Source: an uncultured Chloroflexia bacterium (GTDB taxonomy: Bacteria; Chloroflexota; Limnocylindria; Limnocylindrales; CSP1-4). From it: a stretch of DNA of 64,000 nt. The stretch's first letter is position 1. Each line of letters begins with the position of its first letter. Below the pieces are notes generated by a model, which was not told the DNA's origin, did no database searches, and saw nothing but the letters and a program-made list of their open reading frames with translations. The stretch lies in NCBI GenBank assembly GCA_963713975.1, contig OY970218.1, positions 2,528,001 through 2,592,000 of the forward strand, written 5' to 3'. This document shows positions 1 through 64,000 of the stretch, one piece after another. Both the position numbers and the translations under genes were made by a program.

Positions 1-404
1 CAGCCCAACGCCGCGGGCTACCCCGACACCTACTACGGGGGCACCGACCTCGGAAGCGCCACCGCCATCCCGGTCAGCGGCGACACCGTCCTCGACATCG
101 CGCTCGCCGGACCGCCCGCGGTCTACACCCTGGGTGGCCTCGTGACCGGCAGCGGGGGCACCCCGCTCACCGGTGCCGTCGTCCACGTCATCCTCGATGA
201 CGGCACCTACCTCGGCAACGATCCGGTCGACGGCACCGGGGCCTACGAGCTCACCCTCGCCTCGGGCAGCTACAAGCTCTGGATCCAGCCCAACGCCGCG
301 GGCTACCCCGACACCTACTACGGGGGCACCGACCTCGGAAGCGCCACCGCCATCCCGGTCAGCGGCGACACCGTCCTCGACATCGCGCTCGCCGGACCGC
401 CCGC
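1..404 (+). repeat. Identical intragenic direct repeat, 1-119 = 286-404 (period 285 bp)
   Basis: The sequence cagcccaacgccgcgggctac...ggaccgcccgc occurs twice without mismatch. Confidence 0.9.
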
Positions 405-1794
405 CGACACCACGCCACCGGACGTGACGACGCCTGTCCTCGCACCCGATCCTGCCACTGTCGGTGATCCGGTCACGGTCACCGCGACCGCGACCGACCC
501 CAGCGGTGTCGCCTCGGGCGAGGTGAGCATCGACAACGGTCCCTGGACCCCCATGAGCGCCACCGACGGCACCTTCGGCGGCACGAGCGAGGGGCTGACC
601 GGGGCGGTCAACACCGATCACGCCGTGATCGCGATCGCTACCGGCAACGCCCATACCTGCGCCCTAACCACCGCCGGCGGAGTGGAGTGCTGGGGCAACA
701 ACTTCGCCGGCCAACTTGGGGACGGCACGACCACGAACAGCTTGACCCCGGTCGACGTGATCGGCCTAGGAAGCGGAGTGGCAGCCATCGCTGCGGATAG
801 CTGGGACCATACCTGTGCCCTTACTACTGGTGGCGGGGTCAAGTGCTGGGGGGACAACGAGTATGGCCAGCTCGGTGACGGAACGACGACGGACAGCCAT
901 ATCCCGGTCGACGTCGTCGGGCTGGGCAGTGGGGTGACCGCCATCACGATCGGCGCTCTGCACACTTGCGCCATCACCAATGGTGGCGGGGTCAAGTGCT
1001 GGGGCTCTAACGGCGCAGGTCAGCTGGGCAACGGCATCGGCTACAACGACAACTACGCCAGCACCCCCGTCGATGTCGTCGGGCTGGGCAGTGGGGTGAC
1101 CGCCATCGCCGCCGGATCCGATACTGGCTGCGCCATCACCACCGGGGGTGGGGTCAAGTGCTGGGGGAACGGCCCTCTCGGAACCGTCGACGGAGCCAGC
1201 TACGATGTCCCGGTCGATGTCTACGGACTGAGCAGCGGGGTGACCACCATCGCCGCCGGATTGAGCCAGCACATCTGCGCCGTCACCACCGGTGGAGGGG
1301 TCAAGTGCTGGGGGCTCAACGAGTCGGGCCAGCTCGGGGGCGGCACCACCGACGACAGCAACACCCCGGTCGATGTCTCGGGCCTGAGCAGCGGAGTGAC
1401 CGGGATCGCCATCGGCGGCGGCTACACCTGCGCGCTCATTGGGGGCGCGGTCAAGTGCTGGGGGGGCAACTCGGAGGGCCAGCTCGGCGACGGCAGCTAC
1501 ACGAGCAGCTTGACAATGGTCGATGTCTCGGGCCTGAGCAGCGGAGTGACCGCCGTGGCCGCCGGTGCCGTAAACACCTGCGCTCTCCTCGCGAGCGGGA
1601 CCGTGCAGTGCTGGGGCTCGAACGAGTATGGCCAGCTCGGCAACGGCACGACGACCAACAGCCCGACGCCGGTCGCGGTCGGTCTCACCTCACTTGCACC
1701 CGGCAGCCACGAGGTGTGTGTCCGGGCCACCGACACGGTCCCCAACACGAGCGACGGCACCGCCTGTGCGATGCTCACCGTGAACGCGCCGTAA
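1..1794 (+). CDS. Secreted/surface RCC1 (BLIP-II-like) repeat protein with carboxypeptidase-regulatory-like and Ig-like domains; 5' truncated by the window
   Basis: Seven repeats of the type HTCA-x-TxGGVKCWG-N-xGQLG. The frame is open from base 1. A duplicated 95-aa N-terminal module is present. Confidence 0.85.
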   Translation, partial: QPNAAGYPDTYYGGTDLGSATAIPVSGDTVLDIALAGPPAVYTLGGLVTGSGGTPLTGAVVHVILDDGTYLGNDPVDGTGAYELTLASGSYKLWIQPNAAGYPDTYYGGTDLGSATAIPVSGDTVLDIALAGPPADTTPPDVTTPVLAPDPATVGDPVTVTATATDPSGVASGEVSIDNGPWTPMSATDGTFGGTSEGLTGAVNTDHAVIAIATGNAHTCALTTAGGVECWGNNFAGQLGDGTTTNSLTPVDVIGLGSGVAAIAADSWDHTCALTTGGGVKCWGDNEYGQLGDGTTTDSHIPVDVVGLGSGVTAITIGALHTCAITNGGGVKCWGSNGAGQLGNGIGYNDNYASTPVDVVGLGSGVTAIAAGSDTGCAITTGGGVKCWGNGPLGTVDGASYDVPVDVYGLSSGVTTIAAGLSQHICAVTTGGGVKCWGLNESGQLGGGTTDDSNTPVDVSGLSSGVTGIAIGGGYTCALIGGAVKCWGGNSEGQLGDGSYTSSLTMVDVSGLSSGVTAVAAGAVNTCALLASGTVQCWGSNEYGQLGNGTTTNSPTPVAVGLTSLAPGSHEVCVRATDTVPNTSDGTACAMLTVNAP

Positions 1795-1892
1795 CCCCGC
1801 AGGGACGCATCGCACGGCTGCACGCCCGGTCTCCCAGCGGGGCCCGGGCGTGTCGCCGGGTTGGTGTGCGCCCCATCAACCAAGGAGTCCTG

Positions 1893-2546
1893 ATGCAACG
1901 CACGGCCGTGACGTCGAGCCCGCCCGGCAAGGTCCGGCTGGCCGCGGTGATCCTGGGCCTCGCGCTCCTGGGGTCGGCCGGGCTGGCCGCGTGCGGCAAC
2001 ACGCCGGATGAGGCCTCTCCCAGCAGCCGGCCGGCGTCGGTCGCCCCCTCGACAGCCGGTCCGTCGCCGGCCGCGAGCCCAACGGCCATGGCACCGGCCA
2101 CGCAAGGGCCCACGGCATCGCCCGAGCCCTCGGCCGCCACCGCGGAGCTCGACGTGTGTGGCCTCATCCCTCAGACGCTGCTGGCCTCCGTCCTCGGTGG
2201 CGAGGCGGCATTCCCCAAGGCCATCCCCGCTGCCGGCTGGAGCGCGGGACAGTGCGCCTGGAGCGGCCCTGCCGCGAGCTTCATCGTCCGCGTCGGCACG
2301 GCGCCCACGATCGCGGCCTTCGGTGACCCTGCGGCACCCGACGCCGAGGCGATGCTCGCCGCGTTCGCGGCCGCGGCCGACGCGGCGGGCACGGCGAAGA
2401 AGGTCCAGGGCATCGGCGATGGGGCCGTACTGGGTCCGGCGGGGATCGCCGCCTATCGTGATGACACGTACCTCGAGGTCACGAGGCTCAACCTCACCGA
2501 CCGGCAGCTGACCGACGTCATGAAGCTGGCCATCGGGAACCTCTAG
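1893..2546 (+). CDS. Hypothetical lipoprotein
   Basis: AAGGAG RBS before ATG 1893, hydrophobic stretch ending in LAAC lipobox, Pro/Ser/Ala linker, and DVCGLI...CAW motif. Confidence 0.7.
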   Translation: MQRTAVTSSPPGKVRLAAVILGLALLGSAGLAACGNTPDEASPSSRPASVAPSTAGPSPAASPTAMAPATQGPTASPEPSAATAELDVCGLIPQTLLASVLGGEAAFPKAIPAAGWSAGQCAWSGPAASFIVRVGTAPTIAAFGDPAAPDAEAMLAAFAAAADAAGTAKKVQGIGDGAVLGPAGIAAYRDDTYLEVTRLNLTDRQLTDVMKLAIGNL

Positions 2547-2595
2547 GCAGACCCGCGGGCCTATAGGCAGACGCGGAGACGGCTACCCTGCCACC

Positions 2596-3543
2596 ATGGG
2601 CCGACGAACTGCCTCGACGCGCGGCGGGTTGCCGACGACGGCAAAGGTGCGTGACTGGGTCGGGCTTGCGCGTATGTACGCCCGGGCCCGTCGGCGGCCA
2701 GCCAGTACGTCGGGCATCGAACGTGAGGCAGCCTATCTGGCCGCCGCTCTTGAGCGCCACGGCCACAGGGGGTTGCGTGGCTCGCGCGTTCTGGAGATTG
2801 GGTATGGAGCCAGGCCGTGGCTGCTCACCTGGCTGATCGGGAATGGGATCGATGCATTCGGCGTTGACCTCGACCGGCCGCTGCTGCGCCTCTCACCTCG
2901 AGCCGTTGCCCGTGTCGCGCGGACGAATGGTGGTGAACGAGCTGCGAAGAGCGTGGGCCGCCTGCTAATCGAAGGCGGCCGTGAACGGACGGCGCTCGAA
3001 CGGAGGCTGGTCGAGGTCACAGGTACCAGACTGCGGATTGGTGACGATCGGCTCCTCGTGGCGGACGCGACTAGCCCATCGTTCTGGGGCGGCATCGCCG
3101 TGGCTTCACTCGACGTGGTCTACTCGCTGGACGTACTTGAACACGTTCCAGAGACTGACCTGCCGGCCATGCTGCGGGGGATCGCCCGTGCCCTGAAGCC
3201 GGAGGGGCTCGCCGTGTTGCGGCCGAACGTCTTCACTGGCATCACTGGCGGTCACCTCCATGAGTGGTATCCGGACCAGGTGATGGCCAGCGCCCCGAAG
3301 TCCACCGAACCCTGGGAGCATCTCAGGTCAAGCCGAGTGGTCGCCAACACCTACCTCAACGGCCTGCCACGTCGTGCCTATCGGAGCCTGCTCGAGCAGC
3401 ACTTCGACGTGTTGGAGGACACCGCGGTCGATCCCGCGCTCGGCCGCGAACTGCTCGCCGGTCCGATCCAGGATGAACTGGCCCAGTGGGATGACTACGA
3501 GTTGTTCTCCAACCAGGTGACGTTCGTCCTCCGCCCGCGGTAG
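2596..3543 (+). CDS. Class I SAM-dependent methyltransferase
   Basis: VLEIGYG motif I, DVVYSLDVLEHV, and RALKPEG. Confidence 0.85.
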   Translation: MGRRTASTRGGLPTTAKVRDWVGLARMYARARRRPASTSGIEREAAYLAAALERHGHRGLRGSRVLEIGYGARPWLLTWLIGNGIDAFGVDLDRPLLRLSPRAVARVARTNGGERAAKSVGRLLIEGGRERTALERRLVEVTGTRLRIGDDRLLVADATSPSFWGGIAVASLDVVYSLDVLEHVPETDLPAMLRGIARALKPEGLAVLRPNVFTGITGGHLHEWYPDQVMASAPKSTEPWEHLRSSRVVANTYLNGLPRRAYRSLLEQHFDVLEDTAVDPALGRELLAGPIQDELAQWDDYELFSNQVTFVLRPR

Positions 3544-3573
3544 CGCCGACTCAGCGCCCGGCTTGTGGGCGGC

Positions 3574-4623
3574 TCAGTCCTGGATCGGCGGTCCACCCTG
3601 GTGGTCGATCTCATCGTGGATGCTGTTCGACAGATCGCCTACCAGGATCGGCATCTCATTCACGATCTCGTAACTCTCGCCACAATGGGTGCAGCGCCGC
3701 ATGGTGGTTGATGGGACGAGTTGATCGTGACAGGACGGGCACACACGCACGGGCTCAACGCGAGGCGTGACGCTGGCGGCGGCATTGACTCCAGGGCGTC
3801 GTCGTCGATCCAGCTCGAGGAGGCGCGCATCAATCATCGCCTCGTACGCCGCCAAGAGCTGGCAGTACACCAGTCCCTGTCGGCCGTCGAGGAAGCCTCG
3901 CTTGACCACGTACATCCACGCGAACCTCGCGGCTGGCCGGAAGGGCAGCCGATACCACACCTTGGTCTTCAGATACCGCCGCCGCTCGGGCCATGTGCCA
4001 AACAGCCGGCCTTGTCGCTGTCGACCTACCAGGCCACGTCGAGCCTTTGCGATCTCCGTGGCCTCAAGATCGGCATACCGTGCGTGCCGCGCGATGAACG
4101 CGTCCACGCCCTTCCGGTTCTCGTGCATCAACGGGCGACTCAGGAAGCTGACAGGACCGTCGACCAGCACATGCTCGTGGACGAGCCGCTCCTCGAAGCG
4201 CCCGACGGTTGGTCGAAACAGCCGCAGTTGATAGTCCGGGTACCACCCAGCGTGGCGCAGCACACGGCCCTCAAACACGTTCTGGCGTGGGACATGAAAG
4301 CCGGCAGACCGGGAATCGAGTTTGCCCTGGATCTCCCGGGCGAGGTCGCCGGTGATCCACTCGTCCGCGTCGAGGAAGAAGACCCACTCCGCTGAATCGG
4401 CGAGCCGCCCGATCGCCCAGTTCTTCTGAGCCGCGTAGCCGGCCCACGCGTGCTGGATGACTTTCGCCCCGAGACGCACCGCGATCTCCTGCGTGCGGTC
4501 GGTACTACCACTGTCAACGACGAGGACATCACCCAGGCGACGAGCGCTCCTTACGGACCGCTCGATGTGCACCTCTTCGTTGAGCGTGGGGATCACAACG
4601 ACAATCCGGGCGAATGGCCTCAT
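3574..4623 (-). CDS. GT2 glycosyltransferase with C-terminal Trm112-like zinc ribbon
   Basis: VVIPTLNEE, VDSGSTD, FLDADE and WYPDYQLRLF; C-terminal CPSC...CTHC...MPIL. Confidence 0.85.
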   Translation of the reverse strand: MRPFARIVVVIPTLNEEVHIERSVRSARRLGDVLVVDSGSTDRTQEIAVRLGAKVIQHAWAGYAAQKNWAIGRLADSAEWVFFLDADEWITGDLAREIQGKLDSRSAGFHVPRQNVFEGRVLRHAGWYPDYQLRLFRPTVGRFEERLVHEHVLVDGPVSFLSRPLMHENRKGVDAFIARHARYADLEATEIAKARRGLVGRQRQGRLFGTWPERRRYLKTKVWYRLPFRPAARFAWMYVVKRGFLDGRQGLVYCQLLAAYEAMIDARLLELDRRRRPGVNAAASVTPRVEPVRVCPSCHDQLVPSTTMRRCTHCGESYEIVNEMPILVGDLSNSIHDEIDHQGGPPIQD

Positions 4624-5786
4624 CGTGACTCCCCACACACCTGCGCGTACGCGGATGCGAGCTTGGCCCCATGAGCGGAGAAGGATGCGTGCGCCAGCGC
4701 CGAATCTCGTGCCTTGGCCGCCATCGAGGCCAGCACGCTCCGATCGTCCAACAATGCCTGGATCGCGGCGGCGAGCGACTCATGATCCGCCGGGACGACC
4801 CGGCCGCCACCATGCTCTCGAACGATGTCGGCGACCCCGACACGGTCGCTCACTATGACCGGCGTCCCGGCGGCCAGGGCCTCCACCGCCGCGACTCCGA
4901 AGCACTCGTACTCGGACGGCATAGCGAGAACGTCGATGTCGGAGAGGAACCGGGTCTTGTCATCGCCCGACACCCAGCCGATGAACTTCGCCCTGCCGGG
5001 CAGCAGCCGCTCCGCCTGCGCCGTGAGGGCCCGTTCGTAAGCCGCGTCGCCACGTCCCGCAATGACGAGGGAGACGTCGTCGTCGAGCCGGCTCCCGGCC
5101 TCGATGAGCGTGGAGACGTTCTTCTTAGGGTGGAGCCGGCCAAGGTACCCCACCTTCAAGTCACTCGAGCGGTTTGCGCGTCGCTGTCGTGGCGTTACCA
5201 GCAATCGATCGTCAACGACCGGATGGTAGATCCATGTGAGTTTGTTCGACGGCAGACGTGACAGTGAATCGCCCATCTCGAGGGGCGAGGAGCAGACGAT
5301 CAGGTCTGCAAGACATCCGTATGCGCGTACGCCAACTTGTTTGCCCGCCCGCGTCCCACTACGGCCATGTGACAGATCGAACGAGGTGAAGACTTCGTGC
5401 GGCGTGATCACGAGCGGCGTTCCGCCGATCCCAGCAATCGTGGACGCCAGGGCGCACGATCCCGTCCACGGAGAGTCGGCATGCACCACGTCATACCGTT
5501 TACGACGACGTCGGATCATCCACTGAACGAGCGCACGGCTCGGATCATAGTGGCGCGGCGAAAGACGGGGCGCGGATATGGGAAAGCCTGTCAGACCCAC
5601 CCCTTCGCTCTCGCAACGCTCCACCGTCGCGTGCCACCACGGTGTGTCCGTATCCCCCGGGCGCACGAGCACGGCGACGTCACAATGCATTCCGACTCGC
5701 GCGGCTGAGATCGCACCGTTGAGCGCGACCACGGCCGGACCGCCTACGAGCGGGTTGAGGCTATCGATGACGCGTAGCACTCTCAT
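4620..5786 (-). CDS. GT4 glycosyltransferase
   Basis: GYLGRLHPKKN and PSEYECFGVAAVEALAAG (EX7E). Confidence 0.9.
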   Translation of the reverse strand: MRVLRVIDSLNPLVGGPAVVALNGAISAARVGMHCDVAVLVRPGDTDTPWWHATVERCESEGVGLTGFPISAPRLSPRHYDPSRALVQWMIRRRRKRYDVVHADSPWTGSCALASTIAGIGGTPLVITPHEVFTSFDLSHGRSGTRAGKQVGVRAYGCLADLIVCSSPLEMGDSLSRLPSNKLTWIYHPVVDDRLLVTPRQRRANRSSDLKVGYLGRLHPKKNVSTLIEAGSRLDDDVSLVIAGRGDAAYERALTAQAERLLPGRAKFIGWVSGDDKTRFLSDIDVLAMPSEYECFGVAAVEALAAGTPVIVSDRVGVADIVREHGGGRVVPADHESLAAAIQALLDDRSVLASMAAKARDSALAHASFSAHGAKLASAYAQVCGESR

Positions 5787-6850
5787 TGAAGGGCAGGCCC
5801 CGCGAGTATTTCAGCCGATCGGCCGAGCACCGTGTCCGCCCACCGAGCCGGCGTATACGGACTCGCAAGCCCGCGGCTGATCTGACCCATGTCCACACGT
5901 TCGCGATCTGACAGACCGGCGACATACGTCATGCACGTGGTGACGGACGCGACATCGCCAGTGCGGGCAACCCGACCATTCGCGAAATCATGGACGAGGT
6001 GCGGGACCGCGCCGCAGGCTTCGGTCGCAATGATCGGGAGACCTGCCGTTGCTGCCTCCGACAGCACGACACCCCATGGCTCGAAGCGACTCGGGACGAC
6101 CAGGCACCCGATCACCCCGAACCATGCGGCAAGCCCCTGGGGTTGGACGAACCCACCGTGGCGGACAGTCGGATGCCCACGAACCTCGCCCTCGAGTGGG
6201 CCGGCACCGGCTACGACCAGGCCCCACGGACTTGGCACGGATTGGCGATAGACCTCGTAGGACTGCAGGAGATCGCCGATGCCCTTCTCCGTGGTCAGTC
6301 GCCCCAGGTAGCCGAAGTCGCGTGGCGGTGGTGCCCCCGGCGACGGAGGTGCCGCGAGGGCCTGATGATCAGGACAGAGCAGGCCCGTCCAGATCCGATC
6401 ATCCCGGAAGCCGAGACGTCGTGCGAAGCACGCTTGGCGTTCGCCGGGCAGGAAGACGGCGTCGTACAGGCGTCGGACGTACCACCGGGAACCCGCGACT
6501 CCCAGCCGCTGCTTCGCCGTACCGAGCCACTGGTTGTCCATGCAGAGGACACGCACAGGCACGGGACGAAGGCGGTCCAAGACGTATCGGAATTCGCCGA
6601 TGTGCCATGAGTTGACCAGCAGTACATCCGGTGCGAACCGCTGCAGTTCCGCCAGCAGCATCGTCCGGTCGGGTCGGCCGACGTACTGGACACGCAGCGG
6701 CATCCACGCGAACTGCGCCTCCTCAAAGGGAGCATCCTCCCCCGCTGCCTCGTGGACTAGGAGGAGCTCGACGCCCGGCCTCGAGGCGAGCTCCTTGAGG
6801 CAGGCGTTCAGGTAGCCGCTCATCCTGGACCAGAGGACGGCGATCCTCAT
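5783..6850 (-). CDS. GT4 glycosyltransferase
   Basis: MRIAVLW start overlaps the upstream stop; YLGRLTTEKG and EPWGVVLSEA. Confidence 0.9.
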   Translation of the reverse strand: MRIAVLWSRMSGYLNACLKELASRPGVELLLVHEAAGEDAPFEEAQFAWMPLRVQYVGRPDRTMLLAELQRFAPDVLLVNSWHIGEFRYVLDRLRPVPVRVLCMDNQWLGTAKQRLGVAGSRWYVRRLYDAVFLPGERQACFARRLGFRDDRIWTGLLCPDHQALAAPPSPGAPPPRDFGYLGRLTTEKGIGDLLQSYEVYRQSVPSPWGLVVAGAGPLEGEVRGHPTVRHGGFVQPQGLAAWFGVIGCLVVPSRFEPWGVVLSEAATAGLPIIATEACGAVPHLVHDFANGRVARTGDVASVTTCMTYVAGLSDRERVDMGQISRGLASPYTPARWADTVLGRSAEILAGPALQ

Positions 6851-7695
6851 TCCGCGGCCACACTCGAGCGGACGACATACCCACCTGGTCCACGCTCGAT
6901 CGTGCTCCCGCCCACGGACTGGGACCTCAACCGGCGACGAGCATAACCGGGGGATCGGACCAGCTTGGCACCCCGCGCCGAGAGCTCGAGAGCCTTGTCG
7001 AATTGATTCAGGTCGCGACCGATCGCGCGCGCCGTGAACCTCCGTCGGTCCTCGTGGTACTGGATCTCGAGGCGCCCCGACCCCGAGATGCCCGCTGCGT
7101 GGAGCCGGAAGGCCGCCCAGTCCGCGCGCACACGGCGGATCCGTGCGCCGGCCAGCGCCAGGTCGACCATCAGCTCGCCATCCCAGCAGGTCAGATTGAG
7201 CGGATTGAAGCCGCCCGTGCGGTCGAATGAGTCGCGCCGGAAGAATGTTGACTGCTGTAGGACGTTCACGCCCCCATAAAGATAGCGGCGCAACCCCCAC
7301 GGTGTGGACTCGAAGTGACGGATCACCCTGTCGTCCGCGTCGATGATCCACCCGTCTCCGTAAACAACATCGGTTGAGGGATTCTCGCGGAAGAAGCAAT
7401 CAACTGCCTGGAGCGCTCCCGCCAGGTGCAGGTCGTCGGCGTTCAGGTAGCCGACCACGGCTCCATTCGTCGATCTGACGCCCTTGTTCAACCCATCGGC
7501 GGGCCCCTGGTCGGGTTCGAGCACAAGTCTCACGCGAGGGTCCCGGAGCGTCGCGAGATACTCCCGGCTTCCATCGGTCGAGCCAGCGTCCACGATCAGG
7601 TACTCGAGGTCCACGTCGCGCTGCGAGAGAACTGATTCCACCGTCGCGGGCAGGTACCGGCCCTGGTTCATCGAGATCGTGACGATCGAGATCAC
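6847..7695 (-). CDS. GT2 glycosyltransferase
   Basis: ISIVTIS, VDAGSTDGS and GYLNADD. Confidence 0.9.
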   Translation of the reverse strand: MISIVTISMNQGRYLPATVESVLSQRDVDLEYLIVDAGSTDGSREYLATLRDPRVRLVLEPDQGPADGLNKGVRSTNGAVVGYLNADDLHLAGALQAVDCFFRENPSTDVVYGDGWIIDADDRVIRHFESTPWGLRRYLYGGVNVLQQSTFFRRDSFDRTGGFNPLNLTCWDGELMVDLALAGARIRRVRADWAAFRLHAAGISGSGRLEIQYHEDRRRFTARAIGRDLNQFDKALELSARGAKLVRSPGYARRRLRSQSVGGSTIERGPGGYVVRSSVAAE

Positions 7696-9009
7696 GATTG
7701 TCCCGTGTCGGGTGCGACTTGCCTATCGGACCCGTTGGCAATCAGTCGTAGGCCCAGCAGGCAGAGCGTGATTCCGTATGACGCCGCGATCCGTCCATTG
7801 AACCCGTATGGCGAGAACAGGATGTTCCACATGAGCAACATGGTGGAGAAGACGAGAAGCGGCGCCAAGTCGACACGGAAGGCATAGAGGTTCGCCATGA
7901 GCCAGACGGCCATCGCCAGGATCGCCAGCCAGAACAGCCCGCCCAGGATGCCGGCCCACACCCATGAACCCATCAGGTAGGAGTGAGCGGGGATCAGGCC
8001 AGCGTCGGAGAACTCGGCGCCGACCTCGTACCCGAGGGAGCTGAGGCGCTCGGCCAGCAGGTCCACGTAGGCGAAGTCCTTCGCCCAGGAGCCATGCCCC
8101 AGAATTGGCGAGTCGACGATCGCCTGGGTTGTGACGAGGATCTCGGATCGACCCCCCACGAGGACGCCGAGCTGGCCCGACTGCATCTCGTGTCTTGCTT
8201 CGGCGTCGGCGCCCAGCCAACCAGCAGAGGCTGCGCTGTCGTAGAGCTGGAGGGTGCCAACGACCGCGACCACGAGAAGGGCGAGCCCCATGCCCGCACG
8301 CGTCAGTGAGCGTTTCGAGGAGGCCGGGCGCTCGCCCAGCAGGGCGCTGAATGCGAGGTAGCCGGCTGTCAGGAGGCTCACGCCGCCCAGGCTCCGATAC
8401 CCGAGGAAGAGGTTGAGGATTCCGAAGGCGGCAAACGCTGCCACCGTAGGCCACCGAAGTCGGCCACCAACCGAACCCGAGAATGCGGCCGCCATCCCGA
8501 GCCCGACCGGCAGTGCGAAGGCCCACTTCCACGGATCTGTAGCGGCATACGCATTCGGAACGACTAGGTACCCAAGGGCACCGCCAGTCGCTAGACCCAG
8601 AGCGAACAGGCGCGCCCGCCGCGGTGTCGACGCGAGAACCAGAAATCGCCGCGAAGTCGACAAGCGTGAAGACGATGGCCGCCCATCCCCGAGCAAGGTC
8701 CTCGAACGCGTTCCCGAGGACGAGATCGGTGACGATCTGCCCGAGCAACCAGCCCGCCCAGAGCACGACGAACCATCGTGGCATCGCGAGGCGATCGCGG
8801 GCGCTCCACAGCCACGGCAGCATCGCCAGCAGGAGAAGCTCGCTAAGGATCAGCCGCCCCACGACGGTGAACTCGACGAACGAGACTGCCGGCAGGAGAA
8901 ATGCCCAGGCGTCCAGGGCGACGAGGTGGGGGTGCACGGCACGCTCGGCGACGCTTTGAACTGGCAGCCGGCTCGGGTTCGAGGCCTGCGTGGTGGCAGG
9001 GTTCGTCAC
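7692..9009 (-). pseudogene. Wzy/O-antigen-ligase-like polymerase, split by one frameshift near 8644 (possibly a sequencing error)
   Basis: The multi-TM N-half (ORF 9009 start) and C-half (SPILGHG, AHSYL) join if one T of ATTT is removed. Confidence 0.7.
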
Positions 9010-10469
9010 AGGTCAGCCCGGATTGCCGGTGGCCCAAGGTCCGAGTCGACGCTCTCGGCGGACGAGGCGTCCGCGTGCTCGAGTCGACGGACCAGACGCG
9101 GCACATACACGAGCGCCGGGACAAGCAGCGCGACAATGATCGCGATCGTCGATCCGATTGCGACACCCGCCACGCCTACCCGCGAGGTCAGGTAGATGCT
9201 CAACGCGAGGTTCAGGAGGGCCATCAGACTCCAGGTCGAAATGAGGAACCGCATCACCTGTGCCCCGTTGAGGAACACCAAGAACGCATTGACGATGGCC
9301 AGGGTGATGGTGAATGCCCCCAATCCAAGGTACAGGCCAGGAGCAGGGGCAACGCCCTGATCGGTCCATGCTTCCACGATCGCCGGCCCCCACATTGCCA
9401 AGGCAACGGTCACTGGGACGATGACCACGATCGTCACGCTCATGGACCGCCTGAGAGTGTGGCGAACCCAGGCGATGTCGTGTCGCGAGATCGCCTCGCG
9501 GTATGCGGGCCAGAGGGGAACCAGGGCGATCACGGCGAGGCCAGCGGGGATCGAGAACAGGCGGTAGACGATCGAGTAGTCGGCGACTGCCGCGGGACCC
9601 ACCACGTGTGCGATCACGAGGCGATCGGTCGAGAACCCAACCACATAGGCGATCTGGAGGGCCATGAAGGCAAGGCCAACTCCTATCACGGATCGCATCG
9701 CGCCGGTCGTCACATCCACGCGTCGGGGCGCCAGCCAAGGACGCTGATGGCGCACCAGAACAACGAGGTTCACCAAGCCCGCCATCAGTGGCCCACTCGC
9801 CATCGCAAGGACGAGAGCAGGGAGGCTCGCGCCTGCCGCGACCGCCGCGAGCAGGAGGATGACCGTCAGGAGGTTCCCGAACCCCGCGAAGGCGCTCTGC
9901 ACGAAGCCCTCCTGGAACGCAGCGCGGGCCTGGCCGGCGAGGCTCAGTGGCAGCCCAATGAGGAACGTTGCTACAAGAGCGGCCGTGGCGGGACCTGCCT
10001 CGGATGCAGCCAGCGGGTCAGCCGCAACGTTGTAGATTGCCGCCCACGGCACGATTGGATAGACGATCACGAACGCGAAGCCCAGGGCCAGCGCGACTGC
10101 GGTTAGCGTTGCCAACCCGGAGGTGAGGTATTGGCGCGCCGCCTGCCTGTCGCCATCTCCGTATGCCCGGGAGATGCTGTTGAGCACGCCGTTGCCGATC
10201 CCAAGGTCGGTCGCCCCGAGGAGGGCAACGACCGATGCGATCGTCATCCACATCCCAAAGCGGACGGGACCGAGCAGACCAAGGGTCAGCGGCACGCTGA
10301 CGAGCACGACGACGAAGGCCGACCCCCGCAGCGCGAGGCCCGCGATGGAACTCGCCACGGCACGACGGTTGCGCTCCGCAGATCGCTGGCTCTCGGTGCT
10401 GCCCGAGATACTGCTGGAGGAAAGCCAGGAGCCTAGCTTCCGTCGTCCGGAAGGCAGCATATTGGCCAT
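9006..10469 (-). CDS. Wzx/MATE-like oligosaccharide flippase
   Basis: About 12-14 TM segments, LGPVRFGMW, DLGIGN and DRLVIAH. Confidence 0.85.
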   Translation of the reverse strand: MANMLPSGRRKLGSWLSSSSISGSTESQRSAERNRRAVASSIAGLALRGSAFVVVLVSVPLTLGLLGPVRFGMWMTIASVVALLGATDLGIGNGVLNSISRAYGDGDRQAARQYLTSGLATLTAVALALGFAFVIVYPIVPWAAIYNVAADPLAASEAGPATAALVATFLIGLPLSLAGQARAAFQEGFVQSAFAGFGNLLTVILLLAAVAAGASLPALVLAMASGPLMAGLVNLVVLVRHQRPWLAPRRVDVTTGAMRSVIGVGLAFMALQIAYVVGFSTDRLVIAHVVGPAAVADYSIVYRLFSIPAGLAVIALVPLWPAYREAISRHDIAWVRHTLRRSMSVTIVVIVPVTVALAMWGPAIVEAWTDQGVAPAPGLYLGLGAFTITLAIVNAFLVFLNGAQVMRFLISTWSLMALLNLALSIYLTSRVGVAGVAIGSTIAIIVALLVPALVYVPRLVRRLEHADASSAESVDSDLGPPAIRADL

Positions 10470-10491
10470 GACCCGAGTTCCTCGCCCGTGC

Positions 10492-13237
<2,746 letters not shown>

Positions 13238-13241
<4 letters not shown>

Positions 13242-14463
13242 GAGGCGATCCCGTCCACGAGGGCGGCGGCGCGGGCCAGGCACGCGGCCGCGGACAGGTT
13301 GGCGTCCGCAAACACGGGTCCGGCCGCACCCATGGCACTCGCGAGGGCGGGCTCCGCGCGAAGCCAGGTGAGCGCTTCGAGGATGGCCCCGGTTTCGTCC
13401 AGCCGGGACCGTGAGTCCCGGCGCCGGATCGCCCCATCTCCCGGGCCGAGGGGCTGTCCTCGGGCACGGCGGCGACGATCGGCCGCCCCGCGGCGAAGTA
13501 GCTCGTCAGCTTGGAGGGCAGGGACATGTCACTCCTGCATGGCCCGCTCCGACAGGAGCAGGACGTCTGCCGCCGACGAGGAGGGTCGCGTAGACGCCGT
13601 CCGGCTGGACCGGCAGGAGGTCCAGCGTGGCGATGCCCTCCGCGGCGTCTCGAAGCCGGTTCGCCTGGTTCCCGCCCCCGACGAGGACGAAGTGGACCGG
13701 GTCTCCCCGCTGCGCGGCAAGGCGGGCCGCATCGACCACTTGGTCCAGGCCCTGCTTGGCGCCCATGTTGCCCGCGTGCAGGACGATCTGGCGGTCGTCC
13801 GGCCAGCCGAAGCAGCCGGCGGATCGACGCCGCGTCCGGCTCGGCGGCGCAAGGCGAGCCCAGTTGGGGACGTGGTGGATCCGGTCCTGGCGCGACGCCG
13901 AGCGAGGTGAGGTACGGGGTGAAGGCATCGGTGACGACCGCCGACCGCCTGGGCCCCGCCTGCCGCCCAGCGCCTCGGCGGCGGCCGTCACGCGGGCGAC
14001 CGTCCCGCCGCCCGCGATGCCGGACTGGCGGGCTGCCGGGCCCATGAGGTCCTGGAACAGGAGACCGTACGGGCTCCGGAACGCGCCGCCCGGCAATCCG
14101 CGCGAGGATGCCGCCGGAGAGGCTGGGCACGACGCCCAGGATCGCGTCCGGGCGGTTGGATCGGGAGGCTCGCGAGGAGTCCCGTCAGCCCGAAGGTGCC
14201 CTCGTAGACGGCCCGCTTGCCGGCCGACTGGGTGCCGGGGACGTAGTGGGCGGCCCGGATGACCGTCACGCCATCGATCTGCTCGGTTGCGAGCAGGCGG
14301 CGGGGCGTGCCGCGGTTGAGCCGCCAGCCGGGGTAGCTGGGCAGGCCGGTGATCACGTGACCTCGTCGCCGCGGGCCGCCAGGTGCTCCGCGAGTCCCGC
14401 GGTGTACGGACCGACACCGCTTGGCTCCGGGCGGTAGTTGATCCCGACGATGAGGACGCGCAT
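13238..14463 (-). pseudogene. WcaI-like GT4 glycosyltransferase with multiple frameshifts
   Basis: Fragments MRVLIVGINYRPEPSGVGPY, HAGNMGAKQGL and [14 protein letters not shown] lie in different frames. Confidence 0.75.
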
Positions 14464-14488
14464 TGCGTGCCAGTCCGTCCGCGCCCGG

Positions 14489-16126
14489 TCAGCCGTTGGG
14501 CTCTGTCAGTGCGCCGGTGGCACCCGTCGCGGCGGCGGCCGCCGCGGGGGCGGTGCCCGTCGCGGCCTTGGCGTCCTCGTTCTTGGTCCCGTAGTAGTCG
14601 TAGTAGACGTATTCGTTGGCCGCCCGAGCCGACATCCGGTTGAGCGCGACGCCAAGGACCCGGGCGCCGGCCTTCGCGAGCGCCTCACGGCCGTGCTGCG
14701 TCGCCGCTCGGCGGGTGCGCCCGCTGTCGATGACCAGGAGCGTCCCGTCCGTGATGGAGGCCAGGATCGCGGCGTCGGTCACGGCCTGCAGCGGCGGGCT
14801 GTCGACGATCACGAGGTCCGCTGCCGCCGTCAGCCGCTCCAGGATGGTCCGCATCCGCTGTGAGGCCAGGAGCTCGGCCGGGTTGGGCGGCAGCGGCCCC
14901 GTGGTGACGATCCGCAGGTTCTCCTGCTCCGTGAGCTGCGCGACGTCGTCGATGGTGGCCTCGTCGCCGCCCAAGAGCGTCGTCAGGCCCCAGGCGTTGG
15001 TCATGTCGAACAAGCGGTTGACGCCGGGCTTGCGCAGGTCGGCGTCCAGGAGGATGACATTCCTGCCGGCCTGCGCGAACGCCACGGCGAGGTTGCCGGC
15101 GGTCGTCGTCTTGCCCTCGCTGGGGATGGAGCTGGTGACGAGGAGCGTGCGGACGGGCTCGTCCACGGAGGCGAAGGCGAGGTTCGTGCGCAGCGTGCGG
15201 TAGGCCTCCGCGGCCGGACCGCGCGGGTAGAGGAGGGTGGCGAGGCGGTAGATGTCGCTGCGGCCCTTCTCGCTCTTCATCTTGAGGATGGTGCCCAGCG
15301 TCGGGAGGCCGGTGGCTTCCTCGACGTCCTCGGACGACTTCACGGTGTCGTCCAGGTACTCCATGACGAACGCGATCCCCAGGGCGATGAGCAGCCCGAC
15401 GAGGATCGCGAGCAGGGTGTTGAGGAGCACCCGCGGGGAGGAGGGGAGCGCGGGCGGTGTCGCGGGATCCACGACGGTGACGGCGTTCGCGGTGGACCCG
15501 GCGATGCCCACCAGCGCGGCGTAGGACTGGCGGAGGCTGGCGACCTGTGACTTGAGCGCCGTCAGCTGCTGGTCGTCCTCGACGGTCCGGGCCGGGAGAC
15601 CGGCCAGCCGGTCGATCTCCGCCTGGGTTTCCTCGATCTGCGCCTGGGTGGCCATGACCTGCTGCCCGATGAAGGCCTGGACCTCACCGTTCTGGCCGTA
15701 GACGCTGGCAGACGCGGCGATCATCTGGCTCGCGATGTCGTTGGCGAGGTCCGCCGCAAGCGCCGGATCACCGTCCTCCACCGAGACCGTGACGAGGGTG
15801 GAATCGCGCGCCGCCGTGGACGTCACGAGCTTGCGGAACTCGTCCGGGGTGGTATCGAGTCCGGCGTCCGCGATCACCTGGGCCAGGATGGGGCCGGTAG
15901 TGGCGAGGTTCGCGTACGTCTGCGAGATCCGCTGGCTTGCCAGCAGGTCGTTGTAGTTGACGCCGGACGATGCGCTGGCCTCGCCCACGAGCAGCGTGAC
16001 CTGCGCCTCGTAGACCTTGGGCAGCGAGATCGAGACGAGATAGGCGGAGCCCCCGGCCAGCAGGGCGCCTGCGACAAGCAGCCAGAACCAATGGCGGACG
16101 ATCTGGCCCTGGCGGCGGAGATCCAT
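14489..16126 (-). CDS. Polysaccharide co-polymerase / tyrosine autokinase (Wzc/CpsCD fusion)
   Basis: Wzz N-domain, EGKTT Walker A, DADLRKP, VDSPP, and a C-terminal Tyr cluster YVYYDYY. Confidence 0.92.
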   Translation of the reverse strand: MDLRRQGQIVRHWFWLLVAGALLAGGSAYLVSISLPKVYEAQVTLLVGEASASSGVNYNDLLASQRISQTYANLATTGPILAQVIADAGLDTTPDEFRKLVTSTAARDSTLVTVSVEDGDPALAADLANDIASQMIAASASVYGQNGEVQAFIGQQVMATQAQIEETQAEIDRLAGLPARTVEDDQQLTALKSQVASLRQSYAALVGIAGSTANAVTVVDPATPPALPSSPRVLLNTLLAILVGLLIALGIAFVMEYLDDTVKSSEDVEEATGLPTLGTILKMKSEKGRSDIYRLATLLYPRGPAAEAYRTLRTNLAFASVDEPVRTLLVTSSIPSEGKTTTAGNLAVAFAQAGRNVILLDADLRKPGVNRLFDMTNAWGLTTLLGGDEATIDDVAQLTEQENLRIVTTGPLPPNPAELLASQRMRTILERLTAAADLVIVDSPPLQAVTDAAILASITDGTLLVIDSGRTRRAATQHGREALAKAGARVLGVALNRMSARAANEYVYYDYYGTKNEDAKAATGTAPAAAAAATGATGALTEPNG

Positions 16127-16255
16127 CGGTTGGCAGTCCCCCTACGGGATCCCGGGGAGGCGGATCCTCCCGATCACGACGCGTCGGCCTGCGTCGCCGT
16201 CACCGGGTCCGCTTGCGAGTATACAGACGGGTCCGAGCGGTCAAGCGGTCGCCGA

Positions 16256-18263
16256 TCACGGGGTCGCCCGGGGCGCATAGCGCAGCTCCAGCGTCAGGTC
16301 CTGGTCGAATGTCGTCTCGAGGGTGGCAGTGTCCCCGACGACGGCCAGCTCCGGGTCGGCGTCGGTGATCAGGAAGCCTTCCGGAACACGGATCGTGAGG
16401 GCGAGGGGTCCCGGCAGCAGCCCGGGCTGCTTCTGGATCGTCAGGCGGTAGGTGCCGCCGGTCTCGTCCGCGTCCGCGGCGTACGGGCTCGTCCAGGCAT
16501 AGGTGAGGTTGGTCCGCCCGGCCGGGATCTTGAGGTAGTTGGCGAATACCGCCCGGCCGTTGGCCTCCTCTACGACCGCCGGATCGCTGAGCGCCACGTA
16601 GCTCCCGCCAGAGACCTCCTCGACGCGACTCAGCTCCGGCACCAGGAGCCGGAAGTACATGCCCAGGAGCCGGAGGTCGCCGGCGATGGGCAGTGCCCGG
16701 TATGGGGCGCCTACGTCGGTCTCGATGCCGTTGTCCCAGGTCACCTTGAGGCGGTCCAGGGCGTTGCCGTACTCGTCGATCTGCACCTCGAGATCCAGGG
16801 ACCGGGTGGTGACGGCGTTGAGCTTGGATGTGGGGGCGACGTTGGAGTCGACCGGGTACACGTAGTCGCCGGGATCCTGCCGGATGGCGACCGTCGAACC
16901 CGTTCTCGACGACGAGGGCCTGGGCATCGGGGTCCTTGAACCAGGCGAGCAGGAGCCGACCGCGGCGGTAGGTGTCGGCGTCACCGGCCAGCCGTCCCCA
17001 GCTCTCGGGCGGCAGGCCCAGCAGCGAGGCGAACAGCTGCTGCGCGAAGGGGCCGAGGACGGCCTTGCGTTCCGTGGTCCCGTCGGCCGTCGCCGCCCAG
17101 ATCGCCTGCATCAGCTTGATCGTCGTCTCGCCCGGGGCGATGGTCACGTCATAGCCGGGCACCGCGATCGGCCCCGTGAGCTCGAGCAGGCGGTCGATGG
17201 TGTCGGTGCTGAGCGCGATCACGCCGTCGATATGGGTGTCGCCCGACTCGTTCTCGTAGAGGCGGATGGCGTCCCGGGCGCTGGTGGGGAAGTCCGGGGA
17301 CCAGTTCGCATCGGCAAGCTGCCAGGGCTGCTGCTCGCCCAGCAGGTAGTCGTGCAGCTCCTGCGGGCCCTTGATGAACGGATAGTCCCACGGCAGGTCG
17401 ATGTGGGCGATGTCCTGGAACGCGCTCTCGGTGATCCGGCCCTTGTCGAAGGCGATGATCCCGTAGCTCCCGGTGTAGCCGCCGGTGGGTCGCAGCTCGG
17501 CCGGGTTCTGGGTCAGGACCAGGTAGCGCCGCGGCGCGTCCCAGCCGAGGATCGCGGGCAGCGGGCCGCTCGCCGTGGCGAGGCCGTCCACCATCGGGCC
17601 GTACTCGTCCAGGCGGGTGATCAGGGCGTCGCGCGCGTCTTGCAGCGGGGCCACGAGGCCATCCGGTACGGTGGCCAGCGTCTGTCTCGCCGACTTTATG
17701 GCGGCCTGGACACCGGCGATCGGCTCGCGGGAGGTGGCCACCAGCTCCACGAGCTGGGACAGAGCCGATCCGCCCGCCGGGTCCGCCGCCTGCGCCTCCT
17801 TGATCTCGACGAACCGGCGCCCGATCGCGACGCCGTCGTCGGCCGCGCCGAACAGCTGCCCGGCCGCCGTCACGATGGCGTCGGCGCCCTCGATGTTTGC
17901 GGCCGTGACGGGGATGGCACGCGCGACCGCCACCAGGGGGTCGTTGGCCAGCAGGTATTCCAGGTTGTTGAAGCGGGCCCGGGATGCCGCCAGGTCCGTC
18001 TCGAGGGCATCCACCGTGGCCCGGTCCATGTCCAGGCCCACTTCTCGGATCCGGCCGACCATCTGCTCGAGGTCGCCACGGATCGCCTTCGCGTCGTCGT
18101 AGGCCGGGAGGTAGCGGAAGGCCGCCAGGGCGCCGCCGATGGCGACGAGGACGACCAGGAGCGCCCCGACGCCCAGGCCGACCAGCAGCAGCTTGCGGCG
18201 GCGGGAGCGGACGCGCCGTCGCCGCCGACGTCGGTGGTTCGTGGGTGCGGGATCCTCGCTCAC
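16256..18263 (-). CDS. DUF4012 domain membrane protein, one frameshift near 16890
   Basis: YLVLTQNPAELRPTGG, DANWSPDFPTSA and IDGVIA; the C-terminal part (NVAPTSKLN, IQKQPG) is in an adjacent frame. Confidence 0.8.
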
Positions 18264-18973
18264 GACTGCGGCACCGCGATGACGATGAACCGCGGCGCCG
18301 TCGCGAAGTAGGAGGTCGAGGTCTGGAGCGTGAGCTGCTCGGCGGGCGTGGGATCGAGGTACTCCAGGGCATCCCACGGGACCTTCGGGAGGACCTTGGT
18401 CACGACGTAGGTGCGCTGCGTGCCATCGGCGAGGTCGAGCAGGACGATGTCACCCTTGCGCGCGTCCCAGAGCTTGATGAACATGCCCTCGCGGGCGTGG
18501 CCGTAGATGTAGATGTTCGTGCCGCCGCCCGGCCACCCGGTCCCGGGGAAGTGGGCCGCCTTGCCGATCGGGGCATCGATCCCGTCACCCTCGATGATCT
18601 TCTGGTCGATCCCGAGGCGCTCGATACGGATGCGTTTGGCCTTGACCTCGCCGGCGGAGGTGGCGTCGGGCGTCGCGTCCGGGGTCGGTTCGGGCGCTCC
18701 GCTGGTGTCGGGCGCGGGCGTTGACGTCGGGGCGCCGGCTATCGGCGGTTCCGTCGCGGCCGCTGGTTCCGTCGTGGCCGCGTCCGTCGCCACGGCGGCC
18801 GGAGGGGTGGTTGCCGAGGACGCCGTGCCGCGCAGGCCGCCACCCAGGATGAAGGCGAGCGAGGCGCCCGCGAGGACGATGACAAGGACGCCCGCGGCAA
18901 TGACCACGCCACGACCACGGCCGGCCATCCAGCCCGGGCGCTCGGAACGAGGGCGGCGGTCTGGATCGGTCAC
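18260..18973 (-). CDS. Sortase family protein (catalytic Cys replaced by Ser)
   Basis: N-terminal TM, PGGGTNIYIYGHAR, GDIVLL, YVVT, LTLQTS and PRFIVIA. Confidence 0.85.
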   Translation of the reverse strand: MTDPDRRPRSERPGWMAGRGRGVVIAAGVLVIVLAGASLAFILGGGLRGTASSATTPPAAVATDAATTEPAAATEPPIAGAPTSTPAPDTSGAPEPTPDATPDATSAGEVKAKRIRIERLGIDQKIIEGDGIDAPIGKAAHFPGTGWPGGGTNIYIYGHAREGMFIKLWDARKGDIVLLDLADGTQRTYVVTKVLPKVPWDALEYLDPTPAEQLTLQTSTSYFATAPRFIVIAVPQS

Positions 18974-19035
18974 CTGATCAGGCTAGCCCAATCCGCCGCA
19001 GGAAAGGCAGAGCGATCTGGCGCCCGGGATGCGCG

Positions 19036-19557
19036 TCAGCGCCTCGCCAGGACCCCGCGAAGGACGAGGCCGCCACCGCCTGCAAGCGCCAGCAGGGCGA
19101 GCAGGGTGCCGAGGAATGGCTCCGTGCGAGTGGGCATCGTGCCCGCCAGGGTGGAGGTGCGCGGGAGGCTCGCCGTGGTGATGTTGAGGGTGATCGTGCC
19201 GACGACTCCATCGGCCCTGGCACGAAGAACCCGGCTGCCGGGCACGCAGGCAATGTTGACAGTCGTCTTCGCGACACCGCTGGAGTTCGTGGTCGTCGGC
19301 GTCTTGTTGATCCTGTCCGACTTGGTCACGCGCGACTTCCAGGACCACGCGACCGGCTGGCCCGCGATGCGTTTGCCATTCTTGTCCTGGATCGTCGCCG
19401 AGATCGTGACGTTGACGCCGCACTTGAGCTTGCCGCCGGGCCGGGACACGGAGACGCTCGAGGCGACCTCACCTGCGTACCCGAGGGCGGTGCCGGCAGC
19501 GAAGACGGCGAGCGTGAGGGCAGCGAATGCGGTGAGCCACCGCCGGCGACTGGTCAT
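19036..19557 (-). CDS. Secreted Ig-like (Big-1) protein with LPxTS cell-wall sorting signal
   Basis: Signal peptide, TTNSSGVAK Big-1 motif, then LPRTS, hydrophobic helix and a terminal RR. Confidence 0.75.
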   Translation of the reverse strand: MTSRRRWLTAFAALTLAVFAAGTALGYAGEVASSVSVSRPGGKLKCGVNVTISATIQDKNGKRIAGQPVAWSWKSRVTKSDRINKTPTTTNSSGVAKTTVNIACVPGSRVLRARADGVVGTITLNITTASLPRTSTLAGTMPTRTEPFLGTLLALLALAGGGGLVLRGVLARR

Positions 19558-19715
19558 CCCTGTCATCTCCCCAGCTTCGGGACGCATCCTCACAGTCGGC
19601 TCACCAAACTACGCGAGCCGCCATGGTTCCCGGCCATCATACGCTCGGGCCGCAACGGCCAATTGGCCCAGGTCGCGGCCTACCCGATCGGGCGTCACTG
19701 GGGCAGGATGGGGGG

Positions 19716-20993
19716 ATGCGGATCCTCCTCTGGCACGGCTACCTGCTGGGCGGCACCGGTTCCAACGTGTACACGCGCCAGCTTGCCCGCGCGTGGATGC
19801 ATGCCGGGCACGACGTCACGGTCTTCTCACAGGACCCGGATCCCGGCGCATACGACCTGGGTGGCGCGCGTGTCGTCCGCCCCGATGTGGGGGGCCTGCT
19901 GCCGGTCTTCGTGCTCGATCGCTACGACGGTTACGAGGTCAAGCTGCTCGGGGACTGCAGCGAGGACGAGCTGGGAAGATGGGTGGAGGCGAATGCCGCG
20001 GCCGTGCGGGCGCATCTCCCGGCCGACCTCGTCTTCGCCAATCACGTCCTGCTGGGCGGCCCCGTGGGGATGGCGAGCGGCGCCCGCTTCGCGGTGAAGG
20101 CCCACGGCTCCGAGCTCGAGTACGCGATGCGGGGCGACGCGCGGCTGGCGGCCTGGGGAGCACAGTGCCTGCGGGAGGCCGCCGCGACGTTCGTCGGCTC
20201 CGCCCACACTCGCGGCGTGCTCGAGGACGTGTGTGGTCATGTCGATGGCGTGCACGAGGTCCCGCCCGGTGTCGATGTCGATTCCTGGCGACCGGAGGCC
20301 CGGTCTGTTGCGCTCGAGGCCCTCATCGCGGAGGCACGAGCGGACCCACCGAACCCGGGCAACGCGGAGGAGCGGCTGCCCGACGAGGGGAACGCCGAGC
20401 GACTGGCGCGGTTCCTGGCCGGCGACCGGCCGACGGTCGTGTACTTCGGGAAGCTGATGCGCAACAAGGGCGTGCACCTGCTCCTCGAGGCGCTCCGGGG
20501 TGGGGCTGTGAAGGGCGTCGACGCGCGTGCCGGGGTCGATGCGCGTGCTGTCGTCGTCGGGTTCGGGGAGGATCGCGCGGAGCTGGAGGCGATCGCCGGC
20601 CCCGATGTCCTGTTCACGGGGCCGCTGGAGCACCGGCACCTCGTGCACCTGCTCGCGCTGGCCGATGCGTGCGTCGTGCCGTCGATCTTCCCCGAGGCCT
20701 TCGGGATGGTCGCCGCCGAGGCTGCCGCGGCCGGCTGCCCGCCGCTCGTCGCGCGTCACTCGGGACTGGCCGAGATCGCCGATGGACTGGAGGCGGCGTA
20801 CCCGCTGGCACTGCGCCACCTGGCGGGCTTCACCACGGGCGATGTGGCGGATTTGCGCGCGAAGCTCGACGAGCTGTTGGGCCTCGGTCCGGACGATCGG
20901 GAGGCGATCCGCGAGGCGGCACGCCGGGCCGTGCTGGAACGCTGGAGCTGGACCGGCGTCGCCCGGCGCCTGCTGGAACCGCTTGGCGGCTGA
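19716..20993 (+). CDS. GT4 glycosyltransferase
   Basis: MRILLWHGYLLGGTGSNVY, YFGKLMRNKG and PEAFGMVAAEA. Confidence 0.9.
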   Translation: MRILLWHGYLLGGTGSNVYTRQLARAWMHAGHDVTVFSQDPDPGAYDLGGARVVRPDVGGLLPVFVLDRYDGYEVKLLGDCSEDELGRWVEANAAAVRAHLPADLVFANHVLLGGPVGMASGARFAVKAHGSELEYAMRGDARLAAWGAQCLREAAATFVGSAHTRGVLEDVCGHVDGVHEVPPGVDVDSWRPEARSVALEALIAEARADPPNPGNAEERLPDEGNAERLARFLAGDRPTVVYFGKLMRNKGVHLLLEALRGGAVKGVDARAGVDARAVVVGFGEDRAELEAIAGPDVLFTGPLEHRHLVHLLALADACVVPSIFPEAFGMVAAEAAAAGCPPLVARHSGLAEIADGLEAAYPLALRHLAGFTTGDVADLRAKLDELLGLGPDDREAIREAARRAVLERWSWTGVARRLLEPLGG

Positions 20994-21067
20994 TCCGGGG
21001 TACCGCAGCGGGGCGGGGCGGATCCCGTGCCCGCGGCGGCGGGCGACCTTGCGCCACCGGCCAGCCT

Positions 21068-21219
21068 TGCGCCGCCGGGCGACCAAACGGTCGGGCGCCG
21101 TACGGTTTGCGCCGCCCACTGGCACATCCGTGGGGTGGAGGTGCCCTGCCAGACGACAGACGTGCCGCCAGGCGACTCAAACGCAGGTGGACCCGACGGT
21201 ACAACCGCTGGGCGGCACG
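21068..21219. repeat. ~152-bp imperfect palindromic intergenic element, copy 1
   Basis: Colinear, without gaps, with the reverse complement of 24527-24678. Confidence 0.75.
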
Positions 21220-21358
21220 CCGGGCGATGGGCGGCACGCGGGGCGCTGAGCGGCACAACGGCGGGGGCGGTGGGGCGGCGCGGCCCGGCATTGGTTGCCG
21301 TAGGCAAGCAATCGGCCTAGGCTGGGCCCAGGGCACGGACGCCCGGGGAGGCAGCGCC

Positions 21359-22072
<714 letters not shown>

Positions 22073-22082
22073 GGCTGGTCCG

Positions 22083-24446
22083 GTGAGACTGCTCCGGCGC
22101 TCGCTCCGGCGTGACCTGCGCGCGCGGTGGGCCCAGTTCACCGCCGTGGGCGTCACGATCGTCCTCGGCGTCGGGCTGTTCGGCGCCTCGTTCGATGCGT
22201 TCCAGAACCTGACGGCCTCCTACCAGAAGATGTACCAGGAGCTGGCGTTCGCCGACCTAGTGGCGGCCGGCGGGCCCGTGGAGGATGTGGCCGCTGCCGG
22301 GAGCGCGGTTCCGGGCGTGGACGCCACGACGGTCCGGGCCGTGGGCGAGGTCCCGGTCAGGATCGGCGAGCACGACCAGCTCGCCCGGATCATCGGCCTG
22401 CCCGCGGACGGGAAGCCCGCGGTGGACGGCGTCCTCGTCCTGCGCGGCGCGAACCTCGATCCCAGCAGGGAGGACCAGGTGCTCGTGGAGCAGCACATGG
22501 CCGGCGCCCGGAACCTCGAGCCCGGCGACACGCTGGAGGTCATGGCCGCCGATGGCTGGCGAACGGTCGAGGTCGCTGGCATCGTCGCGTCGCCCGAGTA
22601 CCTGTGGCCGGCGCGCAGCCGCCAGGAGGTGCTGACCCCGTTCGACCAGTGGGGCGTCCTGTTCGGCCCGGGCGCGCTTGTGGAGGCGCTGCCTCCCGCC
22701 GCGATCCAGCGCGAGGCCCTGTTCCTGCTGGCGCCGGATGGCCCCGACGGTGCGCTCGGCACACTCGAGGCGGCCATCCTGGGCGCAGGTGCGGTGTCCA
22801 CGGAGACCCAGGATCAGCAGCCCTCGAGCGCCACGCTGCAGGAGGACGTGAACGGGTTCGGCGAGCTCTCGATCGCATTCCCCGCGATGTTCCTGCTGGC
22901 GGGCGCCCTCGCGCTGTCGGTGCTCCTGGGCCGGATCGTGGCGAGCCAGCGGGCGCAGATCGGCATGCTGCTCGCGAGCGGATTCTCCCGTCGCTCGATC
23001 CTGCGCCACTACCTGGCGTTCGGGCTCATCGTCGGGCTGGTGGGGTCCGTGCTGGGTGTCATCCTGGGCGCCCTGGCCGCCGCCACGATCTCGCGGCTCT
23101 ACACCGCCACGATCTCGGTGCCGATCACCGTGATCGAGGTGCGCCCGCTGACGATCCTGGTGGGCCTGGCCATGGGCACGGTCGCCGGAGCGGCCGCGGC
23201 CTACCTGCCGGCACGCCGCGCGTCCCGCACGTCACCGGCGGAGGCAATGCGCGGCGAGTTGCCCGCCGGACACGGCTCCATCAGCCTGGTCGAGCGCCTT
23301 CTCCCGCCGGTTCGCCGGCTGCCGACGCGCTGGCTCGTGTCGCTGCGGGGCCTGGGCCGCAGCCCGCGCCGGACGGTCTCGACGATCCTCGGGATCGCCA
23401 TCGCCACCATGCTGGTCCTCGTGTCGTGGGGGATGATCGATACCGTCCAGGTGCTGCTCGACCGCCAGTTCGGCCTGGTCCAGCGGCAGGATGCCGCGGT
23501 GCTCCTTGTCGCGCCCATGCCCGCCGGGGAGGTGGGGTCCGCGCTCGGGGTTGACGGTGTCGCGGCCGCGGAGCCGGAGCTCGACGCGCAGGGCGCCATC
23601 GTGCACGGGGACGCCCGGTACGCGACCACGATCGTCGGCCTGCGCCCGGACACGACGATGCATGGCTTCATCGCGCCCGACGGGTCCACGCTCGCCCTCC
23701 CGGCGCGGGGCCTGCTCCTCGGTGCCGCCCTGCGGGACCGCCTCGACGTGGGCGTCGGCGACGACGTGGACGTCGACCTGGGTGGCGGGAACGTGACGAG
23801 CCTGCCGGTGGCCGGGTTCGTGGACGAGCCCTTCGGCACGTACGCCTACGCCTCGCTGGATACCGTGGCGGGATTGACCGGCCGGGCCGCCGGTGATCCG
23901 CTCGTGAGCTCCGCGCTCGTCCGGTACGGCGCCGGGGCCGATCCGACGGCGGTCGCGGACCGGCTGAGCGCGCTGCCGACGGTGGCCGCCGTCGTCGCGA
24001 GCCGCGGCCTGTACGACCTCGCCCAGCAGTTCATGGGCCTGTTCTACGTGTTCATCGGGGTGATGCTGGTGTTTGGCGCGGTGATGGCGTTCGCGCTCAT
24101 CTTCAACACCATGACCGCCAACATCGCGGAACGGGCGACCGAGCTCGCGGCCCTGCGGGCGCTGGGGATGGCGAGCGGCACCGTGTCCCGCCTCGTGACC
24201 GCCGAGAACCTCCTCCTGACGATCCTGGGCCTCGTGCCGGGGCTGGTCGGGGGCTACCTGCTGGCCGCCGTGTTCATGGCCAGCTTCTCCAGCGACCTGT
24301 TCAGCTTCGACCTGCACGTGCGCCCCACGACGTTCCTCGTCACGGCACTCTCGATCCTCCTGGTGGCCGTGATCTCGCAGGTCCCGGCCCTGCGGAGCGT
24401 GGGTCGCATGGACCTTGGCCGGATCGTGCGCGAGGGGGCGACCTAA
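22083..24446 (+). CDS. FtsX/MacB-type ABC permease
   Basis: Two FtsX-like TM blocks (QIGMLLASG, ELAALRALG) with large extracytoplasmic domains. Confidence 0.9.
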   Translation: MRLLRRSLRRDLRARWAQFTAVGVTIVLGVGLFGASFDAFQNLTASYQKMYQELAFADLVAAGGPVEDVAAAGSAVPGVDATTVRAVGEVPVRIGEHDQLARIIGLPADGKPAVDGVLVLRGANLDPSREDQVLVEQHMAGARNLEPGDTLEVMAADGWRTVEVAGIVASPEYLWPARSRQEVLTPFDQWGVLFGPGALVEALPPAAIQREALFLLAPDGPDGALGTLEAAILGAGAVSTETQDQQPSSATLQEDVNGFGELSIAFPAMFLLAGALALSVLLGRIVASQRAQIGMLLASGFSRRSILRHYLAFGLIVGLVGSVLGVILGALAAATISRLYTATISVPITVIEVRPLTILVGLAMGTVAGAAAAYLPARRASRTSPAEAMRGELPAGHGSISLVERLLPPVRRLPTRWLVSLRGLGRSPRRTVSTILGIAIATMLVLVSWGMIDTVQVLLDRQFGLVQRQDAAVLLVAPMPAGEVGSALGVDGVAAAEPELDAQGAIVHGDARYATTIVGLRPDTTMHGFIAPDGSTLALPARGLLLGAALRDRLDVGVGDDVDVDLGGGNVTSLPVAGFVDEPFGTYAYASLDTVAGLTGRAAGDPLVSSALVRYGAGADPTAVADRLSALPTVAAVVASRGLYDLAQQFMGLFYVFIGVMLVFGAVMAFALIFNTMTANIAERATELAALRALGMASGTVSRLVTAENLLLTILGLVPGLVGGYLLAAVFMASFSSDLFSFDLHVRPTTFLVTALSILLVAVISQVPALRSVGRMDLGRIVREGAT

Positions 24447-24526
24447 GCGGGCGTGCCGCGGGCGTGCCGCGGGCGTGCGACGGCCCCGGGCCGATGCCCA
24501 CCTCGCCCGTACCGCATCGCCGGGCC

Positions 24527-24678
24527 CGTGCCGCTGGGCGGTTGTACGGTCGGGTCCAGCCCCGTTTGCGCCGCTCAGCGGCACGCCTGTCGGGTGGCGG
24601 GGACGGTCCGCCCCATGGATGTGGCGCTCAACGGCTCAGAGCACAGCGCCCCCGACGGTTGAACCGGTGGGCGGCGCA
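24527..24678. repeat. ~152-bp imperfect palindromic intergenic element, copy 2 (inverted relative to copy 1)
   Basis: Shared blocks include cacatcc-tgggg, cgacag-cgtgccgc and tggacccgac-gtacaaccgc. Confidence 0.75.
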
Positions 24679-24696
24679 GCAGGGGCGGGCGGCGCA

Positions 24697-26949
24697 TCAC
24701 CTCCGCGTGGCGTCGCACCAGGCGTCGAGCGCGCGCGCCGCCGCGTCCGCCGTTGCCAGGACCGGGATCCCGGCCGCTGCCAGCCGATCCCGGAACGGGT
24801 CGTACAGCGAGCCGGCATCGACCACGCACACCCAGGGCTTGTCGGTCTCGCGCCACAGCTGTGCGAGCGTCGAGGCGATCGCGCCCGGGCGGTCCAGGTC
24901 CTCGTCGTGCAGCTGGCCGGGCTCCAGGGTCTCGATCGTGTCCGTCATCGGCACGATGCCCACGATCCCGACATCGATCTCGTCGGCCTCGAGGATCACG
25001 CGCCCGACATCCGCGGTGATCGTGGCGTTGGCGATGGGCGTCAGGTCCAGCGGGTTGTGGACATCCACCACGGACACGATCCCGGCCGGCTCCAGGATCG
25101 CCAGGAGCCGTGCCTCCGTCGGGGCGGCGAACGGGACCAGATCCAGCGAGCCCGCGTGGTCAGCGATCGTGACGCACTCCGAGCCCGCGTTGCTGGTCGC
25201 CCCCAGGCGGCGGCCCCTGGCGGGCCTGGCGTCGAGCATCGTGAACACCCGGAGCAGGTCGTCGAAGGCGGCGGGCGTGTCGGCGATCGTGACCCCGGCG
25301 GCCCGGGCCAGCTCCCGGGTGACCGTCGCGTCGCCCGCGATGGCCGCCGTGTGGCTGGCCGACGCGCTGGTCCCGGCTGCCGTCCGACCGGCGCGGTAGA
25401 GGATCACCCTCCGGCCCGACGCGGTGATGCGCGCGGCGGCCTCGAGGAACCGCAGGCCGTCCAGGCGGGCGAACCCCTCCACGTAGACCCCGAACACGCG
25501 GACCCCCGGGTCGTCCGCCAGGTGGGTCAGGAAGTCGCCCGCGGTCAGGTCCATCTGGTTGCCGATGGTGATCACGTAGCGCGGGTCGAGCGGGGCCATC
25601 CGGGCCAGGCGGGTGATCGCGAATGCGCCGCTGCCGGTGATCAGCGCGACGGGCGCGGGCCGGGAGCCGGGGGGCAGCTTGATCCGCGGGATGAACAGGG
25701 TGTCGTAGCGACCGGGTCGCGACCGGATGCCGAGGCAGTTGCCGCCGCTGATGACCGGACCGCCCGAGCCCCTGCCCCTGGCATCGGCGAGCGCCGAGCG
25801 CATCCTCGCCGCCAGGACGCCTCCGCCCTCCGTCTCCTCGAGTCCGCCCGGGATCACGATCATCGACTCCGTCAGGTCACGCTCCACGACCTCCGCGACG
25901 AAGGCCGGGGTGGCGGCAGCCGGCAGCACGATCACGAACAGGTCGACCTTGGCCGGCAGCGACGCGAGGTCGGGCACGCATCGGACGCCGTCGATGCTGT
26001 CGGCGCCGGGCTTGACGACGACGACGTTGCCGGGCGCGAAACCGTCCCGCAGGATGTTGCCCAGGATGACCCGCCCCGGGTTCGAGCCGGACGAGACGCC
26101 GACGATGGCGATCGACCGTGGGGCCAGGAGCCTGGCGACCTTGTGCAGCGGGCGTGGTGCCCTGGCCGGGCGCGGTCCGTCGCCCAGGGTGACGAGGATG
26201 TCCAGCGCGACGACCCCGCCAGGGGTGACCGCCGCCGGGTTGATCTCGATCTCGAGCAGGTCGTCCGGCGCCAGCACGGCGAGGGACAGCAGACGGGTCA
26301 CGACGTCGACCAGCGCCTCGACCCGCAGGTGCGGCGCCTGACCCCGGACGGAGGTCGTGGCCAGCCGGACCGCCGTCGAGCCCGCGAGCGCGGTCGCGAT
26401 ACCCACGGGTGGCGTCAGGGCAGGGGAGACGATGGCGATCTCACGTCCGGGCAGGAGATCGGCCGCGAGCGCCTCGGTGAGGATCCCGCCCGCACCGACC
26501 GCCACGATCGGCCCCATGTCGTCCGTCCAGCGCAGCGCGAGCAGCAGCTCGCCACCGGGACCCGCGTCGTGCTCGACGAACTCGGCCACGATGAAGCCAT
26601 CGGGTGCGTCGTCCAGCCTGGAGCGCATCGCCGCCATCGCCGCGCGGACGGCCGCCGGATCGCGCGCCACCACGGCCACGCCGCCGACCTCGGTCTTGTG
26701 CTGGATGCCACCGGCCACGACCTTGACCACGACGCGATCCCCGGGCAGACCCGCCAGCAGGGCGTCGTCGACGGCCGCCTCGTCCGCCACGAGGTGCCAG
26801 CGCGGCACGCTGATCCCGGCCGCCGCGAGCAGCGCGAGGCCCTCGGGCTCGAGGAGGGTGGCCCTGCCGTCGGCCCTGGCTCCGGCGACGATCGCCCGGG
26901 CGGCGGCGAGGTCCGCGGCGGGCGGGGTAGGGGACTCCAGCGGGGTCAT
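24697..26949 (-). CDS. Acetate/acyl-CoA ligase (ADP-forming), ATP-grasp domain N-terminal
   Basis: HKTEVGGV, EINP, LLAPRSIAIVGVS, GNCLG, phospho-His ASHTAAIAG, and NPLDLT. Confidence 0.9.
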   Translation of the reverse strand: MTPLESPTPPAADLAAARAIVAGARADGRATLLEPEGLALLAAAGISVPRWHLVADEAAVDDALLAGLPGDRVVVKVVAGGIQHKTEVGGVAVVARDPAAVRAAMAAMRSRLDDAPDGFIVAEFVEHDAGPGGELLLALRWTDDMGPIVAVGAGGILTEALAADLLPGREIAIVSPALTPPVGIATALAGSTAVRLATTSVRGQAPHLRVEALVDVVTRLLSLAVLAPDDLLEIEINPAAVTPGGVVALDILVTLGDGPRPARAPRPLHKVARLLAPRSIAIVGVSSGSNPGRVILGNILRDGFAPGNVVVVKPGADSIDGVRCVPDLASLPAKVDLFVIVLPAAATPAFVAEVVERDLTESMIVIPGGLEETEGGGVLAARMRSALADARGRGSGGPVISGGNCLGIRSRPGRYDTLFIPRIKLPPGSRPAPVALITGSGAFAITRLARMAPLDPRYVITIGNQMDLTAGDFLTHLADDPGVRVFGVYVEGFARLDGLRFLEAAARITASGRRVILYRAGRTAAGTSASASHTAAIAGDATVTRELARAAGVTIADTPAAFDDLLRVFTMLDARPARGRRLGATSNAGSECVTIADHAGSLDLVPFAAPTEARLLAILEPAGIVSVVDVHNPLDLTPIANATITADVGRVILEADEIDVGIVGIVPMTDTIETLEPGQLHDEDLDRPGAIASTLAQLWRETDKPWVCVVDAGSLYDPFRDRLAAAGIPVLATADAAARALDAWCDATRR

Positions 26950-27256
26950 GGGGACAGGGTGCGCCGGGTGGGCACCGGCTTGCAAGGCGGACGTGAGGCG
27001 GTGGGCCCGACAGCGGTCCCGGACGGCGCGATCTGCGGATCGCTGATAGGGTGCCGCCCGCAACGTCATCGACAGGGGTTTACAGCTTCATAGCGCCGCC
27101 GCGGCGGGTTTCCTGCCGAGCGGTCGACACCTCGTCGATCGTCGTTCGCGCGCTCCCCCTGTCCTGTGTCACGGGTGAGCCCCCTCCCTCTGCGCCGTGC
27201 GGCGCCGTCCCTTCGTCATGGCGGTCGCCCGCCGTGCTCGGACAGAGAGGAGCCCA

Positions 27257-27847
27257 TTGGGGGTCACCAACGGCCTTCGGGTCATCAGCCTCGCAACCAT
27301 CGTCACGCTCGCGTCCGTCTCCGTGCAGGCCGCGCCCGTCTCGGCAGCGGATCCCGATCCGACGCCGACGGCCGATCCGGCACCGACCGCCGACCCGGCG
27401 CCATCCCCGGACCCCACGCCGGACCCCGCACTCGCCCCCCAGGTCATCGCCCCCGTCGTCGTCGTGCGACCTGACTACCGGGCCCGTGTCGTCCGGGTCG
27501 CAAAGGCGCAGCTTCGCGATCGCTACCGGCGCGGCGCAATCGGCCCCAGGGCGTTCGACTGCTCCGGCCTCGTCCACTTCTCGTACACGCGTGCGGGCGT
27601 GGGCCGGCGGATCGGCGGCGGACACTCGGCGCGCGGCATGCTCCGCTGGGGTCGCCTCCACGGCCGGACGAGCCGCCGCAACCCGCGTATCGGGGATGTC
27701 GTGATCTATGGCAACGGTTCGCACGCGGCGATCTACATCGGGAACGGCCGGGTGGTCAGCGCCCTCAATCCGCGGCAGGGGATCCGGATCACCCGGCTCC
27801 ATGCCCTTGGCGCGCCGTTCACGACCTTCATCCACACCGGCATCTAG
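27257..27847 (+). CDS. Secreted NlpC/P60 (C40) peptidoglycan endopeptidase
   Basis: GAGAGGAG RBS with TTG start, signal peptide, FDCSGL and SHAAIYIG. Confidence 0.9.
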   Translation: MGVTNGLRVISLATIVTLASVSVQAAPVSAADPDPTPTADPAPTADPAPSPDPTPDPALAPQVIAPVVVVRPDYRARVVRVAKAQLRDRYRRGAIGPRAFDCSGLVHFSYTRAGVGRRIGGGHSARGMLRWGRLHGRTSRRNPRIGDVVIYGNGSHAAIYIGNGRVVSALNPRQGIRITRLHALGAPFTTFIHTGI

Positions 27848-27983
27848 CGTCCCGACCGCAGGTCGTTCGCGGGTTGAACAGAGCCTGCGCCCGTGTATCA
27901 CGGCTGGTGACGGGGCACGCCGGCTCACGAGAAGGTCCGGAGGCCGTGAAGCCGAACCCGCCGGCCGCCCGTATGCTTCCGTC

Positions 27984-28862
27984 ATGCCCGGACTCGACGG
28001 CCCCACCGCGCTCGCCCGACCCATCGTCGCCGACGGTGCGATGGGAACCGCCCTGTTTGCCGCGGGCATGCCCGTCGGGGAGGCGCCCGAGGCGTGGCTG
28101 CTCACCGAAGCCGGGGCCGCCGCGATCACCGAGGTCCATCGCGGTCACGTTCGGACCGGCGCACGGATCGTCCTCACCTCGAGCTTTGGGGCGAACCCGC
28201 TGCGCCTCGCCGGGTCGGCCCTCGAGGGACACAGCGCCGAGGTCTGCCGGGCGGCGGTCGCGGCCGCGCGGTCTGCGGCGGGCCCGGGCGTGATCGTCGC
28301 CGGGAGCCTGGGGCCGACGGGGGGCGTGCTGGCGCCGTACGGGGACCTGGACGAGGACGCCGTCCGCGCGGCCTACGCGGAGGAGGCCTCGTCGCTCGTG
28401 GCGGCGGGCGTGGATCTCCTCTGGGTGGAGACCATGATGGACCTGCGCGAGGCCGTCGCGGCCGTGGACGGTGCCCGTGAAGCTGCGCCCGGTGTCCCGG
28501 TGATCGCGACGCTGGTGTTCAAGCGTGGCCGCACGATGTTCGGTGACACGCCGTCCGGCGCCGCCACGACGCTTGCGGAGCACGGGGTCGCAGGCGTCGG
28601 CGCCAACTGCGGGGATGGGTTCGCGTCGGTCGAGGAGGTCATCTCCGCGCTCGTGGCCGCGGCGCCCGGCCTGCACATCATCGCCAAGGCCAACGCGGGA
28701 GCGCCGCGACGCGAGCCGGACGGTCGGACCGTCTACCCGGGAACGCCCGAGGAGGCTGCGGGCTATGCGCGCCGGGCGGCCGATGCCGGGGCGACGATCA
28801 TCGGCGGGTGCTGCGGCACCACCGCGGACCACGTGGCGGCCATCGCCGCTGCGCTCGCGTAG
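27984..28862 (+). CDS. Homocysteine S-methyltransferase domain protein (split MetH-like)
   Basis: DGAMGT, VETM, GANC and IGGCCGT zinc motifs. Confidence 0.9.
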   Translation: MPGLDGPTALARPIVADGAMGTALFAAGMPVGEAPEAWLLTEAGAAAITEVHRGHVRTGARIVLTSSFGANPLRLAGSALEGHSAEVCRAAVAAARSAAGPGVIVAGSLGPTGGVLAPYGDLDEDAVRAAYAEEASSLVAAGVDLLWVETMMDLREAVAAVDGAREAAPGVPVIATLVFKRGRTMFGDTPSGAATTLAEHGVAGVGANCGDGFASVEEVISALVAAAPGLHIIAKANAGAPRREPDGRTVYPGTPEEAAGYARRAADAGATIIGGCCGTTADHVAAIAAALA

Positions 28863-29005
28863 GCGGACACGACAGGGAACCTCCGCCCCGCGGACCAGTG
28901 ACAACGGCTGCGCCGTGCGGGAGCAACGGCACTCCCACGACGGCCGACGGTGGCGAGACCATGGCTGCCGACTCGCCAGCCATACGCATCCATCCCGGAG
29001 GAATC

Positions 29006-29485
29006 GTGCCCACCATCAGCCAGGCCACGGAGGACTTCCTGGCCCAGCGCCGCATTGCCGTCGTCGGCGTCTCGCGCGAGCCCGGAGGCAAGCACGGCGG
29101 CAACATCGTCTACCAGCGTCTCAAGGATCGCGGCTACGAGGTGTTTGCGGTCAACCCGAATGCCGACACCGTCGAGGGCGACCCCTGCTTCCACGATCTC
29201 GCGTCGATCCCCGGTGGCGTCGATGCGGTGGTGATCGCCACGACGCCGGATGTCACGCCGTCGGTCGCCCGCGAGTGCCAGGAGCTCGGGATCACGCGGG
29301 TCTGGATGCACCGGTCGTTCAGCGGCGGCAGCGTGTCCGCCGAGGCACACGAGTTCTGCCGCGCGAACGGCATCGCCTCGATCGCCGGAGGCTGCCCGCT
29401 CATGTACGGACCGACGTCGGACGGCGGTCACCGCTTCATGCGCTCCATGCTGGGCCTGTTCGGGAGGCTGCCCAAGGAGGCGTGA
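29006..29485 (+). CDS. CoA-binding protein
   Basis: IAVVGVSR, VNP, VWMH and GGCPLM. Confidence 0.85.
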   Translation: MPTISQATEDFLAQRRIAVVGVSREPGGKHGGNIVYQRLKDRGYEVFAVNPNADTVEGDPCFHDLASIPGGVDAVVIATTPDVTPSVARECQELGITRVWMHRSFSGGSVSAEAHEFCRANGIASIAGGCPLMYGPTSDGGHRFMRSMLGLFGRLPKEA

Positions 29486-29559
29486 CCACGGCCGGGCCGG
29501 CACCGCCGGACGGTCAGGCACCCGATGGTCGCCGCGGCCACAGGCCGCATACTCCCTGC

Positions 29560-31002
29560 ATGCGGATCCTTGTGGTGGGCGCCAGTGGGTACATCGGCGG
29601 TCGCCTCGCCGGGCTCCTTCTCGCCCGGGGTGAGGACGTCGTCCTCACCAGCAGGGACGCCCGGCCGCTCGAGGCCCGGTTCCCCGACGCGCGCGTCGTC
29701 GCGGCGGACCTGCTCGCTCCGGCCACGCTGGCAGCGGTGCTCGACGGCGTCGATGTCGCCTACTACCTGGCGCACTCAATGGGTGCGGGCGAGCGCGGCT
29801 TCCGTGAGCGGGACCGGACGGCCGCAGGAAACTTCGCCGCCGCGGCGGCGCGGGCGGGGGTGGCACGGATCGTCTACCTCGGGGGGCTCGGTGACGATGA
29901 CGCCGACCTCTCCCACCATCTCGCCAGCCGTCACGAGACCGGTGCCGAGCTGGCGGCACACGGCGTCCCGGTCACCGAGTTCCGGGCCGCGGTCATCATC
30001 GGGTCGGGGAGCGCCTCGTTCGAGATCCTGCGCCACCTCACGGAGCGCCTGCCGGTCATGATCACGCCGCGCTGGGTTGGCACCCGCTGTCAGCCGATCG
30101 GGATCCGTGACGTCCTGGACTACCTGGTCGGCGCGCTCGACCATCCGGAGATCGATGGAGTCGTCGAGATCGGGGGGCCGGACATCCTCTCGTACGGCGA
30201 CATGATGCAGGCCTACGCTCGTCTCCGGGGACTGCGCCGACTCATGATCCCGGTCCCGGTCCTGACGCCGCGCCTCAGCTCGTACTGGGTGAATTTCGTT
30301 TCTCCGGTGCCGGCCTCGATCGCCCGACCGCTCATTGAAGGCCTGCGCAACGAGGTGGTCGTGCGGGATCCCGGCCCCGCGGCTGCCTTTGGCCTCCAGC
30401 CGCTCACCTTGGACGAAGCGCTCGGGCGCGCGATCGACCGCACAGACCGCCACGACGTGGAGTCGACGTGGTTCGACGCCCTGGTCGCACCCGGCAAGGC
30501 CAGTCTCGCCTCGGTGACATCGCTCGAGGGGATGATCGTGGAGCGTCGGGCGCGGAGCGTCGCAACCTCGCCGGAGCAGGTATTCGGCGAGATCGAATCC
30601 CTGGGTGGCGATGCCGGCTGGCCGTACGCGAACGCCCTGTGGCGCATTCGCGGGCTGGCGGACCAGCTGGTCGGTGGCGTGGGCATGCGCCTCGGCCGGC
30701 GCGACCCCGACCACCTGCGGGTGGGCGACGCGGTGGACTTCTGGCGGGTGGAAGAGGTCCGGCGGCCCACCCTCCTCCGCCTGCGGGCCGAGATGAAGGT
30801 GCCCGGCCGTGCCTGGCTCCAGTACGAGGTGACCGAAACGGACACCGGCTGCCGTCTTGTCCAGACCGCCCTGTTCGAGCCGAAGGGACTCCCCGGGCTG
30901 GCATACTGGTACGCGCTCTACCCTGTCCACGGCCTCATCTTCCGTGGCTCGGTGCGCGTACTCGCCGAGCGGGCGACGCGGCGCGACAGGGAGGAACGAT
31001 GA
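29560..31002 (+). CDS. SDR/NAD(P)-binding protein with DUF2867 (YbjT-like)
   Basis: [25 protein letters not shown] and [11 protein letters not shown]. Confidence 0.9.
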
Positions 31003-31778
31003 CCCCAGCCGAGATCCGATCGTGGTTGATCGACATGGACGGCGTGCTGGTCCACGAGGAGACCGAGATCCCCGGCGCCGGCGACTTCCTGGCGCGCCTC
31101 GCTGCGCTTGGCATGCGCTACATGGTCATGACCAACAACTCCATCTACACACCACGGGATCTCGCGGCACGCCTGCGCGCCAGCGGGCTCGACGTCCCAG
31201 CGGAGTGCATCTGGACGTCCGCCCTGGCGACCGCACGGTTCCTGCGCAAGCAGCGGCCGGGCGGATCGGCGTTCGTCATCGGTGAGTCGGGGCTCACCAC
31301 GGCCCTGCACGACGCCGGCTACACCCTGGCCGAGCGCAATCCCGACTACGTCGTCCTGGGCGAGACCCGCACCTACAGCTTCGAGCGGGTGACGCGCGCG
31401 ATCCGCCTGGTCGCCGATGGGGCCCGCTTCATCGCCACCAACCCGGACCCCAGTGGCCCGACCCCGGACGGGCCGGTGCCGGCGACGGGCGCGGTCGCCG
31501 CCCTCATCAGCCGCGCGACTGGCGTCGAGCCCTACTTCGTGGGCAAGCCGAACCCGCTGATGATCCGCAGTGCCCTCAATGCCCTCGACGGCCACTCGGA
31601 GACGGCGGCGGTGATCGGGGACCGGATGGACACCGACGTCAAGTCGGGCCTCGAGGCCGGCATGCACACGATCCTGGTGCTGACGGGGTCGACGGCCGCC
31701 GGCGACGTGGACAGGTACCCCTTCCGGCCGTCCCAGGTCGTGGACTCGATCGCGGATCTCACGGCGGATCTCCGCTAG
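30999..31778 (+). CDS. HAD-IIA hydrolase (NagD-like)
   Basis: DMDGVL, TNN, GKP and GDRMDTD. Confidence 0.92.
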
Positions 31779-31873
31779 GCGTCTCGACCCACGTCTGGGA
31801 CTTTCGTGGGGTGGCTGGACCGGGACGTGGCTGGGTAGGGTGAGGGCAAGCCACAAGCGACTGGAGGTCGCCA

Positions 31874-32185
31874 ATGTCCCTCAACACCGCTCGCCCCCGC
31901 ACCGTGGGCAGCTCTCGCCAGCCCAATGAGTTCGGGCAGGCGCTGGTCGAATACATGCTGGCCGTGGCGCTCGTCGCGGTCCTCGTGATCGGTGCCGCGC
32001 TCTTCCTGGGCTCACGGACGTCCGGGACACTGTCCGATGTGGGCAACCGGATGCAGGCCGTCCCCGGGGTGGAGCTCAACGCGACCACGCCGCCGTCCGA
32101 GTACGCCACCAAGAAGACATGCAAGGCTGCCGGGTACACTTGGGTCGCCAAGGTGAAGAAGGTGCCCGCGCACTGCTCCGACTGA
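31874..32185 (+). CDS. Flp/type IVb pilin-like protein with C-terminal two-Cys extension
   Basis: GGAGG RBS; GQALVEY followed by a hydrophobic helix. Confidence 0.75.
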   Translation: MSLNTARPRTVGSSRQPNEFGQALVEYMLAVALVAVLVIGAALFLGSRTSGTLSDVGNRMQAVPGVELNATTPPSEYATKKTCKAAGYTWVAKVKKVPAHCSD

Positions 32186-32225
32186 CCCGGCCGCCCGGGG
32201 AGCGGCAGGTCCAGTGTGGCCGGCG

Positions 32226-33911
32226 CTACCCCTTCGCCTGCACCTTCGCCCAGGTGTCCTTGAGCGTCATCGTCCGGTTGAACACCGGCGCGCCGGGCGT
32301 CGTTTCCGTGTCCGCGCAGAAGTAGCCCAGCCGCTCGAACTGCACGGTTTCCCCAACCGCCACTTCCGCCAGTGACGGCTCCACGAGGGCACCGCGGATC
32401 ACGGTCTCGGATGCGGGGTTCAGGTCCGCGAACAGGTCGCCGTCCGCGCCCGGATCCGGCCTGCTGAACAGGTGGTCGTATAGCCGCACCTCCGCGCGAA
32501 CGGCGTGCGCGGCCGACACCCAGTGGAGCGTCGCCTTGGGCCGCCGCCCGTCCGGGGAGTCCCCACCACGCGTCGCCGGGTCGTACGTGCAGCGCAGCTC
32601 GACGATGTCGCCGGCCTCGTCCTTCACGATCCCGGTGCAGGTCACGAAATAGGCGGATCGCAGCCGCACCTCGCGGCCGGGAGCCAGGCGGAAGAACCTG
32701 GGCGCCGGCTCCTCCATGAAGTCGTCGCGCTCGATCCACAGCTCACGCCCGAACTCGACCTTGCGGGTCCCGGCTGACGGGTCCTCGGGGTTGTTGACGA
32801 CGTCCATCTCCTCGGACGCGCCATCGGGGAAGTTCTCGATGACCACCTTGAGCGGGTTGAGCACCCCGAAGCGCCGGGGCGAGGTCCGGTTCAGCACGCC
32901 GCGGACCGCGTGCTCGAGGGCACCGAACTCCACGACGCTGTCGGCCTTGGCCACGCCGATCATCGCCGCGAAGTCGCGGATCCCCTCGGCGGGGAAGCCG
33001 CGCCTGCGGATGCCCGCGATCGTCGGCATCCGGGGGTCGTCCCAGCCGCGCACCAGGCCCTCGTTCACGAGCCGCAGCAGCACGCGCTTGGAGAGCACCG
33101 TGTAGGTGAGGTTGAGCCGTGCGAACTCGTACTGGCGCGGACGGGAGGGAACCGGGAGGTTGTCGATGAACCAGTCGTAGAGGGGCCGATGGTTCTCGAA
33201 CTCCAGGGTGCAGATCGAATGGGTGACACCCTCGATCGCATCCGACTGGCCGTGCGCGAAGTCGTACGTCGGGTAGATGCACCACGCACTGCCGGTCCGC
33301 GGATGCTCGGCGTGCACGATCCGGTAGAGCACCGGGTCGCGCAGGATGATGTTGGGCGCCGCCATGTCGATCCTGGCGCGCAGCACGCGTGCCCCGTTCT
33401 CGAACTCGCCCGCCCGCATCCGCGCAAACAGGTCGAGGCTCTCTGCGACGGGGCGGTCCCGCCAGGGCGAGTCGCGCCCGGGCTCGGTCAGCGTGCCGCG
33501 GTGCTCGCGGATCTCGTCGGCCGTGAGGTCGTCCACGTAGGCGTTGCCGGTCTCGACCAGGTGGACGGCCCAGGCGTACAGCTGCTCGAAGTAGTCGGAC
33601 GCGTGGTAGAGGTGCTCGCCCCAGTCGAAGCCGAGCCAGCGCACGTCTGCCTCGATGGCGTCGATGTACTCCTGCTCCTCCTTGACCGGGTTGGTGTCGT
33701 CGAACCGGAGGTTGCAGCGACCGCCGAACTCCGCGGCAATGCCGAAGTTGAGGCAGATGGACTTGGCATGCCCGATGTGCAGGTAGCCGTTGGGCTCCGG
33801 CGGGAAGCGGGTGACGACGGTCTCGTGCTGGCCCGTGCGCAGGTCCGCGGCCACGATGTCGCGGATGAAGTCGGTCCGTTCCGGGGTGGGGGAGGGGGTC
33901 GCTTCGGTCAC
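32226..33911 (-). CDS. glnS: Glutamine--tRNA ligase
   Basis: [33 protein letters not shown] and QFERLGYF. Confidence 0.97.
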
Positions 33912-34415
33912 CGGGGCAGCGCTCCTGGCTCAAGTCAGGCCCACATCGTAGATGGCCGATCAGTCACGCGCCATCCGTGCCTGCTGGGTTCCCTTTGCGA
34001 TGGCGGCCAGGAGCACGAGCAGGCATGGCGTGCACCGATAGGGCACCGCCGCAGCCGGCGCCCGATCCTTGAGGTACCCCGCGCTGTCTTATGGCCGGTC
34101 CCGCACCACCGTTGAGACGGCCCATCTGGCCGAGATCAACGGCATCGACGTCCGACAGGACGGGCTCCGGGCGGCGGCCGCTGGGGACCAGTCGGTCCAC
34201 GCCGCGCAGGCGGATCCCAAGGAGGTCGCGGCTGCTGTCGGGCGCCCTCACCGCAAGGATCTGGTCAGCAGAGCTGCATCGACTCGTAGTTGTGGCACAT
34301 CTCGACGGCCTCGCCAGATCGGGCGGATCGCGGCATCTAGGGCTGATTGCGCTGGACGCCGTCCTAAGGCGCCAGCTCGGTCGTTTTGGTGGTCGGGGTC
34401 GGGGCGGTCGCGCGC

Positions 34416-35234
34416 TTACGTTGCCGAGGTTCCGGCCACGAGCACTTCAGTACCCAGCAACTCGACCTCGTCGCGCATTCCGCCCGGGACTTGCGTATCC
34501 GTCACGATGATGTTCACGCCGGTAACGGGTGCGATGAGTCCCATGAATACCCGCCCCCACTTTTCGCTGTCCACAAGCGCCACTGACCGCCGCGCGATCT
34601 TCAGCATCAGGCGCTTCATGGGGACCTCCTCCAGGACCGGGTTTGTCAGGCCGTTCACAGGTGTCAAGCCACGGGCGCCGACGAACGCTATGTCAACGAA
34701 CAGCTGCGCGAGCGCCTGCTCGGCGAGGACACCGACCAGCGAGCTTGCACGCGTGTGGACGTGCCCCCCGGTGACGATGAGCTCGATGTTCGCCTGGCCA
34801 CGCAACTGCCAGGCGAGCGGGAGCGAGGTGGTGACAACCGTCAGCCGCTTGCGAGATAGCAGATGAGGTGCCATCAGTTCCGTGGTCGACCCGGCGTCGA
34901 TGACGATGGCGTCGCCGTCGTTCACGAGGTCCGCGGCTGCCTTGGCGATCTCCGCCTTCGCCTGGGCGTTCTCCTTCTGTCGGCTCGCGAGCACGTGATC
35001 TTCCGTCCGTTGCGCCCGCACCGCGTCACCCGCAACAGCGCCGCCCCATGTCCGGGCGATGATCCTGTGGTTCGCGAGCCAGATCAGATCGCGCCGGACC
35101 GTCGAGGGCGAGACCGAGAGGGACCGCGCAAGTTCGTCAACCGATGCGCCCCCAGCGGATCGGATCATCTCCGCGATCCGCAGCCGCCGCTCGGCGACCA
35201 GCGGTTCGCGCGCTTCCGGCTCGTCCTGGTGCAT
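34416..35234 (-). CDS. DeoR/GlpR family transcriptional regulator
   Basis: VSPSTVRRDL HTH, DAGSTT and DSEK. Confidence 0.93.
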   Translation of the reverse strand: MHQDEPEAREPLVAERRLRIAEMIRSAGGASVDELARSLSVSPSTVRRDLIWLANHRIIARTWGGAVAGDAVRAQRTEDHVLASRQKENAQAKAEIAKAAADLVNDGDAIVIDAGSTTELMAPHLLSRKRLTVVTTSLPLAWQLRGQANIELIVTGGHVHTRASSLVGVLAEQALAQLFVDIAFVGARGLTPVNGLTNPVLEEVPMKRLMLKIARRSVALVDSEKWGRVFMGLIAPVTGVNIIVTDTQVPGGMRDEVELLGTEVLVAGTSAT

Positions 35235-35252
35235 CGCGACCCTCCTGAGGAC

Positions 35253-35331
35253 TGAGCATACCGGACGGGCAACCCAAGAATGAGCAGAAATGAGCAGACT
35301 TAAGTGCGCAAAGATGGCGTATACTGAGCGA
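35253..35331. promoter_or_regulatory. Divergent promoter region with TGAGCA-like direct repeats (putative DeoR operator) and a TATACT -10
   Basis: tgagcat 35253, tgagcag 35281 and 35291, tgcgcaa 35305, tgagcga 35325. Confidence 0.55.
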
Positions 35332-35392
35332 ACTCGCTCGCAGGCGTCCCCTTGGAGCGGCCAAAGCGATCGCTTTTGACCGGAGGATGGGG

Positions 35393-36391
35393 ATGAAGAA
35401 GATCATCAACGAGCCCGCGAGCTTCGTGGATCAGATGCTCGACGGGCTACTGGTTGCCCATCCCGACATGCTCCGCGCGGCATCACCCGATAGGCGCGCG
35501 CTCGTCCGCGCTGATGCTCCGGTAACAGGGCACGTCGGCATCGTGACCGGAGGCGGCTCAGGTCACTTGCCCGTCTTTCTGGGATATGTGGGCGTCGGCC
35601 TGTGTACTGGCGTCGCCATCGGCAACGTCTTCTCGTCACCGTCGATGGACCAGGTCCTCGACGCGACGCGCGCGGTAAACGGCGGTGCCGGAGTCCTCTA
35701 CCTCTACGGCAACTACGGCGGCGACGTCATGAACTTCGACCTTGCGGGCGAGCTCGCGGAGGCCGAGGGGATTACTACCACGACGGTGCTTGTCGCGGAC
35801 GATGTTGCATCCGCCCCGGCCGATCGAGCGGACACCCGCCGAGGCGTCGCTGGCATGGTGTTCGCGTTCAAGTGCGCCGGCGCCGCCGCGGAGCGCGGCG
35901 ACGACTTGGAGGCCGTCGCCGATGTTGCCCGGCATGCGATTGCGAACACGCGCTCGATGGGTGTCGGCCTTTCGCCCACGATCCTCCCCGCGGCCGGCAA
36001 GCCCACGTTCGAGCTTGGGCCCGACGAGATGGAGATCGGCATCGGCATCCATGGCGAGCCCGGCGTCCGACGGGGCGCGCTCGAACCTGCGGACGCAATC
36101 GCGGATGACCTCCTGGGCGCGATCAGCGCCGATCTGGCGCTCGCGCCAGGAGATCGGGTCGCAGTGATGGTCAACGGCCTTGGCGCAACCCCTCTCGAGG
36201 AACTCTACGTCCTGTACCGGCGGATCAACGCCCGACTCACCGCGGCCGGGATCGCCATCCACCGCCCGTACATCGGTGAGTACGCGACGAGTCTTGAGAT
36301 GGCCGGAGCCTCTCTGACAATCATGCGCCTTGACGGCCGCCTCACCGAGCTGCTCGACGCTCCGGCACGCTCCCCGTTCTTCCGGCAATGA
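35393..36391 (+). CDS. dhaK: Dihydroxyacetone/tetrulose kinase subunit K
   Basis: GGGSGH, NYGGDVMNF, RRGVAG and GIHGEPG. Confidence 0.92.
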   Translation: MKKIINEPASFVDQMLDGLLVAHPDMLRAASPDRRALVRADAPVTGHVGIVTGGGSGHLPVFLGYVGVGLCTGVAIGNVFSSPSMDQVLDATRAVNGGAGVLYLYGNYGGDVMNFDLAGELAEAEGITTTTVLVADDVASAPADRADTRRGVAGMVFAFKCAGAAAERGDDLEAVADVARHAIANTRSMGVGLSPTILPAAGKPTFELGPDEMEIGIGIHGEPGVRRGALEPADAIADDLLGAISADLALAPGDRVAVMVNGLGATPLEELYVLYRRINARLTAAGIAIHRPYIGEYATSLEMAGASLTIMRLDGRLTELLDAPARSPFFRQ

Positions 36392-37014
36392 CGGGCCTCG
36401 AACTCCGCCGGCTGCTGTCGGCCGCCCTCTCCAGGATGCCTGCCGCATCAGACGAGTTGCGTGACCTCGATGCCGCGATCGGGGACGGTGACCTCGGGAT
36501 TACGGTCTCGGAGGGGAGTATGGCGGCGCGCGCCGCACTGGATGGGCTACCCGCGGAGGCAACGCCCGGGGAGGTCCTCCGAGCCATGGGCCCGGCCGTT
36601 GCCCGGGCCAACCCGTCGACGTTTGCCGCTTTGGTGGCGTCTGCCCTGCTGGCCGGTGCCCGTTCATTGGGCGACCGCGAGACAGTGACGGGTGAGGACC
36701 TCATCGAGGCCGGGCGTGTCGCTGCTCAGGCCATCGCGACACGAGGCAAGTCCGAGGTGGGCGACAAGACGGTCCTCGACGCGCTGGTGCCCAGCCTGGA
36801 GGCCGCGGCAACGCACCCGAGTGCACCGTTCTCGGCAGCGCTCGAGGCGGCTCGCACCGGGGTCGACGCCACCCTCGATCTCGTCTCGGTGCGGGGCCGC
36901 GCCGCATGGGTCGGCGAGCGCACGCGCGGTCATGCGGACCCTGGTGCCACGGCATACCTGCGACTGCTCGAGGCGATCGACGCAGCCTCACACGACACGG
37001 AGGCGACAGTATGA
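36388..37014 (+). CDS. dhaL: Dihydroxyacetone/tetrulose kinase subunit L
   Basis: LDAAIGDGDLG, GDKTVLDAL, GRAAW and DPGA. Confidence 0.9.
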   Translation: MTGLELRRLLSAALSRMPAASDELRDLDAAIGDGDLGITVSEGSMAARAALDGLPAEATPGEVLRAMGPAVARANPSTFAALVASALLAGARSLGDRETVTGEDLIEAGRVAAQAIATRGKSEVGDKTVLDALVPSLEAAATHPSAPFSAALEAARTGVDATLDLVSVRGRAAWVGERTRGHADPGATAYLRLLEAIDAASHDTEATV

Positions 37015-37784
37015 GCACGAACTTCGTGATCCCCACCTATAGGGTCACCGCCATCAATCTGGGCAACATCATCCTCGACAAATCTGCCATGACCTACATG
37101 AGCGGTGTCGGCACGAAGGTTACGGTCCCGGTCTGGGGGGCCGCCGTCGAGGGGAACGGCCTGAAAATCCTCGTGGACACGGGGATCAGCGATCCCGAGA
37201 AGTACGTGCCATACCACCCATGCTGGCAGGAGAAGGACGAGACGCTCGAAGCAGGCCTGGCCGAGCTCGGCTGGGGTTTCAACGACATCGACATCGTAAT
37301 CAACTCGCACCTCCACTACGACCACAGCGAGAACAACCCGCGCCTCCCCAATGCGCGGTTCTTTGTCTCGCTACGCGAGTGGGAGTTCGCGAAGAACCCC
37401 ATCGTGACGCAGGCCTGGCTGTACGGGCACAACTGGGACCGCGAGCCATTGAGCGTCATGAACTACACGCTGATTGACCAGGACCTCTTTGATGTCGTCC
37501 CGGGCATCAAGACCATCGAGACGCCTGGCCACTCGGCGGGCCACCAGTCGATCCTCGTCCAGACAGGCGAGGGCCTCCTGTGCATCGCCGGCGATGCGGC
37601 CTGCTTCATGGAGAACTTCACGCGGCCGACCCCGCCAGGCGGACTGACCTCCGTGGAGGAGGGCCTGGCCTCCATCGAGAAGATGCGCCGATACGCAGAC
37701 CGGATCTTCATGAACCACGACCCGGAGATCAAGAAGTACCAGCAGGGCGGGTTCCCGGAGGTGCCGAAGTCGACCCTCACCTGA
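37011..37784 (+). CDS. N-acyl-homoserine-lactonase-family metallo-beta-lactamase
   Basis: LVDTG, SHLHYDH, TPGHSAGHQS, GDA and NHDP. Confidence 0.88.
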   Translation: MSTNFVIPTYRVTAINLGNIILDKSAMTYMSGVGTKVTVPVWGAAVEGNGLKILVDTGISDPEKYVPYHPCWQEKDETLEAGLAELGWGFNDIDIVINSHLHYDHSENNPRLPNARFFVSLREWEFAKNPIVTQAWLYGHNWDREPLSVMNYTLIDQDLFDVVPGIKTIETPGHSAGHQSILVQTGEGLLCIAGDAACFMENFTRPTPPGGLTSVEEGLASIEKMRRYADRIFMNHDPEIKKYQQGGFPEVPKSTLT

Positions 37785-37828
37785 TCCCCAGCCGTCGATC
37801 CCACCAACGAAAGAGAGAGGACACCCCC

Positions 37829-39019
37829 GTGTACTTCAACCAGTGGCGCCGGTTTCTCGGCGTCGCAGCGATCGCGGCCCTGACCGTCAGCGCCTGCGGT
37901 GGCGGCACCGCCACGGCGGCCCCGTCAGCGGCCGCATCGACTGGCGCGTCGGAGGCACCCAGTGCAGCAGCCGGCATTGACCCGGCCGTCGACCTGTTTC
38001 CCGTGGAGGGCAACTGGAAGGTCGGCCTGAGCATGAGCTACTTCGGCAACGGCTGGCAAACCGAGAACCAGTACGCCGCTCAGGCGCTAACCGGGCTCGG
38101 CGCCTACAAGGATCACGTCGAGCTCACCGTGACCCAGTCGGGCCCGGACGTGCAGAAGCAGAACGCGCAGATCAACCAGCTGATCGCCGAGGGTGTGAAC
38201 GCCATCATCGGCTTCGCGATCTCGCCGGACGGGCTGAATAACACGGTCAAGGCCGCGTGCGACGCCGGCATCGTCGTCGTCTTCTATAGCGGCCACTCGA
38301 CCGAGACCTGCTCCCACTTCGTCGGCGTCGACTACGCGCTCCAGGGCAAGGTCATGGCCGAGTGGCTCGCCGATGCCATGAACGGCACAGGCAACATCTT
38401 GATGAACCACGGCGTTGCCGGAACGGGCCCAATGGTGCAGCGCGACGAGGCCGCGAAGGCGGTCTTCGCCCAGTACCCGGACCTCAAGGTGGTTGCCGAG
38501 ATCAATGGCGACTGGTCGGCGGCCGTGTCGCAGACGCAGGCCGCCCAGGCACTCGCCGCGCACCCGGACATCCAGGGGGTGTGGTCCGAGGCAGGATCTG
38601 ACGGCGTCGTGCGGGCGATGCAGGCCCAGGGCCTGAAGCTCGTACCGACCACGGGTGAAGGCACCAACGGCTGGCACCGGATGCTTGTCGACCAGGACCT
38701 CGCGGCCGCTGGCCTGACCGGCATGAGCACCGCCGACGCGTCCTTCGACGCGCCGCTCGCGCTCAAGCTCGCGGTTGCGCAACTCGAAGGCATCGACATC
38801 CCGGGCAAGTACATCATCCCGGTCCCCACGGTCTACCAGCAGACCCCTGCAAAGGTCGACCCCGGGATCGCGGTCGGCGAGCTCAAGGAGTGCACGGATA
38901 TCCAGGCCGGATGCACCGTGTTCCCAACGGGGCTGTTCCCGGACGATTACTTCGTTTCGTTCTACTTCGAGGGCCTGCCTGAGCTCACGCTCGACTCGTA
39001 CGTGACCGGCAAGTCATAG
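37829..39019 (+). CDS. Sugar ABC transporter substrate-binding lipoprotein (RbsB-like)
   Basis: VSAC lipobox, GNGWQ, QINQLIAEGV and LAAHPDIQGVW. Confidence 0.88.
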   Translation: MYFNQWRRFLGVAAIAALTVSACGGGTATAAPSAAASTGASEAPSAAAGIDPAVDLFPVEGNWKVGLSMSYFGNGWQTENQYAAQALTGLGAYKDHVELTVTQSGPDVQKQNAQINQLIAEGVNAIIGFAISPDGLNNTVKAACDAGIVVVFYSGHSTETCSHFVGVDYALQGKVMAEWLADAMNGTGNILMNHGVAGTGPMVQRDEAAKAVFAQYPDLKVVAEINGDWSAAVSQTQAAQALAAHPDIQGVWSEAGSDGVVRAMQAQGLKLVPTTGEGTNGWHRMLVDQDLAAAGLTGMSTADASFDAPLALKLAVAQLEGIDIPGKYIIPVPTVYQQTPAKVDPGIAVGELKECTDIQAGCTVFPTGLFPDDYFVSFYFEGLPELTLDSYVTGKS

Positions 39020-39031
39020 TCGCTCCTCCCT

Positions 39032-39071
39032 GCCAGCTGCTGCTGGGTGCTCCGCCCCCGCAGCAGCTGGC
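39032..39071 (+). other. Intercistronic stem-loop after the binding-protein gene (mRNA stabilizer or attenuator)
   Basis: gccagctgctgc ... gcagcagctggc, a 12-bp inverted repeat. Confidence 0.6.
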
Positions 39072-39094
39072 CTCCCCCGCCTGGAGGCGCCCTG

Positions 39095-40609
39095 ATGGGT
39101 GAAGACGTCCTCGCGCTAACCGCGGTCAACAAGCACTACGGCACGACACTTGCCCTGCACGACGTGTCCCTCTCGGTGCGTTCCGGGGAGATCCATGCGC
39201 TTCTGGGTGAGAACGGTGCCGGCAAGTCGACGCTGATCAAGATCGTCACTGCCGTGCTTGCGCCCGATGACGGCGCCGTCACCGTTCTCGGCGCGCCGGT
39301 GGCGTTCGGTCATCCCGACCAGATGATCCGCGCCGGCCTGTCCACGGTCTATCAGGACCTCAGCCTCATCCCGGGTCTCACCGTGGCCGCGAACCTCGAC
39401 CTCGGCCGGCCCGGCATGCTGAAGCCCGTCGCGCGCTCGCGGCGCGAGGCGGCAAAAGTGCTCGCTGCCTTCGACGTCGACGACATCGACCCCGAGGATC
39501 TGGTCGAGGACCTCTCCTTCGCTCAACGCCAGCGGCTCGAGATCGTGCGTGCGCTCGCGCGTCGGCCCAAGATCCTGCTCCTCGACGAGCCGACCTCCGC
39601 CCTGGGCCAGCCCGAGGTCGACTGGCTGTTCGGTCTGCTGATTGAAGAACGATCGCGCGGGACCGCGATCGTCATCATCTCTCACCGGATGGGCGAGATC
39701 CGCGAGATCTGCGATCGCGTCACCATCCTCCGCAACGGCCAGAACGTCGGCACCCTCGTCGCTGCCGAGGTCACCGATGCTGCCATCGTCCAGCTCATGC
39801 TCGGGCGAAGCCTCGCGGCCGCCTTTCCTGATCGAGGCGAGCATGCGCGGCCTGCCCGGGAGCCGGTCTTGGAAGTTCGCGCCATGGCGGTGCCTCGCCT
39901 GCTGCGCGAGGCATCGTTCACGCTGGCAGGCGGGGAGGTGCTCGGGCTCGCCGGCCTCGACGGCCAGGGTCAGCGCCAGATCCTCCAAGCGCTCGGAGGC
40001 CTTGTGGCCACGACGGGTGGGTCGATCTCCCGACGGGGCGGCCCAGTGCGGATCACGTCGCCGGGCGCCGCGATCAAGGCCGGGATCGTACTCATCCCGG
40101 CCGACCGGGCCAGAGAGGGGCTGCTCCTCCCCATGACCGTGGGTTGGAACATGTCCCTCCCCGTGGTGGGCCAGTTCACGAGGGCACTCCTCATCGACGA
40201 GGGCGCAGAGCGGGCGGCCGTGCTGACGATGGCGCGCAGCCTGGACCTTGCGGAGGATCGCGTCAGCCTGCCGGTCGGTGCCCTGAGCGGGGGTAACCAG
40301 CAGAAGGTGCTCCTCGGGAAGTGGCTGATGACCGATGCGGAGGTGATCCTCCTTGATGACCCCACGCAAGGTGTCGATGTAGGGACGAAGTACGAGATCG
40401 GCGCTCAGATCATCCGTCTCGCGAGCGCCGGGAAGGGCGTGATCCTGTACTCGACTGACTTGGACGAGCTCGTGCACCTCGCCGATCGAGTGTTGGTCCT
40501 GTACCAGGGACGCGTCGTTGCCGAGCTGCTCCAGCCCGATCTCGACGCGGAGGCAATCCTCGCGCCGATGACGGGCCACGTCCGCGAAGCCGCGGAAGCG
40601 GGCCTCTGA
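39095..40609 (+). CDS. Sugar ABC transporter ATP-binding protein (RbsA-like, two NBDs)
   Basis: GENGAGKST, DEPTS, LSGGNQQK and DDPTQGVDVG. Confidence 0.95.
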   Translation: MGEDVLALTAVNKHYGTTLALHDVSLSVRSGEIHALLGENGAGKSTLIKIVTAVLAPDDGAVTVLGAPVAFGHPDQMIRAGLSTVYQDLSLIPGLTVAANLDLGRPGMLKPVARSRREAAKVLAAFDVDDIDPEDLVEDLSFAQRQRLEIVRALARRPKILLLDEPTSALGQPEVDWLFGLLIEERSRGTAIVIISHRMGEIREICDRVTILRNGQNVGTLVAAEVTDAAIVQLMLGRSLAAAFPDRGEHARPAREPVLEVRAMAVPRLLREASFTLAGGEVLGLAGLDGQGQRQILQALGGLVATTGGSISRRGGPVRITSPGAAIKAGIVLIPADRAREGLLLPMTVGWNMSLPVVGQFTRALLIDEGAERAAVLTMARSLDLAEDRVSLPVGALSGGNQQKVLLGKWLMTDAEVILLDDPTQGVDVGTKYEIGAQIIRLASAGKGVILYSTDLDELVHLADRVLVLYQGRVVAELLQPDLDAEAILAPMTGHVREAAEAGL

Positions 40610-41607
40610 TGGCCGCCACGCTCGCCCCCGCGCAGCCTCGCGCCAGACGCGTCCGCGCCGTGTCGCGCAATCAGGGCGCGATCATCGCTGGCGTCATCCT
40701 CGTCGTGCTCCTTGTCGTGTACCAGGCACAATCCGGCAAGATCCTCTCAACGATCCAGATGCGCATCCTGCTCAACGGGGCGCTCGCGCTCGTGTGGGCG
40801 GCGATCGGTCTGACGTTCGTCGTCGTTGCGGGTGGCTTCGACCTCTCCGTCGGCGCACTCATGAGTCTCGCGAACGTCCTTGCGGCCACCCTCTTGGCCG
40901 GAACGGTCAGCGACCCGTTCGTGATCGCCGCCATCCTGCTGGTCGGTGGCCTCGCCGGGCTCGCAAATGGTGTCCTCATCGCCGTCGTCCGAATCCAGTC
41001 GATCATCGTGACACTCTCTGCGATGTTCATCTGGTCCGGGGTCGCCCTGCTGATCATGCCGCAGCCGGGAGGCGTGATCCCGGGCTATGTCTCCGATCTC
41101 ACTGGCGGGTCGCTCGGCGGCGTCCCGGTGGCGCTCATCTGGATCGCGGCCATCGTGGGGGCGATCGCCGTGTTCAGCCAAAGCTCGGCATGGAACGTGC
41201 TGTTCTCTCTCGGCGGCGACGAGGTTGGAGCCCGCCGCAGCGGGGTTCGCGTGACACGCGGCAAGCTTCTCGCCTACACGACCGCGGGGGTCTGCTACGC
41301 GATTGCCGGCCTCTTCCTGAGCGCCCAGAGCACAGGGGGAGACGCGAACATCGGCACGCCATTCCTGCTCACGGCCTTCGCCGCTGTCATCCTCGGCGGC
41401 ACGCCGCTCGGTGGGGGACGCGGCACGTTCGTTGGCACAGTGCTCGGCGCGCTCGTGGTGGCGACGCTCGGCAGCGTGCTGCTCTCGCTGGGCGTGACGT
41501 CATACTGGACCGACGTGGTCCAGGGGGCGGTGCTGATCCTCGCCGTCGTCCTGCCGACGCTTGTGGCACGCATCGCGCGTCGGCGCGCGGCGAGGGACGC
41601 GAGGTGA
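40609..41607 (+). CDS. Sugar ABC permease
   Basis: GGFDLSVG and AAVILGGTPLGGGRG. Confidence 0.92.
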   Translation: MAATLAPAQPRARRVRAVSRNQGAIIAGVILVVLLVVYQAQSGKILSTIQMRILLNGALALVWAAIGLTFVVVAGGFDLSVGALMSLANVLAATLLAGTVSDPFVIAAILLVGGLAGLANGVLIAVVRIQSIIVTLSAMFIWSGVALLIMPQPGGVIPGYVSDLTGGSLGGVPVALIWIAAIVGAIAVFSQSSAWNVLFSLGGDEVGARRSGVRVTRGKLLAYTTAGVCYAIAGLFLSAQSTGGDANIGTPFLLTAFAAVILGGTPLGGGRGTFVGTVLGALVVATLGSVLLSLGVTSYWTDVVQGAVLILAVVLPTLVARIARRRAARDAR

Positions 41608-42581
41608 CCACGGTGGGCTCGAAACGGCGCATCCGTTCCTTCATCGCCGACAACCGTGTCGTCCTGCCAGTCTATGTTGCGATCGTCGTCCTCGCGGTGG
41701 CCGCGGCGGCTGTCAGCTCGAACCTCGCGACGTTCGAGAGCATCCGGACCATCCTGACGCTCTCGACCTTCCTGGCTGTCCTCGGGATCGGGCAAGGGCT
41801 GGTGATCCTCACCGGTGGCATTGACATGTCGGTCCCCTGGGGCATGGCCACGGCCGGAATCATGCTCACTACCATGACCGCCGGCCTGGACGGGGCGCTG
41901 GTCTGGGTCCTCCCCGCGATACTGCTGTTCGGCGTGGTGCTCGGCCTCGCCAACGGGATTGGCGTGGCGATCCTTGGCGTCTCGCCGCTGGTGATGACCC
42001 TCGCAATGAACGTGGTTCTCCGCGGCTTGACCCTGGTCGCGGTGAACGGCACGCCGACAGGGCTCACGCCGCCCGTGATCACAGACCTGATGTCCGGGCG
42101 GTTACTCGGGTGGCTACCGCCCGTGTTCCTCCTGGTCGCACTCTTGTACGCCGTCACGATCGTTGCTCTCCGACGGACGCCGTACGGACGGCGGGTCTAT
42201 GCGGTCGGCACGAACGCGCACGTCACCTGGCTCGCCGGCGTTCGCGTGCCCCTCATCGTGATCTCGGCCTACGTCGTATCGGGCGTCATGTCCGCGATTG
42301 CGGGGGTGCTACTCACCGGCTACTCCACCCTCGCCTTCGTCAACATGGGCGACCCGTACCTGCTGCCGTCGATCGCCGCGGTAGTCGTAGGTGGGGCCGC
42401 GATCACCGGCGGACGCGGCTCCCCGGTCGGGTCGCTGGGCGGCGCAATCATGCTCACGCTTCTTGGCACGCTCCTCACTGCTCTCGTGCTGCCGCCCGCA
42501 GTCCGCAATATTGCGTTCGGCGTCGTCGTGCTGGTTGCGGTGCTGGCCACCTCCTGGGAATCGCGTGACTCCCGCGTCTGA
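41604..42581 (+). CDS. Sugar ABC permease
   Basis: GGIDMSV, YGRRVYAVG and AAVVVGGAAITGGRG. Confidence 0.92.
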   Translation: MTTVGSKRRIRSFIADNRVVLPVYVAIVVLAVAAAAVSSNLATFESIRTILTLSTFLAVLGIGQGLVILTGGIDMSVPWGMATAGIMLTTMTAGLDGALVWVLPAILLFGVVLGLANGIGVAILGVSPLVMTLAMNVVLRGLTLVAVNGTPTGLTPPVITDLMSGRLLGWLPPVFLLVALLYAVTIVALRRTPYGRRVYAVGTNAHVTWLAGVRVPLIVISAYVVSGVMSAIAGVLLTGYSTLAFVNMGDPYLLPSIAAVVVGGAAITGGRGSPVGSLGGAIMLTLLGTLLTALVLPPAVRNIAFGVVVLVAVLATSWESRDSRV

Positions 42582-42605
42582 CCCTGCAAAGTTTGGAGGC
42601 CCGGA

Positions 42606-42992
42606 ATGGGCATGGATGACGGTCGCGGCCTGGAAATCTATCGCGAGGTGATCGGGGACCTGGGCCCCATCGAGCAACTGCGCGAAGTGTTGCCGGATAT
42701 CGACCGATACGTCGTCGATTTCTTCTACGGTGAGATCTACGCGCGTCCCGCTCTCGACCTCAAAGCGCGCGAGGCCGTCAGCGTCGCGTCACTCGCGGCG
42801 CTCGGTACCGCCGGGCCGCAACTGCGAGCGCACATCAATGGGGCCCTCAATGTTGGCTGGCGGCGGGAGGAGATCGTTGAGATCCTCCTCCAGGTGGCGC
42901 TGCATGCGGGCTTCCCAGCGACGCTCAACGGCCTCGCGGCCGCACGCGAGGTCTTTGCCGCACGGGACGCAGCCAGCGCCGCGCCTCGCTAG
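42606..42992 (+). CDS. Carboxymuconolactone decarboxylase (CMD/AhpD) family protein
   Basis: YGEIYARPALDLKARE, QLRAHINGALNVG and HAGFP. Confidence 0.88.
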   Translation: MGMDDGRGLEIYREVIGDLGPIEQLREVLPDIDRYVVDFFYGEIYARPALDLKAREAVSVASLAALGTAGPQLRAHINGALNVGWRREEIVEILLQVALHAGFPATLNGLAAAREVFAARDAASAAPR

Positions 42993-42993
42993 A

Positions 42994-43220
42994 TGTGCAA
43001 CTGACGATGGCGGGTCATACCGCGGCTCCGGTCTTCTGGCACAGTCTCTCATAGGGCGTCTGACCGCCGAGGCCGCCGTGGGGACGGTCGTAGTTGCAGC
43101 AGTCCTCCCACTCCCGCAGGCGCTCGGCGAAGAGACCGGACTCGTCGATCGCGACGCCATCGGGGAGGTCGTAGAACTCGTCGGCGTCGATCCGGTGGGA
43201 CCGCTCGACCCATATTTCGT
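42994..43220 (-). mobile_element. IS481-family remnant (transposase C-terminus plus right end)
   Basis: VERSHRIDADEFY...EWEDCCNYDRPHGGLGGQTPYERL; the element end reads ...cagttgcaca on the minus strand (TGT...ACA type). Confidence 0.7.
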
Positions 43221-43496
43221 GCTGGACAGGGTCGACGAGGCGGACGGCGCCGTGGCCGGCGAACCGAACGCGATGGCTGTGCGTCGACATGCCGCCGACG
43301 GACAAGTCGGATGGTGTTGGGCAAGGAGTGCCAGCGATCGCCGGCCAAGCGGTGGCCCGTTGCACCAGGAGCAGGTTGGACCCAGGATCGGTCAGATGAG
43401 GGGCGATGGCTCGATCACTCGATCTGCGAGTGCGCTCAGGCAATGGGGTGCCACCCCCTCGTTGGTCAGGCGCCAATTGCATCGCCCAGCCGCCTT

Positions 43497-43619
43497 GGAG
43501 ATGCCGTCCGCCACCCTCAGAACCACGTCATCTGGCGGTCCGCCCTCAGGCAGACCCCAACATGTCGGGGAGTTGGCTGGCGCGCCAGGATTTCGAACCT
43601 GGAACCCCCTGATCCAGAG
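43497..43619 (-). repeat. att-like duplication: 3' half of tRNA-Gln plus ~77 bp of downstream flank
   Basis: Identical to 49010-49131 except for one extra base in the T-arm; identity ends in the anticodon loop. Confidence 0.9.
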
Positions 43620-44518
43620 GTAGACGCGGGAATCAGGGCTCGCAAGCCATCGTTTGAGCGTGAAGGACAGCGATCTCTGTCCGATTCCGGGATGAGTCAT
43701 CCGCACATCCCGGCGCCAGCTAGGCGTATACCGTAAATGGCTTGTGAGTCAGGCGCCATCGGCGCCCTCGCCCGAGAGGACTGCTGCGGACAGGGTTCGA
43801 ACATTGCCGCCAGCACTGGCCGGAAGCCGCCGGTCACGAAGCCGTGCCGTCCGACGAACGGCCGCCCTGCATCGAGAAGGGCGAGCGGCGCCGAGGGACC
43901 GGCTACGGCAGTACGGCGTGCTGGGAGACCCGCTTGGGGACTGGCCGAACGAGGGTGCCGGCTCGGTCTCGGGTAGAAGTCGCATCGAGATGCGGAAGCT
44001 CTCCTCCAGCCATCCGAAGGTACGGCCGAGTCAAGCTCTCGGGTCGCCCGTAGGCATGCGGCCCGCATGCCGGCCCAGTCGAATCGGTTGTGCTCGACCA
44101 GGCGGTCCCAAGCGAGCCTGTTGGCCTCGCTGTGAGCGGCAGCCCTCGCTCCACCTGAGCCGAGATCTACGACCGCCGGGCGCCCGACCGAGCATCGATC
44201 TTGATATGGTTGGCTCGCCGCGATGGACGTCCCGGCGACCGTGAGCGACCTGGGTCCCAATCAGATTCCGCTCCACCAGGACCAGCGCCGTCCGGCGGCC
44301 AGGTGGGTGCAGTTCGGCGCTCGAGACTGACGCAGGTCGCTCACGGGCGAAGGTGTGCATCACCTCGACGTGGCCATTCCCGGCCAAACACACGATCGGC
44401 ACCGCCATCAACGTGCTTCCGGTGCCCCAGGACTCTGAGCGTCCCCCACATTGACGAGATGCCACTTCGGGCCCACTCCCCGGTCGGTATCTCGATGCAA
44501 TTCAAGGAGGTAGCTCAA

Positions 44519-45361
44519 ATGCCGTCCGATCGTCAATCCGTTCTTGATCGTCTTCATCGCCGGATCGACGCGGGCGAGGCCGTGATCTTCGGAGCAGCGG
44601 GCGTCGGGCTCGTAGCGTCGGCAGCGCGGTCCGAAGACATCGATGTCCTGATGACATACAACATCGCGAAGTTCCGCATGGATGGACATCCATCGATCAT
44701 CGGCTATCTCCCCTATGGCGACGCCAACGCCATCACGGTCGAGATGGCGAGTCGGGTCATCCCGGTTGCCGGGGACGTTCCGGTCGTCGCCGGGGTCGGG
44801 GCTGCCGATCCATATCGCACGCTCGACCAGCTCTTGGACGGCGTGCTCGCGGTCGGCTACTCGGGCGTCACGAACACTCCGACGGCCGGGGTGTACGAGG
44901 GGGAGATGCGCCGGCTCATGGAATCGTTCGGGATTGGCTATGCACGCGAGGTCGAGATGGCGCGCCGTTGCCGCGAGCGGGACATCTTCACGGTGCTGTA
45001 CGCCTTCAGCCCTGAGGACGCGTCGGCCCTGGCGGCCGCGGGGACCGACGTCATCGCCGCGCACCTCGGCAACACGAAGGCGTCCGAGAACCCAGCCGAA
45101 GACATCGCTGATGCGATCAAACGGACCCAGGAGATGATCGACGCGGCTCGCTCGGTCGACCCCAACGCGATGGTCGTGGCCCACGGCGGCCCGCTGGAGA
45201 ACGCCGAGAACGTCGCGAAGGTGCTGGCCGCCACCTCGGCAGTCGGCTACATCGCGGGCTCGTCGATGGAGCGGCTCCCGGTCGTTGCGTCTGTCAGGCA
45301 GGCGGCGAAGCAGATGCGCCAGCTCAAGCTCGGTCCGGGCGCCACCTCGATGAAGGACTAG
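44519..45361 (+). CDS. Phosphoenolpyruvate-hydrolase family TIM-barrel protein (Tm-1 TIM-domain homolog), paralog 1
   Basis: AAGGAGG RBS, GAAGVGL, LPYGDANAI and HGGP. Confidence 0.85.
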   Translation: MPSDRQSVLDRLHRRIDAGEAVIFGAAGVGLVASAARSEDIDVLMTYNIAKFRMDGHPSIIGYLPYGDANAITVEMASRVIPVAGDVPVVAGVGAADPYRTLDQLLDGVLAVGYSGVTNTPTAGVYEGEMRRLMESFGIGYAREVEMARRCRERDIFTVLYAFSPEDASALAAAGTDVIAAHLGNTKASENPAEDIADAIKRTQEMIDAARSVDPNAMVVAHGGPLENAENVAKVLAATSAVGYIAGSSMERLPVVASVRQAAKQMRQLKLGPGATSMKD

Positions 45362-45369
45362 GAGACACG

Positions 45370-46644
45370 ATGCCAGCCGCCAGTCGGCCGACGGTCCTGC
45401 TCCCCGGTGCGTTCGACACCAAGGGACGCGAGAACCTGTTCGTCCGCGATCTCCTCCTCGGGCTGGGTGTCGAGCCCGTCCTGATCGACTTCGGGATCCT
45501 GCGCGACCCGGAGTTCGAGCCCGACATCACGGCATCAGCCGTGGCGAAGGCTGCTGGGACCGACTTGGCGCAGCTTCGCGCCAGGCGCGATGTCCCGGGG
45601 GCTCGCTTCGAGGCGATCACCGCCATGCGCTCGGGGTTGATCCAGATCGTCACCGAGCTTCACCGGGGGGGTCGGGTTGACGGGATCCTCGGGCTTGGAG
45701 GTGGCGAGGGGTCGACCGTCATCAGCGGGGCCATGCGAGAGCTCCCGTACGGACTGCCGAAGCTCCTCGTGACGACGATGACGCCGTCGAACATCGGCGA
45801 CTACTTCGGCTTGCGGGACCTGAGCGTGATGTGGACGGTGACCGACATCGCGGGCCTGAACCCCATCCTCGAGAAGATCCTCATCAACGCGGCGCACGCG
45901 ATGGCCGGGATGGTGCTGGCGCCGCCGCCGCCGGAACGTGATCGAAAGCCATTGATCGCGATCTCGATGTTCGGCATCACCACAACGGGTGCGATGCGCA
46001 TCCAGCAACGGCTCGAGGAGGCGGGCCTGGCCACGATCGTGTTCCATGCCATCGGAAGTGGCGGTGCCGCGATGGAACAGATGATCAGCGAGGGCCTGAT
46101 CGACGGCGTGGTTGATTTCACGCCGAGTGAGATCAATGACGACCTCTACGGTGGCATCTTCTCTGCCGGTCCGACTCGCATGCTCGCGGCGGCGGACCGC
46201 GGCATCCCGCAGGTTGTGGTCCCGGGTTCGCTCACGCTCCTGACGTTCGGCGGCCAGGCCGACACCCCGCCGCAGTTCATTGCGCCCGGACGAACGTGGG
46301 TCGCCCACTCACCAAATGTCACCTGCGTCCGGGCCAATGAAGAGGAGACCGCGGCGATCACGCAGGTGCTGGTCGATCGAGTCGCGGCGTCGAAAGGCGC
46401 CGTCGAGGTCGTCCTTCCCCTCGGGGGCATCTCTGACTACGAGATGCCCGGGGGCCCCCTCGACCACCCGGGATCCGATCAGGTCCTCTATTCAACCCTG
46501 CGACAGGGTTTGCCCGCTCGCGTGCGCCTGATCGAGGACCCGCGCGACATCAACGCTCCCGAGTTCGCCGACCTGGTGGCCGAGCGATTCGTCACGTTGT
46601 TCGAGAAGCGCGAACGCCAGTCCACCCAGAACCAGATCGCCTGA
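45370..46644 (+). CDS. Tm-1-like ATP-binding domain protein (UPF0261)
   Basis: DTKGRE, LPYGLPKLLVTT, DIAGLN, SMFGITT, FHAIGSGGAAME and INAPEFA. Confidence 0.88.
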   Translation: MPAASRPTVLLPGAFDTKGRENLFVRDLLLGLGVEPVLIDFGILRDPEFEPDITASAVAKAAGTDLAQLRARRDVPGARFEAITAMRSGLIQIVTELHRGGRVDGILGLGGGEGSTVISGAMRELPYGLPKLLVTTMTPSNIGDYFGLRDLSVMWTVTDIAGLNPILEKILINAAHAMAGMVLAPPPPERDRKPLIAISMFGITTTGAMRIQQRLEEAGLATIVFHAIGSGGAAMEQMISEGLIDGVVDFTPSEINDDLYGGIFSAGPTRMLAAADRGIPQVVVPGSLTLLTFGGQADTPPQFIAPGRTWVAHSPNVTCVRANEEETAAITQVLVDRVAASKGAVEVVLPLGGISDYEMPGGPLDHPGSDQVLYSTLRQGLPARVRLIEDPRDINAPEFADLVAERFVTLFEKRERQSTQNQIA

Positions 46645-46660
46645 CAACCAGGAGTCATTC

Positions 46661-47497
46661 ATGAAGAGCAAGAGTGAGATTGTGGCTGACCTCCGCTCGA
46701 AAGCGGCGAGGTCGGAGTTCATCATCGGTGCGGGTGCGGGCATCGGGCTGTCGGCCAAGTGCGCTGTTGACGGGGGCGCCGACCTGGTGCTCGTGTTCAA
46801 CTCGGGCCGCTACCGGATGGCCGGGCGTGGATCGACCGCCGGATACCTGCCCTTCGGCGACGCCAACGCGATCGTGGCGGACATGGCTGGCGAGATCATC
46901 CCTATGTCCGGCGACGTCCCGGTCATCGCAGGCGTGTGCGGCACGGATCCCTTCAAGATCATGACCCACTACCTCGAGGACCTTGGTCACCGCGGCTACC
47001 AGGGTGTCCTGAACTTCCCGACCGTGGGCCTGATCGACGGCCTCTTCCGGCAGAGCCTCGAGGAGACGGGTCTCGGTTGGGACAACGAGGTCCGGATGAT
47101 CAAGACGGCTGCCGAGCTCGGGTTGCTGACCACCCCGTACGTCTTTACCCCAGAGGAGGGCGTCCAGATGGCGTCCGCCGGCGCCGACGTCGTCGTCGCC
47201 CACATGGGTGTAACGGTGAAGGGAACGATCGGCGCCAAGCAGTCGATGTCGCTCGGCGATGCCGCCAGCCGGTGCCAGGCGATCGCGGACGCCGTGCATG
47301 GCTCGCACCCCGATGTCCTCGTGATGTGCCACGGAGGGCCGATCGCCGAGCCTGGCGACGCGCAATACATCGCCGACCACACCACGGGCATCGTTGGTTT
47401 CTACGGCGCCAGCAGCACGGAGCGCATCCCGAGCGAGCGGGCGATGCTCGCCAAGATGCAGGAGTTCAAGGGCGTGACCGCAAGCCAGGCATCGTAG
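46661..47497 (+). CDS. Phosphoenolpyruvate-hydrolase family TIM-barrel protein, paralog 2
   Basis: GAGAGIGLSAK, NSGRYRMAGRGS, NFPTVGLIDG, CHGGPIAEP and GFYGASSTER. Confidence 0.9.
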   Translation: MKSKSEIVADLRSKAARSEFIIGAGAGIGLSAKCAVDGGADLVLVFNSGRYRMAGRGSTAGYLPFGDANAIVADMAGEIIPMSGDVPVIAGVCGTDPFKIMTHYLEDLGHRGYQGVLNFPTVGLIDGLFRQSLEETGLGWDNEVRMIKTAAELGLLTTPYVFTPEEGVQMASAGADVVVAHMGVTVKGTIGAKQSMSLGDAASRCQAIADAVHGSHPDVLVMCHGGPIAEPGDAQYIADHTTGIVGFYGASSTERIPSERAMLAKMQEFKGVTASQAS

Positions 47498-47530
47498 GGG
47501 ACGATCCGTCCTCCACGCCCGGCGGGCTGG

Positions 47531-48844
47531 TCACCAGTACCGCATCGCCCCGCGGAACAGGGCCGTGAGCAGCTTCCCGTTAACTTCGACCGGGGCCAGC
47601 TTGGTCACCCGGTGCTGGGGTAGCGTCGCTTCGACGAGGGCGGGGATGTCCGGCTCCGCATAGCCGACGTCCGCGAGGCCGTTCGGGATGCGCGCCTGGC
47701 GCATGAGCTCGATCACGCGCGCCGCGACGAGCTCACCTGACTCCCGGGCCGGGACGCCGGCGACCGAGGCGCCGAGCAGCTCGGCCGCCCGAAGGTGGCG
47801 CTCCGGGGACGCGGCTGCCGTGTGCCGGAAGACCGACGGGGCGTTGAGGATCACGGACATCCCGTGCGGGACTAGAGGGCGGGTGCGCGGGTAGTCGGGG
47901 GCGATGTACTCCTTCACCCCGCCCGAGACGGCATACGACATGCCGTGAGGCAGGTGGACACCGGCGTTCCCGAATCCGATGCCCGCCCAGGTCGCCGCCA
48001 GCGCCAGCTCGGTCCGAGCCGCAACATCCGACGGGCTGGCGATCACTCGCCCGAGAGCCCCCGGAAGCATGGACAGCGTGCGTTCCGCCCAGATATCGCT
48101 GAACGGGTTCGACCCCTGGTAGGCGGGCCGGGCGCTCGGCGTGTCCGGCCGGGGGCGGGTCGAGTATCGCCGGGCGGTATACGCCTCGAGGGCATGGCAC
48201 AGGATGTCGAAGGCAGACGATGCCGTGACCATGGGCGGCAGGGAAAGCGTGTTCAGCGGATCGATGATCGCAAGCGACGGGCGCAGCAGACGGTGGGAGA
48301 TCCCGGTCTTGGCGTGCATCGACTCGAGGTCGAAGATCGCGACACCCGTCGTTTCGCTGCCAGTCCCGGCGGTCGTCGGGATGGCGATCAGCGGGCGGAG
48401 CGGTCCGGGCGGCGGGACGCCATTGCCAATCGGCGGATTCACATAGGCGAGGAAGTCGTTCGGGTAGGTGGAGTACAGGTTGGCGGCTTTCGCGGTGTCC
48501 ATGACCGAGCCGCCGCCGATGGCGACGAACCCGTCGTACGTGGCAGCGCTTGCAGCCTCTGCCGCAAGCGCAAACGAGCGGTCCGTTGGCTCGATGGCGA
48601 CATCGACGAACAGATCCGTCTCGATCCCCGCAGATCGAAGCGACTCGAGGGCGTGGACCGCAGCCCCGGACTCAACGACTCGCGGGTCCGAGAACAGGAG
48701 GACCCGCTTGAGGCCAAGGTCATGGGCGTGGTCCCCGAGCTCATTCGTCGCGCCCGGACCAACCACGAGATTGGCGACACCGACGGAGAAGGCGACGTCA
48801 AAGGCTGTGGCTTCCTGACGTAGCTGCGGTTGCTCGGCACCCAT
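47531..48844 (-). CDS. Hydroxyacid-oxoacid transhydrogenase (Fe-ADH family, HOT/ADHFE1-like)
   Basis: GGGSVMDTAKAANL, PTTAGTGSETTG, RPAYQGSNP and GNAGVHLPHGMSY. Confidence 0.9.
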   Translation of the reverse strand: MGAEQPQLRQEATAFDVAFSVGVANLVVGPGATNELGDHAHDLGLKRVLLFSDPRVVESGAAVHALESLRSAGIETDLFVDVAIEPTDRSFALAAEAASAATYDGFVAIGGGSVMDTAKAANLYSTYPNDFLAYVNPPIGNGVPPPGPLRPLIAIPTTAGTGSETTGVAIFDLESMHAKTGISHRLLRPSLAIIDPLNTLSLPPMVTASSAFDILCHALEAYTARRYSTRPRPDTPSARPAYQGSNPFSDIWAERTLSMLPGALGRVIASPSDVAARTELALAATWAGIGFGNAGVHLPHGMSYAVSGGVKEYIAPDYPRTRPLVPHGMSVILNAPSVFRHTAAASPERHLRAAELLGASVAGVPARESGELVAARVIELMRQARIPNGLADVGYAEPDIPALVEATLPQHRVTKLAPVEVNGKLLTALFRGAMRYW

Positions 48845-49086
48845 GGAAACTCCCGATGGTCGCCCGGACAGCTGGCTGTGCAGCGTCCCGCGCCCGATCA
48901 GATCCGGGCGGAGTGGCGATACCGGGCGAAGGAATTGTACAGGCCCGATCGCTCGCCGCAAGGATCACTGCGCACCGAGTGCCGGCACCGCGGCGAGTTG
49001 CGCTTCGCCGGAGATGCCGTCCGCCACCCTCAGAACCACGTCATCTGGCGGTCCGCCCTCAGGCAGACCCCAACATGTCGGGGAGT

Positions 49087-49161
49087 TGGCTGGCGCGCCA
49101 GGATTCGAACCTGGAACCCCCTGATCCAGAGTCAGGTGCCATACCGTTAGGCCACGCGCCA
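49087..49161 (-). tRNA. tRNA-Gln(CUG)
   Basis: 75-nt cloverleaf TGGCGCG...CCTGA-CTCTGGA-TCAGG...GGTTCGAATCC...CGCGCCA-G-CCA; U1-A72 pair. Confidence 0.95.
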
Positions 49162-49414
49162 GCGACCGCCCGGAATGGTACCGCAAGTCCACGAGAGGGG
49201 GCTACCCGCAGGCTCCGCCGCGGGACCGGTGTCGCGCTGGAGTGGGCGCGGCCCGGTCCATCCAGCCCGTGGCGATGCGCCCGATGGCCCTGTGGGCCGG
49301 CACGTGACTCCCCGCAAGGTCGCGGGCAGCCCTGCCGTCGCCGCGGCCGCCCAAGTCCGTGGCCAGGCAGATGATCAAGGAGCCCTGTTGCCCGCTGCCA
49401 TCGGCCCGCGGATC

Positions 49415-50524
49415 GTGGCGCCGCAGCCCGCCCATAGATTCGGACCGGGACGGCCGATCGCCCTCCTCGTCGCCATGCTGCTTGTCGGGATGCTTGCGCT
49501 GCCCGGGCTCGCGCAGGGGGGCGCCGGTCCGAAGGTCGTCGTGATCGTGGGGCCTGTCGCCGCGCACAACGCCAGCTACAAGGCGGAGGCGAACGAGGTC
49601 GTCGCCGAGGCGCGCAAGCACACCTCCAACGTCGTCGTCCTGTACACGCCGAGGGCGACCTGGTCGAGGGTGAAGCAGGCTGCCGCGGGGGCCTCCGTGC
49701 TTGTCTACTTCGGGCACGGGTGGGGTTATCCGTCGCGATACGGTCCGTTCAACCCGCTCAAGATGAACGGCATGGCGCTCGACCCCGCGTCGGGTGCCGA
49801 TGGTCGTCGTCGCGTGTACTACGGCGAGAGCCTGGTCAGGACCTCGATCCGCCTCGCGCCCGACGCCGCGGTCCTGCTCTTCCACCTGTGCTACGCGTCG
49901 GGCAACACCGAGCCCGGCCTGTCTGAGGGCACCACCGCGCAGTCCAGGCGCCGTGTCGACAATTTCGGGGCAGGATGGCTCCGCGCCGGCGCGGGGATCG
50001 TCCTCGCCGACGGCCACCCCAAGGCGCCGGGCAGCTACATCCGCCAGCTGTTCACGAAGGATCGCACCGCCTGGGAGATGTTCAAGGCGGCTCCGGACTA
50101 TCACGGGCACGCCGCCGGGACCTACGCATCGGCGCGAACGCCCGACGCCCGATACGCGATGGATCCGGACCGCGGCGGCTCGAACCCGAGGGGGTTCTAC
50201 CGCTCGATCATCGGAAACCTGTCCCTGCGGACGACGACCATCACCGGGCGGGTCGGGCCCGAGTCGCCCAGCCCCAGCGACCCTGGGTCGCCCGGCCCCG
50301 ATGACTCGGCTTCGCCGTCCCTGGAGCCCACCCCGGAGCCGACGCCTGAACCGACCCCTGCGCCGACCGCCGAGCCCACTGCAGAGCCGACGGCTGAGCC
50401 ACCCGAGGCGCCCACCGCCGAGCCCACCCCTGCGCCGACCGCCGAGCCCACCGCCGAGCCCACCGCCGAGCCCACCCCTGAGCCGTCCCCGGCGCCGACC
50501 GCGGAGCCCACCGGCGAGCCGTAG
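49415..50524 (+). CDS. Secreted protein with possible caspase/gingipain-fold domain and C-terminal (A/P)EPT repeats; start uncertain
   Basis: Signal peptide, VYFGHG and HLCYASG; PT-repeat tail. Confidence 0.65.
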   Translation: MAPQPAHRFGPGRPIALLVAMLLVGMLALPGLAQGGAGPKVVVIVGPVAAHNASYKAEANEVVAEARKHTSNVVVLYTPRATWSRVKQAAAGASVLVYFGHGWGYPSRYGPFNPLKMNGMALDPASGADGRRRVYYGESLVRTSIRLAPDAAVLLFHLCYASGNTEPGLSEGTTAQSRRRVDNFGAGWLRAGAGIVLADGHPKAPGSYIRQLFTKDRTAWEMFKAAPDYHGHAAGTYASARTPDARYAMDPDRGGSNPRGFYRSIIGNLSLRTTTITGRVGPESPSPSDPGSPGPDDSASPSLEPTPEPTPEPTPAPTAEPTAEPTAEPPEAPTAEPTPAPTAEPTAEPTAEPTPEPSPAPTAEPTGEP

Positions 50525-50535
50525 CCGATGGGCCG

Positions 50536-50964
50536 TCAGCGCGGCTGCGTGACCCGGAAGCCTTCGCGCTCGGCGGCCCGCGCGAGCCGTTCATCCAGCG
50601 TCACCAATGGCAACGTGCCCGGGTCGCCGTCCGCAGCGGCAATGGCAGCTGCGAGTTGTAGGGCATCGGCCGCCCGGAGCGGGTGAGTCCGGACGAGGCG
50701 TTCCGCGGTCCGGCGCACGCGGGTGGTGGGTTGGAGCTCCTCCCACGCCGAGCTGAGAGCCGCCAGCCGTTCCAGAGCGGTGCCGATGAGACGGGCGTCG
50801 CTGTTGCCCTGGCGCTCGCGGCGTGCCACGGCCGAGACGCACTCAACGACCGTGCTCCACCAGACCACCATCACGGGATCAAGCTCGTACTCCGCCGTGG
50901 TCGCCCGGGTACCGTCCTCGTCCACGAGCAAGGGGACGATGGCGGAGGTATCCCAGAACCTCAC
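50536..50964 (-). CDS. vapC: VapC PIN-domain toxin
   Basis: FWDTSAIV, LRAADALQLA and VTLDERL. Confidence 0.9.
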   Translation of the reverse strand: MRFWDTSAIVPLLVDEDGTRATTAEYELDPVMVVWWSTVVECVSAVARRERQGNSDARLIGTALERLAALSSAWEELQPTTRVRRTAERLVRTHPLRAADALQLAAAIAAADGDPGTLPLVTLDERLARAAEREGFRVTQPR

Positions 50965-51257
50965 CAGCCCGACCTGCGCTCCTCGAGGACCGCGTCCACG
51001 AGGCTGGGGCCGTCACCGCGCAGCCGCGGCCCAGGTGTCCGGATCATCTCGACCGGGGGTTTCCCAGTCCCTCGGCGGATGATCCCGGCCCGCTCCAGGC
51101 GGAGCAGCCGATCCTCGACGTCGACGCGGTCCGCAACAGGCTCGATCACGGCGACGGGGACGCCACGATCGGTGACAACGACCGATTCGCCCGCCTTGAC
51201 ACGATCGAGGATCGCGGACAGGCCGTTCTTGACCTCGGTGATGGTGGCTGTGATCAT
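50961..51257 (-). CDS. Phd/YefM family antitoxin
   Basis: TITEVKNGLSAILDRVKAGESVVVTDRGVPVA; overlaps the toxin start. Confidence 0.9.
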   Translation of the reverse strand: MITATITEVKNGLSAILDRVKAGESVVVTDRGVPVAVIEPVADRVDVEDRLLRLERAGIIRRGTGKPPVEMIRTPGPRLRGDGPSLVDAVLEERRSGW

Positions 51258-51292
51258 CTGGCTAGAATGGCCAGATCGAATTGGCCTGTCAA
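51258..51292 (-). promoter_or_regulatory. Sigma70 promoter for a leaderless TA mRNA with overlapping operator palindrome
   Basis: TTGACA-N17-CATTCT-N6-ATG; inverted repeat ctggc(t/c)a spans the -10. Confidence 0.75.
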
Positions 51293-51331
51293 GGCCAGTC
51301 CGGCGCCTGCCCGGGTCTGCCGGCCTCGTGC

Positions 51332-52483
51332 TCAGGCCGCCCCGGCGCCCGTCCGCGCGGGGACCGCGTGGATGCCCCGACGCGCTGCCCGGGCGGCGCC
51401 GTCCGCGAGCGCATCGACCAGTGCCGTGCCGAGCTGGCCCCACTCGGTGAGGAACGCGTCGTGCCCCTTGACCGAGTCGAGCTCCCGGTACGTGGCATCC
51501 ACGCCGGCCGCGGTGGCATCGGCGACCAGTGCCCGGACCTGGGTGGGGCCGTACAGGATGTCGCCTTCAATGCCCAGGCCGGTGAGTCCCATCTCGGTGG
51601 TCGCGAGTGCGCCGAACGCCTCGAGGATCCCGCCCCGGCCCCGGCCCACGTCGTGGCCGTCCATGACCCGGACGAGGACGCGGTAGGTCTCGGCGTCGAA
51701 CCGGTCCGTCAGCTTGGCGCCCTGGTGGTCGAGGTACGAGTTGACCGCGAAGCGCCCGTCCGCCTGGATGGAGCGGCCGAACCGGGCGTCGAAGTCGGCT
51801 TCGGAGCGGTAGGTGGTCATGGCCAGCTGGCGGGCGATCGCGAGACCCTCCTCGCCCAGCCGGTCCAGGATCTCCAGCTGGATGTGGTTCCAGGCGATGG
51901 CGAGGCCCCCGGTCGCCGCCGGCGCCGCGACCGGCATGACGTGGTCCACGCCGTCCGGTCGCTCAAGGGCGACCTCGAGCGAGATCATGCCGCCCAGGGA
52001 GCCGCCCGCGACCAGCGCGAACCGCCCGATGCCCAACCGGTCCGCGAGCGCCCACAGGATGCGAGCCTCGTCGCGAGCGGTGGGCTGGGGGAAGGCCGCC
52101 CCATACGGCTCGCCGGTATCCGGGTCCAGCGAGGTGGGTCCCGTGGATCCGTACCGGCCGCCGAGCAGGTTCGCGCACAGGACGCCAACGCGGTTGGTGT
52201 CGAGTGCCCGTCCGGGACCGATGACCGGCGCCCACCAATCGCCGGCCGCGTCGGCCGATCCGGTGAGCGCATGGACGACGAGTACCTGCGGCGCGTCCGG
52301 TCCGGGGCCGTCGTGCCGGTACGCGATGGTCACCGGGATGGTCGAGCCTTCTTCCAGGCTCACCGGCCCGAGGTCGGCGGCCTCGAGCCGCCCGGTCCCC
52401 AAGGGGAGGCGGGCGGCCTGGTTCACGGTTCCGGGCCCCGGGAGGGTTCCGTCTCCCGGGGCGTTCTCCTGGTCTGGCGCCAT
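51332..52483 (-). CDS. metX: Homoserine O-acetyltransferase
   Basis: HALTG, GGSLGGM, MTTYRS and KGHDAFL. Confidence 0.92.
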   Translation of the reverse strand: MAPDQENAPGDGTLPGPGTVNQAARLPLGTGRLEAADLGPVSLEEGSTIPVTIAYRHDGPGPDAPQVLVVHALTGSADAAGDWWAPVIGPGRALDTNRVGVLCANLLGGRYGSTGPTSLDPDTGEPYGAAFPQPTARDEARILWALADRLGIGRFALVAGGSLGGMISLEVALERPDGVDHVMPVAAPAATGGLAIAWNHIQLEILDRLGEEGLAIARQLAMTTYRSEADFDARFGRSIQADGRFAVNSYLDHQGAKLTDRFDAETYRVLVRVMDGHDVGRGRGGILEAFGALATTEMGLTGLGIEGDILYGPTQVRALVADATAAGVDATYRELDSVKGHDAFLTEWGQLGTALVDALADGAARAARRGIHAVPARTGAGAA

Positions 52484-52491
52484 GGCGGGGC

Positions 52492-53898
<1,407 letters not shown>

Positions 53899-53920
53899 CT
53901 ACCCGTCGCTTGTGCCGGAG

Positions 53921-53954
53921 AACAACAAAGCCGCGAACCGTCCTGGTTCGCGGC
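53921..53954 (-). terminator. Intrinsic terminator in the metY leader (attenuator)
   Basis: GCCGCGAACC-AGGAC-GGTTCGCGGC followed by TTTGTTGTT on the minus strand. Confidence 0.8.
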
Positions 53955-53998
53955 CCCGGGACCTCGGCTCCGAGATCCCCGCTGTCACTCGCTGAAGG

Positions 53999-54097
53999 TC
54001 AGCGCGCGGAGTCTCGGCGCCCGTCCTCCGAACGACGGGGCCGCCCACGCATGCACATCAGCCAGGAGACGGTGGTGTGGCTCATCAGGCTGCGCAT
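53999..54097 (-). CDS. Putative Met/Cys leader peptide MRSLMSHTTVSWLMCMRGRPRRSEDGRRDSAR
   Basis: Short ORF with ATG-TGC-ATG just upstream of the terminator; alternative start at 54085. Confidence 0.65.
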   Translation of the reverse strand: MRSLMSHTTVSWLMCMRGRPRRSEDGRRDSAR

Positions 54098-54202
54098 GGT
54101 GGGGGAGCGGCCCGGCCTTCGTCAAGTCAAGCCGGGCGCCGCAACCGAAACACAACCTCACGGCGGGTCCGAACGCAGGAACGCGTCCGCGGCGTGACGA
54201 GA

Positions 54203-54228
54203 AGGGCCCGCCGTCGCCGGCGGGCCCT
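54203..54228 (-). terminator. Terminator after secreted paralog 2
   Basis: agggcccgcc...ggcgggccct hairpin followed by TCTC on the minus strand. Confidence 0.65.
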
Positions 54229-54249
54229 GTTGAGCGAGGGAGGTGGAGG

Positions 54250-54834
54250 TCAGCCGCTGGTGCCGGCCGACGGGGCGGGTGTTGCGTTCGGGTTCGTGCC
54301 GTCGGGAGCCGTGCCGTCCCAGTCGCCGCCCGGGCCGCCGCGGAAGCCGCCGTGACCACGGCCGCCGCCCATGAGGCCGCGCCCGATGGCCTGGAGCTCG
54401 TCGGTCGTGATCTTGCCGTCGTCCATCACCCCGGTCATCGCGCGGAGCCGGCTGTCGGCGGGGAGCTGGTTGAACTCGTCCTGGGTGATCACGCCGTCGG
54501 CGAGGAAGCCCTGGAGCTGGGTGCGCTCGGCGTCGCGCGCCGCGCGCTGGGCTGTGCGCTCGGCGACGAGTGCGTCGACGATGGCGGTCTTCTGCGCCTC
54601 GGTGATGGTTCCCTTGGCGACGAGGTCGTCGAGGACCGTGGACAGCTGGGTGTCCTCGAAGTCGGGCTTGACGTTGGTCCCGGCAGCCGGGTCCGGGGTT
54701 GCCGACGGGGCGGCGGGATCTGCGACGGTGGTCGCCGCGGAACCGTCGCCCGACGTCGCCAGGACCGCGCCGGTCGCCCCGACGAGGAGCACGCCGGCGA
54801 GCGGGATGCCGATGACGTTTCTGGTGAGCTTCAC
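54250..54834 (-). CDS. Secreted hypothetical helical protein, paralog 2
   Basis: GGAGG RBS, signal peptide, LVAKGTIT, FLADGVITQDEF and DDGKITTDEL repeats, and a Gly-rich tail. Confidence 0.75.
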   Translation of the reverse strand: MKLTRNVIGIPLAGVLLVGATGAVLATSGDGSAATTVADPAAPSATPDPAAGTNVKPDFEDTQLSTVLDDLVAKGTITEAQKTAIVDALVAERTAQRAARDAERTQLQGFLADGVITQDEFNQLPADSRLRAMTGVMDDGKITTDELQAIGRGLMGGGRGHGGFRGGPGGDWDGTAPDGTNPNATPAPSAGTSG

Positions 54835-54921
54835 GATTGCCTCCGGGGTGGGGACGCGTCGTCCGACGCGCCTGGATTGACCCCAGCGTCACTGCGCCGG
54901 CTGAACGCTCGCCATGCAGCG

Positions 54922-54939
54922 GCTGTGAACTGGCTGTGA
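54922..54939 (-). promoter_or_regulatory. OmpR/PhoP-type direct-repeat box TCACAGC-N4-TCACAGC
   Basis: Perfect 7-bp direct repeat with 11-bp period upstream of paralog 2. Confidence 0.7.
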
Positions 54940-54971
54940 CCCCGAGGCGCACCCCCCGGCGCCCACGAAGA

Positions 54972-54995
54972 AGGCCCGCCGTTGCCGGCGGGCCT
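54972..54995 (-). terminator. Terminator after secreted paralog 1
   Basis: aggcccgcc...ggcgggcct hairpin plus TCTT; near-copy of 54203-54228. Confidence 0.65.
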
Positions 54996-55020
54996 CTTGG
55001 GGGATCGTTCGCGTTGGGGG

Positions 55021-55605
55021 TCAGCCGCCGGTGCCGGCCGTCGGCGTGGGCGAAGCGTCCGGGGTCTTGTCCTTCCCGAACCAGCCGCCGCCGAAGCCGT
55101 GGCCGCGACCCTTGTCACCGCCGAAGAAGAACCCGCCGCGCCCGAGCGCCTTGAGCTCGTCGGTCGTGATCATGCCGTCATCCATCACGCCGGTCAGCTT
55201 GCGCAGGTAGCTGTCCGCGGGCAGCTTGTTGAACTCCTCCTTGGTGATCACGCCGTCGGCGAGGAAGTCCTTCGTCTGCCGCCAGTCGGCCTTCGCCTTC
55301 TCCATGGCGGCCTTGCGAGCCTCCTGGCGTGCGGTCTGCTCGGCTGCGACGGCCTCGAGGATCGCCGTCTTCTGGGCGGCGGTGATCGTGCCCTTCGCGA
55401 CCAGCGCGTCGAGCGCATCCGTGAGGACGGTGTCGGTCTTGAAGGGCTTCCTGGTCGGCTCCGCGGTCGGGGTGGCGGTCGGGGCGGCAGGAGCCTGGGC
55501 CTCGGGCGCGGCCGGGCTGCTCGTGGTCGCCATGACGGCGCCCGCGGCCCCGACGAGCAGGACAATCGCGAGCGGGATGCCGATGGTGGTCGTGTTGAGC
55601 TTCAC
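55021..55605 (-). CDS. Secreted hypothetical helical protein, paralog 1
   Basis: Colinear with 54250-54834 (KL..IGIPLA.VLLVGA.GAV, LVAKGTIT, FLADGVIT, LPADS). Confidence 0.75.
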   Translation of the reverse strand: MKLNTTTIGIPLAIVLLVGAAGAVMATTSSPAAPEAQAPAAPTATPTAEPTRKPFKTDTVLTDALDALVAKGTITAAQKTAILEAVAAEQTARQEARKAAMEKAKADWRQTKDFLADGVITKEEFNKLPADSYLRKLTGVMDDGMITTDELKALGRGGFFFGGDKGRGHGFGGGWFGKDKTPDASPTPTAGTGG

Positions 55606-55651
55606 CTGATGCCTCCGGTGAGCGGCGCGTCGACGGGCGACGGCCGGATGG

Positions 55652-57103
55652 TCACGGCGTGGGCTCCACGACTGTACGCCCGGTGTCATGGGGCTGGCTA
55701 CCCCCGGTGATGCCGAGGCGCACCACAAACGTCGCACCACCATCGGGCGTGGTCTCGTGCCACATCCGCCCGCCGTGGGCCGCCACGATGGCCGCGACGA
55801 TCGAGAGACCGAGGCCGGATCCGCCCCGATCGCGCGATCGGCCGGGGTCGCCGCGGTAGAAGCGGTCGAAGACGCGGGGCCCGTGGTCGGGGTCGATCCC
55901 GGGGCCATGGTCCACGACGCGCAGCTCGGCATCGGTGTCGCGTGTGCCAACGACGATCTCGACCGGCGTCGACGCGCCGGCGTGCACTCGGACGTTGGCG
56001 AGGAGGTTGGCCACGACCTGGCGGAGGCGGTCATCGTCCCCCTGGACGATGACCGGCCGGTCGATGGCACCGGTCACGGGGCGGTCTGGCTCCATCGCCC
56101 GCAGGTCCTCGATGGCATCATCGGCGATCCGGGCCAGGTCCACCGGGTCACGCCGGATCGGGCGACCCTGGTCGAGCCGAACAAGCAGGAGCAGGTCCTC
56201 CACCAGGACGCCCATGCGCCGGCTCTCGGTCCCGATCCGGTCCATGGCGGTATCCAGCGCTCCAGCATCGGTCAGGCCACCCGCCCGGTACAGGTCGGCA
56301 TAGCCGCGCACGGTCGTGAGGGGCGTGCGCAGCTCGTGGGATGCATCGGCGACGAAGCGCCGGAGTCGATCCTCGCTCCACTCCTTGGCGGCGAGGGCGC
56401 CCTGCTGCTCGTCGAACGCGGTCTCGATCTGGTCCAGCATGCTGTCGAAGGCAGTCCCCAGCCGTCCGACCTCCGTTTCGTCGTGCGGGAGACCGGCGCG
56501 ATGAGTCAGGTCTCCGACCGCGATCTGGTCGGCGGTCGTGGCGATCCGCTCGAGGGGCAGGAGGTCGCGCCGGATCACCAGCCAGGCAACGGCCACGAGC
56601 CCGACCATCGCGATCGCGCCTACCACCAGCAGGGTGCGGATCAACGCCGCCTCGGCGGTCTCCACGCTCGTCATCGGCGCCGCGATCGCCACCACCTGGT
56701 CCGCACGTCCGCGGGCGGTGAGCACGCGGTAGGACAGGGAGCCGTCAACGGCCTGCCGGTCCTCGATGCGCCCGAAGGCAGAATCCGGGAGGCCGGCCTC
56801 GTAGACGGGAAGGGCTGGCAGGGGATCGGGGTCGGTCGCGAAGCCGGACGGTACGCCGCGGACCACGTTGCCGCGGCGGTCGAGGCGGATCACCGCGAGG
56901 CGGCGGCCGGCCTCGGTGTCGGAGTCCGTGAGCCCGGTGAGGCGGTCGAGGGGTCCGGACTGGGCGACGAGGGACTCGAGATCGCGGTCGATACGGTCGA
57001 TGAGCGCCACCCGCGTCAGGCCGACCAGGAGGAAGCCGGAGACGACGAGCGCGACGGCCAGCATCAGCGCCAGCGATGCGAGGAGGCGGCTGCGGAGGCT
57101 CAC
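55652..57103 (-). CDS. HAMP-domain sensor histidine kinase
   Basis: Two TMs, DASHELRTPLT, NLLAN, DHGPG and GSGLGL. Confidence 0.95.
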   Translation of the reverse strand: MSLRSRLLASLALMLAVALVVSGFLLVGLTRVALIDRIDRDLESLVAQSGPLDRLTGLTDSDTEAGRRLAVIRLDRRGNVVRGVPSGFATDPDPLPALPVYEAGLPDSAFGRIEDRQAVDGSLSYRVLTARGRADQVVAIAAPMTSVETAEAALIRTLLVVGAIAMVGLVAVAWLVIRRDLLPLERIATTADQIAVGDLTHRAGLPHDETEVGRLGTAFDSMLDQIETAFDEQQGALAAKEWSEDRLRRFVADASHELRTPLTTVRGYADLYRAGGLTDAGALDTAMDRIGTESRRMGVLVEDLLLLVRLDQGRPIRRDPVDLARIADDAIEDLRAMEPDRPVTGAIDRPVIVQGDDDRLRQVVANLLANVRVHAGASTPVEIVVGTRDTDAELRVVDHGPGIDPDHGPRVFDRFYRGDPGRSRDRGGSGLGLSIVAAIVAAHGGRMWHETTPDGGATFVVRLGITGGSQPHDTGRTVVEPTP

Positions 57104-57157
57104 CTGGACCTCACCACCGGCTGGTTGCGCCGGCTTTGTGCGGTCGTCGTGCGCATG

Positions 57158-57868
57158 TCAGGCGGCGTCCTCGGCGCGCAGGACGTAGCCGAAGCCGCGG
57201 ACGGTCCTGATCAGGCGTGGTCCCGCATCGTCCAGCTTGCGGCGGAGGTAGCTCACGTATGTCTCCACGACGTTGTCCTCGCCGTTGAAGTCGTACTGCC
57301 AGACGTGGTCCAGGATCTGTTGCTTGGACAGCACGCGCTCCGGGTTGAGCAGGAAGTAGCGCAGGAGCCGGAACTCGGTGGGGGAGAGAAGTGCCTCGCG
57401 GCCCGAGCGCCAGACCTGGTGCCGATCCTCGTCCATCTCCAGGTCTCGGTAACGAAGGCGCGGGAGTGCGTCCTCGTCGCCATCCCGTCCCTTGCCGACC
57501 CGCCGCAGGAGCGCCGAGATGCGCAGCGTCAGCTCCTCCAGCGAGAACGGCTTGGTGACGTAGTCGTCGCCCCCGCGGACGAACCCCGTGACCCGGTCGT
57601 CCTCTGAGTCGCGCGCGGAAAGGAACATCACCGGGACGTGATCGCGCGCGTCGCGCAGCCTGCGGCAGACCTCGAAGCCGTCGATGTCGGGGAGCATCAC
57701 GTCCAGGACCACCAGGTCCGGCGCGACCGTGGCGGCAGCGTCGAGGGCGGCGAAGCCGGTGGGCGCAACGGTCACCTGGTAGCCCATGTAGCGCAGGGCC
57801 GTCGCGAGCAGCTCGGTGATGGCCGGCTCGTCGTCGACGACGAGGATGTGGGCGGGGGCGGCGCGCAT
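57158..57868 (-). CDS. OmpR/PhoP-like response regulator
   Basis: LVVDDE, LDVMLP, DDYVTKPF and TVRGFGY. Confidence 0.95.
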   Translation of the reverse strand: MRAAPAHILVVDDEPAITELLATALRYMGYQVTVAPTGFAALDAAATVAPDLVVLDVMLPDIDGFEVCRRLRDARDHVPVMFLSARDSEDDRVTGFVRGGDDYVTKPFSLEELTLRISALLRRVGKGRDGDEDALPRLRYRDLEMDEDRHQVWRSGREALLSPTEFRLLRYFLLNPERVLSKQQILDHVWQYDFNGEDNVVETYVSYLRRKLDDAGPRLIRTVRGFGYVLRAEDAA

Positions 57869-57889
57869 GCGTCCATTCCACGCCCCTCT

Positions 57890-57907
57890 CCTGAGAGGTT
57901 CCTGTGA
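57890..57907 (-). promoter_or_regulatory. Autoregulatory direct repeat TCACAGG-N4-TCTCAGG
   Basis: 11-bp-period repeat just upstream of the response regulator promoter. Confidence 0.6.
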
Positions 57908-58044
57908 GGTTTGGCTGGGACGCCCGAGCCAGGGCCCGACCGCCCACGGGGCTGCATCCCGCCAGGCACGACGCCGCCGATCCCATCGACGCCGCGAGAC
58001 GCAACGCGGGTGACGCGACTGCGCCCGCAGTGCATCATCCGGGC

Positions 58045-59049
58045 ATGTCAGACCTGCCTGCCTCGTTCCGCGCCTACGTCGTCGACCGTCCCGAGGGCGG
58101 CACCTTCTCTCGCGGTCTCCGTGAGATGAGCCCGGCGGAGCTGCCACCCGGCGAGATCACGATCCGGGTGGAATGGTCCAGCGTGAACTTCAAGGACGGC
58201 CTGGCCGCTCGCGAGGACGGCCGCGTGGCGCGCTCCTACCCGCTGATCCCCGGCATCGACCTCGCCGGCGTGGTCGTGGCCTCGGACGACGCCGCAGTGC
58301 CCGTGGGCGCCCGGGTTCTTGCCAACGGGTACGAGATCGGCACCGGGCGCCACGGTGGGTACGGCGAGCTCGCACGCCTGCCGTCGGACTGGGTGATTCC
58401 CCTGCCCGACGGGCTGACAGCCCGGGACGCGATGGCGATCGGCACCGCCGGGTTCACCGCCGCGATGAGCGTCCAGGCCCTGGAAGAGCGTGGTCTCCGC
58501 CCCGGCGACGGCCCGGTCCTCGTGACCGGCGCATCGGGCGGCGTGGGCTCGACCGCAATTGCGATCCTGTCATCACGCGGCCACGAGGTCTGGGCGGCGA
58601 CCGGCAAGGCGGATGAGGCCGACCGGCTGACGGCCCTGGGTGCCTCGGGGGTGCTGACTCGTGACGATGTCACCGCCCCGGGCCGGCCGCTCGACTCCGC
58701 GCGCTGGGCGGGCGCCGTGGACACGGTTGGCGCCGCCACCCTGCCCTACGTGTTGCGGACGCTCAAGCTGGGCGCCGCGGTCGCATCGTCGGGCAACGCG
58801 AGCGGCGCGGAGCTCACCACGACCGTGTTCCCGTTCATCCTGCGGGGCGTAGCGCTGCTCGGCATGGACTCCGCGAACATGGCGATCGAGGCGCGCCGGG
58901 CCCTCTGGAACCGGCTCGCCACGGACCTGTCGCCGCGTGGCATCGCCGTCGGCATCGCCGAGGTGGACCTGGCACACGTGGAGCCGGCCCTCGACGCGAT
59001 CGTCGCGGGCAAGGCACGCGGCCGCTGGGTGCTCCGCGTCTCCGAGTAG
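58045..59049 (+). CDS. Acryloyl-CoA reductase / YhdH-family MDR oxidoreductase
   Basis: SSVNFKDGL, PGIDLAG, IGTAGFTA, VTGASGGVG and PFILRGV. Confidence 0.9.
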   Translation: MSDLPASFRAYVVDRPEGGTFSRGLREMSPAELPPGEITIRVEWSSVNFKDGLAAREDGRVARSYPLIPGIDLAGVVVASDDAAVPVGARVLANGYEIGTGRHGGYGELARLPSDWVIPLPDGLTARDAMAIGTAGFTAAMSVQALEERGLRPGDGPVLVTGASGGVGSTAIAILSSRGHEVWAATGKADEADRLTALGASGVLTRDDVTAPGRPLDSARWAGAVDTVGAATLPYVLRTLKLGAAVASSGNASGAELTTTVFPFILRGVALLGMDSANMAIEARRALWNRLATDLSPRGIAVGIAEVDLAHVEPALDAIVAGKARGRWVLRVSE

Positions 59050-59096
59050 GTCCTCGTGGCCGGGTCGCGGATCGGCGGTCAGGCTCGCAGCTGCTT

Positions 59097-59918
59097 TCAG
59101 CCGTCGAGCTCGCCTCGTAGTTGCGCGAGCGCTCGCTCCAGCGGTTCCCGCGCCGTCGCGGCCGGGTAGGGTGCCGCCTCGATCGCCGCAGCAAGGTCCA
59201 TCTCGCCCGCGCTGACACGCCGTGCCAACGCCGCGATGGACCGGAACCCCTCCACGGAGGTCTCCACGAATGCCTTCCCGGCATGGGGGCCGTGCCCCGG
59301 CACCACCACGGTCCGCTCGCCCGTCATCGCCAGAATCCCGTCGGCCGTCGCCGGCCAGTCCATAGGGAAGCCGTCGCCGAAGTAGGGGGTCGCGCCGTTC
59401 TCCAGGAGGTCGCCCGCACAGAGGACTTCGGCGTCGGGAACCGTCACCACGATGTCGTTGTCCGTGTGGCCGCGTCCCAGGTACGCGAGCCGGATCTCGC
59501 GCCCGCCCAGGTCCAGCACGGCCGTCTCCGAGAACGTCTGGTCCGGCGGGTCCAGCACCACCTCGGCGAAATCTCCGGCGAGGTCGGGCATCTCCGCCGC
59601 GAGGGAGGCACGCCGTGTCTCGCCGTCGCGCTCGATCATCGCGACACACCGCTCGTGGCCCCAGATCACCGCCGGCCGGAAGACGTGGTTGCCGAACACG
59701 TGGTCGTAGTGGCCGTGGGTGTTGACGACGATGCCCACCCGCGGCGAGCCGAGGGCGCGGAGGTCGCCGAGGATCTCGCGCGCCTGGGCGTGCGTCGTGC
59801 GGGTGTCGATCACGAGGGCCTCGCCGTCGTCGCCCAGCACGGCCACGATGTTCTGGTCGTAGATGCGATAGCGACGCACGAACACGCGGTCGCCGATCTC
59901 GGTCCATGGTGCCGTCAT
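59097..59918 (-). CDS. MBL-fold metallohydrolase
   Basis: THGHYDH, GHTDND and VPGHG. Confidence 0.88.
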   Translation of the reverse strand: MTAPWTEIGDRVFVRRYRIYDQNIVAVLGDDGEALVIDTRTTHAQAREILGDLRALGSPRVGIVVNTHGHYDHVFGNHVFRPAVIWGHERCVAMIERDGETRRASLAAEMPDLAGDFAEVVLDPPDQTFSETAVLDLGGREIRLAYLGRGHTDNDIVVTVPDAEVLCAGDLLENGATPYFGDGFPMDWPATADGILAMTGERTVVVPGHGPHAGKAFVETSVEGFRSIAALARRVSAGEMDLAAAIEAAPYPAATAREPLERALAQLRGELDG

Positions 59919-59964
59919 GCGCGGATCGTAGCCGGAGCCGCCTCCGACGGGCTACCCTGACGCG

Positions 59965-60885
59965 ATGGATGTACCGGTCGATCCCTGGGGCCCGACGATC
60001 GGCGCCGCGCCGATGGCGGATGGGACGAACCTGCGCACGCTGCACTGGGAGTCCGATGGCGAGCCGTGGGCGGTGACGGAGATCGTGCACGGACTGGGCG
60101 AGCACGGCGGCCGGTACGGCAACGTTGCCGGGGCGATGACCGACGCCGGCATCGACACCTGGGCCTACGACCACCGCGGCAACGGTGGCTCGGACGGACC
60201 CAGCGTGTACGTCGAGCGCTGGTCGATCCTGCACGACGATCTCCAGGCCCGGCTCACCAGCCTCCGCGAGGCGCACCCCGGCAGGCCGCTGGTCCTGTAC
60301 GGCCACTCGCTGGGCGGCCTCGTCGCCCTGGGCTATGTGCTCGCTGGGCGTGACCGCCCGCAGCCGGACCTGCTCGTGCTCTCGGCGCCGGCCCTCGATG
60401 CCGACCTGCCGGCCTGGAAGCGCCGGCTGGCGGGGGTCCTGACCGGGGTCGTGCCGAAGCTGCAGATGGCCAACGACCTGCCGGGTGGCGCCCGATCGCG
60501 TGACAAGGCCGTCGATTCGAACGTCGCGGCAGACCCGCTGTGCGCCGACAAGTCCACGGTCCGCTTCGGTGCCGAGGGGTTCAAGGAACAGGAGCGCGTC
60601 CGCCGCCTGCTCTCGGGCATGGCCGCGATGCCGGTCCCCACCTATGTCCTGCACGGGTCCGCGGATCCGATCGTGCCGCTCCGGGCGACCGACGTCTTCG
60701 ACGACATGGGCAACACGACCCGGCGCATCCACGGCGGCCTGCGCCACGAGTGCCACAACGAGCCCGAGCACGCCGAGGTCCTGGCGGAGGTCGTCGAATG
60801 GCTGGGTGCGACGGCTCCGGGTTCGGGTCCCGGGGCGCAGGGCACGCCGGATGCCGTACCCGAGCCCGCGTCGGCCGGGGTGTAG
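59965..60885 (+). CDS. Lysophospholipase / alpha-beta hydrolase
   Basis: HGLGEH, GHSLGG, HGSADPIV and HECHNE. Confidence 0.9.
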   Translation: MDVPVDPWGPTIGAAPMADGTNLRTLHWESDGEPWAVTEIVHGLGEHGGRYGNVAGAMTDAGIDTWAYDHRGNGGSDGPSVYVERWSILHDDLQARLTSLREAHPGRPLVLYGHSLGGLVALGYVLAGRDRPQPDLLVLSAPALDADLPAWKRRLAGVLTGVVPKLQMANDLPGGARSRDKAVDSNVAADPLCADKSTVRFGAEGFKEQERVRRLLSGMAAMPVPTYVLHGSADPIVPLRATDVFDDMGNTTRRIHGGLRHECHNEPEHAEVLAEVVEWLGATAPGSGPGAQGTPDAVPEPASAGV

Positions 60886-60904
60886 ACTCCGCGGACAATC
60901 ACAT

Positions 60905-61001
60905 ATCCGCCTCCGGGGAGCGCGACAAGCGCTGAGAGTGTGGCTCCCGCAGCCACAGACCCGCGGAACCTGATCCGGCTCGTACCGGTGTAGGAAGCAG
61001 G
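60905..61001 (+). ncRNA. TPP riboswitch
   Basis: GGGGAG...GCTGAGA...ACCC..GAACCTGATCCGG.....CCGG.GTAGGAA consensus, upstream of thiY. Confidence 0.9.
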
Positions 61002-61071
61002 CCCGCTCGGTTCCACGCCGTCCCCGGTTCCCGGGGGCGGTCGTTTCCTGTCTGGAGGCACCGACGCCCTC

Positions 61072-62103
61072 GTGAATACCAGGTACCGCGCCAACGTGGC
61101 CCTCGTCGCTCTCGTGGCCCTGCCACTGCTGGTGACGGCGTGTGGTCCCTCTGCCCCGTCGCCGTCCGCTGCCGCGCCGTCCGCCGTCCGGCTGGCCCTG
61201 GACTGGACGCCCAACACCAACCACATGGCCTTCTTCGTGGCGCAGGCCAAGGGCTGGTACGAGGAGGCCGGCATCGAGCTCGACGTGCTGCCCTATGGCG
61301 GCACGGCGCCGGAGGCCATCCTCGCCGCCCACCAGGCCGAGTGTGGGATCAGCTTCCAGGATGCGCTCACCTTCGCGGCTGCGGCCGGCGCACCCATCGT
61401 GAGCACCATGGCGATCCTCCAGCACACGGCGCAGGACATCGCCGTGCTGGCCTCGTCCCCGGTCACCCGCCCGGCGCAGCTCGACGGAATGGTGTATGCC
61501 GGATTCGGCTACCCGAATGAGGTGCCCACGCTCGAGGCGGTCATCCAGGCCGATGGCGGCACCGGCGAGTTCGACACGGTCACCCTGGACACGGCCGCCT
61601 ACGAGGCGCTCTACAACCAGCGGGCCGACTTCGTGATCACGTTCAGCGCCTGGGAGGGGGTGGAGGCGGCCCAGCGGGGCATCGCGCTCCGGACGTTCAG
61701 GTTCACGGACTATGGCTTCCCGGACTTCTACCAGGTGGTCCTCGCCTGCGACAGGGACTGGATCGAGCGGAACCCGGCGGCCGCGAAGGCGTTCGTGGGC
61801 GCTACGGTCCGCGGTCTCGAGTTCGCGGCGGCCAACCCGGACGAGGCGGCCGACGTCCTCGTTGCCCAGAACCCGGGTGTGTTCGACGCCAACCCGGACC
61901 TGCCGAAGGCGTCCGCCCGCTTCATGGCGGAGCAGGGCCTGCTGCTGGACGCGGACGGGCGCGCCGGCACGCAGACCCTGGACACGTGGACCGGCTACTC
62001 GGGCTTCCTCTACGAGCAGGGGCTGCTGGTGGATCCCGCCGGCAAGCCGCTCACGGCGCCGCCGGATTACGGAGCGCTGTACACCAGCGACCTGATGCCA
62101 TGA
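61072..62103 (+). CDS. thiY: NMT1/THI5-like thiamine-precursor ABC substrate-binding lipoprotein
   Basis: VTAC lipobox, LDWTPNTNH and GWYEEAGI; TPP riboswitch upstream. Confidence 0.85.
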   Translation: MNTRYRANVALVALVALPLLVTACGPSAPSPSAAAPSAVRLALDWTPNTNHMAFFVAQAKGWYEEAGIELDVLPYGGTAPEAILAAHQAECGISFQDALTFAAAAGAPIVSTMAILQHTAQDIAVLASSPVTRPAQLDGMVYAGFGYPNEVPTLEAVIQADGGTGEFDTVTLDTAAYEALYNQRADFVITFSAWEGVEAAQRGIALRTFRFTDYGFPDFYQVVLACDRDWIERNPAAAKAFVGATVRGLEFAAANPDEAADVLVAQNPGVFDANPDLPKASARFMAEQGLLLDADGRAGTQTLDTWTGYSGFLYEQGLLVDPAGKPLTAPPDYGALYTSDLMP

Positions 62104-62137
62104 CCGCACCGGTGATCCCGACTGGGCCGCGTCCGCG

Positions 62138-62926
62138 ATGACCGGGCTCCGGAGGCGCCTGCCGACGCTGGTCCTGGTCGGGGCGATCCTGGTCCTGTGG
62201 GAGGCCTATGTCCGCCTCGCCGGGGTGGATCCCATCGTCCTGCCTGGGCCGGTGCGGATCGCCGATGCGCTCTGGACCTATCGCGACGACGCCGTCCGGC
62301 ATGCCCTGCCCACCGCCCTCGAGACCGTCCTCGGGTTCGCGCTCGCGGTGGTGCTGGCGATCGCGGCGGCGGCGGCGATGGACCGGGTGACCGCGGTCCG
62401 GCGCGCGGTCGAGCCAGTCCTCGTGACCTCGCAGACCATCCCCATCGTGGCCCTCGCGCCGCTGTTCCTGCTGTGGTTCGGGTTCGGGCTGCTGCCCAAG
62501 GTGCTGATCGTGATCCTGGTCACGTTCTTCCCCATCGTGGTCTCCCTCCTCGACGGGTTCCGGAGCACGCCTCCGGATGCCGAGGACCTGATGCGCTCCT
62601 ACGGCGCCACGGACGGCCAGGTGTTCCGCAAGCTGCGCTGGCCGGCCGCCCTGCCGTTCTTCTTCACGGGCCTGCGGATCTCCGTGGTGTACGCGGTGAT
62701 CGGGGCGGTGTTCGGCGAGTACGTTGGGGCGCGCGAGGGGTTGGGGATCTGGATGCAGATCAGCCAGAACGCGTTCAGGACGGACCTCGTGTTCGCGGCG
62801 ATCGTCGTCACGTCTGCGCTGTCGCTCGTGCTCTACGGCCTGGTTGGCGTAGCACGGCGGATCGCGATCCCGTGGGCGCCGGGCGTCCGTCGCGAGCCCG
62901 GGCTCGAGGACCAGCCGTTCACGTAG
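62138..62926 (+). CDS. thiX: Thiamine-precursor ABC permease
   Basis: SQTIPIVALAP, WFGFG and AVFGEYVG. Confidence 0.85.
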   Translation: MTGLRRRLPTLVLVGAILVLWEAYVRLAGVDPIVLPGPVRIADALWTYRDDAVRHALPTALETVLGFALAVVLAIAAAAAMDRVTAVRRAVEPVLVTSQTIPIVALAPLFLLWFGFGLLPKVLIVILVTFFPIVVSLLDGFRSTPPDAEDLMRSYGATDGQVFRKLRWPAALPFFFTGLRISVVYAVIGAVFGEYVGAREGLGIWMQISQNAFRTDLVFAAIVVTSALSLVLYGLVGVARRIAIPWAPGVRREPGLEDQPFT

Positions 62927-63158
62927 GCCGCGGGGCCTCGCCCGGTACCCCGGGACACCATCGGGCTATTGCGCCTTCGCGCGCGACGAGGCATCAAGGT
63001 GGTGCGCGAGAGCACCGTGTTTCGCGATGCTCGTCGTGCCCTCCGGGAAGTCGTCAACTGCCGCAGCCATCCACCGTCCACGCAAGCATCAGCCAGCGCC
63101 GGGTGAGCGTCCGCCGGCGACGGACGAGGCTGCCCGCGTCCAGCCCCGTGGGGGTCAC

Positions 63159-63737
63159 GTGATCTCCACTGGGCGCATGGTCCGCCGCCGCCGGCGCATC
63201 CTCGCCTTCGCGTGGGTCGTCGCGATCGCCGTCGCGGGCGGCGCCGGCGCCGTCTCGCTGGCCCTCTTCACCCGGGAGGGGCCGGTTGAAGTGCCATTCA
63301 CCGTGGGGACGATCTCGCTTGGGCTGGCTCCGGCGGGGACGCTCATCACGTTCTCGGGGATGGTTCCCGGAGATGCGGTGGCGGGCCCGCTCGAGATCGC
63401 CAACGGGGGAACCGGAGCGCTCCGGTATTCGATGACATCCGAGGCGACGGACCTGGATGGGAAGCACCTTCTCGACGTCCTGATGCTCGCCGTGGAGCGC
63501 CGGAGCGGGTGCGACGGCGCCGTCCTCGAGACGATCTACAGCGGCCCCATCGGTCTGGCCGCGTTCGGGGATCCAGCCCCCGGTCTCGACCCTGGCGACC
63601 GCGCGCTCGGGTCCGGCTCGTCCGAGGTCCTGTGCTTGAGCGCGATGCTGCCGGTGGGGACCGACTTCCTGTACGGCGGGGCGGCATCCACCGCGACGCT
63701 CACGTTCTGGGCCGAGCAGACGGCGGGGAACCCGTGA
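63159..63737 (+). CDS. TasA/camelysin-like SipW-exported protein
   Basis: Basic N-terminus, hydrophobic helix, SLA-LFT, FTVGTISL, MVPGD, NGGTGALRY and a terminal AEQ. Confidence 0.7.
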   Translation: MISTGRMVRRRRRILAFAWVVAIAVAGGAGAVSLALFTREGPVEVPFTVGTISLGLAPAGTLITFSGMVPGDAVAGPLEIANGGTGALRYSMTSEATDLDGKHLLDVLMLAVERRSGCDGAVLETIYSGPIGLAAFGDPAPGLDPGDRALGSGSSEVLCLSAMLPVGTDFLYGGAASTATLTFWAEQTAGNP

Positions 63738-64000
63738 GCGGGCCGAGGCGCGCCCTCGTGACCGCGCTGCGATGCGCCTTGTTCGCCATGGTGCTTGGCG
63801 GCCTCCTCGTGGCCGGTAGTGCAGCCGCGGCTCCGGCCACCAGCTATCGCCTGATCGCCCTCACCTCCGGCTCGATGGCTCCGACGGTTCCCATGGGCTC
63901 GCTCGCCGTCATCGAGAGCGTCGAGCCGGGTGAGGTCCAGGCGGGTGACGTGGTGACGGTCCGGCTGGGGTCCGGCGCCCTCCTCACGCACCGGGTCATC
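63734..64000 (+). CDS. Signal peptidase I, SipW/S26B type (3' truncated by the window)
   Basis: Translated by hand: TSGSMAP...GDVVT...LTHRVI (Ser-His type). Confidence 0.85.
   Translation, partial: MSGPRRALVTALRCALFAMVLGGLLVAGSAAAAPATSYRLIALTSGSMAPTVPMGSLAVIESVEPGEVQAGDVVTVRLGSGALLTHRVI

Follow-up and report, generated by a model that had tools for sequence, protein, structure and literature searches.

Sortases are textbook cysteine transpeptidases, known both as antivirulence drug targets that are addressed with thiol-reactive inhibitors and as a workhorse of protein ligation. The locus described here raises the question whether the sortase fold can also operate with serine as its nucleophile. 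It lies in a 64,000-nucleotide stretch (hereafter the window) of contig OY970218.1 from an uncultured Chloroflexia bacterium, in which a sortase gene carries a serine codon at the place of the catalytic cysteine and sits directly next to a gene for a secreted protein with an LPRTS motif. The original prediction for this locus left two readings side by side, a serine-nucleophile sortase subfamily with its own LPxTS signal and a non-catalytic scaffold.

Results

The sortase gene (18260..18973, minus strand) starts with GTG and encodes a protein of 237 amino acids that is free of cysteine and ends in ...EQLTLQTSTSYFATAPRFIVIAVPQS; its start is backed by residues 1–20 (MT[DE]PDR...GRGR), which are conserved in homologues. 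The Pfam profile Sortase (PF04203) matches residues 115–235 with 62.4 bits (cut-off 26.6), covering profile positions 1–124 of 125. In the AF2 model the domain (residues 108–237, 18263..18652, minus strand), catalytic by homology, is predicted with pLDDT 97–99 as the eight-stranded sortase β-barrel; the top Foldseek matches in the PDB are all sortases (E 2e-9 to 7e-8, TM by target 0.5–0.78), and the best PDB profile match is the class A sortase 7s56 (E 6e-24). The domain is preceded by a Pro/Thr/Ala-rich linker (residues 44–107), modeled with low confidence (pLDDT 53–70 for residues 41–110), and by a predicted helix at residues 21–43 (18845..18913, minus strand), in agreement with the intact N-terminal membrane anchor originally proposed. 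Six bases before the GTG start is the hexamer TAGCCT (18980..18985, minus strand), which had been taken for part of a leaderless promoter. Comparison of sortase upstream regions returned TAGCCT in one further locus (L012) and CAGCCT in another (L005), the motif not being evident in the other six regions listed, and a sigma-70 consensus scan of positions 16000–19900 gave 0 promoter-like sites and 0 terminators; on its sequence, the hexamer is a possible candidate for the −10 box of a leaderless transcript.

When the protein is aligned by profile to class A sortases of solved structure, Ser219 (codon TCG, 18317..18319) takes the catalytic Cys position, while His159 (CAC, 18497..18499, motif IYGHAR) and Arg228 (CGG, 18290..18292, motif APRF) fall in the catalytic His and Arg columns of SrtA, all three codons being on the minus strand. 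The serine-for-cysteine exchange and the intact His and Arg are thus as had been described. Measured against the strict definition of MEROPS family C60, the protein has the catalytic His and Arg, both conserved in its clade, and has Ser219 instead of the Cys of TLxTC, with zero cysteines elsewhere. The alignment of the clade counts His in 130/130 Ser-type and 44/44 Cys-type members, and Arg in 122/130 against 44/44; in the remaining eight Ser forms the Arg228 column is Lys or Glu, a replacement found in none of the 44 Cys forms and a hint at relaxation in some Ser lineages. A co-variation search of the same alignment for a compensating change, or for an acidic third residue that might aid a Ser nucleophile, found neither: no column besides the site itself distinguishes Ser from Cys forms, mutual information elsewhere reaching at most 0.35 bit versus 0.82 for the site. 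Nor has a cysteine been relocated, as 126 of 132 Ser-type domains are without any Cys.

Serine at this position is the rule among relatives. The nearest 119 homologues comprise 103 with Ser and 16 with Cys. In other genomes Ser is encoded at 27 of 29 loci, by three different codons (TCG 19, TCC 7, TCA 1). The original prediction had argued that the step from a Cys codon to TCG requires two base changes; for TGC this arithmetic is right, but the one-step intermediate TCC is carried by relatives. Across 217 full-domain relatives the position is S in 132, C in 83, A in 1 and P in 1, so that 215 of 217 have one of the two possible nucleophiles and almost nothing else occurs. The protein is a member of a distinct clade marked by [IL]Y[AG]HAR ... 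LTLQT[S/C]T ... PRF, whose Ser orthologues use TCN and whose Cys orthologues use TGC. The minimum number of Ser↔Cys changes is 13 on a FastTree tree (215 rows) and 9 on an IQ-TREE quick tree (126 rows), with swaps between near-identical sequences that have identical flanking motifs. Gathering the 16 in-group Cys rows into one clade is rejected by the AU test (delta lnL 84.3, p 0.003), the Cys group being defined by the trait itself, though a FastTree ordering had been seen beforehand. Among 13 loci, all 78 pairwise dN/dS values for the sortase domain lie within 0.15–0.57, a rough range since dS is compressed by strong GC3 bias. The conservation of TLQTS that the original prediction proposed to look for is found, with a Ser majority, synonymous codon change and domain dN/dS in this range, and a conserved Ser subfamily is borne out. 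From these sequences, Ser and Cys appear interchangeable at the nucleophile position across a distinct sortase clade.

A search of 15 relatives' genomes with PF04203 found sortase genes of the Ser type only in 11, and Cys types in 4 as well as in the controls. Among the 11 is family f3, in which the Ser-type gene is the single PF04203 match in 5/5 genomes, and in one of these single-sortase genomes (G022) the gene adjoins an LPSTAT substrate. The genome of the window itself also has a Cys-type sortase paralogue (in L001).

The presumed substrate gene (19036..19557, minus strand) encodes a small secreted Ig-like protein of 173 amino acids, likely from the ATG at 19557; the open frame extends to a GTG at 19593, the N-terminus has a signal-like region with SRRRWL, and gene callers start the 41 homologues at MT.RRRW. 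Its match to Big_1 is weak (29.7 bits, under the cut-off of 34.9), while the homologues carry precomputed PF02369. The sorting motif LPRTST (19150..19167, minus strand) is followed by a 13-residue spacer and by the hydrophobic helix FLGTLLALLALAGGGGLVL (19060–19116), which together with the basic tail RGVLARR occupies 19039..19116 on the minus strand. The upstream protein thus has the elements claimed for it, with an Ig match below cut-off, and those of a cognate sortase substrate, in which LPxT[SD]T takes the place of LPxTG. LPxT[SD]T, helix and basic tail form the C-terminus of 39 of 40 non-self homologues; by motif the 40 are LPNTST (24), LPRTST (12), LPRTDT (1), two tandem motifs (2) and none (1). 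The consensus signal consists of LP[RN]T[SD]T and, after 10–16 spacer residues, a membrane helix with a basic tail. A loose regular expression for sorting signals returned 70 raw matches in the genome of the window, 9 of which look real by eye.

The co-occurrence with such genes for which the original prediction proposed to look is seen, an LPxT[S/D]T substrate adjoining the sortase in 12/12 orthologous loci. The further suggestion that the LPxTS signal is tied to the Ser nucleophile is not borne out as stated: in L012 and L013, both Cys orthologues with an unchanged gene order, the neighboring substrates carry LPNTST and LPNTSA. LPxTS-type signals stand beside Ser and Cys orthologues alike and hence belong to the clade, not to its Ser forms.

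The order substrate, sortase, DUF4012 is kept in all 12 orthologous loci. The third gene of this unit encodes a DUF4012 membrane protein (16256..18263, minus strand; DUF4012 104.6 bits), and its start codon, GTG, overlaps with the stop codon of the sortase gene (GTGA). In the window its frame shifts by one base near 16890, and if this change is real this strain may be losing the three-gene unit. It is followed on the minus strand by a gene (14489..16126) for a polysaccharide co-polymerase with Wzz/GNVR and P-loop (BY-kinase-like) parts, with which a polysaccharide biosynthesis cluster begins that extends to about 6847. A PDB profile search with DUF4012 gave no match (best E 0.16, to a ribosomal protein). 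The model of a homologue (P0310, AF2 pLDDT 82.6) consists of an N-terminal helix, a long helical bundle, an α/β part and a C-terminal β-sandwich, for which Foldseek returned only weak β-sandwich matches (TM by target ≤ 0.34). Complex prediction of the sortase with the N-terminal 426 residues of DUF4012, both entered as alignments, scored 0.00 against a mark of 0.32, in a run in which the controls were not folded.

Discussion

We infer that the gene probably encodes an active sortase with serine as its nucleophile. As judged from sequence and model, the protein would be a membrane-anchored, extracytoplasmic sortase-fold enzyme from a Chloroflexota clade that has either Ser or Cys at the nucleophile position. 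The retention of Ser across a large Chloroflexota group, many members of which are without a Cys sortase, points to a probably working serine version, and the evolutionary pattern (a site almost confined to S and C, repeated exchange between the two, His and Arg kept, and genomes with Ser types only) favors a Ser nucleophile over a non-catalytic scaffold.

By analogy with Cys sortases, the Ig-like neighbor would be exported, its C-terminal helix and basic tail retaining it in the membrane, and the sortase would bind LP[RN]T-[SD]T. His159 would act as the general base and Ser219 would attack the Thr carbonyl to give an oxy-ester acyl-enzyme in place of the thioester, with Arg228 positioning the substrate and stabilizing the oxyanion; an envelope amine would then resolve the intermediate, leaving the substrate protein attached to the envelope. 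The sortase would do so within the conserved unit of substrate, sortase and DUF4012 that heads the polysaccharide biosynthesis cluster. Given the translational coupling of the sortase to DUF4012, in a unit that heads a Wzx/Wzz-type polysaccharide locus, a glycan intermediate of the envelope may serve as acceptor instead of peptidoglycan. In its widest form, the proposal is that sortases are not obligate Cys enzymes: in a Limnocylindria-like Chloroflexota clade Ser and Cys would be interchangeable, and a Ser-His-Arg enzyme would often be the sole sortase and anchor LPxTST proteins via an oxy-ester, possibly to a glycan. On this wider statement our judgment is evenly balanced.

We consider it unlikely that the protein is instead a non-catalytic sortase homologue, which would bind the LPxTST of its neighbor as chaperone, retention factor or scaffold, for example with DUF4012, and form no acyl-enzyme. 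Two precedents count against a Ser nucleophile: activity of the engineered C184S variant of S. aureus SrtA is dramatically lowered, according to a statement in the accessible part of PMC4827206 that cites another study, and SERA5, in the accessible part of PMC4671257, illustrates that a Ser-for-Cys variant of a cysteine-protease fold can be non-enzymatic. A literature search that reached few subscription journals and no supplements (the family tables of PMC6744442 could list such proteins) returned no paper on a natural Ser sortase, on TLQTS or on TLXTS, and no biochemical evidence for any Ser-type sortase. From the present data, the want of a compensating residue in the clade alignment and the replaced Arg in eight of 130 Ser forms fit the same reading, and the Cys paralogue in the genome of the window could perform the chemistry. 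For a binder, however, Ala, Gly, Thr or Asn would be acceptable at this position, but S or C is found there in all but two relatives; Cys re-emerges repeatedly inside the Ser clade, as seen from the trees and the AU test; His is conserved throughout the Ser forms; and in 11 of the 15 genomes there is no Cys-type sortase to process the conserved signals.

A second alternative, which we hold to be distinctly improbable, has the enzyme active as a hydrolase, which would cut the sorting signal and thereby free or mature the Ig-like protein, water and not an envelope amine resolving the ester. Oxy-esters undergo aminolysis less readily than thioesters, which speaks for such an outcome, and the sequence points to no acceptor. 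On the other hand, Ser and Cys orthologues interchange freely within one gene order, which suggests that both forms catalyze the same reaction, and serine DD-transpeptidases are known Ser acyl-enzymes able to transpeptidate; no computed result separates hydrolysis from transpeptidation by a serine sortase. An artifact of sequencing or assembly, or an ordinary Cys sortase inactivated in this strain only, has next to no probability left, for despite at least one single-base frame change nearby in the assembly, the Ser-carrying homologues from independent sources and their three codons refute it, and Ser219 is, on this sequence record, neither a miscall nor a dead allele.

Should the serine-nucleophile reading be true, a natural sortase of the Ser type, conserved this widely, would demonstrate that oxy-ester chemistry is possible in this fold, and the close Ser/Cys orthologue pairs would constitute a natural experiment on what the thiol contributes to transpeptidation. 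Such enzymes could also be developed into ligases that are insensitive to oxidation and to metals and that recognize a new motif, LPxTST. The finding further bears on how surfaces are built in the poorly known monoderm-like Chloroflexota, where the Ser type is the sole sortase in several genomes and is linked to DUF4012 and a polysaccharide locus.

Comparison with Known Sortases

The protein shares its fold and its His and Arg columns with the classical sortases of classes A–F (PF04203, MEROPS C60), examples being SrtE of Thermobifida fusca (PDB 9j0t) and SrtA of Streptococcus agalactiae and S. pyogenes (7s56, 3fn5). Like these it has an N-terminal membrane anchor and a substrate with an LPxT-type signal, helix and basic tail. 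It scores below cut-off with all NCBIfam models compared (class E 28.3/160, D 24.7/165, F 15.7/166, GN 16.3/158 and the generic TIGR01076 29/39.35). It differs from classical sortases in having Ser in the Cys column and no Cys anywhere in the protein, in its His motif (YxHAR, where classical sortases have xGH(R)), in the invariant Gln of LQT[S/C], in a signal that reads LPxT[SD]T with a spacer of 10–16 residues before the helix, and in the coupling of its gene to DUF4012 and a polysaccharide locus. S. pyogenes SrtA likewise accepts Ser after the scissile Thr, to judge from the title of the PDB entry for its LPATS complex (7s4o; LPXTS/LPXTA) and from the occurrence of LPXTS in sortase papers, but is a Cys enzyme with LPXTG as its main motif, whereas LPxT[SD]T is here the native, conserved signal. 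A further comparison is with the Cys-type orthologues and paralogues of the same clade (L012, L013, P0020, P0023 and the L001 paralogue), which have 50–60% identity, the shared YxHAR...LTLQT.T...PRF, the order substrate, sortase, DUF4012 and LPNTS-type substrates; they differ in the nucleophile only, Cys encoded by TGC versus Ser encoded by TCN, and no other column tracks this difference.

Results and Discussion

The gene at 18260–18973 (−) encodes a protein of 237 amino acids that by homology is a member of the sortase domain family, the Pfam Sortase profile being covered over its whole length (positions 1–124 of 125) at 62.4 bits, where the cut-off is 26.6. Searched against solved structures, a profile of 137 relatives retrieves sortases of classes A, C, D and E, with 7s56 at the top (E 6e-24), and in the resulting alignment His159, Ser219 and Arg228 line up with the catalytic His, Cys and Arg, respectively. 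As originally noted, Ser occupies the place of the catalytic Cys (codon 18317–18319 reads TCG), and the protein contains no cysteine at all. In its AF2 model the anchor is a helix at residues 21–43, from which a Pro/Thr/Ala-rich linker of low confidence leads to the catalytic domain (pLDDT 97–99); the best PDB matches to the model are all sortases.

The sortase gene is the second of three consecutive genes read from the window sequence and Pfam (19593–16256, −). The first, at 19036–19557 (−) with an open frame up to 19593, ends 62 bases before the sortase gene and encodes a small secreted protein, the presumed substrate, with a weak Big_1 Ig-like match (29.7 bits, below the Pfam cut-off of 34.9). 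Its C-terminus runs from LPRTST through a 13-residue spacer and the hydrophobic stretch FLGTLLALLALAGGGGLVL to the basic tail RGVLARR. At the N-terminus, M.S/TRRRWL and a hydrophobic stretch are conserved (window 19470–19557 (−), homologues P0270–P0309), which we take to resemble a twin-arginine (Tat) signal. The third gene, DUF4012 (16256–18263, −; 104.6 bits), overlaps the sortase stop codon with its GTG start (GTGA). Compared with the 89%-identical 693-residue homologue P0310, which reads ENGFDG-AIRQDPGDY through the site in one frame, it requires two frames on account of a one-base change near 16890, due to an assembly indel or else to genuine decay into a pseudogene. A Wzz/GNVR and P-loop co-polymerase gene follows (14489–16126, −), and beyond it on the same strand lie sugar-nucleotide genes, glycosyltransferases and a Wzx-type flippase gene, so that the three-gene unit heads a polysaccharide biosynthesis cluster. 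Within this cluster, ORFs 10492..11958 (Epimerase) and 11469..13283 (−), the latter with GDP_Man_Dehyd in two stretches and an FkbM methyltransferase domain, share some 490 bases, and the overlap at 10492–13283 may be another frame change or a fusion. Divergent from the substrate gene is a GT4-family glycosyltransferase gene (19623–20993, +), after which come ABC ATPase and MacB/FtsX-type permease genes (21386–24446). Of the leaderless promoter proposed for the sortase gene, the string TAGCCT-N6-GTG is present and nothing further supports a promoter.

Gene order is shared by relatives: in 12/12 orthologous loci of other genomes (L005–L016, tblastn) an Ig-like gene lies upstream and DUF4012 downstream, and the substrates end in LP[RN]T[SD]T, spacer, helix and basic tail, in agreement with the expected co-occurrence of the Ser sortase with LPxT[SD]-type substrates. 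Among 40 non-self substrate homologues the motif is LPNTST in 24, LPRTST in 12 and LPRTDT in one, two having tandem motifs and one an unrelated tail; P0280 and P0281 carry tandem LPRT[ND]T ... LPSTST ahead of the helix. At two of these loci (L012, L013) the same order surrounds a Cys sortase, with LPNTST and LPNTSA substrates. The LPxTS signal is thus a feature of the clade as a whole and not of its Ser forms, and the proposed pairing of this signal with a Ser nucleophile does not hold. In two loci of the more distant family f3 (L021, L063; sortase motif TLQTSTGP...DPRF), LPSTST or LPSTAT substrates adjoin the sortase. Eight more ORFs of the window's own genome, chosen by eye out of 70 loose regex matches, end in an xPxT[SDA][TG]-like motif (e.g. 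LPETST, LPATDT, or PPDTAT in two identical copies), spacer, hydrophobic helix and basic tail (G000:C1 1431886–1437051, 1714527–1715684, 2214147–2214950, 2224937–2225182, 3371540–3372208, 2485131–2486207, 2672142–2673101 and 2986510–2988429).

The nearest non-self homologues in a collection of 5.8 billion proteins read LQT-S in 103/119 and LQT-C in 16/119; the few named ones are Chloroflexota metagenome-assembled genomes, and DUF4012 neighbours carry the name Candidatus Limnocylindrales. With the addition of 148 representatives at 50% identity and two own-genome paralogues, 268 sequences matched, of which 217 span the whole domain. In these the nucleophile column holds S (132), C (83), A (1) or P (1), and the triads are His-Ser-Arg (122), His-Cys-Arg (82), His-Ser-Lys (4), His-Ser-Glu (4) and five other combinations. 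Ser is found at 27 of 29 loci in other genomes of the class and is kept through synonymous change (TCG 19, TCC 7, TCA 1; the two Cys are TGC). TCC, a one-step intermediate from TGC to TCG, thus occurs among them. Here as in the other tallies, the numbers describe lineages and not statistical samples, the relatives not being independent. Pairwise dN/dS over the catalytic domain is 0.15–0.57 for 78/78 pairs of 13 loci, a rough estimate as GC3 bias compresses dS. These homologues and loci mark a conserved Ser subfamily, not an error or dead allele. Across the class, 136/201 genomes match at E 1e-10 or better, seven included genomes being flagged unpublished; none of the other results depends on these seven. 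The orthologous Ser-type genes of L050 (G098), L051 and L055 (G200) matched in two different frames, being either broken genes or assembly indels.

Trees computed with the nucleophile column taken out indicate that Ser and Cys have been exchanged repeatedly at this position. The FastTree tree, with 215 labelled rows, requires at least 13 changes; an IQ-TREE quick tree restricted to the close clade, with 106 S and 20 C among its 126 rows, requires at least 9. If the 16 Cys rows of the in-group are constrained to group together, the log-likelihood drops by 84.3 units (p-AU 0.003), the group having been defined by trait with the FastTree order already known. Swaps occur between sequences sharing IYGHAR...LTLQT[S/C]TSYY...APRFV. 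Cys is present in each of the 18 rows that bear the classical xGH.../LT.[IVT]TC signature, so tolerance of Ser seems to characterise the YxHAR/LQT clade. From its members 174 rows were chosen by Ala160 and Gln217 (130 S, 44 C); in these, His159 does not vary in either form, and Arg228 is present in 122/130 S and 44/44 C forms. The nucleophile has not been relocated, since 126/132 Ser-type domains are free of Cys.

In the window's own genome, a single contig of 3.62 Mb, three genes encode a Sortase domain, that at 18260–18973 included. The second is a Cys paralogue of the same clade (YAHAR ... TLQTCTGN; L001, G000:C1:2511172–2514522, ORF 1246..1860, +) just beyond the window, some 33 kb away from the gene at 18260–18973. 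The third is a divergent Ser type (YAHAR ... LWLQTSEGP; L003, G000:C1:1098894–1102253, ORF 1390..2139, −), flanked on one side by a CorA-like and on the other by a redoxin-like (WCPSC) gene; its relatives show Lys at the Arg position, and a member occurs in 10/10 genomes examined of family f1. PF04203 was searched in 15 relatives of 84–97% completeness: five with a Ser orthologue and few contigs, the five remaining f1 genomes in which the Ser orthologue matched strongly, and five f3 genomes chosen for few contigs or high completeness. Both types occur in four (G149, G188, G098, G200) and only Ser-type genes in 11 (G179, G164, G038, G182, G053, G005, G016, G004, G022, G049, G133), the Ser type being the single match in the last five. 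The search detects Cys sortases in the former four, as it does in controls from Bacillus, Corynebacterium and Lactococcus. Any processing of the conserved sorting signals in the 11 would have to fall to a Ser-type enzyme.

Fold, homology, triad columns, residue conservation, swaps, substrate linkage and Cys-less genomes together lead us to favor, with some reserve, an active Ser sortase. Ser219 would act as nucleophile with His159 as its base, and Arg228 would stabilise the oxyanion and position the substrate; the bond cleaved would be the one joining Thr to Ser/Asp in LPxT-[SD]T, and an envelope amine would resolve the ester intermediate. Several points count against activity. According to the available text of PMC4827206, engineered C184S dramatically lowers S. 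aureus SrtA activity, and the available text of PMC5578623 has C184S as a cys-less background. SERA5 illustrates that a protease homologue with Ser in place of Cys may lack enzymatic activity (PMC4671257). To these add the DUF4012 frame change and the want of a compensating residue, no column besides 219 separating S from C in the 174 rows (top mutual information 0.35 versus 0.82 bit at 219). A non-catalytic binder is nonetheless an unlikely reading, and an active hydrolase without transfer a still less likely one. An artefact we consider negligible in view of the conserved Ser.

Comparison with Known Systems

The literature covered, the main texts of openly accessible papers, yielded no account of a naturally occurring Ser sortase, and the available text of PMC6744442 does not mention Ser at the sortase nucleophile. 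That text does describe the sortase and DUF4012 families as common to Gram-positives, Chloroflexi and CPR bacteria, and refers to DUF4012 as part of a capsule locus in bifidobacteria. LPXTS is known, from the entry title of PDB 7s4o and from other sortase literature, as a motif that class A enzymes of streptococci use as an alternative. The protein encoded at 18260–18973 differs from the cysteine transpeptidases in lacking their defining Cys and, as moreover none of the NCBIfam sortase class models comes near its cut-off, we file it as a variant, Ser-type sortase outside classes A–F.
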